From Dimorphilus gyrociliatus (taxonomy: Eukaryota; Animalia; Annelida): a DNA stretch of 64,000 nt. Position 1 is the stretch's first letter. Each line of letters begins with the position of its first letter. Shown piece after piece: positions 1-64,000 of this stretch. Location: assembly GCA_904063045.1 (NCBI GenBank), contig CAJFCJ010000001.1, positions 1,860,001 through 1,924,000 on the forward strand, given 5' to 3'. The translations under genes were made by a program, and so were the position numbers. Below the pieces are notes generated by a model. That model had not been told where the DNA came from. It did no database searches and saw only the letters and a program-made list of their open reading frames with translations.

Positions 1-1231
1 GTTATTCAAAAATAAACTATCGTTCCCTTGGTTACATATATTTCGGTACCGACTATACCTGTTCTATCATTAATCCCGCAAGTGATTACAGAGCGCTTGA
101 TATATTTATATATTTATATATATAGTACAGTACATGTGACAAGCTCATCATTTTTCATATCGTAAAAATATGTAAATATTAGTTCACCTTCTCTTATTTG
201 ATGACCATCCTTAATATTGGTTAAGAAGGTTGATAACCTTATAGGCTAACCATTGAAATGAATAGTAAGATATCTCTCCTTCACTATCTTTATTATTTTA
301 ATGCAATTTTCTAATAAAATGCTACTTTTTATAATAATTCAATAGTTTTGTAAGCCTCCTTTACGAGTTTCAAGTTCTTTAACCTCTTTCGTTCATTTTA
401 TAGTTAAATACACGTAATTCTTTAACGAAAACACGTAAATATCATAAAGTACTCGCCTGATTTCGTTTATTGTTCAAAGAGAGAATATCTTAGGTAAGTT
501 GACAGAAAAGAGATGCATTTGCAAATGAAATCTGGTCTCTATCTCATTAAGATAATTATTATTTTCTATAATAAAACCAACGAGTTTCAACTCGTAAGAT
601 TTATCTGACTCTGTCCTTCAATAGAACAGTAATTCTCCTTTAAAAGAAAACCTAATGAGCCCTATTAATCATTGTTCATAGCTGATGGCAAAGTCTTAAA
701 AGTAGTTGAAAACAGCGATATTAAAAATTGAGAATACCATAAAACTTTTGTTACTGTCCTTCACAGACGCCTCATTTGTATAAATGTTTTTGACAGTTTA
801 GTACACTGCTAGAACTTTATTAGTCATCAAAGCAAAACATTTTTAAAATCAATACATTGCTGTCTATGTAGCAAGATCTGTAGAACAACTTAGAAGGTTT
901 CTTTCATTCTGTTTACTTGACAAAATAATTATTCGAAAAAATAAAATGCAAAAAAACCAATTAGTAAGAAAATGACTAGCTCCAAATGATATACAATGTG
1001 TACAATCACAGCAATTATACATCTTACTGATTATATTTACACGCTTTTGACACACTGTGCAAGATATATCTCAGAGACAAATGCATAGGGGGAGACGGGA
1101 AAACAAATTATTAATAAAAGGCCATAAAATAAGGAAAAATCGATCTTTGCACGGCTTTTACGTATAGATGATAAAAATTTAAACACTGCCTTATCCGATT
1201 AAGAAAAAACGTTTTTGCATAAAATTTTCAT

Positions 1232-3461
1232 TTAGAGACTATTATCTCCGAACTCTTCACTCCACTTTTGAAGTTTAGCTATATTACCTTGAGGCACGGA
1301 TTTCCGGACTCTCTGTAATGAGTCAACAAAATCATTCAAATTAACTTTTCTAACTGATGTCTCATCAACATCTTTTACAATACTTGGATCTAATTCTCTT
1401 ATAGGTCCAAGTGCAGCATCTTTGGCCAATTCTGTCAAGTCACTTGCGGAATAGCCCTCAGTCAAAGAAGATATTTGTTTTATCTCACGCTGACTAAGGG
1501 GACTTCCGTGCTGTTCAAGCAATCTATTTAGCAGTTTGACTCGAGTATTCTGATCAGGCATTCCGACATAAACTCTTTTTGGAAAACGTCTTAAAGCAGC
1601 TTCATCCAACTCATACGGTCGATTTGTTGCAGCCATAACTACAACTCTTTCGCTCGTTCCCGATACGCCGTCAAACTCAAGTAGAAATTGAGTTTTCAGA
1701 CGTCTCATAGCATCATGTTCATTATCCGACCTTTGAGAAAGCACTGAATCAACCTCATCTATAAATATGACTGCTGGTTGTAGTTCTTTAGCACATGCAA
1801 ACAACGCTCTGACAAGTTTTTCTCCTTCACCCACAAATTTAGATGTAATACTAGCAGCGCTTATATTGAAAAACGTTGATTTTGACTCATGAGCAACGGC
1901 TTTTGCGAGTAGAGTTTTGCCATTGCCTGGAGGACCAAAAAGAAGTAGTCCTCTCGCTGGAGTCCGTAGTCCTAGAACAAAGTAATTTCAAATAAAAATC
2001 AATTATATAATCTATCACTCTTTTGTTGTTTACCTGTAAACAACTCCGGTCTAAGAGAAGGTAGTATAACCATCTCCTGCAATGCTTGTTTTGCTCTTTC
2101 TAAACCAGCTACATCTTCCAATGATAAAGGAACACCCGATTCGAGAATCTCATCAAGTATTGCATTCGCTAATCTTTTATCGATATTCTTCAGGTAATTT
2201 TGAGCTTTCTGCCTCGTTTGATTAGGGTTTGGGGGAGCACGAATGTTAGGTGGATTGGTTCTAGATGAAATTTGTTTCCTAAGCATACTAGGTGATGTTG
2301 TTGGACTTGCATTTCTATTGCTTCTAGGTGCTGTTCGCGGAAGGGTACTGCTTCTACTTCCTCCAATACCGATTGTCATTTTCGCTCTAGCGGTTGAACG
2401 ATCTGAGGCTAATTAAAAATGAAAAATTGATATTATTTAGTTTATATTTATATTCTGCATATCGGTGAAAGAAACATGCAGGAGAAAAAGTTGTGTGAAA
2501 AAGAAAATGTTATTAAAAAAACATTCAACAACGCACCAAACTTTTGGCTTGTTTTCAAGTCTTTTGAAGCTGCAGGAATTTTGCTAATTTTCTTACTTTC
2601 TACATTTTTAGCAATTTTAGATGAAGGTGACTGAACTGATTTCTTTGTATTTTTATTACTATTCGTGTTTAAATCCTTAGCAAGTTTTGTAGCCATTTCG
2701 TTAGCTGGACATAGCGATGTATCTTCCTTCGTCGTTTTCAACAAAACCTCTGAATTGCAAATACAACACTCAACGTGCAAGAAAAAAAAAGACTAACGAA
2801 AATAGGGGGAAGAATAAATCAATTGAAAAATTCTTGAAACCTAAAACTTGCAATCTATCCTTCGCCATGATTAAATTAGTTCTCATTTTTTCTTGAAGTC
2901 GACGAGCTCTTTCAAAAGCATCACCTGCAAATAGGAATTCAATATATAAAAAAATAATGAAGCTATCTTTATCTTACCAGGACCGCTAACATCCACTGCT
3001 ATACCCTTTTCCAATTCTTCTATACCTTTTTTATATAAATCAACCGCTAAATCTTTACGACCTTTGTCCTCTTCGTCTAATTTCAAAGCTTTTGATACAT
3101 ATTCAAATGCCTTCCTATGATGATGTTTCTGTAAGGCAAGTGCTGGCTCACCAGGACCCGGTGTTGGTTTTGACATCGTTACATTTGATTGTTCAACGTT
3201 TTTTCTAGGTGAAGGCGGAGCAATACAAGCGTTCGACGCTTCATTTTTGGTAAAATATACACTAGTATGATATAGCTTTGTTAGGCCTATCCACAGATGG
3301 AAAGCGACAAATCGAATAAAATAGAAGAATAATAAAATCGGTAAAGCGAAGTGTCTAACGTTTCTATGATGCACAGATTCGTCACCAATTGTCTTATTGG
3401 TTTCTTTGGTCGATGTTTTCTTACTATTGTGAAATCGACCCGAATTCTTCCTCGAATGCAT
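1232..3461 (-). CDS. SPAST: Spastin (microtubule-severing AAA ATPase), 5 exons
   Basis: N-terminal hydrophobic hairpin (RFVAFHL), MIT domain ([16 protein letters not shown]), Walker A GPPGNGKT just upstream of ORF 1232..1834, Walker [29 protein letters not shown] introns join ORFs 2883-3461, 2448-2780, 1999-2379 and 1232-1834 in frame. Confidence 0.97.
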
Positions 3462-4377
3462 CAGAGTCCGCCATCCGCAATCAATACTATGACATCATAG
3501 CTGACGGTATTATGGGATTTCGTGGAATTCTCTTCCGGTATGGCTCCCGACATGTTCGACACAAGTTTTCTGGAAATGTATATAGCTGTAGCAAATCATA
3601 TTAAAGGTATTTGAAATATTATAAAACAATCTTTCTATTCAAAAGCTATTTTATCAACTATATTTGGTAGATTATTCGAAGTAGTTTTTTAAATCTCAAA
3701 GGGATTGTGGAAAAACCCTCTTCACTTTTTATTACCAGTTTTCAAATCTTTCTCATATTTGAAATTTTTCAAATACTAACGGAGAGTAGTTGTTTAACTA
3801 TTTCTATAAATTAATTAAGCAAATAATTATTTTCATATAAATACAAATTTGTATATATGCTAAATAGCTTAGCACAATTATATTTCCTATCAAAAGAATA
3901 GAACATATATCAAACAAGTAAAATATTTATAAAATTTCAACATCAGAATAAATTTAGTACTCTGAAAATAATATAATTACGATGGATCAGTCATTTATGC
4001 TTGATGGAAAATTATCATTATTATTTATAACTCAGTACCGAATGTAAACAATATTTCCTTAGTTTGTAAGACTGAAGAAATTAATTTTCCTTATAAATAT
4101 TCCTAATTAGAGACTATTATATTAGCGAATAGAACTGTATTATGGAATTGACTAAACTGCTGTTTACTCTTGCTGTTTTTCTTCTTTATTTTTATAAATG
4201 AAATTCTCGGAATCTGATTGTTTTATTTCTTATTTATCTGAAATATTTTTCCAATGACAACCACAAAATTTAATACTTCTTGTTCTTTACGAAAATTTCA
4301 GTACTTAAACATTACATTAAGTATCCGTTTTTATTGTAGCTGTAATATTTTTATATAAACTATTTAACATTTAGCAG

Positions 4378-4834
4378 TCATTCGACATCATCCGAAGGTA
4401 TGCCTAATTCTTCATCTGTCCATTTGGATGGGTCAGGAGGATAATAATGGCCCTACAAAAAATTGTTTATTATTTTGTATTGTCTTGTATATGATAGTTT
4501 GTTTTCGAAGAGTCAATAAACTTTTGTATATATTTGAATTATCAATACTTACTAAAAGTTTACCGCTATCGTAATAAAGGTGAAACATTACCCAATACCA
4601 AAACACAACACCGAGTCCTGTGGCTAAATGTTCAGCCCATCTTGGGGGCACATATACAGTCCGGTACCTCCATCTGAAGACGTACAGTGAAATATATCAA
4701 TGACATCACAACGTCACAATTACTACTTACGCGTAATCACCCATCCGACGTTTTGCAACTAAATTTAATGCCTTCCTTTTATTAGCATTTGACAAAAGAC
4801 CTACTATGGGTTTTATACGAGAAATTAAAGACAT
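4378..4834 (-). CDS. NDUFB2: NADH:ubiquinone oxidoreductase subunit B2 (AGGG), 3 exons (4834-4731, 4673-4553, 4452-4378)
   Basis: Spliced product MSLISRIKP...MGDYAWRYRT...VFWYWVMFHLYYDSGKLLGHYYPPDPSKWTDEELGIPSDDVE*. The C-terminal GH..P.DPS.WTDEELGIP motif is typical of NDUFB2; basic presequence; exon phases check. Confidence 0.93.
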
Positions 4835-5668
4835 AGTGTTCCATCCAAGGTTAACTCGCTGGGTGAAAACTGGTGTTAATAGTTGATCTTGATATCCGTT
4901 TCCGGTTATACTACTAGTCACGTGCTTAGTTGAAAAATTCGCGCCTTTATTTACCCAACTGTAAAATTACTTTGCGGTATTAATCAATAAGCATAATTAC
5001 ATTTAGCTTATACAATATTAACACATTTTAAATTGCTTTCTCAACACATTCGATACACCTGTAATTGATTTTTTTTTTAAGAATAATTAAGCTGTTCAAA
5101 TATAAAACTGTTTCAGTTATGGTTTCCTTTGGAAACAAGTAGAATACTAATTGTTTCTGTATTTGAGCTGTATGGAAATTGCATTATATGAAAGGTTATA
5201 AAAGTAAATGTTTAGTCATGTGCAGTAAAGAATTTACATAGCTTAAATTAGCTTTATTAGCTATTCCCAAGAATTCCAAATTCACTTAAATGTGCATAGG
5301 TATTGATTTATGAATATCGACTCTGACATTATCCAAAAAATTTTTATATCCAATTACGAATATTTAATTACTTTTATCTATAATTCCACCCTTTGGTTTG
5401 CTTCGAAGACGAAACAAAAAAAAGTGGTTTTATAAACGAAAAATATTGATAGTATAACAAAAAAGTTATTTTTTGTATTGTTTGTTGCAATCAATTCTTT
5501 AGGTTTTAAATATTTAAATAACAATATTATCAATATAATATAGGGTAAAGTATCATATTTGTTCTGATGAGTCTGAATAGAAATTGTACTAAATTTATAT
5601 TAATTTTTTAGAATGCAGGGTTTTTCTGTAGCTTCCTTTTAGAATCTTTAGTCTAGTTACAGTTTTTT

Positions 5669-6658
5669 TCAATCTCTTTTGACTGCGTGAAGCGCATAAT
5701 TTACCTGATCGCAATCAATCCAGCTCCATGTGTTTGAGAGCGGGTTCAGGGTCATACCTTGTATCATTTTCACGGACATGTCGTCTGAAAAACATAATAT
5801 TTGAATAATTTAGAAATACAAACAGACGCCTACTTTGTTCCAATAAGTCCTTGAGATCAGATGGTGGCACGAACATGTCCCATTGATGAGTTCCAGGAGG
5901 AACTAATCGAAATATATATTCGCCAGCTACAATTGCGAGGGCGTGTGACAACAAAGTTCGATTTATAGTCGTGAAAAACGCTTGACCTCCAGGCTAAAAA
6001 GCATTGAAAAAGTTCTTTATACATCTTCTAGTTCATTCACCTCACGTTTCACCAACCTTGACTAATTGACAACATGCTTTAATAAATATTGGTAAGTCGT
6101 TTACGTGCTCAACTACTTCAGAAGCCACTAAAGCATCATAAGTTTCCTTTCTCTTTTCAACTAGACTTTCTACGGGACACGCTAAATATTCTATATCAAG
6201 GGCAGGGTTAAGTTTTAGATGAATTTTCGCAACTTCAATATTTCCTGTCGAGGCGTCAATTCCAGTTACAGTAGCTCCAAGTCGACTTAAGGGTTCAGTC
6301 AAAATCCCACCCCCGCATCCGATATCCATTATTTTTAATGATTCGAGCGGTTTCGATGTTGTTTTGTATTCTCCATTAGAAATCAGCTTGTCTCTTATCA
6401 TTGGTATTCTCAACGCATTCATGGAATGCAAAGCTTTCAGTGGTCCATCTCTACTCCACCAATCCTTAGATAGTTCATCGAATTTTGAAATTTCCTCCTC
6501 GTTGATTGTGGTTGAGTTCGTACTAAGTCGAATTGAAGGTAAGAACAGTTTTACAATATATAAGAGCTATTTATTTCTACAATCATTTACCTCATACATA
6601 ATTTAACACTATTTAAGATATTTAAACCAAATCTTTTCCTAATACATAGCCTATTCAT
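5669..6658 (-). CDS. COQ3: Ubiquinone biosynthesis O-methyltransferase, about 4 exons
   Basis: WW..DGPLKALHSMNALRIP, SAM-binding MDIGCGGGILTE, ASEVVEHV, LVPPGTHQW, final ..WSW..VNYALHAVK*. Basic, acid-free presequence MNRLCIRKRFGL; the start exon is inferred from splice phase. Confidence 0.93.
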
Positions 6659-6932
6659 GCTTATATCTTAACAGTGCCACTCACGGCAAAAAAGTTTTGC
6701 ACGAAATTCGAATCATAAAAAAACTGCATGAAAGTTTTTTTTATATTTTTCGTAATTATTAATTATTCATAAATTAAATATCTATATTTTCTGAACAGGT
6801 TTATCTTTTTTATGCTACAAAAAGTGCGAAAGACGAGCAAAATTTAGCACATTAGTGCACAGTTAGAAACTGTGTCGTCTGCTTCAGATAACAAATAAGA
6901 GATAAGTTTTTGTTTTCACCCTGAAGCATAAC

Positions 6933-8807
6933 ATGATCTTCAATAAGGGGTATTCTTATTGTTGGAGTTCGATATGTGCTCTTTTTTGGTTAATCGTTAT
7001 TAGGTGATTATCGATTTATTCTCGCGAAAATTATCTATTTCATCATTAACATTTCCAGATGCTCTGAGATCGAAAATAGTATGGATATGTTACAGCCGTA
7101 CTTTCAAAGACACGGTTCACATCATTCCGTTAGGTATATACGTAGCTGTCAAGCAGTACAATTTAATGAAACATTAGAAGAACGTCTAGCGCCTCCAATG
7201 ATTAATAAAAGTTTGCCACTTTTTACCAAGAAATTCTTTGCCAGAAGTTTTGAAAATAAATATGTGAAAATACATATGTATCTTATAAATAATCCATCAT
7301 TAACCTTATCAGTCGTCGAACCAGGCGGAGAAGGTGGTTGCAAAAAAGGAAGTCCTACTCTGCAAACAGTAAGAGAAACAGCTAAAACAAAAAAGTGCAG
7401 ACTGGCAATTAACGCTGGATTTTTTAATACTACAACTAATGAATGTTATGGAGATATAGTATCCAATTCGAAAATTGTACAATCTACAGCCTATAGGAAT
7501 GCCCACTTTGGTATCAGAAAAGATAATTCGTTAACTATTGGGTATTTATCAGACAAGCAATTAAGTGAATTTAAAGAGTTAGTAACAGGTGCTATTTGGA
7601 TAATACGAAATGGGTCAAAATATATTGAAGAATCTATAAAGAGTGAGTGCACTGATGTTCAAGAAACTAATCCGCAACTTACGTACTTTGCCACTGTTCA
7701 ATCTGCAAGATCAGTGGTTGGCTTTAAAGATGATGGTACTGTTGTCATCTTTCAAGTTGATGGAAAAACAGGGCAGGAAGGTATGAATCTCTTTGAAGTG
7801 GCAGATTTTCTTATTCCTCTAGGAGTAAAAAACGCTATAAATCTTGACGGAGGAGGATCATCATCACTCATCGAAGATAATGTTCTAGTCAATTACCCAA
7901 GTGATACCTGCGCCAAATGGAATTGTGAAAGGAAAGTATCCACTATTTTATGTGTACGTGATATTGAAGAAGCAAAATGTCCACGGAACTGCAGTGACCG
8001 AGGAATCTGCCGCAATGGGGAGTGTAAGTGTTCATCAAATTGGAAGAGTTATGATTGTTCCCAACTTTTCTGCGGTAAGAAGAACTGTTCGTCAAATGGT
8101 CTATGTACTGAATCCGGTTGCTTGTGCTATCCTGGATATAAAGGTTCAGACTGTGATATTTCATGTCCGAAAGGATATTTTGGACTAAATTGTTTGGCCA
8201 GATGCCGTTGCTCGAATCATTCCACTTGTGATAAGTCAACGGGTTATTGCGATTGTGATGCAGGCTATCGTGGGTTATCTTGCGACCTACCTTGTCCAAT
8301 TGGAAGATTTGGAAAAAATTGCAAGAAAATCTGCTCTTGCTTGGAAACTTGCTCAATTTGTGATAGGCTAAATGGTTCTTGTACAATAACAAGTATTTTA
8401 CCCGAAATTGATTCAACGAGCAAATGCTTAATTAATCGTAAAATTTCCAAAGATCATCTTGTTCGTGACTCTTCTGCCGAGCAGAAAATTTATATGATAT
8501 GTGTGATAGCTCTATCTATAGCATTCACTTTATCCATCTCATTAAATATAACTTTATATTGTTTGAAAAAGACATCTAAACTAGATAGAAAAAAGGTAAA
8601 TATATTGATCTCTACTCAGCTTAACCTTTTTAATGTAAGATAAATATTGTTTATTAGAAGAGAATATATAGAAGTCCAAGATTGGTATTATCCTCAAGCG
8701 AAGCTGATAATGAGGACGGTGATTCAGATTTGGATCTTAACGATTTACTGCCTTTGAAAAATGTTAAATTGAATAATGAAAATAATGAATCAAGATTCTT
8801 CCTCTAG
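6933..8807 (+). CDS. NAGPA: N-acetylglucosamine-1-phosphodiester alpha-N-acetylglucosaminidase (mannose-6-phosphate uncovering enzyme), 3 exons
   Basis: AINAGFF and NAINLDGGGSS motifs, Cys-rich EGF-like repeats, a C-terminal TM (IYMICVIALSIAFTLSISLNI) and an acidic tail exon (8658-8807). Hydrophobic first exon from ATG 6933 splices in frame to ORF 7081. Confidence 0.9.
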
Positions 8808-9098
8808 CTATTTATACTCAGGCTAAAGACAACTAACGAGTGATACATTTTTTTTATGTCTATACATATAGATAAATAGTTTGAATAGAATTGTTTTTCT
8901 TTTGTTGTATTTTTTTCTGTTAGTTTCACTTGTAAATCGTTAATTTTTCTTTAACACGATAGATGCTTTTTTATTCAACTAACAAGAATTAACGAGCTTT
9001 AAACAAGATAAATGCAAAACTTTATAATTGAGACGATACAACGTTAATGCGCTAGTATATACATATTGTCGATTAAGTAAAATCCACATTGATTATCT

Positions 9099-10115
9099 TT
9101 ATATATTACGTTTCCGATTACAAGTTGCGAGTGTGATGTAAGCATCTTTTAATTGACGGTTGAGAAAAGCATAAATAAGAAAGTTCAAACAGCTACCTGC
9201 TAAAGCTACAGCGAAAACAAAATGATAGTATGACGAAGTTAAACTGCCATAATAATCGATTTTATAAGTGATAACTAAAGGCATCCAACTACATAGAAAA
9301 GCCGCAGTTATAACTAGTAGATTTTTTACGAGAGCCATTGTTTTAGAGTTAGTGGATGATTTGTTGCCTGTCTTTCTCGTTTTGTCGTCCTTTGAAACGA
9401 AAGCTCGCCTTGGAGGTACTTCGGATGTTTCGCTGTTGGTTTCTCTAGTTGTTGTGGTTACCGAAGTTTGTCCAATTTTTCGCCGCGAATCGCGAAACTT
9501 TTTCAAGATTTTCCAATAACAAAATAGCATGATATTAAGCGTTGGAAAAATAACCAGGAAATCAGCACAGACGAGTATAAAGAAATAGCTTGGAGGTGAT
9601 TTACTAGCAAAAAGACAAGCTCCAAGCTTTGTATTATAAGTGTACTCGGCCGAAGTATAATAAGGTGGTGTAAAGAGGAGTAAAGCGTATAACCAAGCAC
9701 AAATTGCGCTTCCAAGAGTTTTTTTTGTTGTATAAATTTTTTCGTAAGTATCTCTGGTCCTGCAGATAAGAATGTAACGATTCAACGCAACAAGGCCTAA
9801 AGTTAATACGGATACCATTAGGCACATAAGTGAAATTAGAGCAATAATTCTACAATGAATTTTTTCGTATAAGCCATAATAACCAATCAAAGTATTAGGA
9901 ATAATTATACAGCAAACCAGTAAGTCAGCAATAGCTAGATTTGCCAAATAGATATTAGGAATAGTTCGAAGCTTTTTAAAACTAGCTAACGACGCTAAAG
10001 TTGCAGTATTTCCGACAAAACCAACACAAGCGGCAATACCTAAGTAGATTTTAATAAAAATTATAAACCCACTTGATATATTCTGCTCGTCGGGTAAAAT
10101 GTACCAGTTTGTCAT
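9099..10115 (-). CDS. Intronless class A (rhodopsin-like) GPCR, melatonin-receptor/Moody/Tre1-like
   Basis: Seven hydrophobic segments; TM1 GN, TM2 LAIADL, TM3 ALNRYILIC, TM6 CSWMP, TM7 LNFLIY. The ligand cannot be inferred. Confidence 0.9.
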   Translation of the reverse strand: MTNWYILPDEQNISSGFIIFIKIYLGIAACVGFVGNTATLASLASFKKLRTIPNIYLANLAIADLLVCCIIIPNTLIGYYGLYEKIHCRIIALISLMCLMVSVLTLGLVALNRYILICRTRDTYEKIYTTKKTLGSAICAWLYALLLFTPPYYTSAEYTYNTKLGACLFASKSPPSYFFILVCADFLVIFPTLNIMLFCYWKILKKFRDSRRKIGQTSVTTTTRETNSETSEVPPRRAFVSKDDKTRKTGNKSSTNSKTMALVKNLLVITAAFLCSWMPLVITYKIDYYGSLTSSYYHFVFAVALAGSCLNFLIYAFLNRQLKDAYITLATCNRKRNI

Positions 10116-10352
10116 TGTTTTTCATTTATTCTAAAGTTTAAATAATTATACTCCTTTCGGCGTTTATCAAACGTATGCTTCAGATTGCGTCTAAACATTT
10201 ATGCATAATTAATTTCATTTAGTATCGAACCTCTAAAGGAACATGATTGGATAAAAATTATGATTGGATGATACTGAGTGCACGTCGATAAAATTAACGT
10301 ATTGACGTTTATCAGGTGTAGAATGTCATTTTTTATTTCACCTATAGTTATG

Positions 10353-11215
10353 TCACTCAATGAAATATGAAAGAAACATAAATAAGATGTGTATATAAAC
10401 TTGATAACTGGTGGACAAACCAAGTGCGTCATTACAGTAGTCGGCTAAACAAGAACAAGTCGTGGAAAAACCACTTTCTACTTCTACCTTGTTACAGGTG
10501 TTGTTATAAAATAAGGAATCAGAACATTTCCTCACTACTATTACTCTTTGTTCACTTTTATCTCCAAATTGTTGACTTATACAACTTCTACCCACGCAAT
10601 AGTCTGTCTTGTTGCCAATACAGTCAGAACATTCAAAACATGTATAATTTTTAGGCAAAGTTACTTGGCTTGCAGGCACAAATAACCTTTCACTATTGCA
10701 GAGGTCTGTAGAGCAGAAACAATATGTGTTTACGATCATATCATTTTTATCGTATTCGGCATTATGAACGCAAACGCTGCCATCTGACGGATAAGTTATA
10801 GTCATATTCCCGTTACTTGTCGCATCTTTTTTCAATTTTTTCAAGTCGGGTGGTAATTTATCTGAGCAAAATCTTTTAGATTCGTCTTTACGGAGTTTTA
10901 ATTGATTTGAAGTTATAATCTTATCCAATTCGGTATAATTTGAGGAACTTGTTAGATAATCTTGAAATTTTGATGACGTATTAAAAAAGCACGTTCGTCC
11001 AACGCACGTATGAAGTGAAATTTTTTCATTACACTCCTTACATTCATAACAAGTATTGTAATAGGAAAATGCTGATCCATTCAGATCTGAGGTTTATATA
11101 TAATTTATAAGATAAAAATATTACACTCAATTAAACTATATTTATAATTTACGTAAATATATTAAATGATCTAAATACCCAATAGGAAGATGAGAATAAA
11201 GAGAAAACTAAACAT
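10353..11215 (-). CDS. GPI-anchored-type protein with two Ly6/uPAR (three-finger)-like domains, 2 exons
   Basis: Hydrophobic exon 1 MFSFLFILIFLL splices in phase 1 to an exon with two 10-Cys units (TCYECKEC...CVGRTC...YCFCSTDLCN and TCFECSDC...CVGRSC...TCSCLADYCN), followed by a hydrophobic C-terminus. Confidence 0.8.
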
Positions 11216-11767
11216 TATGCTACTTCGATCAGTCTTTCTTCTTTCGCTATAAATAGGGAAGAAAAAAAACTTTTGTAAGCCTAGTGTAGTATATATGTAA
11301 CAAAAAAAAAGTCTTTTGTTCATTCACGTCGATTCGAAACCTACGTATTGATATAAAGTTAAGCCTATATAGTTTCAAGTATTTGTTTAAGGGTTCTAAT
11401 GTAAGACTAATTGTGAAAATTTAAGTAATTTAAAGAAATTAGAAAGAGCGAATTTGTAACCAAAAGTGTTTACGATAAATTAATCAATATCACTACAAAC
11501 AAATAAGAGAAAGGAGGACCGTATCCGCCCGACCGTATCGAATAGCTGCAAAGTGTTTTAAATAAACGACGTTCGATCGGTATTGTTCTTTCTACTCGAC
11601 ATGGACTGCAAGCCATTGTTGACGGGGCGTCAAGTAACGCCATACATTTCCTTTTTTTACTGTTTCCTCTACGTACGTACGGAGTTCTATTCGTTAAAAT
11701 TGCTGTCAAATAAGAAAGTAATAATAGAAAAAACTTGCTACCCAAGAGATCGTATTTTGTTTGAAAA

Positions 11768-13066
11768 ATGTTCGATTTAACGGATAGTGAAATACGGCAA
11801 TACTTTCATGCTTTTTACGTAAGTAATCGATCAAGAATTATTGAACCAGCCAGTCTATCTAATAGACGGAGAGATTGCTTAAGATTAAAAACTATATATA
11901 CTATGTTAATAATTGGCCAGTGTATTATATATATTGTATTGCTGTTCCTTTTTATTAACTTTCTGATATGTTAACAGACCGATCCACTGAAAATGGCTTC
12001 ATCTAATAGGGCTTGTCAAAATGATCTAATACATAAACAATTGAATGCATTTGAGAAATTAGTAAACGCTGCAATAAATTCATTCTCAAAGGAACGACTC
12101 GTTCATTTGTTACGCTTGTTATTAAAGAAAACAGCCCATGTTGGAAGGCAATTGAATTCGCTAAAGTCATTAAGAAAGCACATCGAAGCCCTTGGTGATT
12201 CTCCTGATGATGATAAGATACGTTCTCATATGGACTCATTCTTTCAGGATGTAAGGTACAGCAAGCAACTTAAAGAATATTTCGATGACCGTATATATCT
12301 ACCTCTTAAAACGTATTTTCCTGTTCCTCCAAATGTTCCTAATATGGCCGGAATACAAGAAGATCTGCGTAATGGTGTTGCGTTAAATTTAAGCAAATGT
12401 GCCGAGCAGCTGAAGTTTATTAATAACCAATGGCAAAATCTTTTGGAGTTCGACGAAATACAAGCTTCCTACTTAGATCCAGACACAACTTACGAATTAA
12501 AAGATTTAGGGGATTGTTCTAATTTTGAAAGATTAGCTCGTCTTGTCCCTGATTGTCTAATTAAAGCTTTTAAGTCTCACCAAATCTCCAAGACTTGGTG
12601 GATTCAGGCGGATAAAGTAGTGAAAGAGCGTGTAGCTCTTCAGAATAATGTTAAAAATCTTGAATATCAACTCATCAGGGATGCCGAAGAGATTACTGAG
12701 TTACGAAAAGGGCTTGACGAAGTTGACGAGGAAGAAAAACTTGTTGAGAAGCTTAAGCATGAATTTGACGAATTAGAAAAGCGATGCGAAGTGAATGATG
12801 ACAGCGTTCTATCCTATGAACGCTCTATAATTTGTGAAGATCTCGACTTTCACCTCCGTCTGCTACCCGACATGATTAGACATAGAGGTGCTACTGAGGC
12901 GAAAATATTTGATTTAGAAAGACAAATTGATGACAACAAATATAGAAAAGAATCGGCTCTTGTTCAATTAGAACACATAGAACAGATAGAAAAAGAGAGT
13001 ACAAGAAAGCCTAGTGCTTTGAAAAAACAATCAAAAATTCCCGTTAGAAAATCTGTTCACAATTAA
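11768..13066 (+). CDS. Uncharacterised helical/coiled-coil protein (357-aa main exon, probable 17-codon first exon 11768-11818)
   Basis: Long uninterrupted ORF with a heptad-like, E/K/L-rich C-terminal half. Donor GTAAGT at 11819 and acceptor AG at 11976-11977 join in phase 0. No family recognised. Confidence 0.75.
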
Positions 13067-13927
13067 TCTTTATTAAATTCTCTTATTAAAGTATAATGAA
13101 ATTTGTGAACTTTCGACCAGTTTTCTTGCATTTTCACTCGTTTTAACCAGCTGAAGACTTTAGGCCACATTTCTAAATTGAATCCGCAGCCTTCGGCTTG
13201 AATAATAACGCTGGCTATATAAGAATCTGCTATAGTTAGAGAGTTTCCAGTAACATAGCGACTATTAGACAGATAACCGGTTTCTAAGGCCTCGAGGTGT
13301 CTGCTGGCTTCTCTTAATCCTTTCTCGACCAGTTTTTCATTGGCATCTTCATTAAGTAATGTAAAATCTTCTAATATTTGAGGATAGGCGAATGTAAAAC
13401 CAATTGACCTGTGTAGTTCTACATCAGCCCAACATATTAGGGAATCTGTGAGAGCTCTTGCTGTCGCATCCTCTCCATAACCAGCCCACTTTCCATATGA
13501 TTCGGCCAAATATCGTAAAATAGCTGGCCCTGATACAACTCTGACAGAGCCATCAACTAAGAAAGGAACCTCTCTAACAGTTTCGTCCGATGTGTCAACT
13601 TCGATTATTTCATGATATATATCGTTCTGCGCAAAATAGAAAAAAGTAAATCAATTGTTTTAACGATTCATATATCAAAACCGGGATAATAAATAGCTGC
13701 GTGATAATATACAACTTACAGTTATTAAATACATCCAAACAATCCGGCAGGCAGGATTCAAGCGTAATATATATAATTTAACTGGAGCACTCAAAACCTT
13801 ATTAATAAGGTACGATCGTTTTGGATCATTATCTGGACGGTTCGTTCGACTATTCCAGCATCTAATAAATAATTTATATTATTAGTAATTTAGGTTATTT
13901 CAGATTTAATGTCTTCAATTACCCCAT
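13063..13927 (-). CDS. Glutathione S-transferase theta-like fold protein with N-terminal MGC extension, 3 coding exons
   Basis: VKLYILRLNPACRIVWMY, EVPFLVDG...AILRYLAE and a GST C-terminal domain with YVTGNSLTIADSY..WPKVFSWLKRV. Exon 1 (ATG GG, 13927-13923) joins through a 61-nt intron to give MGCWNSR. Confidence 0.8.
13069..13077. terminator. Overlapping candidate poly(A) signals: AATAAA (minus, 13074-13069) and ATTAAA (plus, 13072-13077)
   Basis: Read directly from ttaatctttattaaa at 13063-13077. Function is inferred. Confidence 0.5.
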
Positions 13928-14051
13928 ATCCTAAGACGCCACAGCAAAACTATATTTGCATAGTGATACAACACTTGTAGACCTTGAGAGAAGAAAAAGC
14001 GATTTACCTATGAATAGTAGAAAATAGAAAAGAGTTAGTAAGTGTTGACAG

Positions 14052-15037
14052 TTATCGATTTCTGGCATACTTAATCGCGAAAGTCTCCTCGAATAAATTC
14101 CGAATGATCGAACTGAAATCACTAACATTCAAGCTATCTGCCGAATTTTGATTGGGTAGGTTGTTAGAGTTTATATTCTTCAGAAAATCCATTACGCTCT
14201 TACGTGCCTTTTGACACTGTTTGGCTATTGTTGTTTTGTCACCATTCGCTAATGATATTAAAAAAATCGATATATTCAGTAAAAAGATTATCAATCCCAA
14301 AGAAATATACCTGAGGCTATTTTTTGAGAGACTAAGTTGCGTAAAATATTATCTCCTTGATGCAGTAAGTTACATTTATTGATTCGACGACTCTCCTCTT
14401 TCAACTTGTTATCTTCATCCGACGTGTCCTTGACAGGATTTTGTAAAGCAATTTCAAGGGTATTAAGAAATTCTTTATCATCGATAACAGCTGATTCTAA
14501 AGAATACTTTTCCCACGAGGAGCTATAGTTTGGCCATTCGAAGTTCTTTGACATTCTTTGTAAAGTCTCCTCCGATACTGGCTTATCTCGATGAAGGTTT
14601 CTTTCTAAGCATATATCTAATTTAGAATTGAGAAAAATCTGCATATATGCTGATCCATACAATTTTGCCAATTGATAATATTCATATCTCATACTTCTAT
14701 AGAATAGGTTATCATCAATGACTACACCTATTTTACGACCAGTTTGTAACACTCCCATAATCTTTTTTATTAGGCTTGAATCAGTATCGAAGATATCATA
14801 ACTACTCATCAAACATCGATGAAAGCATTTATTGACATCATCCCACACTCTCTTCCTTTCTTCTTTCCACTTATTTTGATCAAAACACGCTGGATCAACA
14901 ATATCATCGAATTCAATATGAACAAACTCCAAAGAAGTTTTCTTAAATAAATCACTATCGGTTGAACAAATTTGCCGGGAGAAACTAGTTTTTCCTGAGG
15001 CTGGCAATCCACAAACGCAAATTATAATTGAAATCAT
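14052..15037 (-). CDS. PSTK: L-seryl-tRNA(Sec) kinase, 2 exons (15037-14311, 14248-14052)
   Basis: P-loop CGLPASGKT, VIDDNLFYRSMRYEYYQLAK, CLERNLHR..., NLLHQGDNILRNLVSQ; a 62-nt intron leads to the C-terminal helical exon. Confidence 0.9.
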
Positions 15038-15499
15038 GAAGGAAACTTATAGACCATCACTTGAAATTAATTCCCATGAGAAATTATTTGCTTTTTTACG
15101 GCCCCTCGAGAAAATGAACTACTCTCTTTATCCAATCGAATAGAGCAATCATAATAACTTGTTTCGAATTCTCGAGTGTGCTCAGAACAAAAGGATTACG
15201 CCTTATTTTCTTCCTATATCGTGATATCACCCAACATTAAATGCAGTAGACATCTATTTTATTGAAAGATTGCTTTCAAATTACGATTTTATTTACCCAA
15301 ACCAATTTCAATAGCAGTTTCAATATTCTTTTAAATGTTCAATGTCTTTGTTCTTATTTCAAAAGATTACAATTTCGCAAGTTTCCTAAAAAAATTGACA
15401 CCAGCAAAATAAACTGGTAATGTCAATCAGTATATTTCGCTGAGGATCCTCGTGTTCCTGTTTTGATTATCGAGTTTATAAATTTAAAAAAGCTCCATA

Positions 15500-16839
<1,340 letters not shown>

Positions 16840-17033
16840 ATATCTTTATTGAATAATTGTTATTTTACTAATGAAAATCTTGTATTTCTTTAAAAGAAAT
16901 CTCATTAATTGATTGTGTAAAAAAGAAAAAGAAAGTTCTCTAGTAAGAAAATGAAGAAATTTTAAAAAACAAACAAACAAACAGAATATAAAACATTCCT
17001 TGGAAATTTCAATTAAAAACGAGTCAATCTAAT

Positions 17034-18555
17034 CTATTTAGATGTCCGAATAGCTCTTTCAACTAGCCAAGAAAGGCCTTCAGCTATGCCAGCAAGTGTA
17101 AAAGTATCACAGTTTTGCACTGACCAAGGTTTTCTAAGTTTATGTAATTTTAGCAGTCTAGCTACTTTTATACATGGTATACGCTCTACTTGAACACTAG
17201 GTATACAGGATAAAATTAATACAGGAAATGCAGGCAGAGACCATAAATCGTGCAACATGGCATTTAGCTCTATTTGACCGTTACTGACATCTTGTTCGCA
17301 ACCTTTCGTAGCATCCACCACAAAGATGAAAGCGTCAACATTTCGACAAACTTCACGAATGGCCCTATGTACTTCGTAAACACCTTTTTGTCGTTCTTGG
17401 TTGTCAAACAATCTGTTATTTTTTAACCTTTCTTCATTTTTATTGCCATATTTTTCTCTTTCCATCTTTGATGCTGAGTAGAGAGTTATGAGATTAAAAG
17501 TACAATTTGTCGAGGGACTATTCATCCTCATTGTGAAACCAGAACCGCATCCTTCAAATTGACCGGGGAACATTCCAAGACTTTCGAAAACATCGCGTCT
17601 GTTCAACATTTGTTGGACAATACCGCTGGTAGACGTCTCTAAACCTGGGCCAAACATTGCAATCTTGGGAATCTTTTTGGGTAACATTGACCGAATTATT
17701 GAAGAAAATTTTCGTAGTGAATCATTTTGATTGTTAATTAAGCGACTTGATTCCGGTGAACATCTTAAATAGCTGGTTGGGAAATAAATCAAATAAAGAA
17801 TACATTTATCTGAATCAGGATAAAAGACAGCTTTCCGTAGCTGTTCGACAATTTTAATGGTATTAAATGAAACTGAAAGTAGGCCTCTTACTCTTTATTA
17901 TGACTAAATCAAGGAAGAGTATGCTATATAGCTTATTTATTAAAAAGGATTGTCTAAATAAATACCAGATAAATCAGTATGAAATTAAACTTGATGGCTA
18001 TACACTTATTTCATTATTTTAGCCTGGATTGCGCAATCATATAACCACTTACATTTCTTTAGCAGTTAGCTCTTCATTTCTGGTTGAATTCGTTAATTCT
18101 TCAGCTTCCTGATTATTAGAATATATGTCTGGATGAGTCGAATGCTGAATAGTTTCCCAACTTTCCATATCTCTGAGGAGCATGTTCTTCCATAATATTT
18201 CATCATTACAAAGTCTATTCCAGTTTCTACAACTGGCTGATATGTGACAAACAGTCTTAGCGTCTAGTAGCGAGAAAATGTATAATTGAATCGGAATTGG
18301 CAGATCGTGAAAAGTTGTCGTGAGACTATCATAGCCTTTTCTAGGCTGTTGATAATCGTCATCGATTTCTACTTCCTCTCTGTTTTTATTGAAAAATTGC
18401 TGCAATCCACCCATCATGATTTGTCGTCCACCATCAATTTTTGTCGAATATATATTAAACAACTGTCCAATGCTGGTGGATATAAAACTATTCAATGTTT
18501 CATCAACCTTGTTTCTGAAATTCATAATTGATTGATTATTTACTAAAACCGGCAT
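17034..18555 (-). CDS. FBXO4: F-box only protein 4, 2 exons
   Basis: F-box LPIPIQLYIFSLLD...ILWKNMLLRD, then the small-GTPase-like substrate domain KIAMFGPGLE, VDAFIFVVDA, PVLILSC, PWSVQNC...GLSWL that characterises FBXO4. Confidence 0.88.
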
Positions 18556-19213
18556 AATTTCGCATTTAATATCTTTAAGACGATTGACAAAAATTTAAAA
18601 CTACGAATGCCTAACTTTTCTGCATTATTGGTCATTTTTATATGCTTGATCAGCTTAGTTTACGTTTATTCCTCCAGCGTGTAAATCGAAGGCGCAATAT
18701 CCGGTCTATAGATGACGCTGCAGTCGTTAGCGGGAAAATATTTTGAAAAAAAGAAACAAAGGAATGAATTAACACTCCATCTTGCGTATATAGAATTCAT
18801 AAAATTATGCTATTACATAAATTCTATTTAACGCGTTTTATTTCCATTTAACAGCTTTTGGAAATAGATTAATTAAAGTATAAGTATAGTTTATTTATAA
18901 TAAAGCCCTCTGGCTAAAAGATTTTCACGAATCCATATGTAAATAGATGGTTGCAGCTTGTACAAACAGAAGGCAATTTTTTTCGAATATAATACAAATA
19001 GTGTATACTTTAGTTAGTATACGTTGGAAATTAATTTCTTGCTAAGATCATATTCCGCATGGATATTATTTCCAGAGAAATCCTTCTTCCTCTTGGATGA
19101 TTTAGTTAAAAAAGCAAAATAAACACAAGAATTTTTTTTCATCAGTTAAGTTTATTCTTGCACGGAAATAATAATAATGACAAAAATAACATATTTAAAA
19201 TATATAGAACGGT

Positions 19214-22200
19214 ATGTATAATAATAATAATAAAAAGGATAATTTGATGAGAAAGTTATCGTCTAGTAATAATCGTAAAGGTGATCTTCCTGGTCAGGTT
19301 TATCATAATGAATATTTTGCTCCACTACTAGAGGAACTTGGTCACGAACCTATTTCTCAAAAACATGGTCAAATTAGAATCTATACGAATCTATTAATCC
19401 CGCTAGTTTTGACCTCTATTTTCGTAGGGCTTTTAATCATCGCCTTAGGGAAACTCATTAGAAATCGTTTAAAAAATGATAAAGTGAATTTTTTCTAATA
19501 CTCGACTTATTTACCGATAATAAATGAAGTCATCCTCCGTTTCAGTCTAAAATAAATGTTCTCTATAAGAAATCTGGAAGAACCTATCCGTATATTTTAA
19601 GCTTATATACTGGTTTTATACCAGGAGCTGGAACAAAGATGACTGTGGAAGTTAAATTTAATAGCTTATGGAATGTAACTGATCCAGGTTTTATTTTAAA
19701 CTGCAATCTAAGCGATAAAGAAGTCTTAAAAACTGGTAATGATGATCATTTTTTGATTTTTACCCAAGGTATTCCTTTCCTTTGTTTAATTGAGCTGTGT
19801 AATAAAGAGATTGTACAAAAACTGTAGAAACATTAGGAGCTTTAAAAAGTGTCACTGTAAATTGTAAGTCTTGTGAGAAAGATAGTTGGTATCTATGCTA
19901 CATTCGTATTCACGATATTCTATGCAACCGAATCTTCTATTTTCCATTCCACGGATGGATTATCCCGGAAAATGGAATTAAGACAGTAAACATACCGGTA
20001 TGCTTCGATGAAACTTCTCTGCATATTCGTCGTTTTATCAGATGCTTTTTAGAATATCATATATGGTTGAGATTATTTTTTGGAAAAGAGTCTTATTTAT
20101 CAGCTTTCGGGTGCATAGCCAATACTCTCTTATGCCTTGGTCACACAGTCGCTGCTTTGACAACTTCCGCTTTAGTATATAACTATAGGTTATAATCATA
20201 GAGCTTAGTTCTATGTAATTAAATTATGAGTTTTATTTACAAACGCCCTTAATTAGGTGTAGCAGTCCCGCTTTCTGGTGGTCTTCCGGTAGTAGGGTAA
20301 TTGAGATTTGTTTTTGGTCTTTTATCCCTTGGATTATATTGGTATTTTTCGAAGTCGTTCTGAGAAATGTAAGGTCTAAAAAGGCCTTGTTATCAGAATA
20401 CACTCCAGCTATTGACCTCGCTCACCTCGTTCCCAGCGTTGGGGTTGAAAAGCGAATTTTAGACGGCTCTAAGCAAAAAGTTAATTTTTCGTTTATTTTT
20501 CTTGTTATATTTTATTATTAACAATAGATTCAAATTAGAAATTCGACAAGAAAAACTACGATGAAAATTCTTTATCCAAGAGTCAATCAAAGATCTCTCT
20601 GTGAGTGACTCTTCCCTTTATCCATTTGCGCATTAGCATTTTATAAGACTATATAGTATTTTAAATGGAAAAGCCTGTTTCAGGAAACTCAGCCAAGACT
20701 CACTTGACTACTCGATAGAAAGATTTCAAGGTGATATTATAAATGAAGAACTAGGGGAAAACAAAATTTCGTTACAGAGAAGCGTTGCTTCACAATTTTC
20801 TGAGAACGTACTCTTCAAGGAAGTGATTGATATTAACATTGGCAATGTAGCAGCTGAACAAGTTCCCAATTTCAACCCATATTTACCCATTTCCTCTCCG
20901 AAATTGAATAAAAAGCTTCTTCTTTCTTTTCCTCGTGCAAGCGGAGACGCCGATTCATTAGATGAAAAGAACGCTTTTTCCTTAAGTCACGATCGCCTTG
21001 CTAATAAGATATCGGTGAATTGTCCTGCTAATGAGCTTCCCTTTCGCCTTTCTAACACTATCTATCAGGACAAAACACAGGTTTATTTTAAGATCTTAAA
21101 GCTTTTAGAGTTAAAATACAGACAAAAAGACTAGAATGTGACAAAATCTATATAATCTTACATATATTATATTGATATATTTTCAGATAAATGAATTAAA
21201 TCAAAAGCCTATCGAATTTATCAACGACTTATCAACGAAAATCGTAGAGGATGCCATGAAGGATGACATGGATAGAGATTCATTAGAAGATTTCGAATAC
21301 ATAACGAAACATCCAATAAGCTCATATCTAAGTAATCGGGAATTGAATTTAATGGTTAAATTATCAATTGAAAAAGCATTAGCTTGTAAATCTAATTTAA
21401 AGGGTGAATTCTTAAGGAAGTGTCTGGTAAATAGTAGAATAAATAAGTAAGTTGATATAAATTATTAATGAAATAATACTCTAGAACGGAATGGAAATAA
21501 AGGATAATCATTTCTTATCCGGGCGCTGTACTGATGGATTTTCGGAGAATGTAAAGTTGAATAGTAAATCGAATTTCCATACTGAACAATTCCCAGATAG
21601 AATCGCTATAGATTCGAATCTTGAAGACAATCAGACCACAATTGATGATCAGTACGACCAAAGATTATCAATGACCAACAAGAAGCTAAAGAAAAATGTG
21701 GGCTCAATACAAACACCGTTTAACAAAAAGGTGAGTCCGTTCAAATGGAGTCCTTCGTCGATAATTAAAACGTCTACTCCGTACGAAAATAAAAAGAAAA
21801 GAAAGGTTTTTTTTTAGCATTTAGGTCTTTTAATTAATTAAGAAACGTTTCCTTTTTTTCTTTGATCTTTGAATAAAAAAAAACTAACATTTCTTTCGTT
21901 TTCACTTTTATTTTTGGGAAAATTCTCAAACTATAATCTACGTTAAAAAAATCCATATAATATGACACGGGATAAACAGCTGTCAATTAGAGAGAAAAGT
22001 AGAGGATCACTCAACAAATTCTGTAGTAAAGTACTTGAAAGAACTTTAAAGAAGAACGTCTTGCTAAGAACCAAAATTTCTTTAAATAATCTTAAAGAAA
22101 AATTCGAGGAGAAGTTAAAAAATAGTCATTTTAAGAATATTGATCAAAATATTAATAACAATAATAATATTATCGATAATAATAAGGATAATCATGATAT

Positions 22201-23449
22201 AATTGAAAGGTAAAAGTGATTATTATAAGTATAATGATAAATTAATAAAGTATCTTTTTTCTTTCCCTTGAATTAATTATCATCTATTTATTCAAGGCTG
22301 TCGAAATTGCGGGGAAATGTTATAGAGAATTTACTTATTTTATTAAAGGTAAACAAACAAACAAACAAACAAAAATAGTACTCTCTAGAATTATTCGATT
22401 ATTAATTAATATAAGTAATTAACAGAGACAAAATACTCGATTAGCTTATGGGATTATGTCAAGAATTGAGAAAGGAGATCAAAAGTTGGTTAATCATCTA
22501 ATGTTATTCGTACTTAGAGAAGCCGTTGAAGGATTTCAGGGAACTATAGAAGAGAGTTTAAATCAGTACATATAAAATTAATCCGTGCTAAAATTAATAA
22601 AATTTTTTCCTATCATTTTTTATGCTCTTCTTAGGAAATGGAATTCTAATAACATAGATACAAATGAGGATAATCTATTAAAGTCTCTTATTGAAGAATC
22701 TAATAAACAAATTTATTTATCGATAGTGAAATCAATACCAGCAGTTGTCAAATTTCTAAACAAATCGAATTTGAGAGACGCTTTAAGGACTGATGATAGA
22801 TTTAACCAAGAATATTTGAATACGAATAGAAACGCTTCGACCAAATATATTGATCCTACCCGATCGGAACTATCGACAAGGACTCTTCTAACCGGTGACG
22901 AGAGGGAATACTTATTCGATAAATTTGAGAAAAGAGCGTCAAAAAGCAATAAAATAGTAAACGAACTAAGAAGAATTGTTGGTATGAAACCAAAAAAGAC
23001 GGATGACGAAGAAATTATGAATATTTATGAGAAATATTTCTGCAATCAATGTCCTGATAGAGAGAGATTAGAAGAAGAATTATATAGGTTATAGATCAAC
23101 TTAATAAGAAGAGAGATAAATTCCCATTCTGAAAATAATTTATTAAATCTTAAGTTGATTTATAATTTATGAAAATAGGTTAGAAATGTCGTTAACGGGT
23201 GAATTTAGAAAGATGCTACCTTGGCCTATAGCTTTATATGTCAACTGCTGCATGATGGTTTTATTAGTATTTGCAACAATCTTGACAGTCCTTAGCACGA
23301 GTTCCACGTCGGATAGAGCAGCTTTAGCATTCGTTTCGACTGCCTGCGTCGTCATTTCAGCCTATGTATTCGTTTTTGAAGTTATGAAAGTCTTTATTAT
23401 ATGTGGTGCCAAGAAAAATTATCATGAAACTCCCTCAGGACCTTTCTAA
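19214..23449 (+). CDS. Polycystin-1 (PKD1)-like protein restricted to TM1-PLAT-TM2-TM3-long loop-TM4-TM5
   Basis: Exons 19214-19483, 19546-19768, 19828-20188 and 20257 onward splice in phase. They give TM1, then PLAT (YILSLYTG..GAGT; LGAL; WYLCYIRIHD; YFPFHGWI), then HIW..F, TM2, TM3 (..FEVVLRNVRSK), a low-complexity loop, and a final exon LPWPIA...VFEVMKVF matching PKD1 TM4-5. Middle exon boundaries are uncertain. Confidence 0.7.
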
Positions 23450-24339
23450 GCTAATTAACTGCCTTATTCACTCATAAATCCCAGACTTGTTTTCCTCTTT
23501 ATGGATTTATGACTTGCGTTTCCCATAAATATATTATAAACACTTAACATCTATTGTTTAAAATAATATTTTATTTCAAATTCTACTGAAAGACGCTTTT
23601 ATAGATGGCGTGGTTAGAAATTACAATTTTTTTTTATCATAATGAACTCCAAACTGCAAAATTCTGCAACGGAATTATAAAACTTTATATGGATAAATAA
23701 TATACGCCCCCAATCCTCTCCCTTCAAAGTCTATAACGTCTAATTTTTTCGCTTTATTTCATGGTCGACTAGTAACATTTATAAGCGCAAATAACTTAGG
23801 TTGTATAAGCGTAATTATCCGTTGATATAGGCTTAAAAAGTAGGGAAATGAGAAGGAAAGGAAGGAAAGAACGGATAGGAGGGCATTATACGGTCGATGA
23901 ACGCTTTATCTATATTGTTTAGTAACGGTAGACCGATCGGGACGATGACCATTTCAAAGTAGATTGATTACTAGCGATCCCTGCTAAGAGAATTGTGAAC
24001 AAGTGATCAAAAACAATTAAGATAAGAGGCTATAATTATTGGCCTATTAATTACTTAGTAGTACGACCATTGGGCGGGGTTTGGGAAAAACTAGCAAGAT
24101 GTATAAAGTATATGCGCGAGTCGACAGCGGTAGAGGGAGAGAGTGGCGATAGAGGGAAGAGGGAAGAGCGCATTCGTCTACAAAGCAGTGTCCCAATTAC
24201 ATTAGATACGTGCGGCGTCATAGCAGAGGCAAAAGCGACGAAAGTGACGCTTACCGACGTCGCTGATTAAACATTCGACGGTCTGGTTTGAAGTTTCGGC
24301 GGAAATGACGCTTTCGTCTTCATTCCTTCAACGGTCGCT

Positions 24340-24459
24340 ATGGCGACAAAGAAAGCAATAAGCGCACGAAAAGCGAGAGAAGGGAGAAAAGCGTGTGCGA
24401 GAGAGTTTAGTTGGATATTGATTTTGAAAATGTACAGTCCGAAAGCGAAGCGTCTCTGA
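24340..24459 (+). other. Upstream ORF (39 aa) in the DLG5-like leader
   Basis: gctATGG at 24340, second in-frame ATG at 24430, TGA ending 6 nt before ATG 24466. Confidence 0.35.
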
Positions 24460-24465
24460 CAAACT

Positions 24466-26885
24466 ATGGACCGTCGCCGCTGGCAGGAACATTTGATTGT
24501 TTGCTCCAAACTAATTGTAGAACGAGCTAAGAGATATACCGAAGGAAGCAATTCGGACGGTAAGTTCTTTTTTCCTTTCGCTTGTTCGTTTGAGTTCTAT
24601 ACTGGCTAGAGAATAAGTCAAAATTACGCCTATTTTCTCTCCTTTCTGACGAATTTTGTTCCTATTACGCGGAGTTGCGTGAGAACTATGTAAAAATCAA
24701 ACGAATAAATCATCAATGCGTAAAAGATTAAGCTGTACAGCTCTCGACAAAATGCTCCAATTAATACTTTTCGATCCGAAACGGATGAAAAAGGTAGTAA
24801 AAAACACGTAAAAAGTTTAGAAAAACAAAATATTACTGTATTTTCACAATTTTTCTATCCTAATATAAATACAGAGATAGACGAGAGTAACGTCAAAAAA
24901 GAATAGGCGTCGAAAAAACTTGAAAATAGGGTGCAATAAAGAAAAAAATAAAACAGAATCTCACCTATTATTATCATTATTATTCAAATTGTTTGGGCCT
25001 TGCGATGTTGACGGATGTTAATTTACATATACGTACGTGTCTAATTAGGTCGCGAATATCGAATATCGTCACAATTATATCTGTATCACTATTGCAAATA
25101 GATCTTTTCGTGTATAAACTTATTCATGTAATATTCGTAGATCTTCTTTAAAGAACTGTAATAACAGCAAAACTGGAATGGATTGACCCTTTTTCAAAAT
25201 ATTTTCCCCTTATCCCTTTTTTTTTATTTATGTTCATTGCCCTCCACCCTTTTTTTTGTTGCCCCTCTTTCTTTCCTCCTCTCTATTCTTCTCAATTTTC
25301 CTATTTCATTTCTCATTCCAATACGGTTTTAAAAATGCCCTTTCTTCTTTCTTTCCCATTTATCTTTGCAAATTAAAAATATATGTGGAAATAAAAGGGA
25401 AAAAGTCGTCTATCTATTGATTTTGAAAACGATCGTTACATATATAACGAGCTTTGACGCAGTAGAATTTCCGATAGCTAATTGTTGAAATATTAGGCGT
25501 CGAAACCAGCCGATAAATCATCGTTAAGAGACGAGCGTGAAAAAATTCTCATGAGAAAATAAAAAAAAAATAAGAAGATGAAAGAAGATATGAAAAGAGG
25601 ACAGGAACACAGATAGAATGACATAGAAGGAAGAAGAAAAGAAAGAAAGTGGGATATATAGAGTTAGAAAGAGACGAAGAGACAGGGAAAATGGAAGAGA
25701 AAACTAGAAAGTTAGAGATAGACTGAGGGAAGAATGAGAAAGGAGAGATTTAAAAGGAGCAATATAAAAGTTTAGAAGATAGCTATAAGGTTGTATATTT
25801 AATTATCGAAGAGCCTGTGAACTGCAATCAAAATAATTTGCATAATTACGTTTGTCAATAGACCTAGTATCGCTGGTTGCTTAGCGACAAAATGTTTGAA
25901 GCCATTTCGTTAGAATGTCTTCCCTTACGGTTTAATATATATAAGAAAAAGAAACGTTTTAGCCTTAAGCTCTTTCTTACTCTTGTTACCGTCTGTATTT
26001 ATTTAGAAAACACTCATGGCCGTAATTTACGAACAACTCTTCTCTAATCATTCCATTCCATCCGTTCGAAAATCGAAAAAGCGCGTACTCACTTAGTTAC
26101 TTTGTCTAATTAAACAGGTATATAATACTTACTAATTACTTTGTAAATCAGTCAACCTGTTTCATTAATATCTTGACAGTTATTGTAAATCGTCATTGAG
26201 TAAAGTAAAGATAATATAAATAACAGTTAATCTTATAATTCCAAAGGTGTAATGAAATAATAGATGGAAAGAGAAAAAAATGACAAAAAAGGCGCGTAGA
26301 ATATAGAGAAAGAGAGGGAGAAAGTGTGAAAAAAGTGACTAAGATTGTTTTTACAATAGAGAAGCCGGTCGCCTACTGCAAAAAAGGGCAAAGAGTTAAT
26401 TAAAACTCTAAATTTAATGAGAAATTCTATTTTCGAAATGAGGAATGATGGTTGACTATTAAATTGATGCAAAATAGTTTGTTGTTATTCAGTCAGTCCA
26501 TCTCTCCCTTCCCTCACACACACTCTCTCTATCTCTCTATCTTTCATTCTTTCGCTTATATTTTCCCTTATTTTCTGCTTACTTCAATTATCGGACGTTT
26601 TTTTCCAACAATAGCGAATACATTTTTATAGATATATTGTATATATTATTATCTATATACTTAGATCTGTTTTCTCTCTATCTTTATGCACAATATATAC
26701 ATAAACAGTATATGCATATATGATATAAACTTCAAAGTATATCTTTATATATAAAGGGCGTAATTATAAAAATATAACTCACTAATACGTATAAGAATAT
26801 TATATTTATATAGTATAGAAGGTTTAATTTAACGCTCTTATTGCCTTTAAGGATAAGGAAAGGTCGTGAGATCGAAAGAGAATTG

Positions 26886-26921
<36 letters not shown>

Positions 26922-29900
26922 GTGAGATAGGCGAGAGGGGGAAGGGGAGGGAATGTGTTTTAGAGATAGTAGAAGATGGAGGAAAAGAAGAGTAGCGGTA
27001 AAGGTATAAAAAAATACCACTTTATTGAATATTATTCACATATTGTCTCAATAATGTACATAGTGTGTTACAACCTTACAGTATTGCGGTATATGATTTG
27101 CGCATTACAATCAGATAGGCTTTCGCAACCGCGCATTACATAGGCTGCAAAAATCGGATTTTACGAATAGTACGGACTTTATTGGCTTTAGCGCTTTTTG
27201 TATACAGCGAAAGAATTTGTTTTAGCAAAAATCTCGACTCCCCCTTTTTCTTACCTCAAGTGCTGTGTAAATATTCAAAATACACGCATTTCTATAAATG
27301 ATAGTGTATTATAACGATTTGTACATTTTAATCTGTTCAAATATAACATTGCAGTATATATTGCATATGTAAAAAGTAGTAGTGTATTATTACTACACTG
27401 TATAATATGTACACAACTGTATGTTTACATACAAGCTAATGGGATGTATATAATACTGCAATGTATAAGTTTTTTTTGCAAACGGTCTATAAGGCTGATT
27501 GATTTCCAATCGAATGGCGTCTCTAGTTTTTTGACCCTTAGTATTTTGGTTTGGCTGAAGAGGCTTCTATCGCCTATGAGATTTTCTTAAGAAAAGTAGA
27601 CGTAAATCTTCTTAGCCGAATATCTTTACGTAAACTTTTCATCGATTCGTCCCTGCAGCGTTTGTGGTGCCAACTGCAAATTGTATTTGGCACATAATCG
27701 AGCTTGTAATGACGACAATTCGTGACCGAAATGCATGTTCTTTTAAGCCTTCCGTATACACAGAATAGTCTGTCTAACAAAAAAAAATTACATACGCCAA
27801 TAACTCCCTCCTAGCGTGCGTGATGTGACGCCCAGGCGTCTAACTCTTTTAAATGCATTCCAATACCCTTCTTCCCTTAGACGTTTCCTGTTGCTTGGCA
27901 TCTTTAGTTTGTTGACGGCACATACTATTTACATATTTATATTTATATAAATATAAATATCTATATACTGCATAGTTTAAATAGAGATTTATTAATATAT
28001 ACATATACATAAGTATATATAATACATACGTATAAGTATACATCTATATAAATATTTTTATATATCCTGAAAGAATTTATATTTATACCGAGAAAACTAT
28101 CTGCGATCTGACAAAGTTTTGACAAACAACTACTCTCAAGTCACTGTTTTCTGACAGCTAATCACAAACATTCGACGCCTCGATCTCTCTACGTGGTAAT
28201 ATGTAAATGAGCGACAACAGTTGTCCCTTGACGTGGCGTATACACGAAATCTATATAATAAATAAATAATAAAAAAACAGAATAAGGCTACAGTAAATCT
28301 TTATAAGTTTCATATAGTACTTTAAGTATGTTCGATAGAAATGCAGATGACGGCCACACATGTTGAACTGGCCACGCGTCCAAAATTTGGTGTCGTGGCA
28401 TGGCTTTAGTATAAAAGCTTAACTTTCTGCTAGATATACCGTAAACTTGCTAAGCAAACAGTTGACAAACTAGCTCAAAAAAATATAAATTGGAAAACAT
28501 GTTGCCTTTTATCTTCGCCTTAGTTGTCTTATTCAACCCTATTATGGGTGGAAAGTATACAATCACTGATGAAGCTTGGTTTGACGTTGAAGTTAAAGAT
28601 ATGGATGGTCCAGGACAAGATTTTAGAGGACGTTTTGTTGTCGGTCTATTCGGTGAAACAGCTCCAATGACAGTTATGAATTATGTTGCCATTACCAGAG
28701 GTTATAAGAGAGGAAGAGAAGTTCTACACTACAAAAACACACCCATCCATAGAATCGTACCAGATTTCGTTATTCAAATGGGAGATATTACAGTTGGAGA
28801 TGGCACCGGCGGTAAATCTATCTTTGGTGAAAGATTCAATGACGAAGAATTCGCTCTCTCTCATCGTTCTCCTGGTTGGGTTGCTATGGCAAATCACGGC
28901 AAAGACACTAACGGCTCACAATTTTACATTCTCCTCACCAAGGCCAGATGGCTCGACAAAAAACACGTTGTCTTCGGAAAAGTCATCAGAGGAATGGTAC
29001 GTATAAATCTCAATTACAAACAATTTATCAATCTAATACCTTATCCAATCACTCTTTTAGGATGTCGTCAAAACTTTGGGAGAAGTTAGAGCCGATCCAA
29101 ATACCGCTGTTCCAAGAAAGAGAGTTAAAATCATCGATTGTGGATTGAACGATTTGCCGAAAAAGTACGATCTTTCTGAAGATGATTTGGATTCAGAGAA
29201 AGATTTGTAGGCCTATAATCACATACCTATAAATTTTATGTTTGTACTTGTTAAAATCGACACGGAGATTAGTGGTTGATTCTATAAATGATTCCTTGTA
29301 AACTTAGGTAAATGTCAGCCTATCTTTCCCATATAAAAGCTAATATATTATGGATTATAATGAATTCTATTTTGAACTTAGTAAAACAAGTGAATAGATT
29401 TATAATTCAATTTGTATTCTATCATCTTGAGTATGGGTAACTTTAGAGCCGTAAAGGGATAAAAGGTTCAACTACATAAAAATTTTTCTCCCTTCATAAA
29501 AAAAAAATAGTAATAATAAAAAAACAAATATAGGACAAACAAATTGCAAACTCTTTTTCTGTACTTATTGTAACACGTACTCGTATGCTAATAAATCCGA
29601 TCGTATTTTATCCGGTAAAATAGAAATAATTAACCGGATGGAAATCATAGGCTTAAAAAAACGCCGTCTATCGAAAAATGAAAAATAAAAATTCCTCTAC
29701 TGCAAAATACTGCAAAGCAGAAAATATTCGAAAAAAGAAATAGAGAGAAATGAGAAGCGTTAAAAACTTCTCACTTTTATTATTGCAAGAAAATTTACAA
29801 TTGTAATATTTTTATATTTTTATTTACTCCTGTCTTATTCCTACTTATCGTTCTCTTCACTCCTCTCCTTGTTCCCCTTCTCTCTTCATCCTCTACCGCC

Positions 29901-32900
29901 TCCTTATTTTCTTTCTCATTATAAAATACATCCAGACAAAATTGTTTATTTACTGTAGAGGTAGATGTACTTAAAACAGAAGTTTGGTAGACAATCTTCT
30001 CCTAACTATCTTCCATTCCCTGAGTTTTACTCTATATTGCTCTGATCTACTGTATTCCACTTGCTATTCATCTGATGCTTTTTCATTAAATGATGAAAGG
30101 GATAATTATACAACTTTTGAAATTGTCAGCTTCGTTGTATTAGAAGTGTCATTATGATTAAATATTAATAATTTTTTGCCATGAATACCGCGAATGCTGC
30201 GTGAAATGCATAAAAAAGAGCGTTCCGAGCCCACCGTCACGTGTTTTATCAAACTAGACGCCCTTTTATATACCCGATTCGTGCGGAACGTTGCTCGAGG
30301 ACATGAGTTGATAGTGGTCGACGTTCCTATTTTTCGCTTTTGAAAGGAGAGGTGTAAAAGGAAGAAGGTTGCCTTTGGAACTTTCCTTAGGAATAATTTC
30401 CGTTAGGAGGGTGAGATTTTCCCTCTCGTCGCCTCACGCCCTTTTCTTTTATTTTCGACATTTCGAGTCGAATATGTCGTCTTGTACCGCCGTAATTACA
30501 AAGTTCTACGATTGCAGAAGGGAAAATGTCAACGGACGAAGGTCGCGTTAATGACGATACATGGAATTTAGAAGAAAAATTCGCAGAAACCATTTCCGGC
30601 CTATGCTTTATAAAAAATATATTTATAGAAGCAGTACGAAAATACGAAGATATGATGAAAGAAAGGAACCACTATCGTAAACTCTGCGACGTTCATTACG
30701 TAAGTAAAAATTATAGGATGCTTTTAACCTCTGGCACGTTCAATTTCCGTTTTTCCCAAAGGCGTCTAAGACGGACGAAATGGAGTTGAACGCCTTAAAA
30801 AGCCTAGTCAGAAAAATTGAAAGAGAGAATTATGGTGCCATTTTAAAAGCTGCCTACCCATTTAAATTAGACAACCATAAAAGGTTAACTGACCGCTTAG
30901 AGAGCGTAACCTCTCAACGGGACGGATTGTCCGAGTTGGTCGATCGACTTCGCCATTCGTATTTATTGGCGGTCGATGATTTGAAGCGAATTCGTGCGCA
31001 ACGAGATGAAGTATTATTAGAATATACGAATGTGATGAAAGAACGTGATACGGTTCTCAAAGAATCGGATGAAACTTATTCAAAATTGACAGAAATCGAA
31101 CGGCAATACGAAAAGACTAGGCGAGAGCGCGCTAGGCTTAATTCGATTGCCGACCAACTGCAAAGCGAATTGGCAAGAGTAAAAAAGGAATTGGTCGACT
31201 GGAAGAATTCTACCAGTTTCTTGGAGAAAGAATACGATCGTTTGCTTAATAAACAAAGTAAACATTAAAAAAAACCCGCTATTTTTTATCCCTATTCCTT
31301 CTTCGACTTAATTAAATTAACCACGCTTAATTGATATGCAGGCAAAGAAACGGAAATTGAAACCTTAAAAATGCGCTTGCAGTCTTCGATCGATGAGAGG
31401 AAAAGGATTAGCGTCGAAAAAGACAATTTACAAGCGATTATAAATACTTTTATCCAACAAGATGCCGAACTGTTTAAACAGTTATACAATAATGATCAAC
31501 AGCAAATAGACCAAATAAAACTTCTAAAAAAGAATCGAAGTCAGGATTCGGCTATCGATGCCGATGGCGACGAAGTGGAAATTTTAGAGTTCGATTTGGT
31601 AAATAGCCTAGAACGGAATAAATATTTAAATAATAATCATATGAAAAAGAGAATACTATTTAAAGAAGATATAATTATATGAATAGTATTTTCTTTTGTT
31701 ATGTTCAATTCTATATTGATACTAATTCACTTTGATTAAGTATGTCAGGTGTTTTTATCTCTCTCTTTTTTTTCCCTCTTCACCTTCTATAGCCCGCCCT
31801 AACAACGCCGGCAGATATAGATCTAGTTGCCGGTAACGACGATTTGAAATTCGTTAGAGATGTCAGGCCACCGGCGTCGGAAAGGCTCAGGTTCGATTCT
31901 TTTTCTTTTTGCCTTACGTCTATAAATGAAGTTTTATTTTGCTTTCTTACCAAATAGAATAAATGATGCTGTAATAAGTATCAACGGTCATGAGGTATCG
32001 GGTTACAATCAACAGATGGCGCTCAGAATTTTGAGAACATCCCTTTTATCCGGTCAAACCCACTTAGTTGTCAAACGTAGGAAGCCAACTGGTAATTTGG
32101 AGGTTATACATATAAGAAACAGAGACGACTATGGTATGTAATATTATTACAATGCTTATAAGAGCTATTTGTCAGGCCTATAAATATAAAAAGGTACGGG
32201 ACTTTGCGTGGAAAGAGGAACTTTTATATCGCAAGTTATTCATAATTCTTCGGCCTATTATACTGGAAAATGTAATCGAGGAGATAGAATTCTAAACGTT
32301 AGTATACGATTGAAATGGTAAACTACTCAGGATCTTTTAGGATCTTTTAGATATTAAATTTTTATTATTCGCTATGTATACTAATATACTGTATATGTTG
32401 AACCAAAGAAATGCAGTATAAAACCATACGTTTCTTTCTACCGAAAAATAGGTTAATGGAAAGGACGTTGACTCAATGTCTGAAGCCGAATTAGAGGAAG
32501 CGTTGAAGCATTCTGACGATGTCACTCTAATTGTGTCGAAATGGACACCTACTCAAACGCCTTGTTTAACGCAAAGTTCGACGTCTACATCCGGTATAGC
32601 TGTTGATTCGCCTGACGTTAAGTCACCGGTATGGAGCGAATCTAGTCCAGCGGAAGTAAAGAAGACGCCTCCAAGCCAGAGCATTGATATACAACGATCC
32701 GGTTCATGGCCAGAGTCTCTGATATCCTTCGATAATGATTCCAAAGGAAAAATACCAAAGTTCAAAGGCGCTACTCCCGTTGTCCTCCGAGATAGAAGAT
32801 CAACTAACAAAGGGAATCCAAGGCCAATTACCGTTCACTCTTTCAGGCAAATGATACATCCTAACAATTTATCCTATCAGCCGCCTAAATCTCCTAGACC

Positions 32901-34197
32901 TGTGCAAACAGTTGGTAGAAGGACGAACTCTTCTAAAATAAATCCACCTGCAGATAAACAAGAAGATTCGTATGGGTACATAAGGGCCTTAATAAATAGG
33001 CATGGAAGGGATGGTGAAATGGATTTGGCTATTGGAGATATTCTCAAAGTAAAAGAAAAGGAGACGAGTAGATGGCTAGTCTCAAAGATAGATCGGCAAG
33101 GCTTCGAAATAGGAGAAGGGATAATACCATCCTTATCAAGGTATACAAATCAATTAATTCTCATATAATTGTTCTAAGGCAATGATATTCTTTCATGTTT
33201 TCTCCCTTTTTTAGATTAGAGGAAGAGCTTCCAAGACAAAGGAATAACGACACCAAAGGAATCAAATATATCGTAAAAAAGGCCTTCTTCCGAAGGAGAA
33301 AGCAAGGAGATAATTTTCATACCACAATCTCTGAAGGTTAATCATTTTATACTGTCTCTTCTCTCTTTTCTTCTTATATTCTTTTCGTACAATTTTTTTT
33401 ACAGACTTTCAAATATTTCAAACGTTAAAAAGAAGAAGAATAAATATAAAACGACCTGTCCTAATTCTGGGTCTATTTTCCAACGAACTATGTGATAGAA
33501 TAAGCTCATCTTATCCGAAATTATGTAAATATTTTAAAGGTAAGACTAACCAAAGTGAATACAATTTATATAATTTTATTTTGTAACATTTTTTTTTTTA
33601 AAGAAAAAAATCATAGCGAAGACAAGAATTTGAGCCTAATCTGCGAGGTAATTAATTAATTAACTCGATAATCTTTATAAAGTTACATTTATAATTTATA
33701 TATTCTTTTATATCTTTTTACTCTTTTTGTTTTCATTCGCTTCTCTAAGAAATTGCACATTCTGTTCGAGTTTGACGAAGTTGTCTTCTCAAACTTAATT
33801 AAAAACGATCTTCATCCAATTTTGCTCTATCTTCATTACAAAGATGCTAACAAAGTTCTAAGGTAAGCTTTACTAAATGAAATATTGTTATCATCAGCTA
33901 TAAAATAACCTTGACATATCTTTAACAGTAAAGCTTGCGAAAAACAAAAAATATTAGATGAAAATCGTAAAATAAGAAATCGATTAGATTGGAATATTTC
34001 AGGTAAAATAATTTATTCAAATTTATGCACAGACAAAAAAAAACCCCTCCAAGAAATATATTATAAACTGAATTGTATGATTTTAAATAGGTATCGTCGA
34101 CTGCTCTATAGACTTGGATGATACTATAGTAGAATCATTAAAAACAACAATAGAGAATATACAATCATCTCCAGCATTTATACCATTGACAAATTGA
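24466..34197 (+). CDS. DLG5: Discs large 5-like MAGUK (coiled coil, 2 PDZ, SH3, GUK-like); putative first exon 24466-24559, main body from 30518
   Basis: [35 protein letters not shown], two PDZ domains, SH3 YIRAL...GDIL...W...G.IPS, RPVLILG, and a C-terminal ..AFIPL all resemble DLG5. Exon 1 ends in phase 1 (gac g|GTAAGT) and the acceptor at 30517 needs phase 1. The body is confident, the exon-1 link less so. Confidence 0.8.
26890..26918. repeat. (GA)n microsatellite
   Basis: About 14 GA units seen directly. Confidence 0.95.
28229..28236 (+). promoter_or_regulatory. UPRE-type motif TGACGTGG upstream of the ER cyclophilin
   Basis: Exact match to the TGACGTGG/A unfolded-protein-response element consensus. 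Further ACGTGG (about 28190) and CCACG (28372) cores lie nearby. Confidence 0.45.
28410..28417 (+). promoter_or_regulatory. TATA box of the cyclophilin gene
   Basis: TATAAAAG about 85 nt upstream of ATG 28499. Confidence 0.5.
28499..29210 (+). CDS. Secretory-pathway cyclophilin (PPIB/PPIC-like peptidyl-prolyl isomerase), 2 exons
   Basis: Signal peptide [17 protein letters not shown]; [39 protein letters not shown] and [12 protein letters not shown] (catalytic motifs intact). Exon 2 ends ..DLDSEKDL*, a KDEL-like retrieval signal. Confidence 0.95.
30236..30243 (+). promoter_or_regulatory. GTCACGTG E-box, possible internal DLG5 promoter
   Basis: Motif seen about 285 nt upstream of ATG 30526 in a locally CpG-richer patch. 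An 8-mer can occur by chance. Confidence 0.25.
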
Positions 34198-34203
34198 TTT
34201 TTG

Positions 34204-34235
<32 letters not shown>

Positions 34236-34568
34236 TATACTGTATATAAACTGTAAATATATTCAAACTTCCATTGATTTTGCTCAACATTTTTCTTTAA
34301 TAGTCCAACAAAAAAGGAAACAATAACAATAATAAATAAATAAATATCAATAAATGAAATTAACAAACATAAATAAACACAAAATTCTTTGATAAAAGAT
34401 AAAGGATAATAAAGATTTGTTTTTTTACTATAAATAATAATCATAATAAACAAAAAATAACTTCATTTATTTGTTTAAATGACCTTCGTAATGTTATTTA
34501 TTATATTATCATCATATTTTGTTAAATATATATATATATACTAATATATATATATATATATATATATA
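34204..34568. repeat. (TA)n microsatellites (34204-34239; 34526-34568)
   Basis: Seen directly. Confidence 0.9.
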
Positions 34569-36601
34569 TTTACAGTGAAAGAAGGCGTTATATTATTAAT
34601 GAGAATTTAATTAAATTATACGTAAATCCTTAGATATAAATTACTTTTCAAATGCAATTTGAAGAGCAATTTGAAGATAAGTTTGTCTTAAAGAAAAAGA
34701 TATAATGCATTGTACTGATTTCAAGTTTTCACCATCTCTAAATAACTTTATAAGTCTATTGATTACATATATAAAAATACTATATACTGTATATAGTTAG
34801 GAAACAATCGATTTTTCTTCGAATTTCAAGCTAATATTAAACGAATAAAGGCGGAAGAGAATAATACAAAATATGGAAGAAAATTGAAAATTCTATCAAA
34901 TACTATTTGTTCAATCTTAAAATAAACTCTAATTTTTAATTTAATCATCAAAATTAATTGTTAGACGTTTTTTAAGCAAAAACTGGAAAATTCAATAAAA
35001 ATTTGATAGGTTTTCCTTTTTTTAAGGTTAAATAAATGAATTCTATTATATTCAAGGTCGAAACGGAGTAGTTTTATATATCCCCTCCCCAAAAAAAACG
35101 GATGACGTCACAAAAATAAAGAGAACAAAGTTTCGATGTTAAATCGACTTTTTTCCTTTCCTTCTATAGGTCAATTAACACAAAAAAGTTATTCGTTTCG
35201 CTATATTTTCACCCAGTGACGATGTGTTTGTGACCAAAAAGAAAAAATTAATATGATAAAACTTAGAATAACAGTTGAAATATTTACTAATGGTTTCTCT
35301 AATAGCATGAATTATACTGTCTAAAAGTATTTCATAGTTGGAATTCTCAAAAGGGCCGGAAAGAAAAGAATAAAATCATTTTTTACCCCTCGGGGAATGT
35401 TCATAAACAAACTTTTTATGGAAATCGATCATTTATTGTTAGAAAAAACAAATAGATGATTATCTTTGAATTGACAAACTACAGACTGGAAAATATGATG
35501 ATATTAATAAATAAAAATAGATTATAAACGAATATATAAAAAGTGGTTAAAAGTCGAAGATTTAATTTCAATATTACTCTACACCTTTTTCCACTCTAAT
35601 CCTTCTTTCAAATGAGTTATATTTCTTTCTAAAGCCAAATGTATTAATTAATTCCTCATCCTATAAATATACTTAATGTATTGATTTCAGTAAGATTCTA
35701 TATATATCTTCGTCTTCTTTTTCATTTTATCCTTGCCATTTCATTTTGATTAACATCTATTTACAGTTTACCAGAGAATTCTAATATGCATTATACATAC
35801 AAAACATAGCTTTCAATTTAACTAAAGCTACAAGCAGAATGAAAAATTCTTAACTACATTGTATATTTCCTAGAAATGAAGCTTTTTTTTATTTCGTATA
35901 TTTTCTATAAATAAATATACATTGTAGGATTTAAAAGATCTTGTGAAAGTGTCAAGAGAGCGTTAAGGATTTGGCTTTGCGGCTATGTCAAAATTACCTA
36001 GTTTTTTATTTCTATATATTCGAATAATATTAGAATTGTTTGTAGGAAATTGAAATGAGAGTTATATTCAAACCTATTCCAATTCATTCTACCCTCAATT
36101 GAATTAACGATATGCCTTTCCTCCCTATCAGATTCTTCTCTTTCAATAATATAATATAATATTCATATCATTTGGTAAATTAGAGTGGATTTAAAATCAA
36201 AAAACATAATGAAAGGTGAACAGATTAAGAGAAAAAAATTATTTGTTGAGTTTATTGATTAATTTGATGATCAATAAACTAATCATTGAATTTGATTTTA
36301 TTTTTACCTCTCAGATTGAGATGAGAAATGAAATTAGGACTTGAGAATTAATCCTTATTCAATCTACTGATATTGAATAAAAAAAATAATATCTCAAAAA
36401 TAGAGTTACTTTTTATAATAGCATTCTTATTATTAAAATGTTAAGGCTGATTGGTTTTAGAAAGCCTATAAAAATTGATTATTTTTACATTATAGAAAGG
36501 AAATTTGTGACAAGAAATTATTTTTTCTTTATTGACAGCATAAGATGATATTTATTATAAGAATTTAATAAAAATAAGTTCCAAATAAAGAGTTTGTCCG
36601 T

Positions 36602-39600
36602 TTATTTTGTTGGGAGAGGAGCCAAAGCCTCTGTTATAAAAGCATATGGGTTTTTTATTTCATCCTTCAAACCTATAAATAATAAAATCAGTATTAAAGC
36701 TAAAAAGAAATTAAAACGATTTCTGAAAGACACATACCGCTTAATTCGAACAATTGATCGAATGATTGAGCACTCAGCATTTCTTTTTCGTAAATTACTA
36801 GTAATTTATCACTTTGTTCTGTCAAATCATTTCGGCGAATAAACAGAGCGAGATCAGCTGGCCAATGAGCCAGATCACTTTTTACTCTATCAAAGAGAAC
36901 TTTATAATGGGCATCAACTATACACCAAAAAATCACGTAAGGTTTGTAGACTTCAAACGGACAAGGTGACAAATCTGGTAGAACTAGATTGGGAACTTTA
37001 CCATTTTCAGGTTCTCCAAGCACATTTCGGGCATGACTCATGACTATCAGATGCTTCAAAAGGGATAATCGATATTTTTTCCAGGTACCATCATCAAATA
37101 GATGCAAAGCTAATATAGTCCAGAATAGAGCATTATCTACCTCATAGGCATACTGTAGCCATCTCGCGCTACCTGGGGTTTGAATATGACCAATCAAACC
37201 TTCTAGCTCTTTGGTGACAATTCTTGTAGTATTAAGCACGTATAATGCCATATGCATTATATGGGGTACCAATTGCAGATTACTTTGCCTACCACCTCCT
37301 CCACTCTCTCCCGTAAGTGTTCGACTAAGCGCCAAACTAAACAGCAGATATTTTAAATCGTGTAGGGTGTGAGTAACCGTCGCGTCTCTTATACCAGTGC
37401 AGTCTTGAATGTAGGTATTATGCTTTGCTAGATTTGAAGCGAATGAGCTTTCTTGAACATCTGGTCCCCATAGTGGTAATAAGCCATTACATTTGCTGTT
37501 AGAATTGTGTAACAATGCTGATTCCCATTCATCCCTACTTCTCGAGTGGCGAACAGCCGCTACGTGACAGTCAACGTGTACAACGTTCATATGCGTTAGT
37601 GTAGAATAGCCAGCAGATTTTCGACTCTTTGCTTCAAATTCATCCAATTGGGTACGTCTTGTAAAAGTGTAAATGGCTAATACTTTATTTGGTTGATTCT
37701 TATAGCCCTCGCGACAAATACAACAAACCATTCCCGTTTCCTCTTGAATCTCAGCCTCTAGCCATTTGCTCTTTACGTCAGCTTTTACTTGACCTTTTTC
37801 GTTTGTTTTCATTCCTAAACTATCAAGATGTTTATTACGCATGGCAAGGGCTTTTCTTTTCTTTTCAGCCTTAGTTTTTAAACGGAAATCTTCAACAACT
37901 TTCTTCAAACTAGTATGAACTCTGATGCTATCTAGCAGATTTTCTGCTAAAGTTCCTATATTACCATCTGAAGAAACTTGTTCTAATTTGTGGAGAACGT
38001 TTACTAATTCGGAAACACGACTTGCACTAGGGAGGTGCCCTTTTACTAAACCATTTAAAATTCGTAAAACATAAGGGAGGGCTGGCTTTTTTATCATATC
38101 TTTCCAATCATCTTGATCTGTAGCCAGGTAGGTTACTATTGGTGGCGAATGATCTTTCAAATATTTAATACAACAGTCAACAAATCCTTTTTCTAATAAA
38201 AGATCTTTCAACATTTCCCCATTAGCATTCGCTTCTATTCCATTTACAACTTGAGCGAAGCAATCAACGTGCATAACATCTGTAGTAGAATGCTCCTTAT
38301 CAAATTGATCATAAATCAAAAATGGTTCAAAATATTCGGCGAGCGCAATCATCTTTTCACTGTGTCCGAAAGCCAAGAATGGTACAACTTTCATAAGCGC
38401 CTGCAGTAAATTGGATGAGGCTCTTACAAGTGGAGAATGCATATGTTCTAGAAGTAGTAAAAGTTGGCTTGTATCAGCCCCTTGTCTTTTTGTAAAATCA
38501 GCATATTTTTGAGGACTCTGAGCACTTGCTTCTTGTAACACAGCCTCCATAATGGAAAGAACAGATATAGCTAAACTTTCGCATTCACCTTTAAGACAAA
38601 CGTTCAATGCTGTGAGCATAAATGGTATAGTCGATTTGTCTAATAAAGCTAAGCGGCAAATTCTGATTTTCACACAATAGGTAAATAATTTGAACAAAAC
38701 AGTCATTAAATTTCTACCAGTAGTCAAATTTTCGATGGCGGCTAGGCGGTCCAGCATTACATCTAATCCATTACAATTTTCTGCCAAAACGCTCGCCAAA
38801 GCAAATACTTCTTCATCATCTTTTTCCTCACCATTCGAAGAAGTAAGAGAATTTATCATATCTTCAGTAGCATCACCAAGCAGACCTCTCATACGGTAGA
38901 CGACTCTCATAGCTACGGAGTCTCCTTGCTGCGGAACCCATACCTTCCTCCAGACATCTTTTACTGACAGATCCAAAGCAATAATCTTGTTACAGACCAA
39001 CAGTTCCATTCCAGTATCATCTTCCAACAATGCTACCAGTTCGCAGTCGGTGCAAATCTTATTTTTCACATCTCTCATTAATGGACCAATATTAGGAGTT
39101 TTAGTAGAATATGGATTACCAAGCATTCTGCCTTGCAAAAAGTCTTCCTGTTGTGCATCTTTTTCTAAATTTAATAAAATTTCACTGTCGTCTTCCTCTT
39201 CCGGCTTAATCATATTAGCAACTCGTTCAAAAATGAAGACTGGTGTAGTTAAGTCTTCCTTTGGAAATCTTGTCACAGTGTTAATGCAAACGCTCATAAA
39301 ATCTTTCTTCTCTTTTTCTGTCCCAGATGTTAATTGTTCCAAAGCCTCCAGAAATTTACTTTGAGTGTCGTCAAGCAATTTTGTTCTTTGTACTATCATC
39401 TTCTTCAATGACAAGAATGCATTTAAGACTACAGCTAGAAGCACAGATTTTTTACTTTGCTTTATCCATTCGTCATTTACTAAGCTAGTCAATAAACAAG
39501 TTAAGGAATACAAGCACGATCCTCCAGCGACATCGCAATCGAATGTCGACTGCTCTAATTCCATTAACCTATTTACTTGTATATTTATCAATTCACACAA

Positions 39601-42600
39601 TTTCGGAATTAAATCACAGTTGACAACTGCGTAATGACGCCAGCGTTCTTCTTCTATTAGTTTTTTACATAAAATTATTAATTCGCACCCATTACTTCCC
39701 TCAATAGATTCTAAATATGATATAAGCATTGGCAGCAAACTCTTGGTTCTCTGTGACTCATTTAGACTAATTTGTCCTATTAATTGACAGGTAACAACTC
39801 GTAAAGATCTGTTACTTTTACACAAAATGGCTTTTTTCACCCAAGAGTCACGTTTAGAAATCTTTGATCTCCATATATTGACATATTTTTGAACCACGAA
39901 ATATTTATCTGATGGATTTTTCACCCAGTCCACTGAGGCACTTTCCAAAAAGAGATTTGCATTAACGATCGGTAACGCTGCTGTCTTCGATTTTCGCTTT
40001 TCTCCTAGTAGAGATTTCAAAATTCGCACACATGGCAAGGTAACATAATGAACTACACAGGCTGTTTGTATTCGATTTGAAAGGAGTAAGATCTGAAGCA
40101 AGGTTCGAACTCTTAAAGGCCAAGCTTTATCCGACACATCTGAAAGAGAGGCGGCCAGTACAAGTATGCAGTGTCGTACTCCATTACCAAAGAGGAAAGG
40201 AACTTTCTTATATTGGGCTATAGAATTTGTTATTCTTTTTAAAATCAGAGTGTTAACGATATTTGTAGCTTTTTCATCATTACGTATCAAGGCACATATT
40301 AATTTCCTTACTTTGCCTCTATTGTTTATCGTTCCTTTTGGTAAGTTAACATTCAATAAAAGTTTAAAGAATTGCGGTTGGGCCAGTTGAGCACGAATAT
40401 TTTCTTTTGAACATAAAGCTGTTAAAAGGGTGATACAATGCGAGAGTGTGGCATTGGAACAGCCATAGCAATTTTTAGATTTCTTGGAATCTTCAACTAA
40501 TTGACCACCCTTAGTGTACTCAACAAGCTCTTTTCTTGAAGCAACAATTTTTTCTATGCATTTACTTAGATCCTCAAAAGTATTTCGACAATCAACGTTA
40601 TACTTATTAGCCACTTGATGAATAAGGGTACTAACTGCAGCATTTTCACCGCCTTCGCCTGTAGCTATGTCACAGTCGACAACTTTTAAAAGTAAAGTTT
40701 CTAATGTTGGCTTATTTCCCATTAAATCTTTATATAATTTATCAGCTTTTTCTAATAGATTGCTAATACTATTCAGAGCCTTGGCCTTATCGTCTTCACT
40801 TTCGATACTTCCAACATCGCAAGTTGTCCTCGCGTATAGTGAAATATCAACTTTAGCGTATTTGCAAAATCCACAAGCAACGCATAAGAATGGATCTTTC
40901 TCATCGTAGTTTATGGCTCGACATTTATGGCACTGAAATACGTTTTCTCCACAATTTCCACAAACACCGGGAGATGAGGCTACGGTCGCTGAACAACGGG
41001 GACATTGTAAGGTATCTCCCGTACTTATGCTTTTTTCATGAAAGTCAGCATATTCAAACATTAAATTACAAGCTGTGATTGGTAAAGGTAGATCGACTTT
41101 TGCTTCTGCTTGTCCAGCACTTAAACTTACTTTGGATACTTTTTGCCATAATTCCCGTTTGTTCTTCAGTTCAACTATAGCATTCACTGGCCTATTGTTA
41201 TAATAGATATTCAGAGTGCGTATCATCTTCATACGCTTTACATCTGTTAGTTTGAAACTAATTTTATGGATCATATGCGTACTGACCAGCTTAACCAATT
41301 GTGTGTTTGCCGTAAACTTTGTGTCTACTTTTAAAGTTGACAACTTAGCATTTGAAAAGGCTATCTCAGGCGTGTTGCATACCAAGCATGGCTCATTTTC
41401 TAAATAATATCCAATGTCATTATCAACCAAGGGTTGGATTAAATTGGATAAATGCGAATAAAAGGTAGCATTAGGGTGGCTATTCATAGCATCATTTTGT
41501 TCCTTCATCACATCTACAGCTGACTGAACATATTTTGCTATCGTCGACGTTTTTAAATTTGGTGTTCGAAGAGAAAAATAACCCAGCAGATCCACAAATT
41601 GTGCTGCCTTTTCCCCATATTCTTTTAAATCATTCCAAAGACTCCACATTCTATCTAACAATATTCTTTGGTCTTCTCCATTTAAATGTTTCCAGAGAAG
41701 TAAAACAAGAGCATGAACTTGCCAACGAACACCAGTCACGTTTGAATCCAGCATAAGTTTTCGTATCAGATTACTCGATATTAAAGGAGCCAAAAAGGGA
41801 ATTAGATGTTCAGCTATTTGTTCTTCACCCTCTTGAGAAGTCAGAGCGCATTGTAACAGGGATAAACAAGTTGGTGCAACAGCTGAATGGAGACTTACTG
41901 AGCACCATACTAGGAAAGGCAATGTATTGGTATTCTTCATACAATATTGCTGCCAATTTGAGCTCCTTTGATTAGCAATATCCAGACAAAGTTTTAGCTT
42001 TTCAATTACTTTTAGGAGCATATTGTAAGACAACGGCATTTCCTCACCATCATCTAATTGTTTCACTCCCATATCCTTAAATAAGTTTTCAACTCCACTC
42101 ATATAAGCATTTAGGCAGTGTTCGTCGCGAATTTTACGATATTTTTCTTTAGATTGAGCAAATGCTAAAAGCAATTTCCTTATTTGTTTTCTTACCGAGC
42201 TGTCTAATTGAGATAACATCAGGAAATCACACAAAAGAGCATTCCAAGATGACATTGATTCCGGATTCCCCTCATGAACATCAACTTGTTTTTTCATCTG
42301 GTAGACAATTCGAATAACAAACTCAGTTAGAAGTTTTGGATACGATGAAAAAACATCAGTGGAATGACTTTTAACGTATGGCTTCGTGAAGAATGGTGTC
42401 ATATCTGGTAGCTGCATGGTGCTAACCTTAAGAATTTCCCCAGAACTGTGCCAAGCATCTCCAGCATTGTTCCAATGTCTCTCTAGCATTAGCTTTAAAA
42501 TTTTTTCAAATACTTCAAAAAGATTTGACTGTGTGATAACCGATGATGTAAGAGAGTTTATAGCTTGAAGCCAGTCAGCAGGTTTATTTTTACTGACTTT

Positions 42601-45600
42601 ACTTGATTTTAAAACTCCTTTATATGATATACAAACAGATATAAATCTGAAAAATAGGAGAACAACTTCGTTATGTTGTGATCTTTCCACAAGTGTTTCG
42701 CAAGGCGTTTTTCGAATTGAATCGACTACAACAGATATTAATCTGTCTAGCACAGCTCTATCATTTCCTTCGTTACCATCCATCGATGCTGCAAGAGTAA
42801 AGATAACTTGAAGGAAGGGAATTGATTGTAATCCATTTTCCAAGAAGGGAATATAGTCTGTCAATTTATCTAGCAACAGAGATTTCATACTAGGATTGTT
42901 TTCATCCTCCCCAGCTGAAGGTGGGACAGCACTGACAATGCTGCTGGTTTCGCTTCTAGCACCTCCAGAAATAGAATCAATTATTGAACCGCCACTTTCT
43001 GAACCAGCTACACTAGCCACCTCAACAGGTGATGTTCGGAGGGTAGAACCATCAGTTGCCGCATTAGAACCGACTTCATCGTCACTATTTGGGGTAGAGT
43101 TATCGCTATACTGTTCCGATTGTAGACTAAGTGCTATGGCCAGTTCTACCATAGTTGTTTCATCGTCCGCACTTTCCAATTGACTCATCATGTCATCCGT
43201 TGGTAATTTTGCTGGTGTGCTACAACGAGCTGGTGAAGTATCTTTTCGAACTCTCTTCAAAGATGGCTTAAACAAACGATTCAAAGCCATTCGAGCAGGA
43301 AATGCAACATTTGGGAATGGAGACAATAAAAATTTTGCGTATAACCGGCTGGAAAGCTGTATAATTTCACTTTCGCCTGATTTGCAGAAGGCATCGATAA
43401 TATCAATCATAGCCATAACTGTCAGGTCGGTATTTTGAAGGCCGGGTAAACCAACTGGTGCCACATTTCGAGCTAGAGGTCTTGATCCGTGAAGTTTCCA
43501 AAATATTCCAGAAATCTTCATCAAAATATGTTCATCAGTATCACTTATATTATCCAGAAGAGATTGCAGAGTTTCTTTATTTTCTTCATCTTTTGACGTG
43601 TTCTCCACTAAAGTTACATCGCTTCTGCTTGGGCCAGCAGATAAGGATTTAGTTAATTGTTTTTCACAAAATTTTGTTAAATTATATGGTCGAGCAACTG
43701 CAATTGATCGAATGATAACTAGAAGTCTTTGGAACGTATCCGAGTCCATAGAAGTTGAGCTTCCAAACATATTCATGACATATTGTAATTGGCAGTCGTC
43801 CTTATGGATATGATAAGCTGTTCTGCTATTGTGTAAAGAGGCCAATAGACCTGACGCACTCTGTTCAAGAATCTTTGATGTCGGAAGGGTAATGATATTT
43901 GTGCACAAGTCAAGTAAAATTTGACGCTTATCATTCTTCCATAATTTCAATGACGAATCTAGGAATTGTAAGGCTCCGGCAATTAGTCTCTCAGTTCTTG
44001 AACTGGCTATACTTTGATCAGTAGCCTGGGACATATTAACACCTTGTTCATCCATACTTGATTGCCCAACATTTTCTGTTTCATTTCCTGACCAACCAAA
44101 AGACTCCTTGCTACATACATGCACCTTTATGGAGTCAATTATGATAACTCCATCAGGATCACTTGATGGTGCAAAAAATATAGAAAATGAGCGAACGGCA
44201 GTTGTGCTCTCCTCTTTTGAGAAAGGTATATCATACCATCTGTTACTACGAGTTGTATTAACTGGAACGGATCGCCCGAAGACATCAATACTGGATGGTA
44301 TTCTGTTGACAGACTGAGAACCAACTTGAATTCGAATACCCACAGGTACATGAGACGTAGACGTGTTTGTAATTTCTATCTTAAAACCATTAGGGTTTGC
44401 ACAAACTACGTAAGTTCCTGGTGAAATAAGGCGATTTTTGGCTTGAGATGCATTGTAAACTTGTAGCAAATCTTGTCCACCAACTTCAAAATCATTAGTT
44501 GCCTGGCAGTTTTCAAAGAAGTCAATTGGAAAGCTTTGTCCAGCATTTTTAATTCCAGAATTTCGATTCGATGCAATTTTTTTACGGTGAACAGGTCGAT
44601 ATGCTGACATTGGATTTCGCACTTGAGGATTGAGCCAAAAGTTAGTAGTTTCCATGTTTATACTCTGCATTTTCAAATTTCCATCTTCACAAAGAATCAT
44701 CAATGTTGTTCTGCGTTTATCATTTACATTCATTATTGGATGACTTATTAAACTTACATCCAAAATTTTTGATTTACTGGTCTTAACTTCTTGAGCAAAA
44801 ATGCCATTTGGTGACACCATAATAACGATCGGTATATTCAAATGTTGACTATACGCAGTGAGAAGTCCTGGATGATCAATAGTCTCAGACCAATTGACTA
44901 GGGCCTGCTTCTGTTTAGCACTACTGCTCACATTTTTCTGTAGTGTTAGAGAGCATATATTGGTCGCCTTACCCAAGTCTTGCCTCAATGGGCTATAAAA
45001 GGTCTTTCCAGATAGAAAACTGAAAAATAACAACTGCAACAAGTGTGAATAATATACTGATCCTCCTCCACCAGAGATTGTTCCATTAGCTTCTGTCTTA
45101 ATATCGACATGCTTAATATCTATCACATTCGTGACAAAAAAAGCTCCATTTTGAGCTGTTTCATCCAGTATTTGAGTGTACACATAGCCAGTAGAAGCCA
45201 TTATAGCAATATACTGAGCTCCATGTTCAGTTACAATAAAAGTAGCATCTTTAATTTTTCCAGCGGGTACGACAAAATAATAGTTGGGACTAATAATGTC
45301 ATTTGAAAGATTGAATATTTTAATGAAGTCGCCCGTAATGAGAGCAAGAGAAGATTTTGAAGCGGGTAGCCATATAACCTTGACAACATAATTTCCAGCA
45401 TCTAGACTTGGATGTAGAGCTAAATGTTCGCGAACTTTGGCAATGTTGGTCAAAGACAAAACATGACAGTCCTATAAGGAAAAGTATAAGAGGTTTGTCT
45501 ATAAAAATGAAAATTTTTCTCTAGTCACTTACTTTTAATCCGCAAACTGCAATAACTTCTTCATTGCAAGGATTAGTTGTAAAAGACAGGATTGCAAACG

Positions 45601-48600
45601 GTAATGTTGTTGATGAAGTTCTGGTTAGCGTAACTTTAGATTTGTTTGCCTCTAGTTGTTTCAATGCTGATGAGAGTTGAAACATAGTCAATTTACACTT
45701 ATCATGACTAATGGCGAGATAATGCTTTTTCTTAATAGGAATACCACATGTAGCAACGCGTCTTATTGTAGAGTTACTTATCAGCTGTCGAATTTGTTGC
45801 GCTTGATCTCCGTTGTATTGGCTTTTTACATTCTCTAGACACCCATCTTGTGATACAACGGTACTATTTATCAAACTATCAGTTATTTCAACTTTTCTTA
45901 CGATTGTGTGTAAATCCGATAAATGCTTTCTGGCAATATTTGCCACAGAAGGAGATACCTCAAAGGAATGACTAAGTAAAGGTATAACAGAAGAAAGTAA
46001 GCGAACGGTGTTTTCTACCACAGATGATTTTCCAATGATACTTATTAAATTAGTTTTATCTACCCCTTCCAAGCAATTATTAACTTTGGAAGCGAAGCTT
46101 TTATCTTTAGCTTCCCATTTAGATTCGGCTGGATGTGAACCAGTTGACGTTAGAAGCATAGTATCAGTTGTGTAAGTGCTTGTCCTTTTAGTTAAGGCCT
46201 GACAAGAATTATCTTCCTTCGCTCCACAGTCGCAAAAAAATGATCCGCATTTGGCGTAAGCTAGTTCATGACCTTTATGACAAACCTTTGCACATACAGT
46301 GCAAACACCTATGTTATCTACCATGTTGCATGTGTAACAATGATACCAGTGTTGATTCATAAATTCTTTTTGAGTAACTGTATAAGTACATAATTCATCA
46401 TCTTCTCCATCGGATCCTTCGCTAGGAGCTAATTCATGACCAAACTCCTCATCCAAACAGCTCTCGCTATCACTTTCTTCCTGATCTTGAACTCTATCGC
46501 AGCTAAATATCTGCTTAATGTAAGTAAGGACGTAAGAGATACATTCAAGCATCGTAGTTAATTTTCCATTTTCTTCAGAGCACAATAACTTCTCCAGTAC
46601 CTTTCGCTCATTTAAGTACTTTTCACAAATTTCAAGAAATTGTAAAGATTTCTGGCATAATAGTTCGTGTTTTTTGCACGCAGTGGCTAAAGACAGCATG
46701 ACTACGAATAGTTCCCCAAAGGCGACAGTCTTATTTTCATAAAGTAACTGCTCACTTATAATTAGAAGATGAGTTAAGAGAGTTTCCGCAATCATTGAAT
46801 CAATAGCTGACTTATCTAAAGAAGCCATTGTGGCTACCAGCTTATGGAGAAGTCCACGAATTTCAGTTACACATATTTCTTCTGATGAGTCACTGTGTGA
46901 CGGAATTTTAACCATATTCCATAACCAATAATGAATCAATTTGTCATCAATGTCTTTTATGTTGGACAGTTTATCACAAAGAATAACTGATTGAAGGTAA
47001 TAGGCTTCTTCAGTACTTGAAAGTAAACCAAATAGAGATGAAAAAAACGACAGCACTTTCTTTCTATAAGCTACTGGTCGCCATTCTGAAGCTGAAGTCA
47101 AAAGAATTTCCACTATTGACTGTTTTTCTTCATAATATCTAAGTATCTCGGAAATAGCAGGAATACCAGAGTCAGGTTTTTCAATACACAGCTCTAAAAG
47201 TTTCATACATTCAACGTAAATCTCATCTTTGACTACGTTCTCAAAGATAGAGTGTTTTCCGCTTTGAGCCAAAACTCTTTCTTCAGATAATGACGGCGTC
47301 AATGCTAGACGATATGAATTATTGACTGCAGTTTGTAACGACATCTTCTTAAATTGTTCGCTATCATTATTACCAACTGCCTTATGAACAATACTTTCCA
47401 CATACTCGGAAACATATTGTGCAGATGCATCAAAGAGCAGAGGAAAGATATACATGCTCACTTGTGCCGGAACTTTTTCGCACCACTCTACTAGTCGATT
47501 GAAAAACTGTAGCAGAGTACTCAGCACATACTTTACACAATTGTTAACTGATGCAGGGAAAGTTGTCATTTCCTGGACTGTGGTTAGGAAGACATTGTTT
47601 AAATAAGAAGTAGTTTGATCTCCATCATCTTTCTTTTCATTCCATGATGTGCAATTTGGGAAACTATGAACTTCTGCCCATTTAGCAATAATATTTTGGG
47701 TGTTTGCTGGAAGATATTTCGTACAAAGGCATATAGGTGCTTGTGTTGATGTCATTGAAATTATTATTTTTAGTAGAGGTTCGACTTCCTCGGAGTACTT
47801 ATTTTTACTGATTAATTTATTCACTAGTCTTTCTCGTACTGCTCCAGAGTAAAATTCAATGGCTTTGCAAAAAGGTAATATTAATTCTGATGCTATTTCA
47901 TTAGGAGTCTTTGATTCTGAATCTCGGCTACTTGTTCTATCTTGTATCCATGTGTCCAATAGCGCATAGCCTTTAGCAAGAGATGTATTTAAATCTGCCA
48001 TGCTACTTAAGGAAATTTCTTCAGCATTTTTTAAAACATTTAAAATTTCTTCAACGTTCCTTTCAATTCGGCAACAATTATTGAAAGCAGTTTCTACAAC
48101 TTTTTCACCTCTGCCACTAGTACCCTGCTTTGTTACAATTTCAGATAATGCTTCACGATAATTTGCATTTTGTAAACGAGTAACAACCATTTTACTGTAA
48201 GGTTTCTTTTTATCTATTGGAGAATGACTTATGTGCTTCAAAAATTCCTCTGAAGGCGGCAGATAATCAAACATCTGCCATAAGATACTCAAAGCATATC
48301 GTATAGAATATAGTTCCAAACTTCCATTAGCATTTGAACATGATATAACATCATCAAAAATTTTTGTCATTGATCGATAAAACACTTCGTAATCAATACC
48401 TTTTTTGTTTGTTGTGATGAAAGTCCGAGCTAATCCATCCATTCGGGGCCACCTACTCAAGTTAGTAGTTAGGGAAAAATCTTTTTTAGACAACCAATAA
48501 AACTTCGATGGCTTCCTATCATCTAAATTCTCATAAAATGTAAATAAGATATAGCTTTCTTTGCAGTTAAAACTTTCAAAAAGATTGTGTTGTACATGTT

Positions 48601-51495
48601 CAAGAAGATCATCACTAGGAGTATAAAAGTACAGGAGTAAATTATTTGCCAGGATCAATAATCTTGAAAGCGGTAAAACAGCCTCGGCTCCCACAATAGT
48701 AAAACTTGAAATTTTGATTAAGCATTCTAATAGTTGACTCAAAATTGTTTTACGATGTATAGGATCTAATGAGTGAAACATGAACACCAAAAACTGTGCT
48801 TGTTCCACATTCAAATCATCTTGATTTTCACTTTTTGATGGTGGGTGAATTGTATTTTCAACTAGGGTAGATAATACTTTATTCCAAATATTTATAATTA
48901 TTTCATAAGATTTAGTAGGCGTATTAGTTAGACGTTCCTCTTGCTGTTTCAAAAGTATAACTTGAAATAAAACATTCAAGACTCGCCTATTGACGTTTAA
49001 TTTCCATATAGCCTGCTTACTGGGATAAACATGAAGATACTCCAAGATGGCTTTTTCTTTTTCTTCAGATAATAATTTTGACGCTATTAAAAAGTGATTG
49101 AACTTTACTAACATAGAACTAAAATATCCAGCGGGCTCAAAGTCAATAAGCAGATCGAAGTTGCTATCAAAGGTGCTAGTTATATTTGATATGACTTCCA
49201 TTTCACTTCCATTGAAATCGTCAACAAAAATCCGTCTTAATTCAGGAGAAGCTACTTCAGATAGCATACTGGTAAAGATCAAGTTAAGAATTTTTGCTCC
49301 TAGACTTAGAAATGGAGCAGGAGGTGTGCTTTCTAACTCCAGTAAATTTTTCTTAACCAATTCATCGCCGTCAAAGTCGTCGCTTCCATCGACAGATAAA
49401 ATATCAAATTCAATTTCGGGATACATTAAAGTTTGCATCCATTTTCCTAATATAGACTCCTTCTCAATTTCTGAAATGAATACGATTTAAAAAAAAATAG
49501 TTCTTCCATAATATTCCATACCTTCTTCTAAAGAATTAAGACTTGCTAGGTCCATTTCTTCACCATCTACTTGTTTATCGTTGTTTTCATTTGTATTGGA
49601 AATTACAGTATCTTTTACAGAACAAGCCTGAAAGTTTGCATAACAATTTGTGTAAAGAAAACAAAAATTTCTAGTAAAATTACGTACAATAGTATAGCAG
49701 TAATTCAACAGTCGAATTAGCAATGGTAAAGTTTTTACTGATGAATTAATTTTCTTTATTCTGTCTAAACTTGAAAAATTAAGAGCTAAAAGAGCCTTAA
49801 TTGGGGTGTCTTTATGATCCTGTTTTAAAATAAAGTTGTAACTTTTTACACCCAATCTAACAGAAGTCAAACCTTGAGAATATCAGATAGTTTAGAACCA
49901 CTCAGTTCACTAAAAAGAAAATTTAAAATTACGACAAGTTCTTTTCCTGACATAATCATTATCATATCTCTTTCGCATTTTCTGAAATAATACATTCTGT
50001 TAGAGATGAACACTCCAATATTCAAACATGGCTTACTGCTTGCTTCCTGTCGAGTCCTCTGTTTTTCCCAGTTCTTTTTCTATAAATACACTTATATAGT
50101 GTGCAGCGATTAAGTACAAATTTTGAAGAACCTGTAGAAAATGTGAAAATAAAATGAGAAAATGAATTACATTCCTTATACTACCGTATGATTATATGAG
50201 TTCCCCGATTTGAGCCATTGACATACTTGATCAAAAATATCTAACTGTAATGAGAGATAATAAGCTGGATTTGATTAGCTTAGGGCTATATGAACTTACC
50301 GTATACTGGAACACGCATATATTGTATTTGTCATAGTCTGCTAAACTTTCCAAGCATGAAACAACTGTTTTTACTATGACATCAACAGTGCTTAAGCCAC
50401 ACAACAATTCTTCTCGATATACAGAATGCAAAAGAGACAATTCATTTATAAAATTAGGCTTGTTTATTTTAAATGTTATTTTTGAACAAAGATTAATTAA
50501 TCTTGTAATTCCATTCTTTGACTAAAAAAGATAGATATATATATATATATATCTCCTGTATAGTATTTAGGTGTTCTTTCTTACCTTTAATATCGAGAGA
50601 CACTTGTCTGATAATTGCAAGTTAGAGGTTGAATGAGAAGAGTAGAAAGTACTTGATGTCATAAAATCAAATACATTATTTTTCTGGTGTAGTCTCTCAA
50701 TTGTTAAATCCTCAGATTCTACAAAATATGTTAAACTGTAATCTTAAAAAAAATATTTCTCTGAAATATTCACCATTAATATTTGGAATTTTATGTTGCT
50801 CTAAGAGTTTTAAATGCTTTGCAACATCTTCAGCTTGGAGAACTTCGTCCCCCAAACAGAATTTTGTCAAACAAGTTACGAGAGAACACTGAAAAATATT
50901 TTAATAAATTTCTGTACGGCATATTATTTAAAGTACAAACTAAAGTGATATTTATTTCCTTAGATTCTTCAATTTTCAAAAGAAGCAAGTCAATTACTTC
51001 TCGACACAATGCTATTACTTTGTTTGTCAAAGTTTTTGCATCTATATTAATAAATATTGAGTATTTGTTAGTTTCATATGACTTTCACAAATAATATTCT
51101 TTTTACATACTTAAAGATGATAAGTGGTGAGCCGTAACTGGAAGCAGAGACACAAGTAAAACATGATTTTCCTTTGATGCTTTTTTGCTATTGATTTGTG
51201 ATATAAAAAGATATTTTAATTAGAAAATTGTTTATAAAAAATTGCAATAATAAAAATACTAATAAGTTCTAAATAAAGAAAATATTTTGCAAGTTATAAA
51301 AAGATGAGTATGCAAAGTTTCTAATCAAGTTTACTTCGCACTAGATGTCCAAATTTAAATGATTTCTAACCTGTAATTCAGTATTCTTAATAGCTTTGTT
51401 AAATTTGAAATCTTGTCATCTTCAGATAAAGAATTGTCAAATAAACTAGACATGAAAGAGTCTCCGGTATCATTTTCTTGAGTATCGGACGCCAT
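36602..51495 (-). CDS. UBR4: E3/E4 ubiquitin ligase UBR4 (p600/BIG/Poe), roughly 4,700 aa
   Basis: UBR box LCTYTVTQKEFMNQHWYHCYTC...CHKGH...FFCDCGAK, CGLK|DCHVL across a 61-nt intron, FPIDFFE, zinc fingers CPRC..GVCGNCGENVFQCHKCRAINYDEKDPFLC, UBL QQEDFLQGRMLGNPYS, hemi-RING CCICREGY...HVDCH. The start exon MASDTQEN and small 5' exons are inferred. Confidence 0.97.
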
Positions 51496-52502
51496 TTTTA
51501 AAATGTTCTTTTCGTATTTGAGGAAGATAAACAATTTCTTTCAACTTTGGGTTAGTTCAATGTAAAACGACTTTTATGATCAGATTCTGTTTCACAAAAA
51601 ACTAGGTAGTCAAATATTCACTAATTCTGAAAGTGAAAGCTGGTGAGCAACCAGTATGAGTGCTGTCCTCTACTGCTACATTATACCGTTTCATATATTA
51701 TTTAAGTTCTTTTTCTTATAATTTGTGAAAAAACACTTTGTCAATTTTAGCAATATTTTTAAAACAGTAAATTAACAAAATAGATTCGAATCAATGAAAA
51801 TTTGAAGAAAAGTTAGTTGGTCTCAAAGTAAAAAAATTGCGTAATATTTCTGAAACCTGATAAAAATTGGTTAATCACTTATATTGAACAAGAACTTTGC
51901 TCAAAACAACCAAATTTTCATTGCATTAAATCTATTTTGAAAATTTGTGTAATGTTTTTCTTTAGACTTAACAAAATATAAATAAGAAAGAGAAATGAAA
52001 AAAGTTTCTTTACTTAAAATTGCTTTAATCTCTATTAAAATACAATAGCTTGAGATTATTTATTCAAAAAAATATTCTTCTAGAAACATATTCAAAATAT
52101 TTGATATACTATATTGCTTTTTCAATAAAAAATAAAAATTAAAAAGTAATTTATCCAAATATTGCAAAATTAATTACCTTAATTAACCCATTAATTATAC
52201 TTAAATTATTAACTTTCGTTTCTGAATGTTAAGCTTAACTTTCTTTAGTAATAACTAGATGTCGCTGTAACTGACTTTTATAGAAAATTTGTCTCCGAAA
52301 ACACTCCTTGATAAAACATACGTCACTTCCCAATATGGCCACAAACCAACGGTGATTGGACGATTCCAGAGTTAATCGATTAAAAATATCACTTTGCGAT
52401 TTATATACATTTTATCAGCTAATCGATTTGAACGATAATCGCAATATCAGGTTGCCTAGCCTCTGGAATTTTCTGAAAATCTCGAAAGATATTTTGTCTA
52501 AA

Positions 52503-54806
52503 ATGTCAGGCATTGGGAGCTTAGCGTTTGACGAATATGGAAGACCTTTCATCATTATGAAGGATCAAGAAAAACAGAAGAGATTGACTGGAATTGAAGC
52601 TCACAAGGTATGGGACATGACTTGCTATTAGTTACCGGCATTTGTCTCACGTGTTTTTTCTGTCCGTTATATCCACTCCTCTTCTATATCGATTCTTCTT
52701 ATCTTTTTCGTTTTTTAGATTTATAAATAAATTTGTGACCAACAGTTAAACTTATTACCTGATTTAGGTTTATTTACTATCCTATATATATGACTATGAC
52801 ATTCATTATATCTGCACTCAGAATTCATTTTTTTAGCAATTACTAAATATTTTTTAAATTTTTTCAGTCTCATATTTTGGCCGCTAAAACAATCGCATCC
52901 ACTCTTAGGACATCTCTTGGACCAAAAGGATTGGACAAAATGATGGTTAGTCCTGACGGTGAAGTGACTATCACTAACGATGGAGCCACAATCTTAGACA
53001 AGATGGATGTTGAGCACCAAATTGCTAAATTGATGGTTCAACTATCAAAATCTCAGGATGATGAAATTGGAGATGGTACAACCGGAGTTGTTGGTACGTA
53101 TAAATGTTTTATGAAGAACTACAAAGTAAAACAGTGCATGACGAATTTCTAGTATTTCAAATTTTCAATATTAGATCAGACATCATGCGAAAGTAAAGTG
53201 GAAAAAAATTTTTTGTTAATATCTAGGTTTTTAAAATCTTGAAAATTTAATAATTTGCTCCCAACATTTCAGTTTTGGCAGGCGCCCTGATTGAACAAGC
53301 AGAGCAATTGCTTGATCGTGGAATCCATCCGATTCGAATTGCTGATGGCTACGAGATGGCGGCTCAAGTAGCTGTTAAGGAGTTGGATAAAGTTGCAGAA
53401 TCGTTTCCGATCGACTTAAAAAACCCAGACAAATTGATTGAAACTGCTATGACAACCTTAGGGAGTAAAATGTGTGAAAAATTGTTGAATTTTGTAATAC
53501 CTAATGTCTAAGCTATTTCTTCACTTTCAGTATCAACAAGTGCCATAGGAAAATGGCTGAAATAGCTGTGGATGCTATATTGAGTGTTGCAGACCTTGAG
53601 AGGAAGGATGTAGACTTTGAACTAATTAAAGTCGAAGGAAAGGTTGGAGGAAAATTAGAAGACACAGTCCTTGTTAAGGGCGTTATAGTCGACAAGGATT
53701 TTTCCCATCCACAAATGCCCAAAGAAGTTAAGGATGCTAAACTAGCAATCCTCACCTGCCCATTCGAACCACCGAAACCAAAAACAAAGCATAAGTTGGA
53801 TGTTACAAACGTAGAAGATTACAAAAAACTGAGAGAATATGAGAGACAAAAATTTACAGGTATACTCTGACATTTTTAAATCATTAAAATTTAGGTAAAT
53901 TTAATACTTTTTCACAGATATGGTTGAATTAGTAAAAAAGGCTGGCGCAAACTTAGTTATTTGTCAATGGGGCTTCGATGATGAAGCTAATCATCTCCTA
54001 CTCCAAAAAGAATTACCCGCTGTCCGTTGGGTTGGAGGTCCAGAAATCGAGTTAATTGCCATCGCAACTGGAGGAAGAATAGTACCCAGATTCGAAGAAT
54101 TAACAACTGAAAAATTGGGGGAAGCCGGAATTGTTAGAGAGCTATCATTTGGCACAACCAAAGGTTAGCTTTCCTTAATTATGATATAAAAGACCAATTT
54201 AGACCAATTTTGACTTTCAGATCGCATGTTGGTCATTGAGAAATGTAAGAATTCGCGAGCAGTAACAATCTTCATTAGAGGAGGAAACAAAATGATCGTG
54301 GAAGAAGCTAAAAGGTCAATTCACGACGCTCTTTGTGTCATACGGAACTTAGTAAGAGATAATCGTATTGTTTTCGGTGGCGGTGCTGCAGAAATTGCCT
54401 GCTCTTTAGCCGTTGGAAAAGAAGCCGACAAAATATCTACTCTAGAACAGTATGCAGTGAGAGCTTTCGCAGAGGCTCTTGAATCTGTTCCTCTAGCACT
54501 GGCTGAAAATTCAGGTCTCCCTCCCATCAACACCTTAGCCGAGGTCAAGTCTCAGCAAGCAAAAAATGGAGATCCAAAATTAGGAATTGATTGCTTAAAC
54601 AAAGGAACTAAGGGTATGATGTTTATTTTTCTTATTAGTATAGAAATTGTATTAAATTTTTAAAATTTTTAGATATGAAAAAACAACAAGTTTTCGAACC
54701 ATATTTATCTAAAAAGCAACAAATTCTATTGGCTACCCAAGTAGTAAAGATGATTCTGAAGATAGACGATATTAGAGCTCCAGCTGACATGGGACTGGAT
54801 ATGTAA
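52503..54806 (+). CDS. CCT5: T-complex protein 1 subunit epsilon, 7 exons
   Basis: [101 protein letters not shown]. Confidence 0.98.
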
Positions 54807-55134
54807 TAGTGTTTACATGTTTGCTTTTTGTTTACTAAGCATATTTTTTTTAAATTCAACGAATATATTCTCTCAGCTAAGGAGTTTGACAAAAAATTGC
54901 AAAATATTGTGTACAACGCTTGAGTATAATTTCGCGCAAAAAGTATTTATTTGTAAATTGAGTGGCAAAACAATATAAATCAAAAATTTTAAATAATATT
55001 TGAATGTATTTTTGGAATGAGAATTATTAGTCTACTTTTAACATAGTAGATACTTAACTTATCGAATGTGAAGTGTAGTGTTGAAAGATTTCACGAAGAG
55101 CAAATTGTTCAAAATTTAGAATAGAATAGATTAT

Positions 55135-58100
55135 TCACAGGAAATGTTTAGGTAAAATACTAAACGGCAATACAGGTTTAGTAAGTTCTAACTCAGCTGC
55201 GGTTGAGAAACAATCCACGGCATCATTTGGGTCGCCAAGATCATGGACGACTTGGCCCAAAAGACTCCTGAAGAAAACAGAAACTTACTTTTGCAAAAGA
55301 TACATGATATCTAAAAAATATACCAAGCTTCAGGACATGTAGGATCAACGTTTATGGCATCTCTAAGCATCTTTTCACTCATTCTAAGTTGACCAAGGGC
55401 TTGATAGATGATACCCTATATGAAGGAAAAAATTTTTACAAATTGTAGACTGTTTATATTATAAGTTTTAACAATTATACCATATGCTGATAAGTCTTCA
55501 CATGGCAACTATTTATGCTTAGTGCATTTTCATAACATTCCTTCGCCTCGCGAAATTTATATCTCATTTCAGCCAATCTTCCTTTCTGATAATTTTTTAT
55601 GATATATTTGGGTTGTAGTTTTTACTTGAACATCTCAAAAAGCTCTTGATATGAAGTTACTTACCAAATAGGCCACTAAGTAAGATAAAGGATTTATTAC
55701 ACCGGCTTCTGTAACGCAACGTTCGGCGTCTTCCAACCGTCCTTCTTCGAGATATAATTCGGCTAAAATATGATTAGTTCCAGCAATTAAAAGATGTATT
55801 ATATACTAATATATATTTATATTTGATAAATTATATGTGTATATCAGTACCTAAGTGAAGCCATATTTGAGATTGTATAACCCAAGGCTCACTTGGGCCA
55901 GGCTTTTGTTCAATTTTAGAGCCAACAGAAGACGCCAAATCAGACAACTGAGCCTCAATTTTCGATGCACAAATGGATTCGTTTCTAACTGATCCCGCTA
56001 TATTAGAAAAAAAAAAGAAATATTATCGAACAGTTCCGGATAAATATATAACCTGGAAATTTGATGAAGAATATAAAAATATAGCTAAAAGCCAATAAGT
56101 TAACCCATAATAACTCGCAAAAGCAACAACTTAGTATTTGCTGTTTGGCAAACAACTTTAGATAAAAAAAAAAGGTAAACTAGAGCAAAGAAAAGAATCT
56201 AGAAGGTGGCAAAAGTTAAAAAAATATTGAGGAATGGGGGATGCTTAACGTGCTCTATCCGCCTAAAGTACCTTTGAATTGTTCTGGCACTTGTAAATAT
56301 ATACGATCTGTATCAGATTCACAAAGAATTCCAGGATCAGAAAATCTTCGTTGAGTTAAATCGTGTTTCACTGGTGAAGATTTTTAACAATAACAATTTT
56401 GAGGTGATATAAAATTGAAAGGTTAGACGAACGACATATAAAAGTATTTAAAAAGATAGGATGTGCAAAAGTTATATAATATAGAAATAGGGCAGCTAAA
56501 TAAAGAGAAGTTGTCTGTTAATCACTAATGTACGATTAATGCTCACCCGATTCCCTATCGGATAACTCATTCAGTTGTGTATGAATCAAAGATCTATGAT
56601 CCGCTGTGCATTTATTCAAGAGTCCTGTTCCCCTTTCTTGACCATCTAAACCTTTTTCAAACATTTTCTTCCATAATTTCAGCATGGAAAGACATGTCGA
56701 TAAAGCTTCATCAAAACCAACTGCAACAACTTGCAAGCGAGATTTTGTGAACAGCAAGCTAAATCAAGTGAAGATATAAAAAATAAATGTATTGGTTTAA
56801 CGTTGAACATGCGAAATTATGTACCTAAAATTATCAGGATAATCCACAACAGCTGCGACAATAACATTTAATGCTTCGTTAAATTTTTGTTGAGATGATA
56901 GCAACAAAGCCAAGAGATGTAGAGAATGTACGTGATCCGGTTTCTTTTTCAAAGCCAACGTTATTGTTCTCAAAGCATCATTAACCTAAAACGTAAGAAA
57001 GAAACTTATATTGTAACATTATTATAGAGTATATTTATTTCTTTCTGGGAAAGAGAAAAATTATAACAATTATTCATTTGCTGAGTAATCAAACATTTTC
57101 ACAGGAAAAGCGAATTCAGTGAAGTATAGTTAGTGTAAACAGATATATATATATATATATATATATATACTGTATATACAGTATATATTTATACTATTAT
57201 ATACTGAATATATGTTATATTTAAATAAAACGTACATATATATACAGTATAAAATAATATTAGAATATATATATACTGTATATAAATTTATATATATATA
57301 TATATATATATACTATATCTTGAAGAAAATTGGGTATTGATTGGTCTAATGAAATTATTCGAAGATTTGCATTGAGAAATATAAGACTACATTAAACGTT
57401 ATACCTTTCCTTCATTTTTCTTTATAAAAAATGAAATTACTTTCATAGATTTTAAAAAATAAATATTTGTCTATAAAGACAAAAAATTACCGATCTATTC
57501 AAAGCTTGTTGTAAAGCTATATGGTACAGAGGTAAATAGTTTTCCGGATCGAGGGAATGAGCTCTGTTAATTGGAAAATATAAATGTATGAGAAATACAC
57601 AATAAATAATTGCAATATTTTCGTTACTTGTCAAAGCAAGCGCTTGCTTTTTTTCTATATTCAGCCTTCTCTGAATGAATTTTGGTCTCATCAACCATAA
57701 GAGTATATCCCACACCTAAAGCCAATAAAGCCCTCGATTTAATACATTTATTAGTATTTTCAGTAAGTTTGATAGCTGTTTTTGTCCATTCTATTCCCTC
57801 TTTAATCTATAAATTAAAAACAATTAAACCTTAATATTAAAAAAAATATCATAGGTGACTCTGTTTCTACTTACGTCTCGAACGTGATCAAAGCATATTT
57901 GAGCTGCCTGAAGGCATACTACATAGTCATTTGGTTTTATTTTGTGGCACCTTCGGAATGCTAACAAAGACCTATCATACTGAAAAATCCGTTCGATGCA
58001 ATTATAAAGTAACAATGTGTAATTAAACAAACTTGTCGAGCTGCATAGAGTGATAAAGCAAATTGCCTCCAAATGTGAATTTCGTCAAAAGCAAATTTCA

Positions 58101-60346
58101 TTGCTCTTTCAAATGTCTGTTAAGTTTTCACTTTTAGATCAAACAGCTATTTGTATGAAAATGATACAAACTTGAAAAATAATATTAAATTGTCCATGTT
58201 TCGTTAAAGCAATAGTAATAAGATCGTAAACTGCCGTGGCATTTTCAAAACGTCTAATTCTCTCTTCACGAAATTCTGGACGTCTTGTTACCAGAGCTTC
58301 TCTCGTTACCATTGTATCGGCAATAAGTAAAAGTAATAAAATCTCACTGAGTAAATCTTCTGGAACGTATAGACTGTTGAATGACAAAATTGATCAGATT
58401 ACAAGATGTGTTTTTGGAAAAATATTGTTGCTGATCAAATTGTTCAGATTTAACAATAGTTTATAAATATGCAATTACTTTGCACTAATTAGAGTGAATG
58501 ATTAACAGGATATATTAGTATATTCTAATATATACAGTGTGTATATATATATATGATCTTTGCACTTTATTTGTAATAATAAATGTGCAAATTTCATTCA
58601 TCTTACAATAAGCAAGTGATTAATTTTATAAATCGATTAGAAACTGTTTTAAAGCTTTGTCGTTTATGTTGATTTACCTAGTTTCTCTTAATTCAAAAGA
58701 ATTAAATGGTCTTCGAAACATTGGTGAACGTCTAAAATAATTGATAAATGAACCAAAGAAAAACACTAGTTAATAAAAACAAAAATAAAACGAAGAAATA
58801 AAAGAATCAGAATAAAACGTTAGAAAGATTAAAAATTTATCTAAATTGGTGTTTGCTAAATTCAAATATTATTTACTTTATAAGAAAAACATTTATCATA
58901 TACTGTATAAATAAAATACCCTACCTTCCGCCGTCATATTTTTTGGGTTTTGGAGAAGAGGGTGCACTTGGAGGGGTCCTATGTGTTGATAGTACTTCAT
59001 TTTTGTTCAAAGGTATATAAGTGCTCTCGCAAACTCCTCTCAATAATAATTCAGCTAGCTGACGGGCTAAAGTCTGTGAATAAATGATAAAAAATTTTAT
59101 TATTCTTAATAGAAATGTAAATTTAGATAGCTACTTGTCTCAAATGAGGGATTGAAGCTGTCTCAACACACTGTAACACCTCTCTTGACCTAGAAATACC
59201 TTTCTGTAAATCCCTGTTAACAAATAAAAATATTTTTGTTAATAATAACTTAAAAATTATGTTTATATACCCTTTAACTATATAGGCTAAAGGTGACTTT
59301 TGCATGGATTTTTCTATAATAGAACCTATACCAGGTAAATCAATAACTTCTGGTTGAAGCGACGCATTCCAAGTAGATAAAGTTGACATAGTTTTATTTC
59401 TGAGTGATTGTATCTGGAAAATATTTATTTAAATCATTTTGAATTTTTAGCAACACTAATAAACAAACAAAAACTTACTAGCAAAAGAGCCAAATCTCCT
59501 GCTCTCTCAAAACAGCTAATTATAGCATCCTGATTATTTACACCCTTAAATTTTGAAAGACGATTTGAGCTATTGCTATTTTCCAAGCATAAACCTTTAA
59601 TTGAAAAAGCTTCGGCTATTAATTTCAATCGTCTTATCGGAATTAGGTTAGTATTCAATGATTCCAACTTCAACTTTTCGTAATTTTCTAAACAGATCGA
59701 AAAATCTTTGCATGCAAAATATATTTTAACTTTCAAGAGGTTTGCTTCAAGCTTATATTCTTTCTGTCAAAGACATTTGTATAAATAATCATAACTCATT
59801 AAGTTTTGATAATACAAACTATTTCGGTTTTTCTTATAATTTCTTTAAATGTTGTTATACAGTGTTGGAACGTATCGTTGTGTGATATTGAAAAATTGTT
59901 GTCATTCTCAATAGGATATTCATGAAAGTGACGTTCTAGTTTGCATTCCGCTGATACCAGAAGCAAATAATCCTCTGCAAGTCAATATTAATAGTATTAT
60001 GATTCTGTTTAGGATATGCTACGTAGTCAATGCTATATAAATAAATTTTAATCATCACTCTTTTATTTGATGATTTATATCAGTTTATACGACTCTTATA
60101 AACATTATTAAAATCGTTTATATACAATAATTATAATTATTGAATGAAATACACTTATTATCGCTCCTTTAGAATAGCCCCTATTAATTAGATCGAAAAA
60201 GTCAAACAAAAAAACTATCTACCAAGGCCTTTAAATTTTCCAACATTTTGCTTTGTAATATCGTCAACTTTGGCCCAATTCGCTTCTCCCCTAAACTTTT
60301 CAATTTCATCCTCGAGCTTTTTAAGAGCTCTGGATTTGTTCGCCAT
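55135..60346 (-). CDS. TTC7: Tetratricopeptide repeat protein 7 (TTC7A/B co-orthologue, PI4KA complex), many exons
   Basis: N-terminus MANKSRALKKLEDEIEKFRGEANW; DNATAVYDLITIAL-like segment (FENATAVYDLITIAL), HSLDPENYLPLYHIALQ, GSVRNESICASKIE..PW..QSQIWLHL, C-terminus ELELTKPVLPFSILPK. Confidence 0.92.
57143..57311. repeat. (TA)n microsatellites and TA-rich low complexity in a TTC7 intron
   Basis: TA runs at 57143-57169 and about 57291-57311. Confidence 0.9.
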
Positions 60347-60495
60347 TTTAACGAAATATTCCGTTCTTCTAATTCCGTTTTAAATTTAGTGCACTTTCTT
60401 TTATCGAAGCATCAGATATTATCTTTATGACTAATTTATAAAGTTTTAAATAATCTCACATAATGATGTGAAATGCTTTATTTTAGACAATTATA

Positions 60496-60529
60496 GCGCA
60501 TGCGTATTGTAGATATGAATGACTTCCGG
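60496..60529. promoter_or_regulatory. NRF1-like (GCGCATGCGT) and ETS-like (ACTTCCGG) motifs in the TTC7/DTYMK divergent promoter
   Basis: Both motifs lie in the 211-bp gap between the two start codons. Confidence 0.45.
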
Positions 60530-60557
60530 AGAGCTATATCAGTTTTACCGCGCAAAA

Positions 60558-61440
60558 ATGATAAGAAGGGGTGCTTTGATTGTGTTGGAAGGATGCGACA
60601 AATGCGGTAAAACAACTCAAGCTAAACTCTTAGAAGAGTCGTTAATAAAGCATGGACTGTCTGTTCAATTTTTACGGTTTCCAGGTTAGCTTTATTATTT
60701 TTATCATGCCTTTTTTGAGATCGCACGTTTCTGTAGATCGCCAAACTATTATTGGTAAAATGTGTAATGATTACTTGCGGATGACAACGGAGTTAGAAGA
60801 TCATGCTATTCACCTCTTGTTCACAGCAAATCGATGGGAGCTGGTGTAAGCAAATAGAATATGAAGAGTACCCATTAAAATTTGTCATTTTCAATTATCT
60901 GCTAGACCGAAGATGATCAAACTGCTTGAGTCTGGAACAAATTTAATAGTTGATCGATATTCATATTCTGGCATCGCCTTCTCAGCTTTTAAAAAAGTAT
61001 TTACGAAAGTTTTTTTTCTTTTTCTAACTTTCTCGTCCCTAGAATGTAGACTTAAGCTGGTGCAAGCAAATGGAATCAGGACTCCCGAAACCCGATGCCG
61101 TTTTCTATTTGGACATTAATGATGAGGAAGCTTCTAAACGGGGAGATTACGGTAGAGAACGTTATGAAAATAGGAATAATCAAATTAGGGTGGCAGAGAT
61201 ATACGAGACTTTTAAAAAAGAAAAATATTGGAACGTCAGTAAATCATGTTACGACCGATCTAAATGTATTTAATTAATTTCCTTCTTTATTAGATTATTA
61301 ATGCGAACAGATCAGTTGAAGATATCCATACAGATTTGTTTAGATCAGCTTTGAAAGTTATTACCGATTCTGGGGATAAAATTATAAGCAAACTGTGGGA
61401 TCAAGAACAACATGATCAAGGAGATTTTATCGAAAAGTAA
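60558..61440 (+). CDS. DTYMK: Thymidylate kinase, 5 exons
   Basis: [21 protein letters not shown]|[48 protein letters not shown]. Confidence 0.97.
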
Positions 61441-64000
61441 TGTTCATTTATGTTAAAGTTCTTATAAGTTTTTTCTTTGAAATAAACCAACTTACAATAT
61501 ATTAACAAGTTTGTTATATAACTATTGAATATAAATAATCATAAGTATAGAGATCTTCCATTATTACTCTTTTTGATATTTCATCTTAATCCTGCTAAGA
61601 TACTTGAAGATTTTTTTCTAGGGTTTAGAGCGATAAAGAAGCCATAAAAACATTCCAAAAGAGAAAAATATTGTCGTAAGGAGATTTAAAAGAAACAAGT
61701 TAGCGTTAAATTTTAGGCGAAAAAATAGAGATGCAATGTTGATGAATGAATCTACTGTATTTAAGACTCCAGTGAATGAAAGTATTTTTATTCTTTCAAA
61801 ACAGGCACTTTACAACGAGATTGTTAGGCTTTCACAGTTCAGGATAATTTTTCTCAGCACAGTAATAATTCTTTAGCATGTATTCTGTATTACTGCTAAC
61901 TATTTCATCATGAAAACTCTTTACTTCTAACCTTTACTCTATTAATATTGTTCTAAGTTTACATTAGACAAAATAATGGTACAGACGTATTTTTGCACTA
62001 TAAAAAAATACAAATAGATGAAAAGCCTCCAAAAAGAATTCTAGTAGAAAAGCCAAAAAGAATTTATTTTCTAATTTAGTTTCGTTTTGGGGAAAAAAGC
62101 AAAAATAATCCAAACGGATATATATTGCTTATTCACATCACGAAAAACGTTTTCTCAAGCCTATCCGTATTTTATTTAATTAACAGTTTTTTGAATAGCT
62201 ATAAGACTAGTAAAAAACAAGATAATGTTATAAAAATAGGAGAATAATTGACTTGGTATACTTAATATTGTAGTTATGAATTAATTAAATACAATGAAGA
62301 AGTCTTAATTTCGTCTGTTTGGAATAGACAATAATATACTTCTACAGAGAAATACATTTACCCAAATTTTTCATCGATATGGCTAATCTCGAGAACCTTC
62401 AAGAGGCCTATATATCTATTAGATTTTCTTTAGATCCGATAGGAATCGTTCGTTCTAAGAATATTTCACTAAATTTGCAAATTTTGAGGAAAGAGTACTT
62501 TTCTCACCTTTTTTCTTCTTTTGTCAATCAATCTAATAATAAATTCAATTGAAGTTGGATTTTTTTCCCGTCTCTTGGTCTTTCCTTCATCGTCTCTTCT
62601 GGTAGTCCTCAACTTGATATTACATTTCTTCTGTTCAGTTAACTGTTAGATTTCATCGATTGGATTTCAGCTGTGTTATCAGTTCTATGACATTCCCTTT
62701 TAAAGGCGAATAATCCGTAAAAAAAGTTCATCCTATTTCATTCCTAAGTAATAAACTAGAGTAGAATACGCTATTTATCATAAGAGAAGATTATCCAGAT
62801 CTTTTCCAAGATGTATCAAGTAGAACGCTAGTGGTCTTAGTTTTTTAATTTTTGTTTGAGTCTTAGATTTTTAGTAATTGTAGAATAAAGCTGTTCATCT
62901 TATTCCTTCTCTATGCCAAAAAGAATCATATTCTATTTGGTAAAACTTTTGGTTAACCGGTTAATCTACAAACAAGTAGACTTAATAAAGCAATTTTTTA
63001 GGTTTAATTTGTATTTAATGAAACTTCTCTTCTTTCCTCCTACGGTTTATATAACAATGGTTAATTGCAAATTTCTAGTGAACTTCTATCAATGAAATCC
63101 GATTAGTAGAAAGGAAAACTATTTGTCACGTTCCACGAAATTTAGCGGAATAAGCTCCGTATTTCTCTTCACGGGTAAATAATACTTCTAGTCTAGTCGA
63201 AACGAAGTGTTGCAATTATTGTGTTAAGACATCGTTTATGCATCACGTTACAGTGATTTCAGGCCTACCTTATAGTTATTATAATAAAATCGAATAAAGC
63301 ATCTTTCGCAAAGAAAAAAAGTGTTGTTGTTGATAGGTTCAGCCAAATTTCAGAGTTTATTGAAGAGGTTTGTTTAAGCAACTTATAATTTAAAGAATAT
63401 AGGAAAGAATATTAATCCTTTCCCGGAAGAGTTCCTTCATATTTCGGCCTTTGCAACGCCACCTATGCAGATCTTAGTGAGCAGTTTTACAAGACTGTGA
63501 ACTTACGTTGGTGGTCTAGGAACTGTTAACGAACAACATAGAGGTAAATCTTTTCTTAAGAAATTACAGTTATAGTCTATGAAGTTGATAAGTATAATAT
63601 TTAAGAGAGCTTAATATATAATACGATATCATAAGAGTGCAAACAATACTTTTCTGGAGCATAAATGTAATTATCTCGGAAACAAAAAACCAATTGAAAG
63701 TCACCAATTTGAGCTAATTGTCAACTTTTCCTGGAAAAAGTTATGGCTTCTGTGATTAGCGATAAAACATTGTTACTGTGAAATATAGGAAAGGCAGCAT
63801 AAGAATCATTTTTAAACATTTTCAAAGTATTTAACTAATATATTTATAATATAATATATACTATATACTGCAAAAAGATTCTTCCTTTCAAACTATTATT
63901 GCCTAAATGAGAATACTTGAACCATATCTATGTATTCTTTTTTAGAACGTTCTAAACGGATACTATTTCTATTGCAGATATTATTACAGGTTTACTGACT

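Follow-up and report, generated by a model that had tools for sequence, protein, structure and literature searches.

The window, by which we mean the whole 64-kb stretch of Dimorphilus gyrociliatus DNA analysed here (C1:1860001-1924000), carries a plus-strand chain of 13 exons at 19214-23449 (Table 1). The rebuilt chain is in phase, every intron is GT-AG, and the introns range from 48 to 249 nt. Its coding length is 3,132 nt, corresponding to 1,043 codons and a stop, in accordance with the in-phase exon series described in a first-pass annotation of this DNA. The splice sites of the model are inferred from sequence, and the join between exons 5 and 6 has a second, equally open solution (20604/20684). 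The codon-usage score is above zero in all 13 exons, and the proposed frame is the best one in 12 of the 13. The GC content of the host genome is 33%.

The predicted protein is composed of a 57-residue N-terminus, TM1, a PLAT domain with a phase-1 intron inside, the motif HIWLR, TM2, TM3, a loop of ~650 aa and two further TM helices. The C-terminus reads ..ICGAKKNYHETPSGPF*, and the stop lies 15 residues past the final helix. The same order of parts had been proposed before and is borne out, with the N-terminus now placed at 57 aa and the tail at 15 residues. Per-exon hydropathy detects helices in exons 1, 4 and 13 (two in exon 13), whereas the hydrophobicity of TM2 in exon 3 is moderate only. 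The loop exons 5-12 account for 591 aa (N 11%, L 11%, K 10%, S 8%), to which the tail of exon 4 and the head of exon 13 are added to give the ~650 aa. These loop exons match no Pfam domain and have no further copy in the D. gyrociliatus genome. A search of the ESM Atlas with exon 12 returned no usable match, and the AF2 model of exon 12 alone is helical, with a pLDDT of 41, and uninformative.

Table 1 Features of the window gene and its upstream neighbour (window coordinates).
Feature	Position	Strand	Content
Exon 1	19214..19483	+	ATG, 57-aa N-terminus, TM1 (about 19382-19450), basic stretch
Exon 2	19546..19768	+	PLAT N-terminal half from about 19582; ends in phase 1
Exon 3	19828..20188	+	PLAT C-terminal half to about 20003; linker with HIWLR at 20058-20072; TM2 about 20103-20177
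Exon 4	20257..20479	+	TM3 about 20297-20362 (FWSFIPW; hydropathy), beginning of cytoplasmic loop
Exons 5-8	20528-20600, 20731-21080, 21187-21426, 21485-21730	+	Loop
Exons 9-12	21980-22209, 22297-22348, 22426-22565, 22635-23087	+	Loop
Exon 13	23179..23449	+	LPW motif; helices about 23222-23293 and 23321-23401 (FEVMKV); 15-aa tail; stop 23447-23449
F-box gene (FBXO4-like), divergent upstream neighbour	17037..18555	-	ATG at 18555; Pfam F-box-like

The upstream neighbour is an F-box gene by Pfam (F-box-like, E = 4.6e-13), and its following exon has a weak match to the Arf fold (1.2e-6). Its ATG, on the minus strand, lies 658 bp from the ATG of the window gene, confirming the distance to a divergent FBXO4 start given in the first-pass annotation. 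The F-box gene therefore bounds the 5' side of the window gene. On the 3' side, the 5 kb past the stop contain no recognised gene, and 23.5-28.4 kb of the window look non-coding on both strands.

To compare the exons with the N-terminal membrane half (NTD) of polycystin-1-like proteins, one profile was built from 15 PKD1-like genes of the D. gyrociliatus genome and a broader one from 31 sequences, and both were run against the 2,633 open segments of the window. With the 15-gene profile, exon 3 ranks first (E = 5.8e-6) and exon 2 second (E = 0.028). With the 31-sequence profile, exons 3, 2 and 13 are the top three segments (1.1e-6, 0.0022 and 0.035, respectively) and are collinear. The exon 2 match spans HMM positions 71-132 in the 15-gene profile and 77-139 in the 31-sequence profile. 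The matches of exons 2 and 3 abut at one profile position and continue across DDHLW/EYHIW and TM2. In particular, the HMMER alignment of exon 3, whose E-value of 1.1e-6 refers to the whole exon, passes through EYHIWLRL and TM2 and reaches HMM positions 260-265, so that exon 3 has both the post-PLAT linker (DDHLW-S) and the TM2 of the NTD. Aligned alone with hhalign, the linker/TM2 piece is placed correctly, with a score that is not significant. The NTD-like conservation is concentrated on the PLAT core and the PKD1-typical post-PLAT motif rather than scattered.

The remaining helices give fainter signals. Exon 13 aligns with HMM positions 324-390 of the 31-sequence profile, the TM4-TM5 region, at rank 3 with a weak E-value. 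By hhalign, its match to canonical NTD alignments is not significant; nor is that of a last-exon profile built from the window gene and the paralogue described below, for which the preferred placement is TM3. The helix of exon 1 is aligned by MAFFT to TM1 of the canonical paralogues and is positioned immediately 5' of the PLAT exons 2 and 3, giving the PKD1-like order of TM1 followed by PLAT; hhalign finds no significant similarity between exon 1 and the canonical NTD alignments. Exon 4 does not match the canonical NTD profiles.

The PLAT assignment of the first-pass annotation stands on these profiles and on protein searches, and not on Pfam. Scanned as intron-split halves, the PLAT of the window gene has no match to Pfam PLAT/LH2 (PF01477; gathering cut-off 23 bits), and a Pfam scan of ten separate exon pieces returns nothing relevant. 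A phmmer search of 1.84 billion proteins with exon 3 gives 12 weak matches (best E = 1.3e-7). Six of the eight of these scanned with Pfam are multi-PLAT proteins, and exon 3 aligns with the C-terminal half of every PLAT repeat in one database protein, P0009. Exons 2 and 3 match nothing among PDB sequences by phmmer. No near-identical protein, orthologue or annotated product of the window locus is found by HMMER among the 1.84 billion representative proteins, and an exact look-up of six open frames finds none of them in the collection. Neither exon 3 nor exon A of the paralogue retrieves any protein in a word-index search; with a canonical paralogue as query, the same search returns ordinary PKD1-like proteins only, none of them identical and from the D. 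gyrociliatus genome.

PKD1-family proteins normally carry a large REJ/GAIN-GPS ectodomain before TM1, and TOP plus a six-TM channel half after TM5. The Pfam scan of the window has no match to REJ (PF02010), GPS (PF01825) or PKD_channel (PF08016), and none to PLAT, whereas Pfam matches to these four families number in the dozens elsewhere in the D. gyrociliatus genome, which has 20 or more canonical PKD1-like genes. Channel and ectodomain profiles made from the species' own genes likewise return no match across the window; the former picks up an unrelated control gene at 6e-11. The earlier statement that no channel-like exons lie downstream thus holds for both PF08016 and the own-genome profile. 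The nearest REJ, GPS and PKD_channel matches on the contig belong to one complete minus-strand gene ~100 kb away. In the window gene we find no GAIN/GPS upstream of TM1, no REJ or large ectodomain, no eleven-TM arrangement with TOP, and no six-TM pore unit with PKD_channel as in TRPP/PKD2 channels.

The segment YHNEYFA, which precedes TM1, had been suggested to be a decayed GPS tail. We reject this suggestion as unsupported. Exon 1 matches neither GPS nor the ectodomain profile, the segment faces the post-GPS stalk and not the HLT site in the MAFFT alignment, and it is missing in the paralogue, which has only 12 residues before TM1.

New in this analysis is a highly diverged paralogue with the same truncated layout at an unlinked locus (G000:C6:845936-849177). 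Within ~3.3 kb and on one strand, its TM1 is preceded by 12 aa and followed by PLAT, HHIWLR, a long loop and a two-helix last exon. Four exons of the window gene match it collinearly: exon 2 with paralogue exon A (blastp, 1.7e-6), exon 4 with paralogue exon B (blastp, 1.2e-4), exon 3 (0.003) and exon 13 (0.003). Identity between the two copies is ~25-36% in the best parts, and both contain the motifs HIWLR, FW(S/T)FI(P/S)W, LPW and E-x-x-KV. The loop between the third and fourth helices is ~600-700 aa in both. The last exons align without gaps at 25% identity over 89 aa, and both proteins stop after the fifth helix, at positions no more than one residue apart. In the 18 kb surrounding the paralogue, the own-genome channel profile has no match. 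A search for more members with the two-paralogue last-exon profile finds these two loci only, and by their sequences the window gene and C6:845936-849177 appear as a two-member family in the D. gyrociliatus genome.

The paralogue also bears on the PLAT fold. PLAT is the best Pfam family for its exon A (17.6 bits, E = 0.0067), below the cut-off. The AF2 model of exon A (pLDDT 84) consists of a TM helix and a β-sandwich, and the top PDB matches of this model in Foldseek are all PLAT/LH2 domains (lipoxygenase, alpha-toxin, lipase; probability 1.00). As predicted by the model, the paralogue has the eight-stranded PLAT β-sandwich.

Because a diverged paralogue has the same layout, the truncated design is likely to be old and maintained rather than a fresh pseudogene. 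The two copies share the missing ends, the loop and the stop, indicating that the reduced design predates an old duplication and has stayed open in both. This bears directly on the idea that the window gene is a decaying partial duplicate, that is, a PKD1-like fragment that lost both ends and drifts with frames open by chance or youth. Such a fragment would be in keeping with the large, recently expanding PKD1-like family of D. gyrociliatus, with a divergence deep enough for Pfam to miss the gene, and with the lack of any product of the locus in 1.84 billion proteins or the exact-ORF look-up. However, we regard it as improbable. The 1,043 codons are open over 13 exons at 33% GC with coding-type codon usage, and the intron-rich gene contrasts with the expanding paralogues, which hold the NTD in one exon. 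Conservation falls non-randomly on the PLAT core and post-PLAT motif, and the second copy, at ~25-36% identity at best, keeps the layout, the family-specific motifs and the stop.

The extent of the gene can be questioned in two directions. The model may join two adjacent genes, one encoding a TM1-PLAT-TM2-TM3 protein that ends at 20519-20521 and the other a soluble protein anchored by two helices at its C-terminus. Without use of the weak GTTAAT donor (20480), exon 4 reads on in frame to the stop at 20519; an ATG lies inside exon 5, and no polycystin shows similarity to the loop. The two genes would be only ~40 nt apart, however, and D. gyrociliatus is reported to have neither operons nor trans-splicing (PMC7854359), which favours a single transcription unit. 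Moreover, the PLAT part, the long loop and the two-helix end remain linked at the unlinked paralogous locus, on the same strand within ~3.3 kb, and exon 13 is the third-best match of the window to a profile of which TM4-TM5 are part. A split into two genes is accordingly unlikely. Conversely, the locus may be a normal polycystin-1-like gene, with ectodomain or channel exons situated beyond the window or so diverged that they escape detection; the 5 kb past the stop, where no gene is recognised, would be in keeping with this. We consider this very unlikely: the F-box gene begins 658 bp upstream on the opposite strand, the region past the stop looks non-coding on either strand, both paralogues stop at one position after the last helix, the window has no REJ, GPS or PKD_channel match, the next on the contig being in the complete gene ~100 kb away, and the own-genome channel profile finds nothing either in the window or around the paralogue. 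Taken together, the paralogue and the genomic context argue that the truncation is real.

The window gene is therefore probably the N-terminal membrane half of a polycystin-1-family protein without ectodomain or channel half. The locus would be one real protein-coding gene, and its product a membrane protein of ~1,043 aa homologous to the polycystin-1 NTD, with a short extracellular N-terminus, TM1, a cytoplasmic PLAT β-sandwich, an H-x-W linker, TM2 and three more helices. In this protein the PLAT domain would be docked on the inner leaflet, the protein being held in the membrane, and the long, charged, mostly helical loop may provide a cytoplasmic docking platform. Because S1-S6 are missing, the protein could not serve as a pore subunit. 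The PLAT domains of polycystin-1 and LOV-1 bind lipid and protein partners. Tentatively, the window protein might act as a scaffold anchored through PLAT, or else assist the many PKD1-like/PKD2 channels of D. gyrociliatus as an accessory partner; the PKD2 orthologues of this genome are at C9:453388 and C14:321338. The first-pass annotation had proposed a stand-alone polycystin NTD with a scaffold or regulator role; the PLAT/TM2 homology and the missing ectodomain and channel half support the former, and the role does not belong to the supported part. A broader reading, which we hold to be doubtful, is an old functional class present in other spiralians: a five-helix, PLAT-anchored module with a large cytoplasmic platform, acting autonomously or as an auxiliary subunit of TRPP/PKD1-like channels. 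Such a class could have been overlooked because its sub-threshold domains look like fragmentary gene models.

The polycystin-1 NTD (TM1-TM5 and PLAT) is conserved across animals, yet few parts of the polycystin complex are so poorly understood. If the present reading is true, two ancient copies of an NTD isolated in nature have been kept, which would imply that the module functions in its own right. They would also offer a natural experiment on the NTD alone, in a small, tractable protein for studying how PLAT binds lipids, which partners are bound and where the protein localises. PLAT/TM gene models that look truncated are usually written off as fragments, and the present case counsels caution in doing so.

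Soluble PLAT/LH2 proteins (LOXHD1, lipoxygenases, lipases, alpha-toxin) have the PLAT β-sandwich in common with the window protein but lack the helices flanking PLAT and the PKD1-type post-PLAT motif. With the canonical NTD of PKD1, PKD1L1-3, PKDREJ and the PKD1-like genes of D. gyrociliatus, it shares the order TM1-PLAT-H-x-W linker-TM2 and the number of five helices, a topology compatible with a cytoplasmic PLAT. It differs from the canonical family in lacking REJ, GAIN/GPS, TOP and the six-TM channel half, in the spacing between TM3 and TM4 (~650 aa versus ~10 residues), and in being encoded by an intron-rich gene that falls below Pfam thresholds. The sea urchin PKD1-family proteins SpREJ1, 2, 7, 8 and 9 are expressed and, with 1-6 TM helices, lack a cation-channel domain; some SpREJ proteins carry PLAT after TM1, as the window protein does (PMC1934368). 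However, all five keep a GPS and the large REJ-type ectodomain that is their defining trait, whereas the window protein has neither and retains five helices. In the PKD1 family, TM1-TM5 (NTD) and TM6-TM11 (CTD) are separable; the channel half functions without the NTD in heterologous assays, and engineered PKD1L3/PKD1 constructs consisting of the CTD alone give channel activity with PKD2L1 (PMC8357825). The window gene would be the natural reciprocal of these constructs, an NTD only.

The window (G000:C1:1860001-1924000) contains, in the interval 19100-23600, a gene composed of 13 open plus-strand segments (E1-E13; the window gene). Its GT-AG introns are phase-compatible and 48-249 nt long, and the chain totals 3,132 nt, or 1,043 codons and a stop. 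The splice sites are predicted from sequence; at the E5/E6 junction two options are equally open (donor 20601 with acceptor 20730, or donor 20605 with acceptor 20683). Per-exon hydropathy places a helix each in E1 and E4 and a pair in E13, with 15 residues between the last helix and the end of the product; the TM2 candidate in E3 is only moderately hydrophobic. Exons 5-12 contribute 591 residues free of hydrophobic segments, and the loop has no recognisable domain. A codon-usage log-odds score, trained on ~9,800 codons from the same genome (a 77.9-Mb assembly of 349 contigs, roughly 33% GC), is positive in 13 of 13 exons and best in the proposed frame in 12; of four open control segments taken from downstream, three score negative. 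Open chain, hydropathy, and codon usage therefore reproduce the first-pass annotation, which had described in-phase exons for an N-terminus, five TM helices, a PLAT domain, and a long loop. Neither a transcript nor an annotated protein was found for the gene.

At least 20 canonical PKD1-like genes are present in the genome, and their layout is stereotyped: REJ is encoded by one exon, the TM1-TM5 and PLAT membrane half (NTD) by an exon of ~780 aa, and the channel by an exon of ~540 aa. A profile of the TM1-to-TM5 region of 15 of these genes, searched against every open segment of the window in six frames (2,633 in all), ranks exon 3 first (E = 5.8e-6, profile 131-260) and exon 2 second (E = 0.028, profile 71-132), and the two matches meet at the same profile position. 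The exon 3 match covers the family motif DDHLW-S (EYHIWLRL in the window gene) and TM2. With 16 PKD1-like proteins from molluscs, amphioxus, flukes, a coral, and vertebrates added, the E-values are 1.1e-6 for exon 3 and 0.0022 for exon 2, and exon 13 ranks third (E = 0.035, profile 324-390, the TM4-TM5 hairpin). Because the top three matches are three exons of one gene in the correct order, the profiles support homology to the entire polycystin-1 NTD. The correspondence of TM3-TM5 to the canonical NTD is likely but not proven; hhalign of exons 1, 4, and 13 alone is not significant.

All searches with the window gene were run on single exons, one at a time. In phmmer against 1.84 billion representatives, exon 3 has 12 matches (E = 1.3e-7 to 8.5e-4), each over several stretches, and six of the eight scanned with Pfam are multi-PLAT, LOXHD1-like proteins. 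In one multi-PLAT protein (P0009), the C-terminal half of each of three PLAT repeats aligns to exon 3, with the common signature LG-L-S..V....W(Y/F)L..I.I......YFP...W. Exons 2 and 3 match no PDB sequence. The first-pass annotation had proposed HMMER searches with PLAT, GPS, and PKD_channel models. The PKD1-like NTD profiles match exons 3, 2, and 13, but Pfam returns no match on the separate exons, and a genome-wide run of its PLAT model misses the locus. Elsewhere, two dense runs of PLAT matches on contig C13 (>15 each) are presumably LOXHD1-like multi-PLAT genes.

Against the genome, exon 13 has a single weak match (E = 0.002, C6:848920-849150), in a second family copy (the C6 gene). This paralogue has the layout of the window gene, with TM1 and PLAT at one end, two helices at the other, and neither ectodomain nor channel, in fewer and larger exons; channel and ectodomain signals are absent within the surrounding 18 kb. 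Its first exon encodes Met, 12 residues, TM1, and most of PLAT, and matches the broad NTD profile at 4.8e-10 and Pfam PLAT at 17.6 bits (cut-off 23). An AlphaFold2 model of this exon, built from an 18-row alignment with the window-gene exons as separate rows, shows a single long helix and then a beta-sandwich (mean pLDDT 84), and the top PDB matches of the model are without exception PLAT/LH2 domains (probability 1.00). The next exon carries FFEHHIWLRM, TM2, and a third helix with FWTFISW (FLEYHIWLRL and FWSFIPW in the window gene). Open frames of ~600 aa with no helices follow, and the last exon encodes LPW, two helices, and E-T-S-K-V before the stop. When the exons of the two genes are compared by blastp, the matches are in collinear order (E2, 1.7e-6; E4, 1.2e-4; E3, 0.003; E13, 0.003; E12, 0.034). 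The last exons align gap-free over 89 residues with 25% identity and end at most one residue apart, and a genome search with their joint profile returns no locus besides these two.

Because the two genes are so diverged, the duplication must be old. Both nevertheless keep ~1,000 open codons, the PLAT core, a PKD1-type linker motif, family-specific helix motifs, and the same end, a pattern consistent with maintained function and one that a recent truncated pseudogene does not fit. Intron positions are unlike between the copies, and the canonical paralogues have no introns in the same region; therefore, the window gene is not a recent spin-off of the expanding family. The PLAT part and the loop/hairpin part could be read instead as two genes 40 nt apart. 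Against this argue the reported absence of operons and trans-splicing from the Dimorphilus gyrociliatus genome (PMC7854359) and the conserved linkage of both parts at the C6 locus. For the window gene, no orthologue was found outside the genome by searches blind to one as diverged as the two paralogues.

Pfam PKD_channel, REJ, and GPS have no match in the window and match 58, 47, and 23 places, respectively, elsewhere in the genome. Own-genome channel-exon and ectodomain profiles reach only E ~0.3-1 in the window; as a positive control, the channel profile finds the channel exons of a gene outside its training set at 6e-11. The idea of a decayed GPS tail before TM1 is unsupported. The closest polycystin matches on this contig lie ~100 kb off, in a complete minus-strand gene. 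Upstream, a divergent F-box gene on the minus strand starts 658 bp from the ATG of the window gene. Downstream, the CT-rich interval 23.5-28.4 kb lacks coding signal and is as open on one strand as on the other; a cyclophilin exon comes next, at 28.5 kb.

The genome is otherwise compact, and this low-complexity stretch of ~5 kb may hold regulatory DNA or form a long first intron of the coiled-coil/PDZ (DLG5-like) gene downstream. The UBR4-type frame runs uninterrupted for 2,923 codons, remarkably long without an intron for an otherwise ordinary gene. Among other polycystin loci, L013 and L014, on different contigs, each hold a 300-aa and a 791-aa open frame of a PKD1-like gene; the frames look identical between the two loci, with equal scores and equal ORF ends, and the loci are probably an uncollapsed haplotig or assembly duplicate. 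A locus on C21 has REJ matches and, ~3.4 kb from them, a PKD_channel match, with PLAT unmatched in the interval; it could represent a PKD1-like gene without PLAT, the reverse case of the window gene.

Coordinates of the window gene, its paralogue, neighbours, and other polycystin/PLAT loci (G000, same assembly)
Feature	Coordinates	Strand	Evidence
Window gene	window 19214-23449	+	
CT-rich stretch, no coding signal on either strand	window 23450-28400		
Cyclophilin-type peptidyl-prolyl isomerase exon, N-terminal hydrophobic signal-like stretch	window 28490-29086	+	Pfam Pro_isomerase 3e-34
UBR4-type E3 ligase, C-terminal part	window 36703-45471	-	Pfam E3_UbLigase_R4 8e-275
C6 gene	G000:C6:845936-849177 (L027:6937-10000 + L028:52-2178)	+	
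L013	G000:C44:238500-245500		
L014	G000:C123:30500-36192		
REJ and PKD_channel locus	G000:C21:462455-467883	-	
PLAT run	G000:C13:1122000-1137500	+	
PLAT run	G000:C13:1237800-1248000	-	

In polycystin-1, PLAT controls trafficking and binds both acidic phospholipids and beta-arrestin; in LOV-1, it binds ATP-2. Because the predicted product lacks S1-S6 and the TOP domain, it would make no contribution to a TRPP pore. Its most likely role would be that of a scaffold embedded in the membrane and anchored by PLAT, with the ~650-aa loop recruiting partners, possibly beside the many PKD1-like/PKD2 channels of the animal. PLAT is always cytoplasmic in the polycystin-1 family (PMC1934368); therefore, the N-terminus would be outside, and the long loop and C-terminus inside.

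Sea urchins express channel-less PKD1-family proteins, with one TM helix in SpREJ1, 8, and 9, two in SpREJ2, and six in SpREJ7 (PMC1934368). However, all five retain the GPS and a REJ-type ectodomain (PMC1934368), whereas the window gene has neither. Conversely, an engineered, CTD-only PKD1L3, reduced to the channel half, retains channel activity with PKD2L1 (PMC8357825). Literature searches for such an architecture returned no NTD-only protein that lacks both ends and has a long insert separating helices three and four. Since the usual defining features of the PKD1 family (REJ, GPS, and eleven helices) are missing from the window gene, we classify it as a derived variant of the family rather than a regular member.
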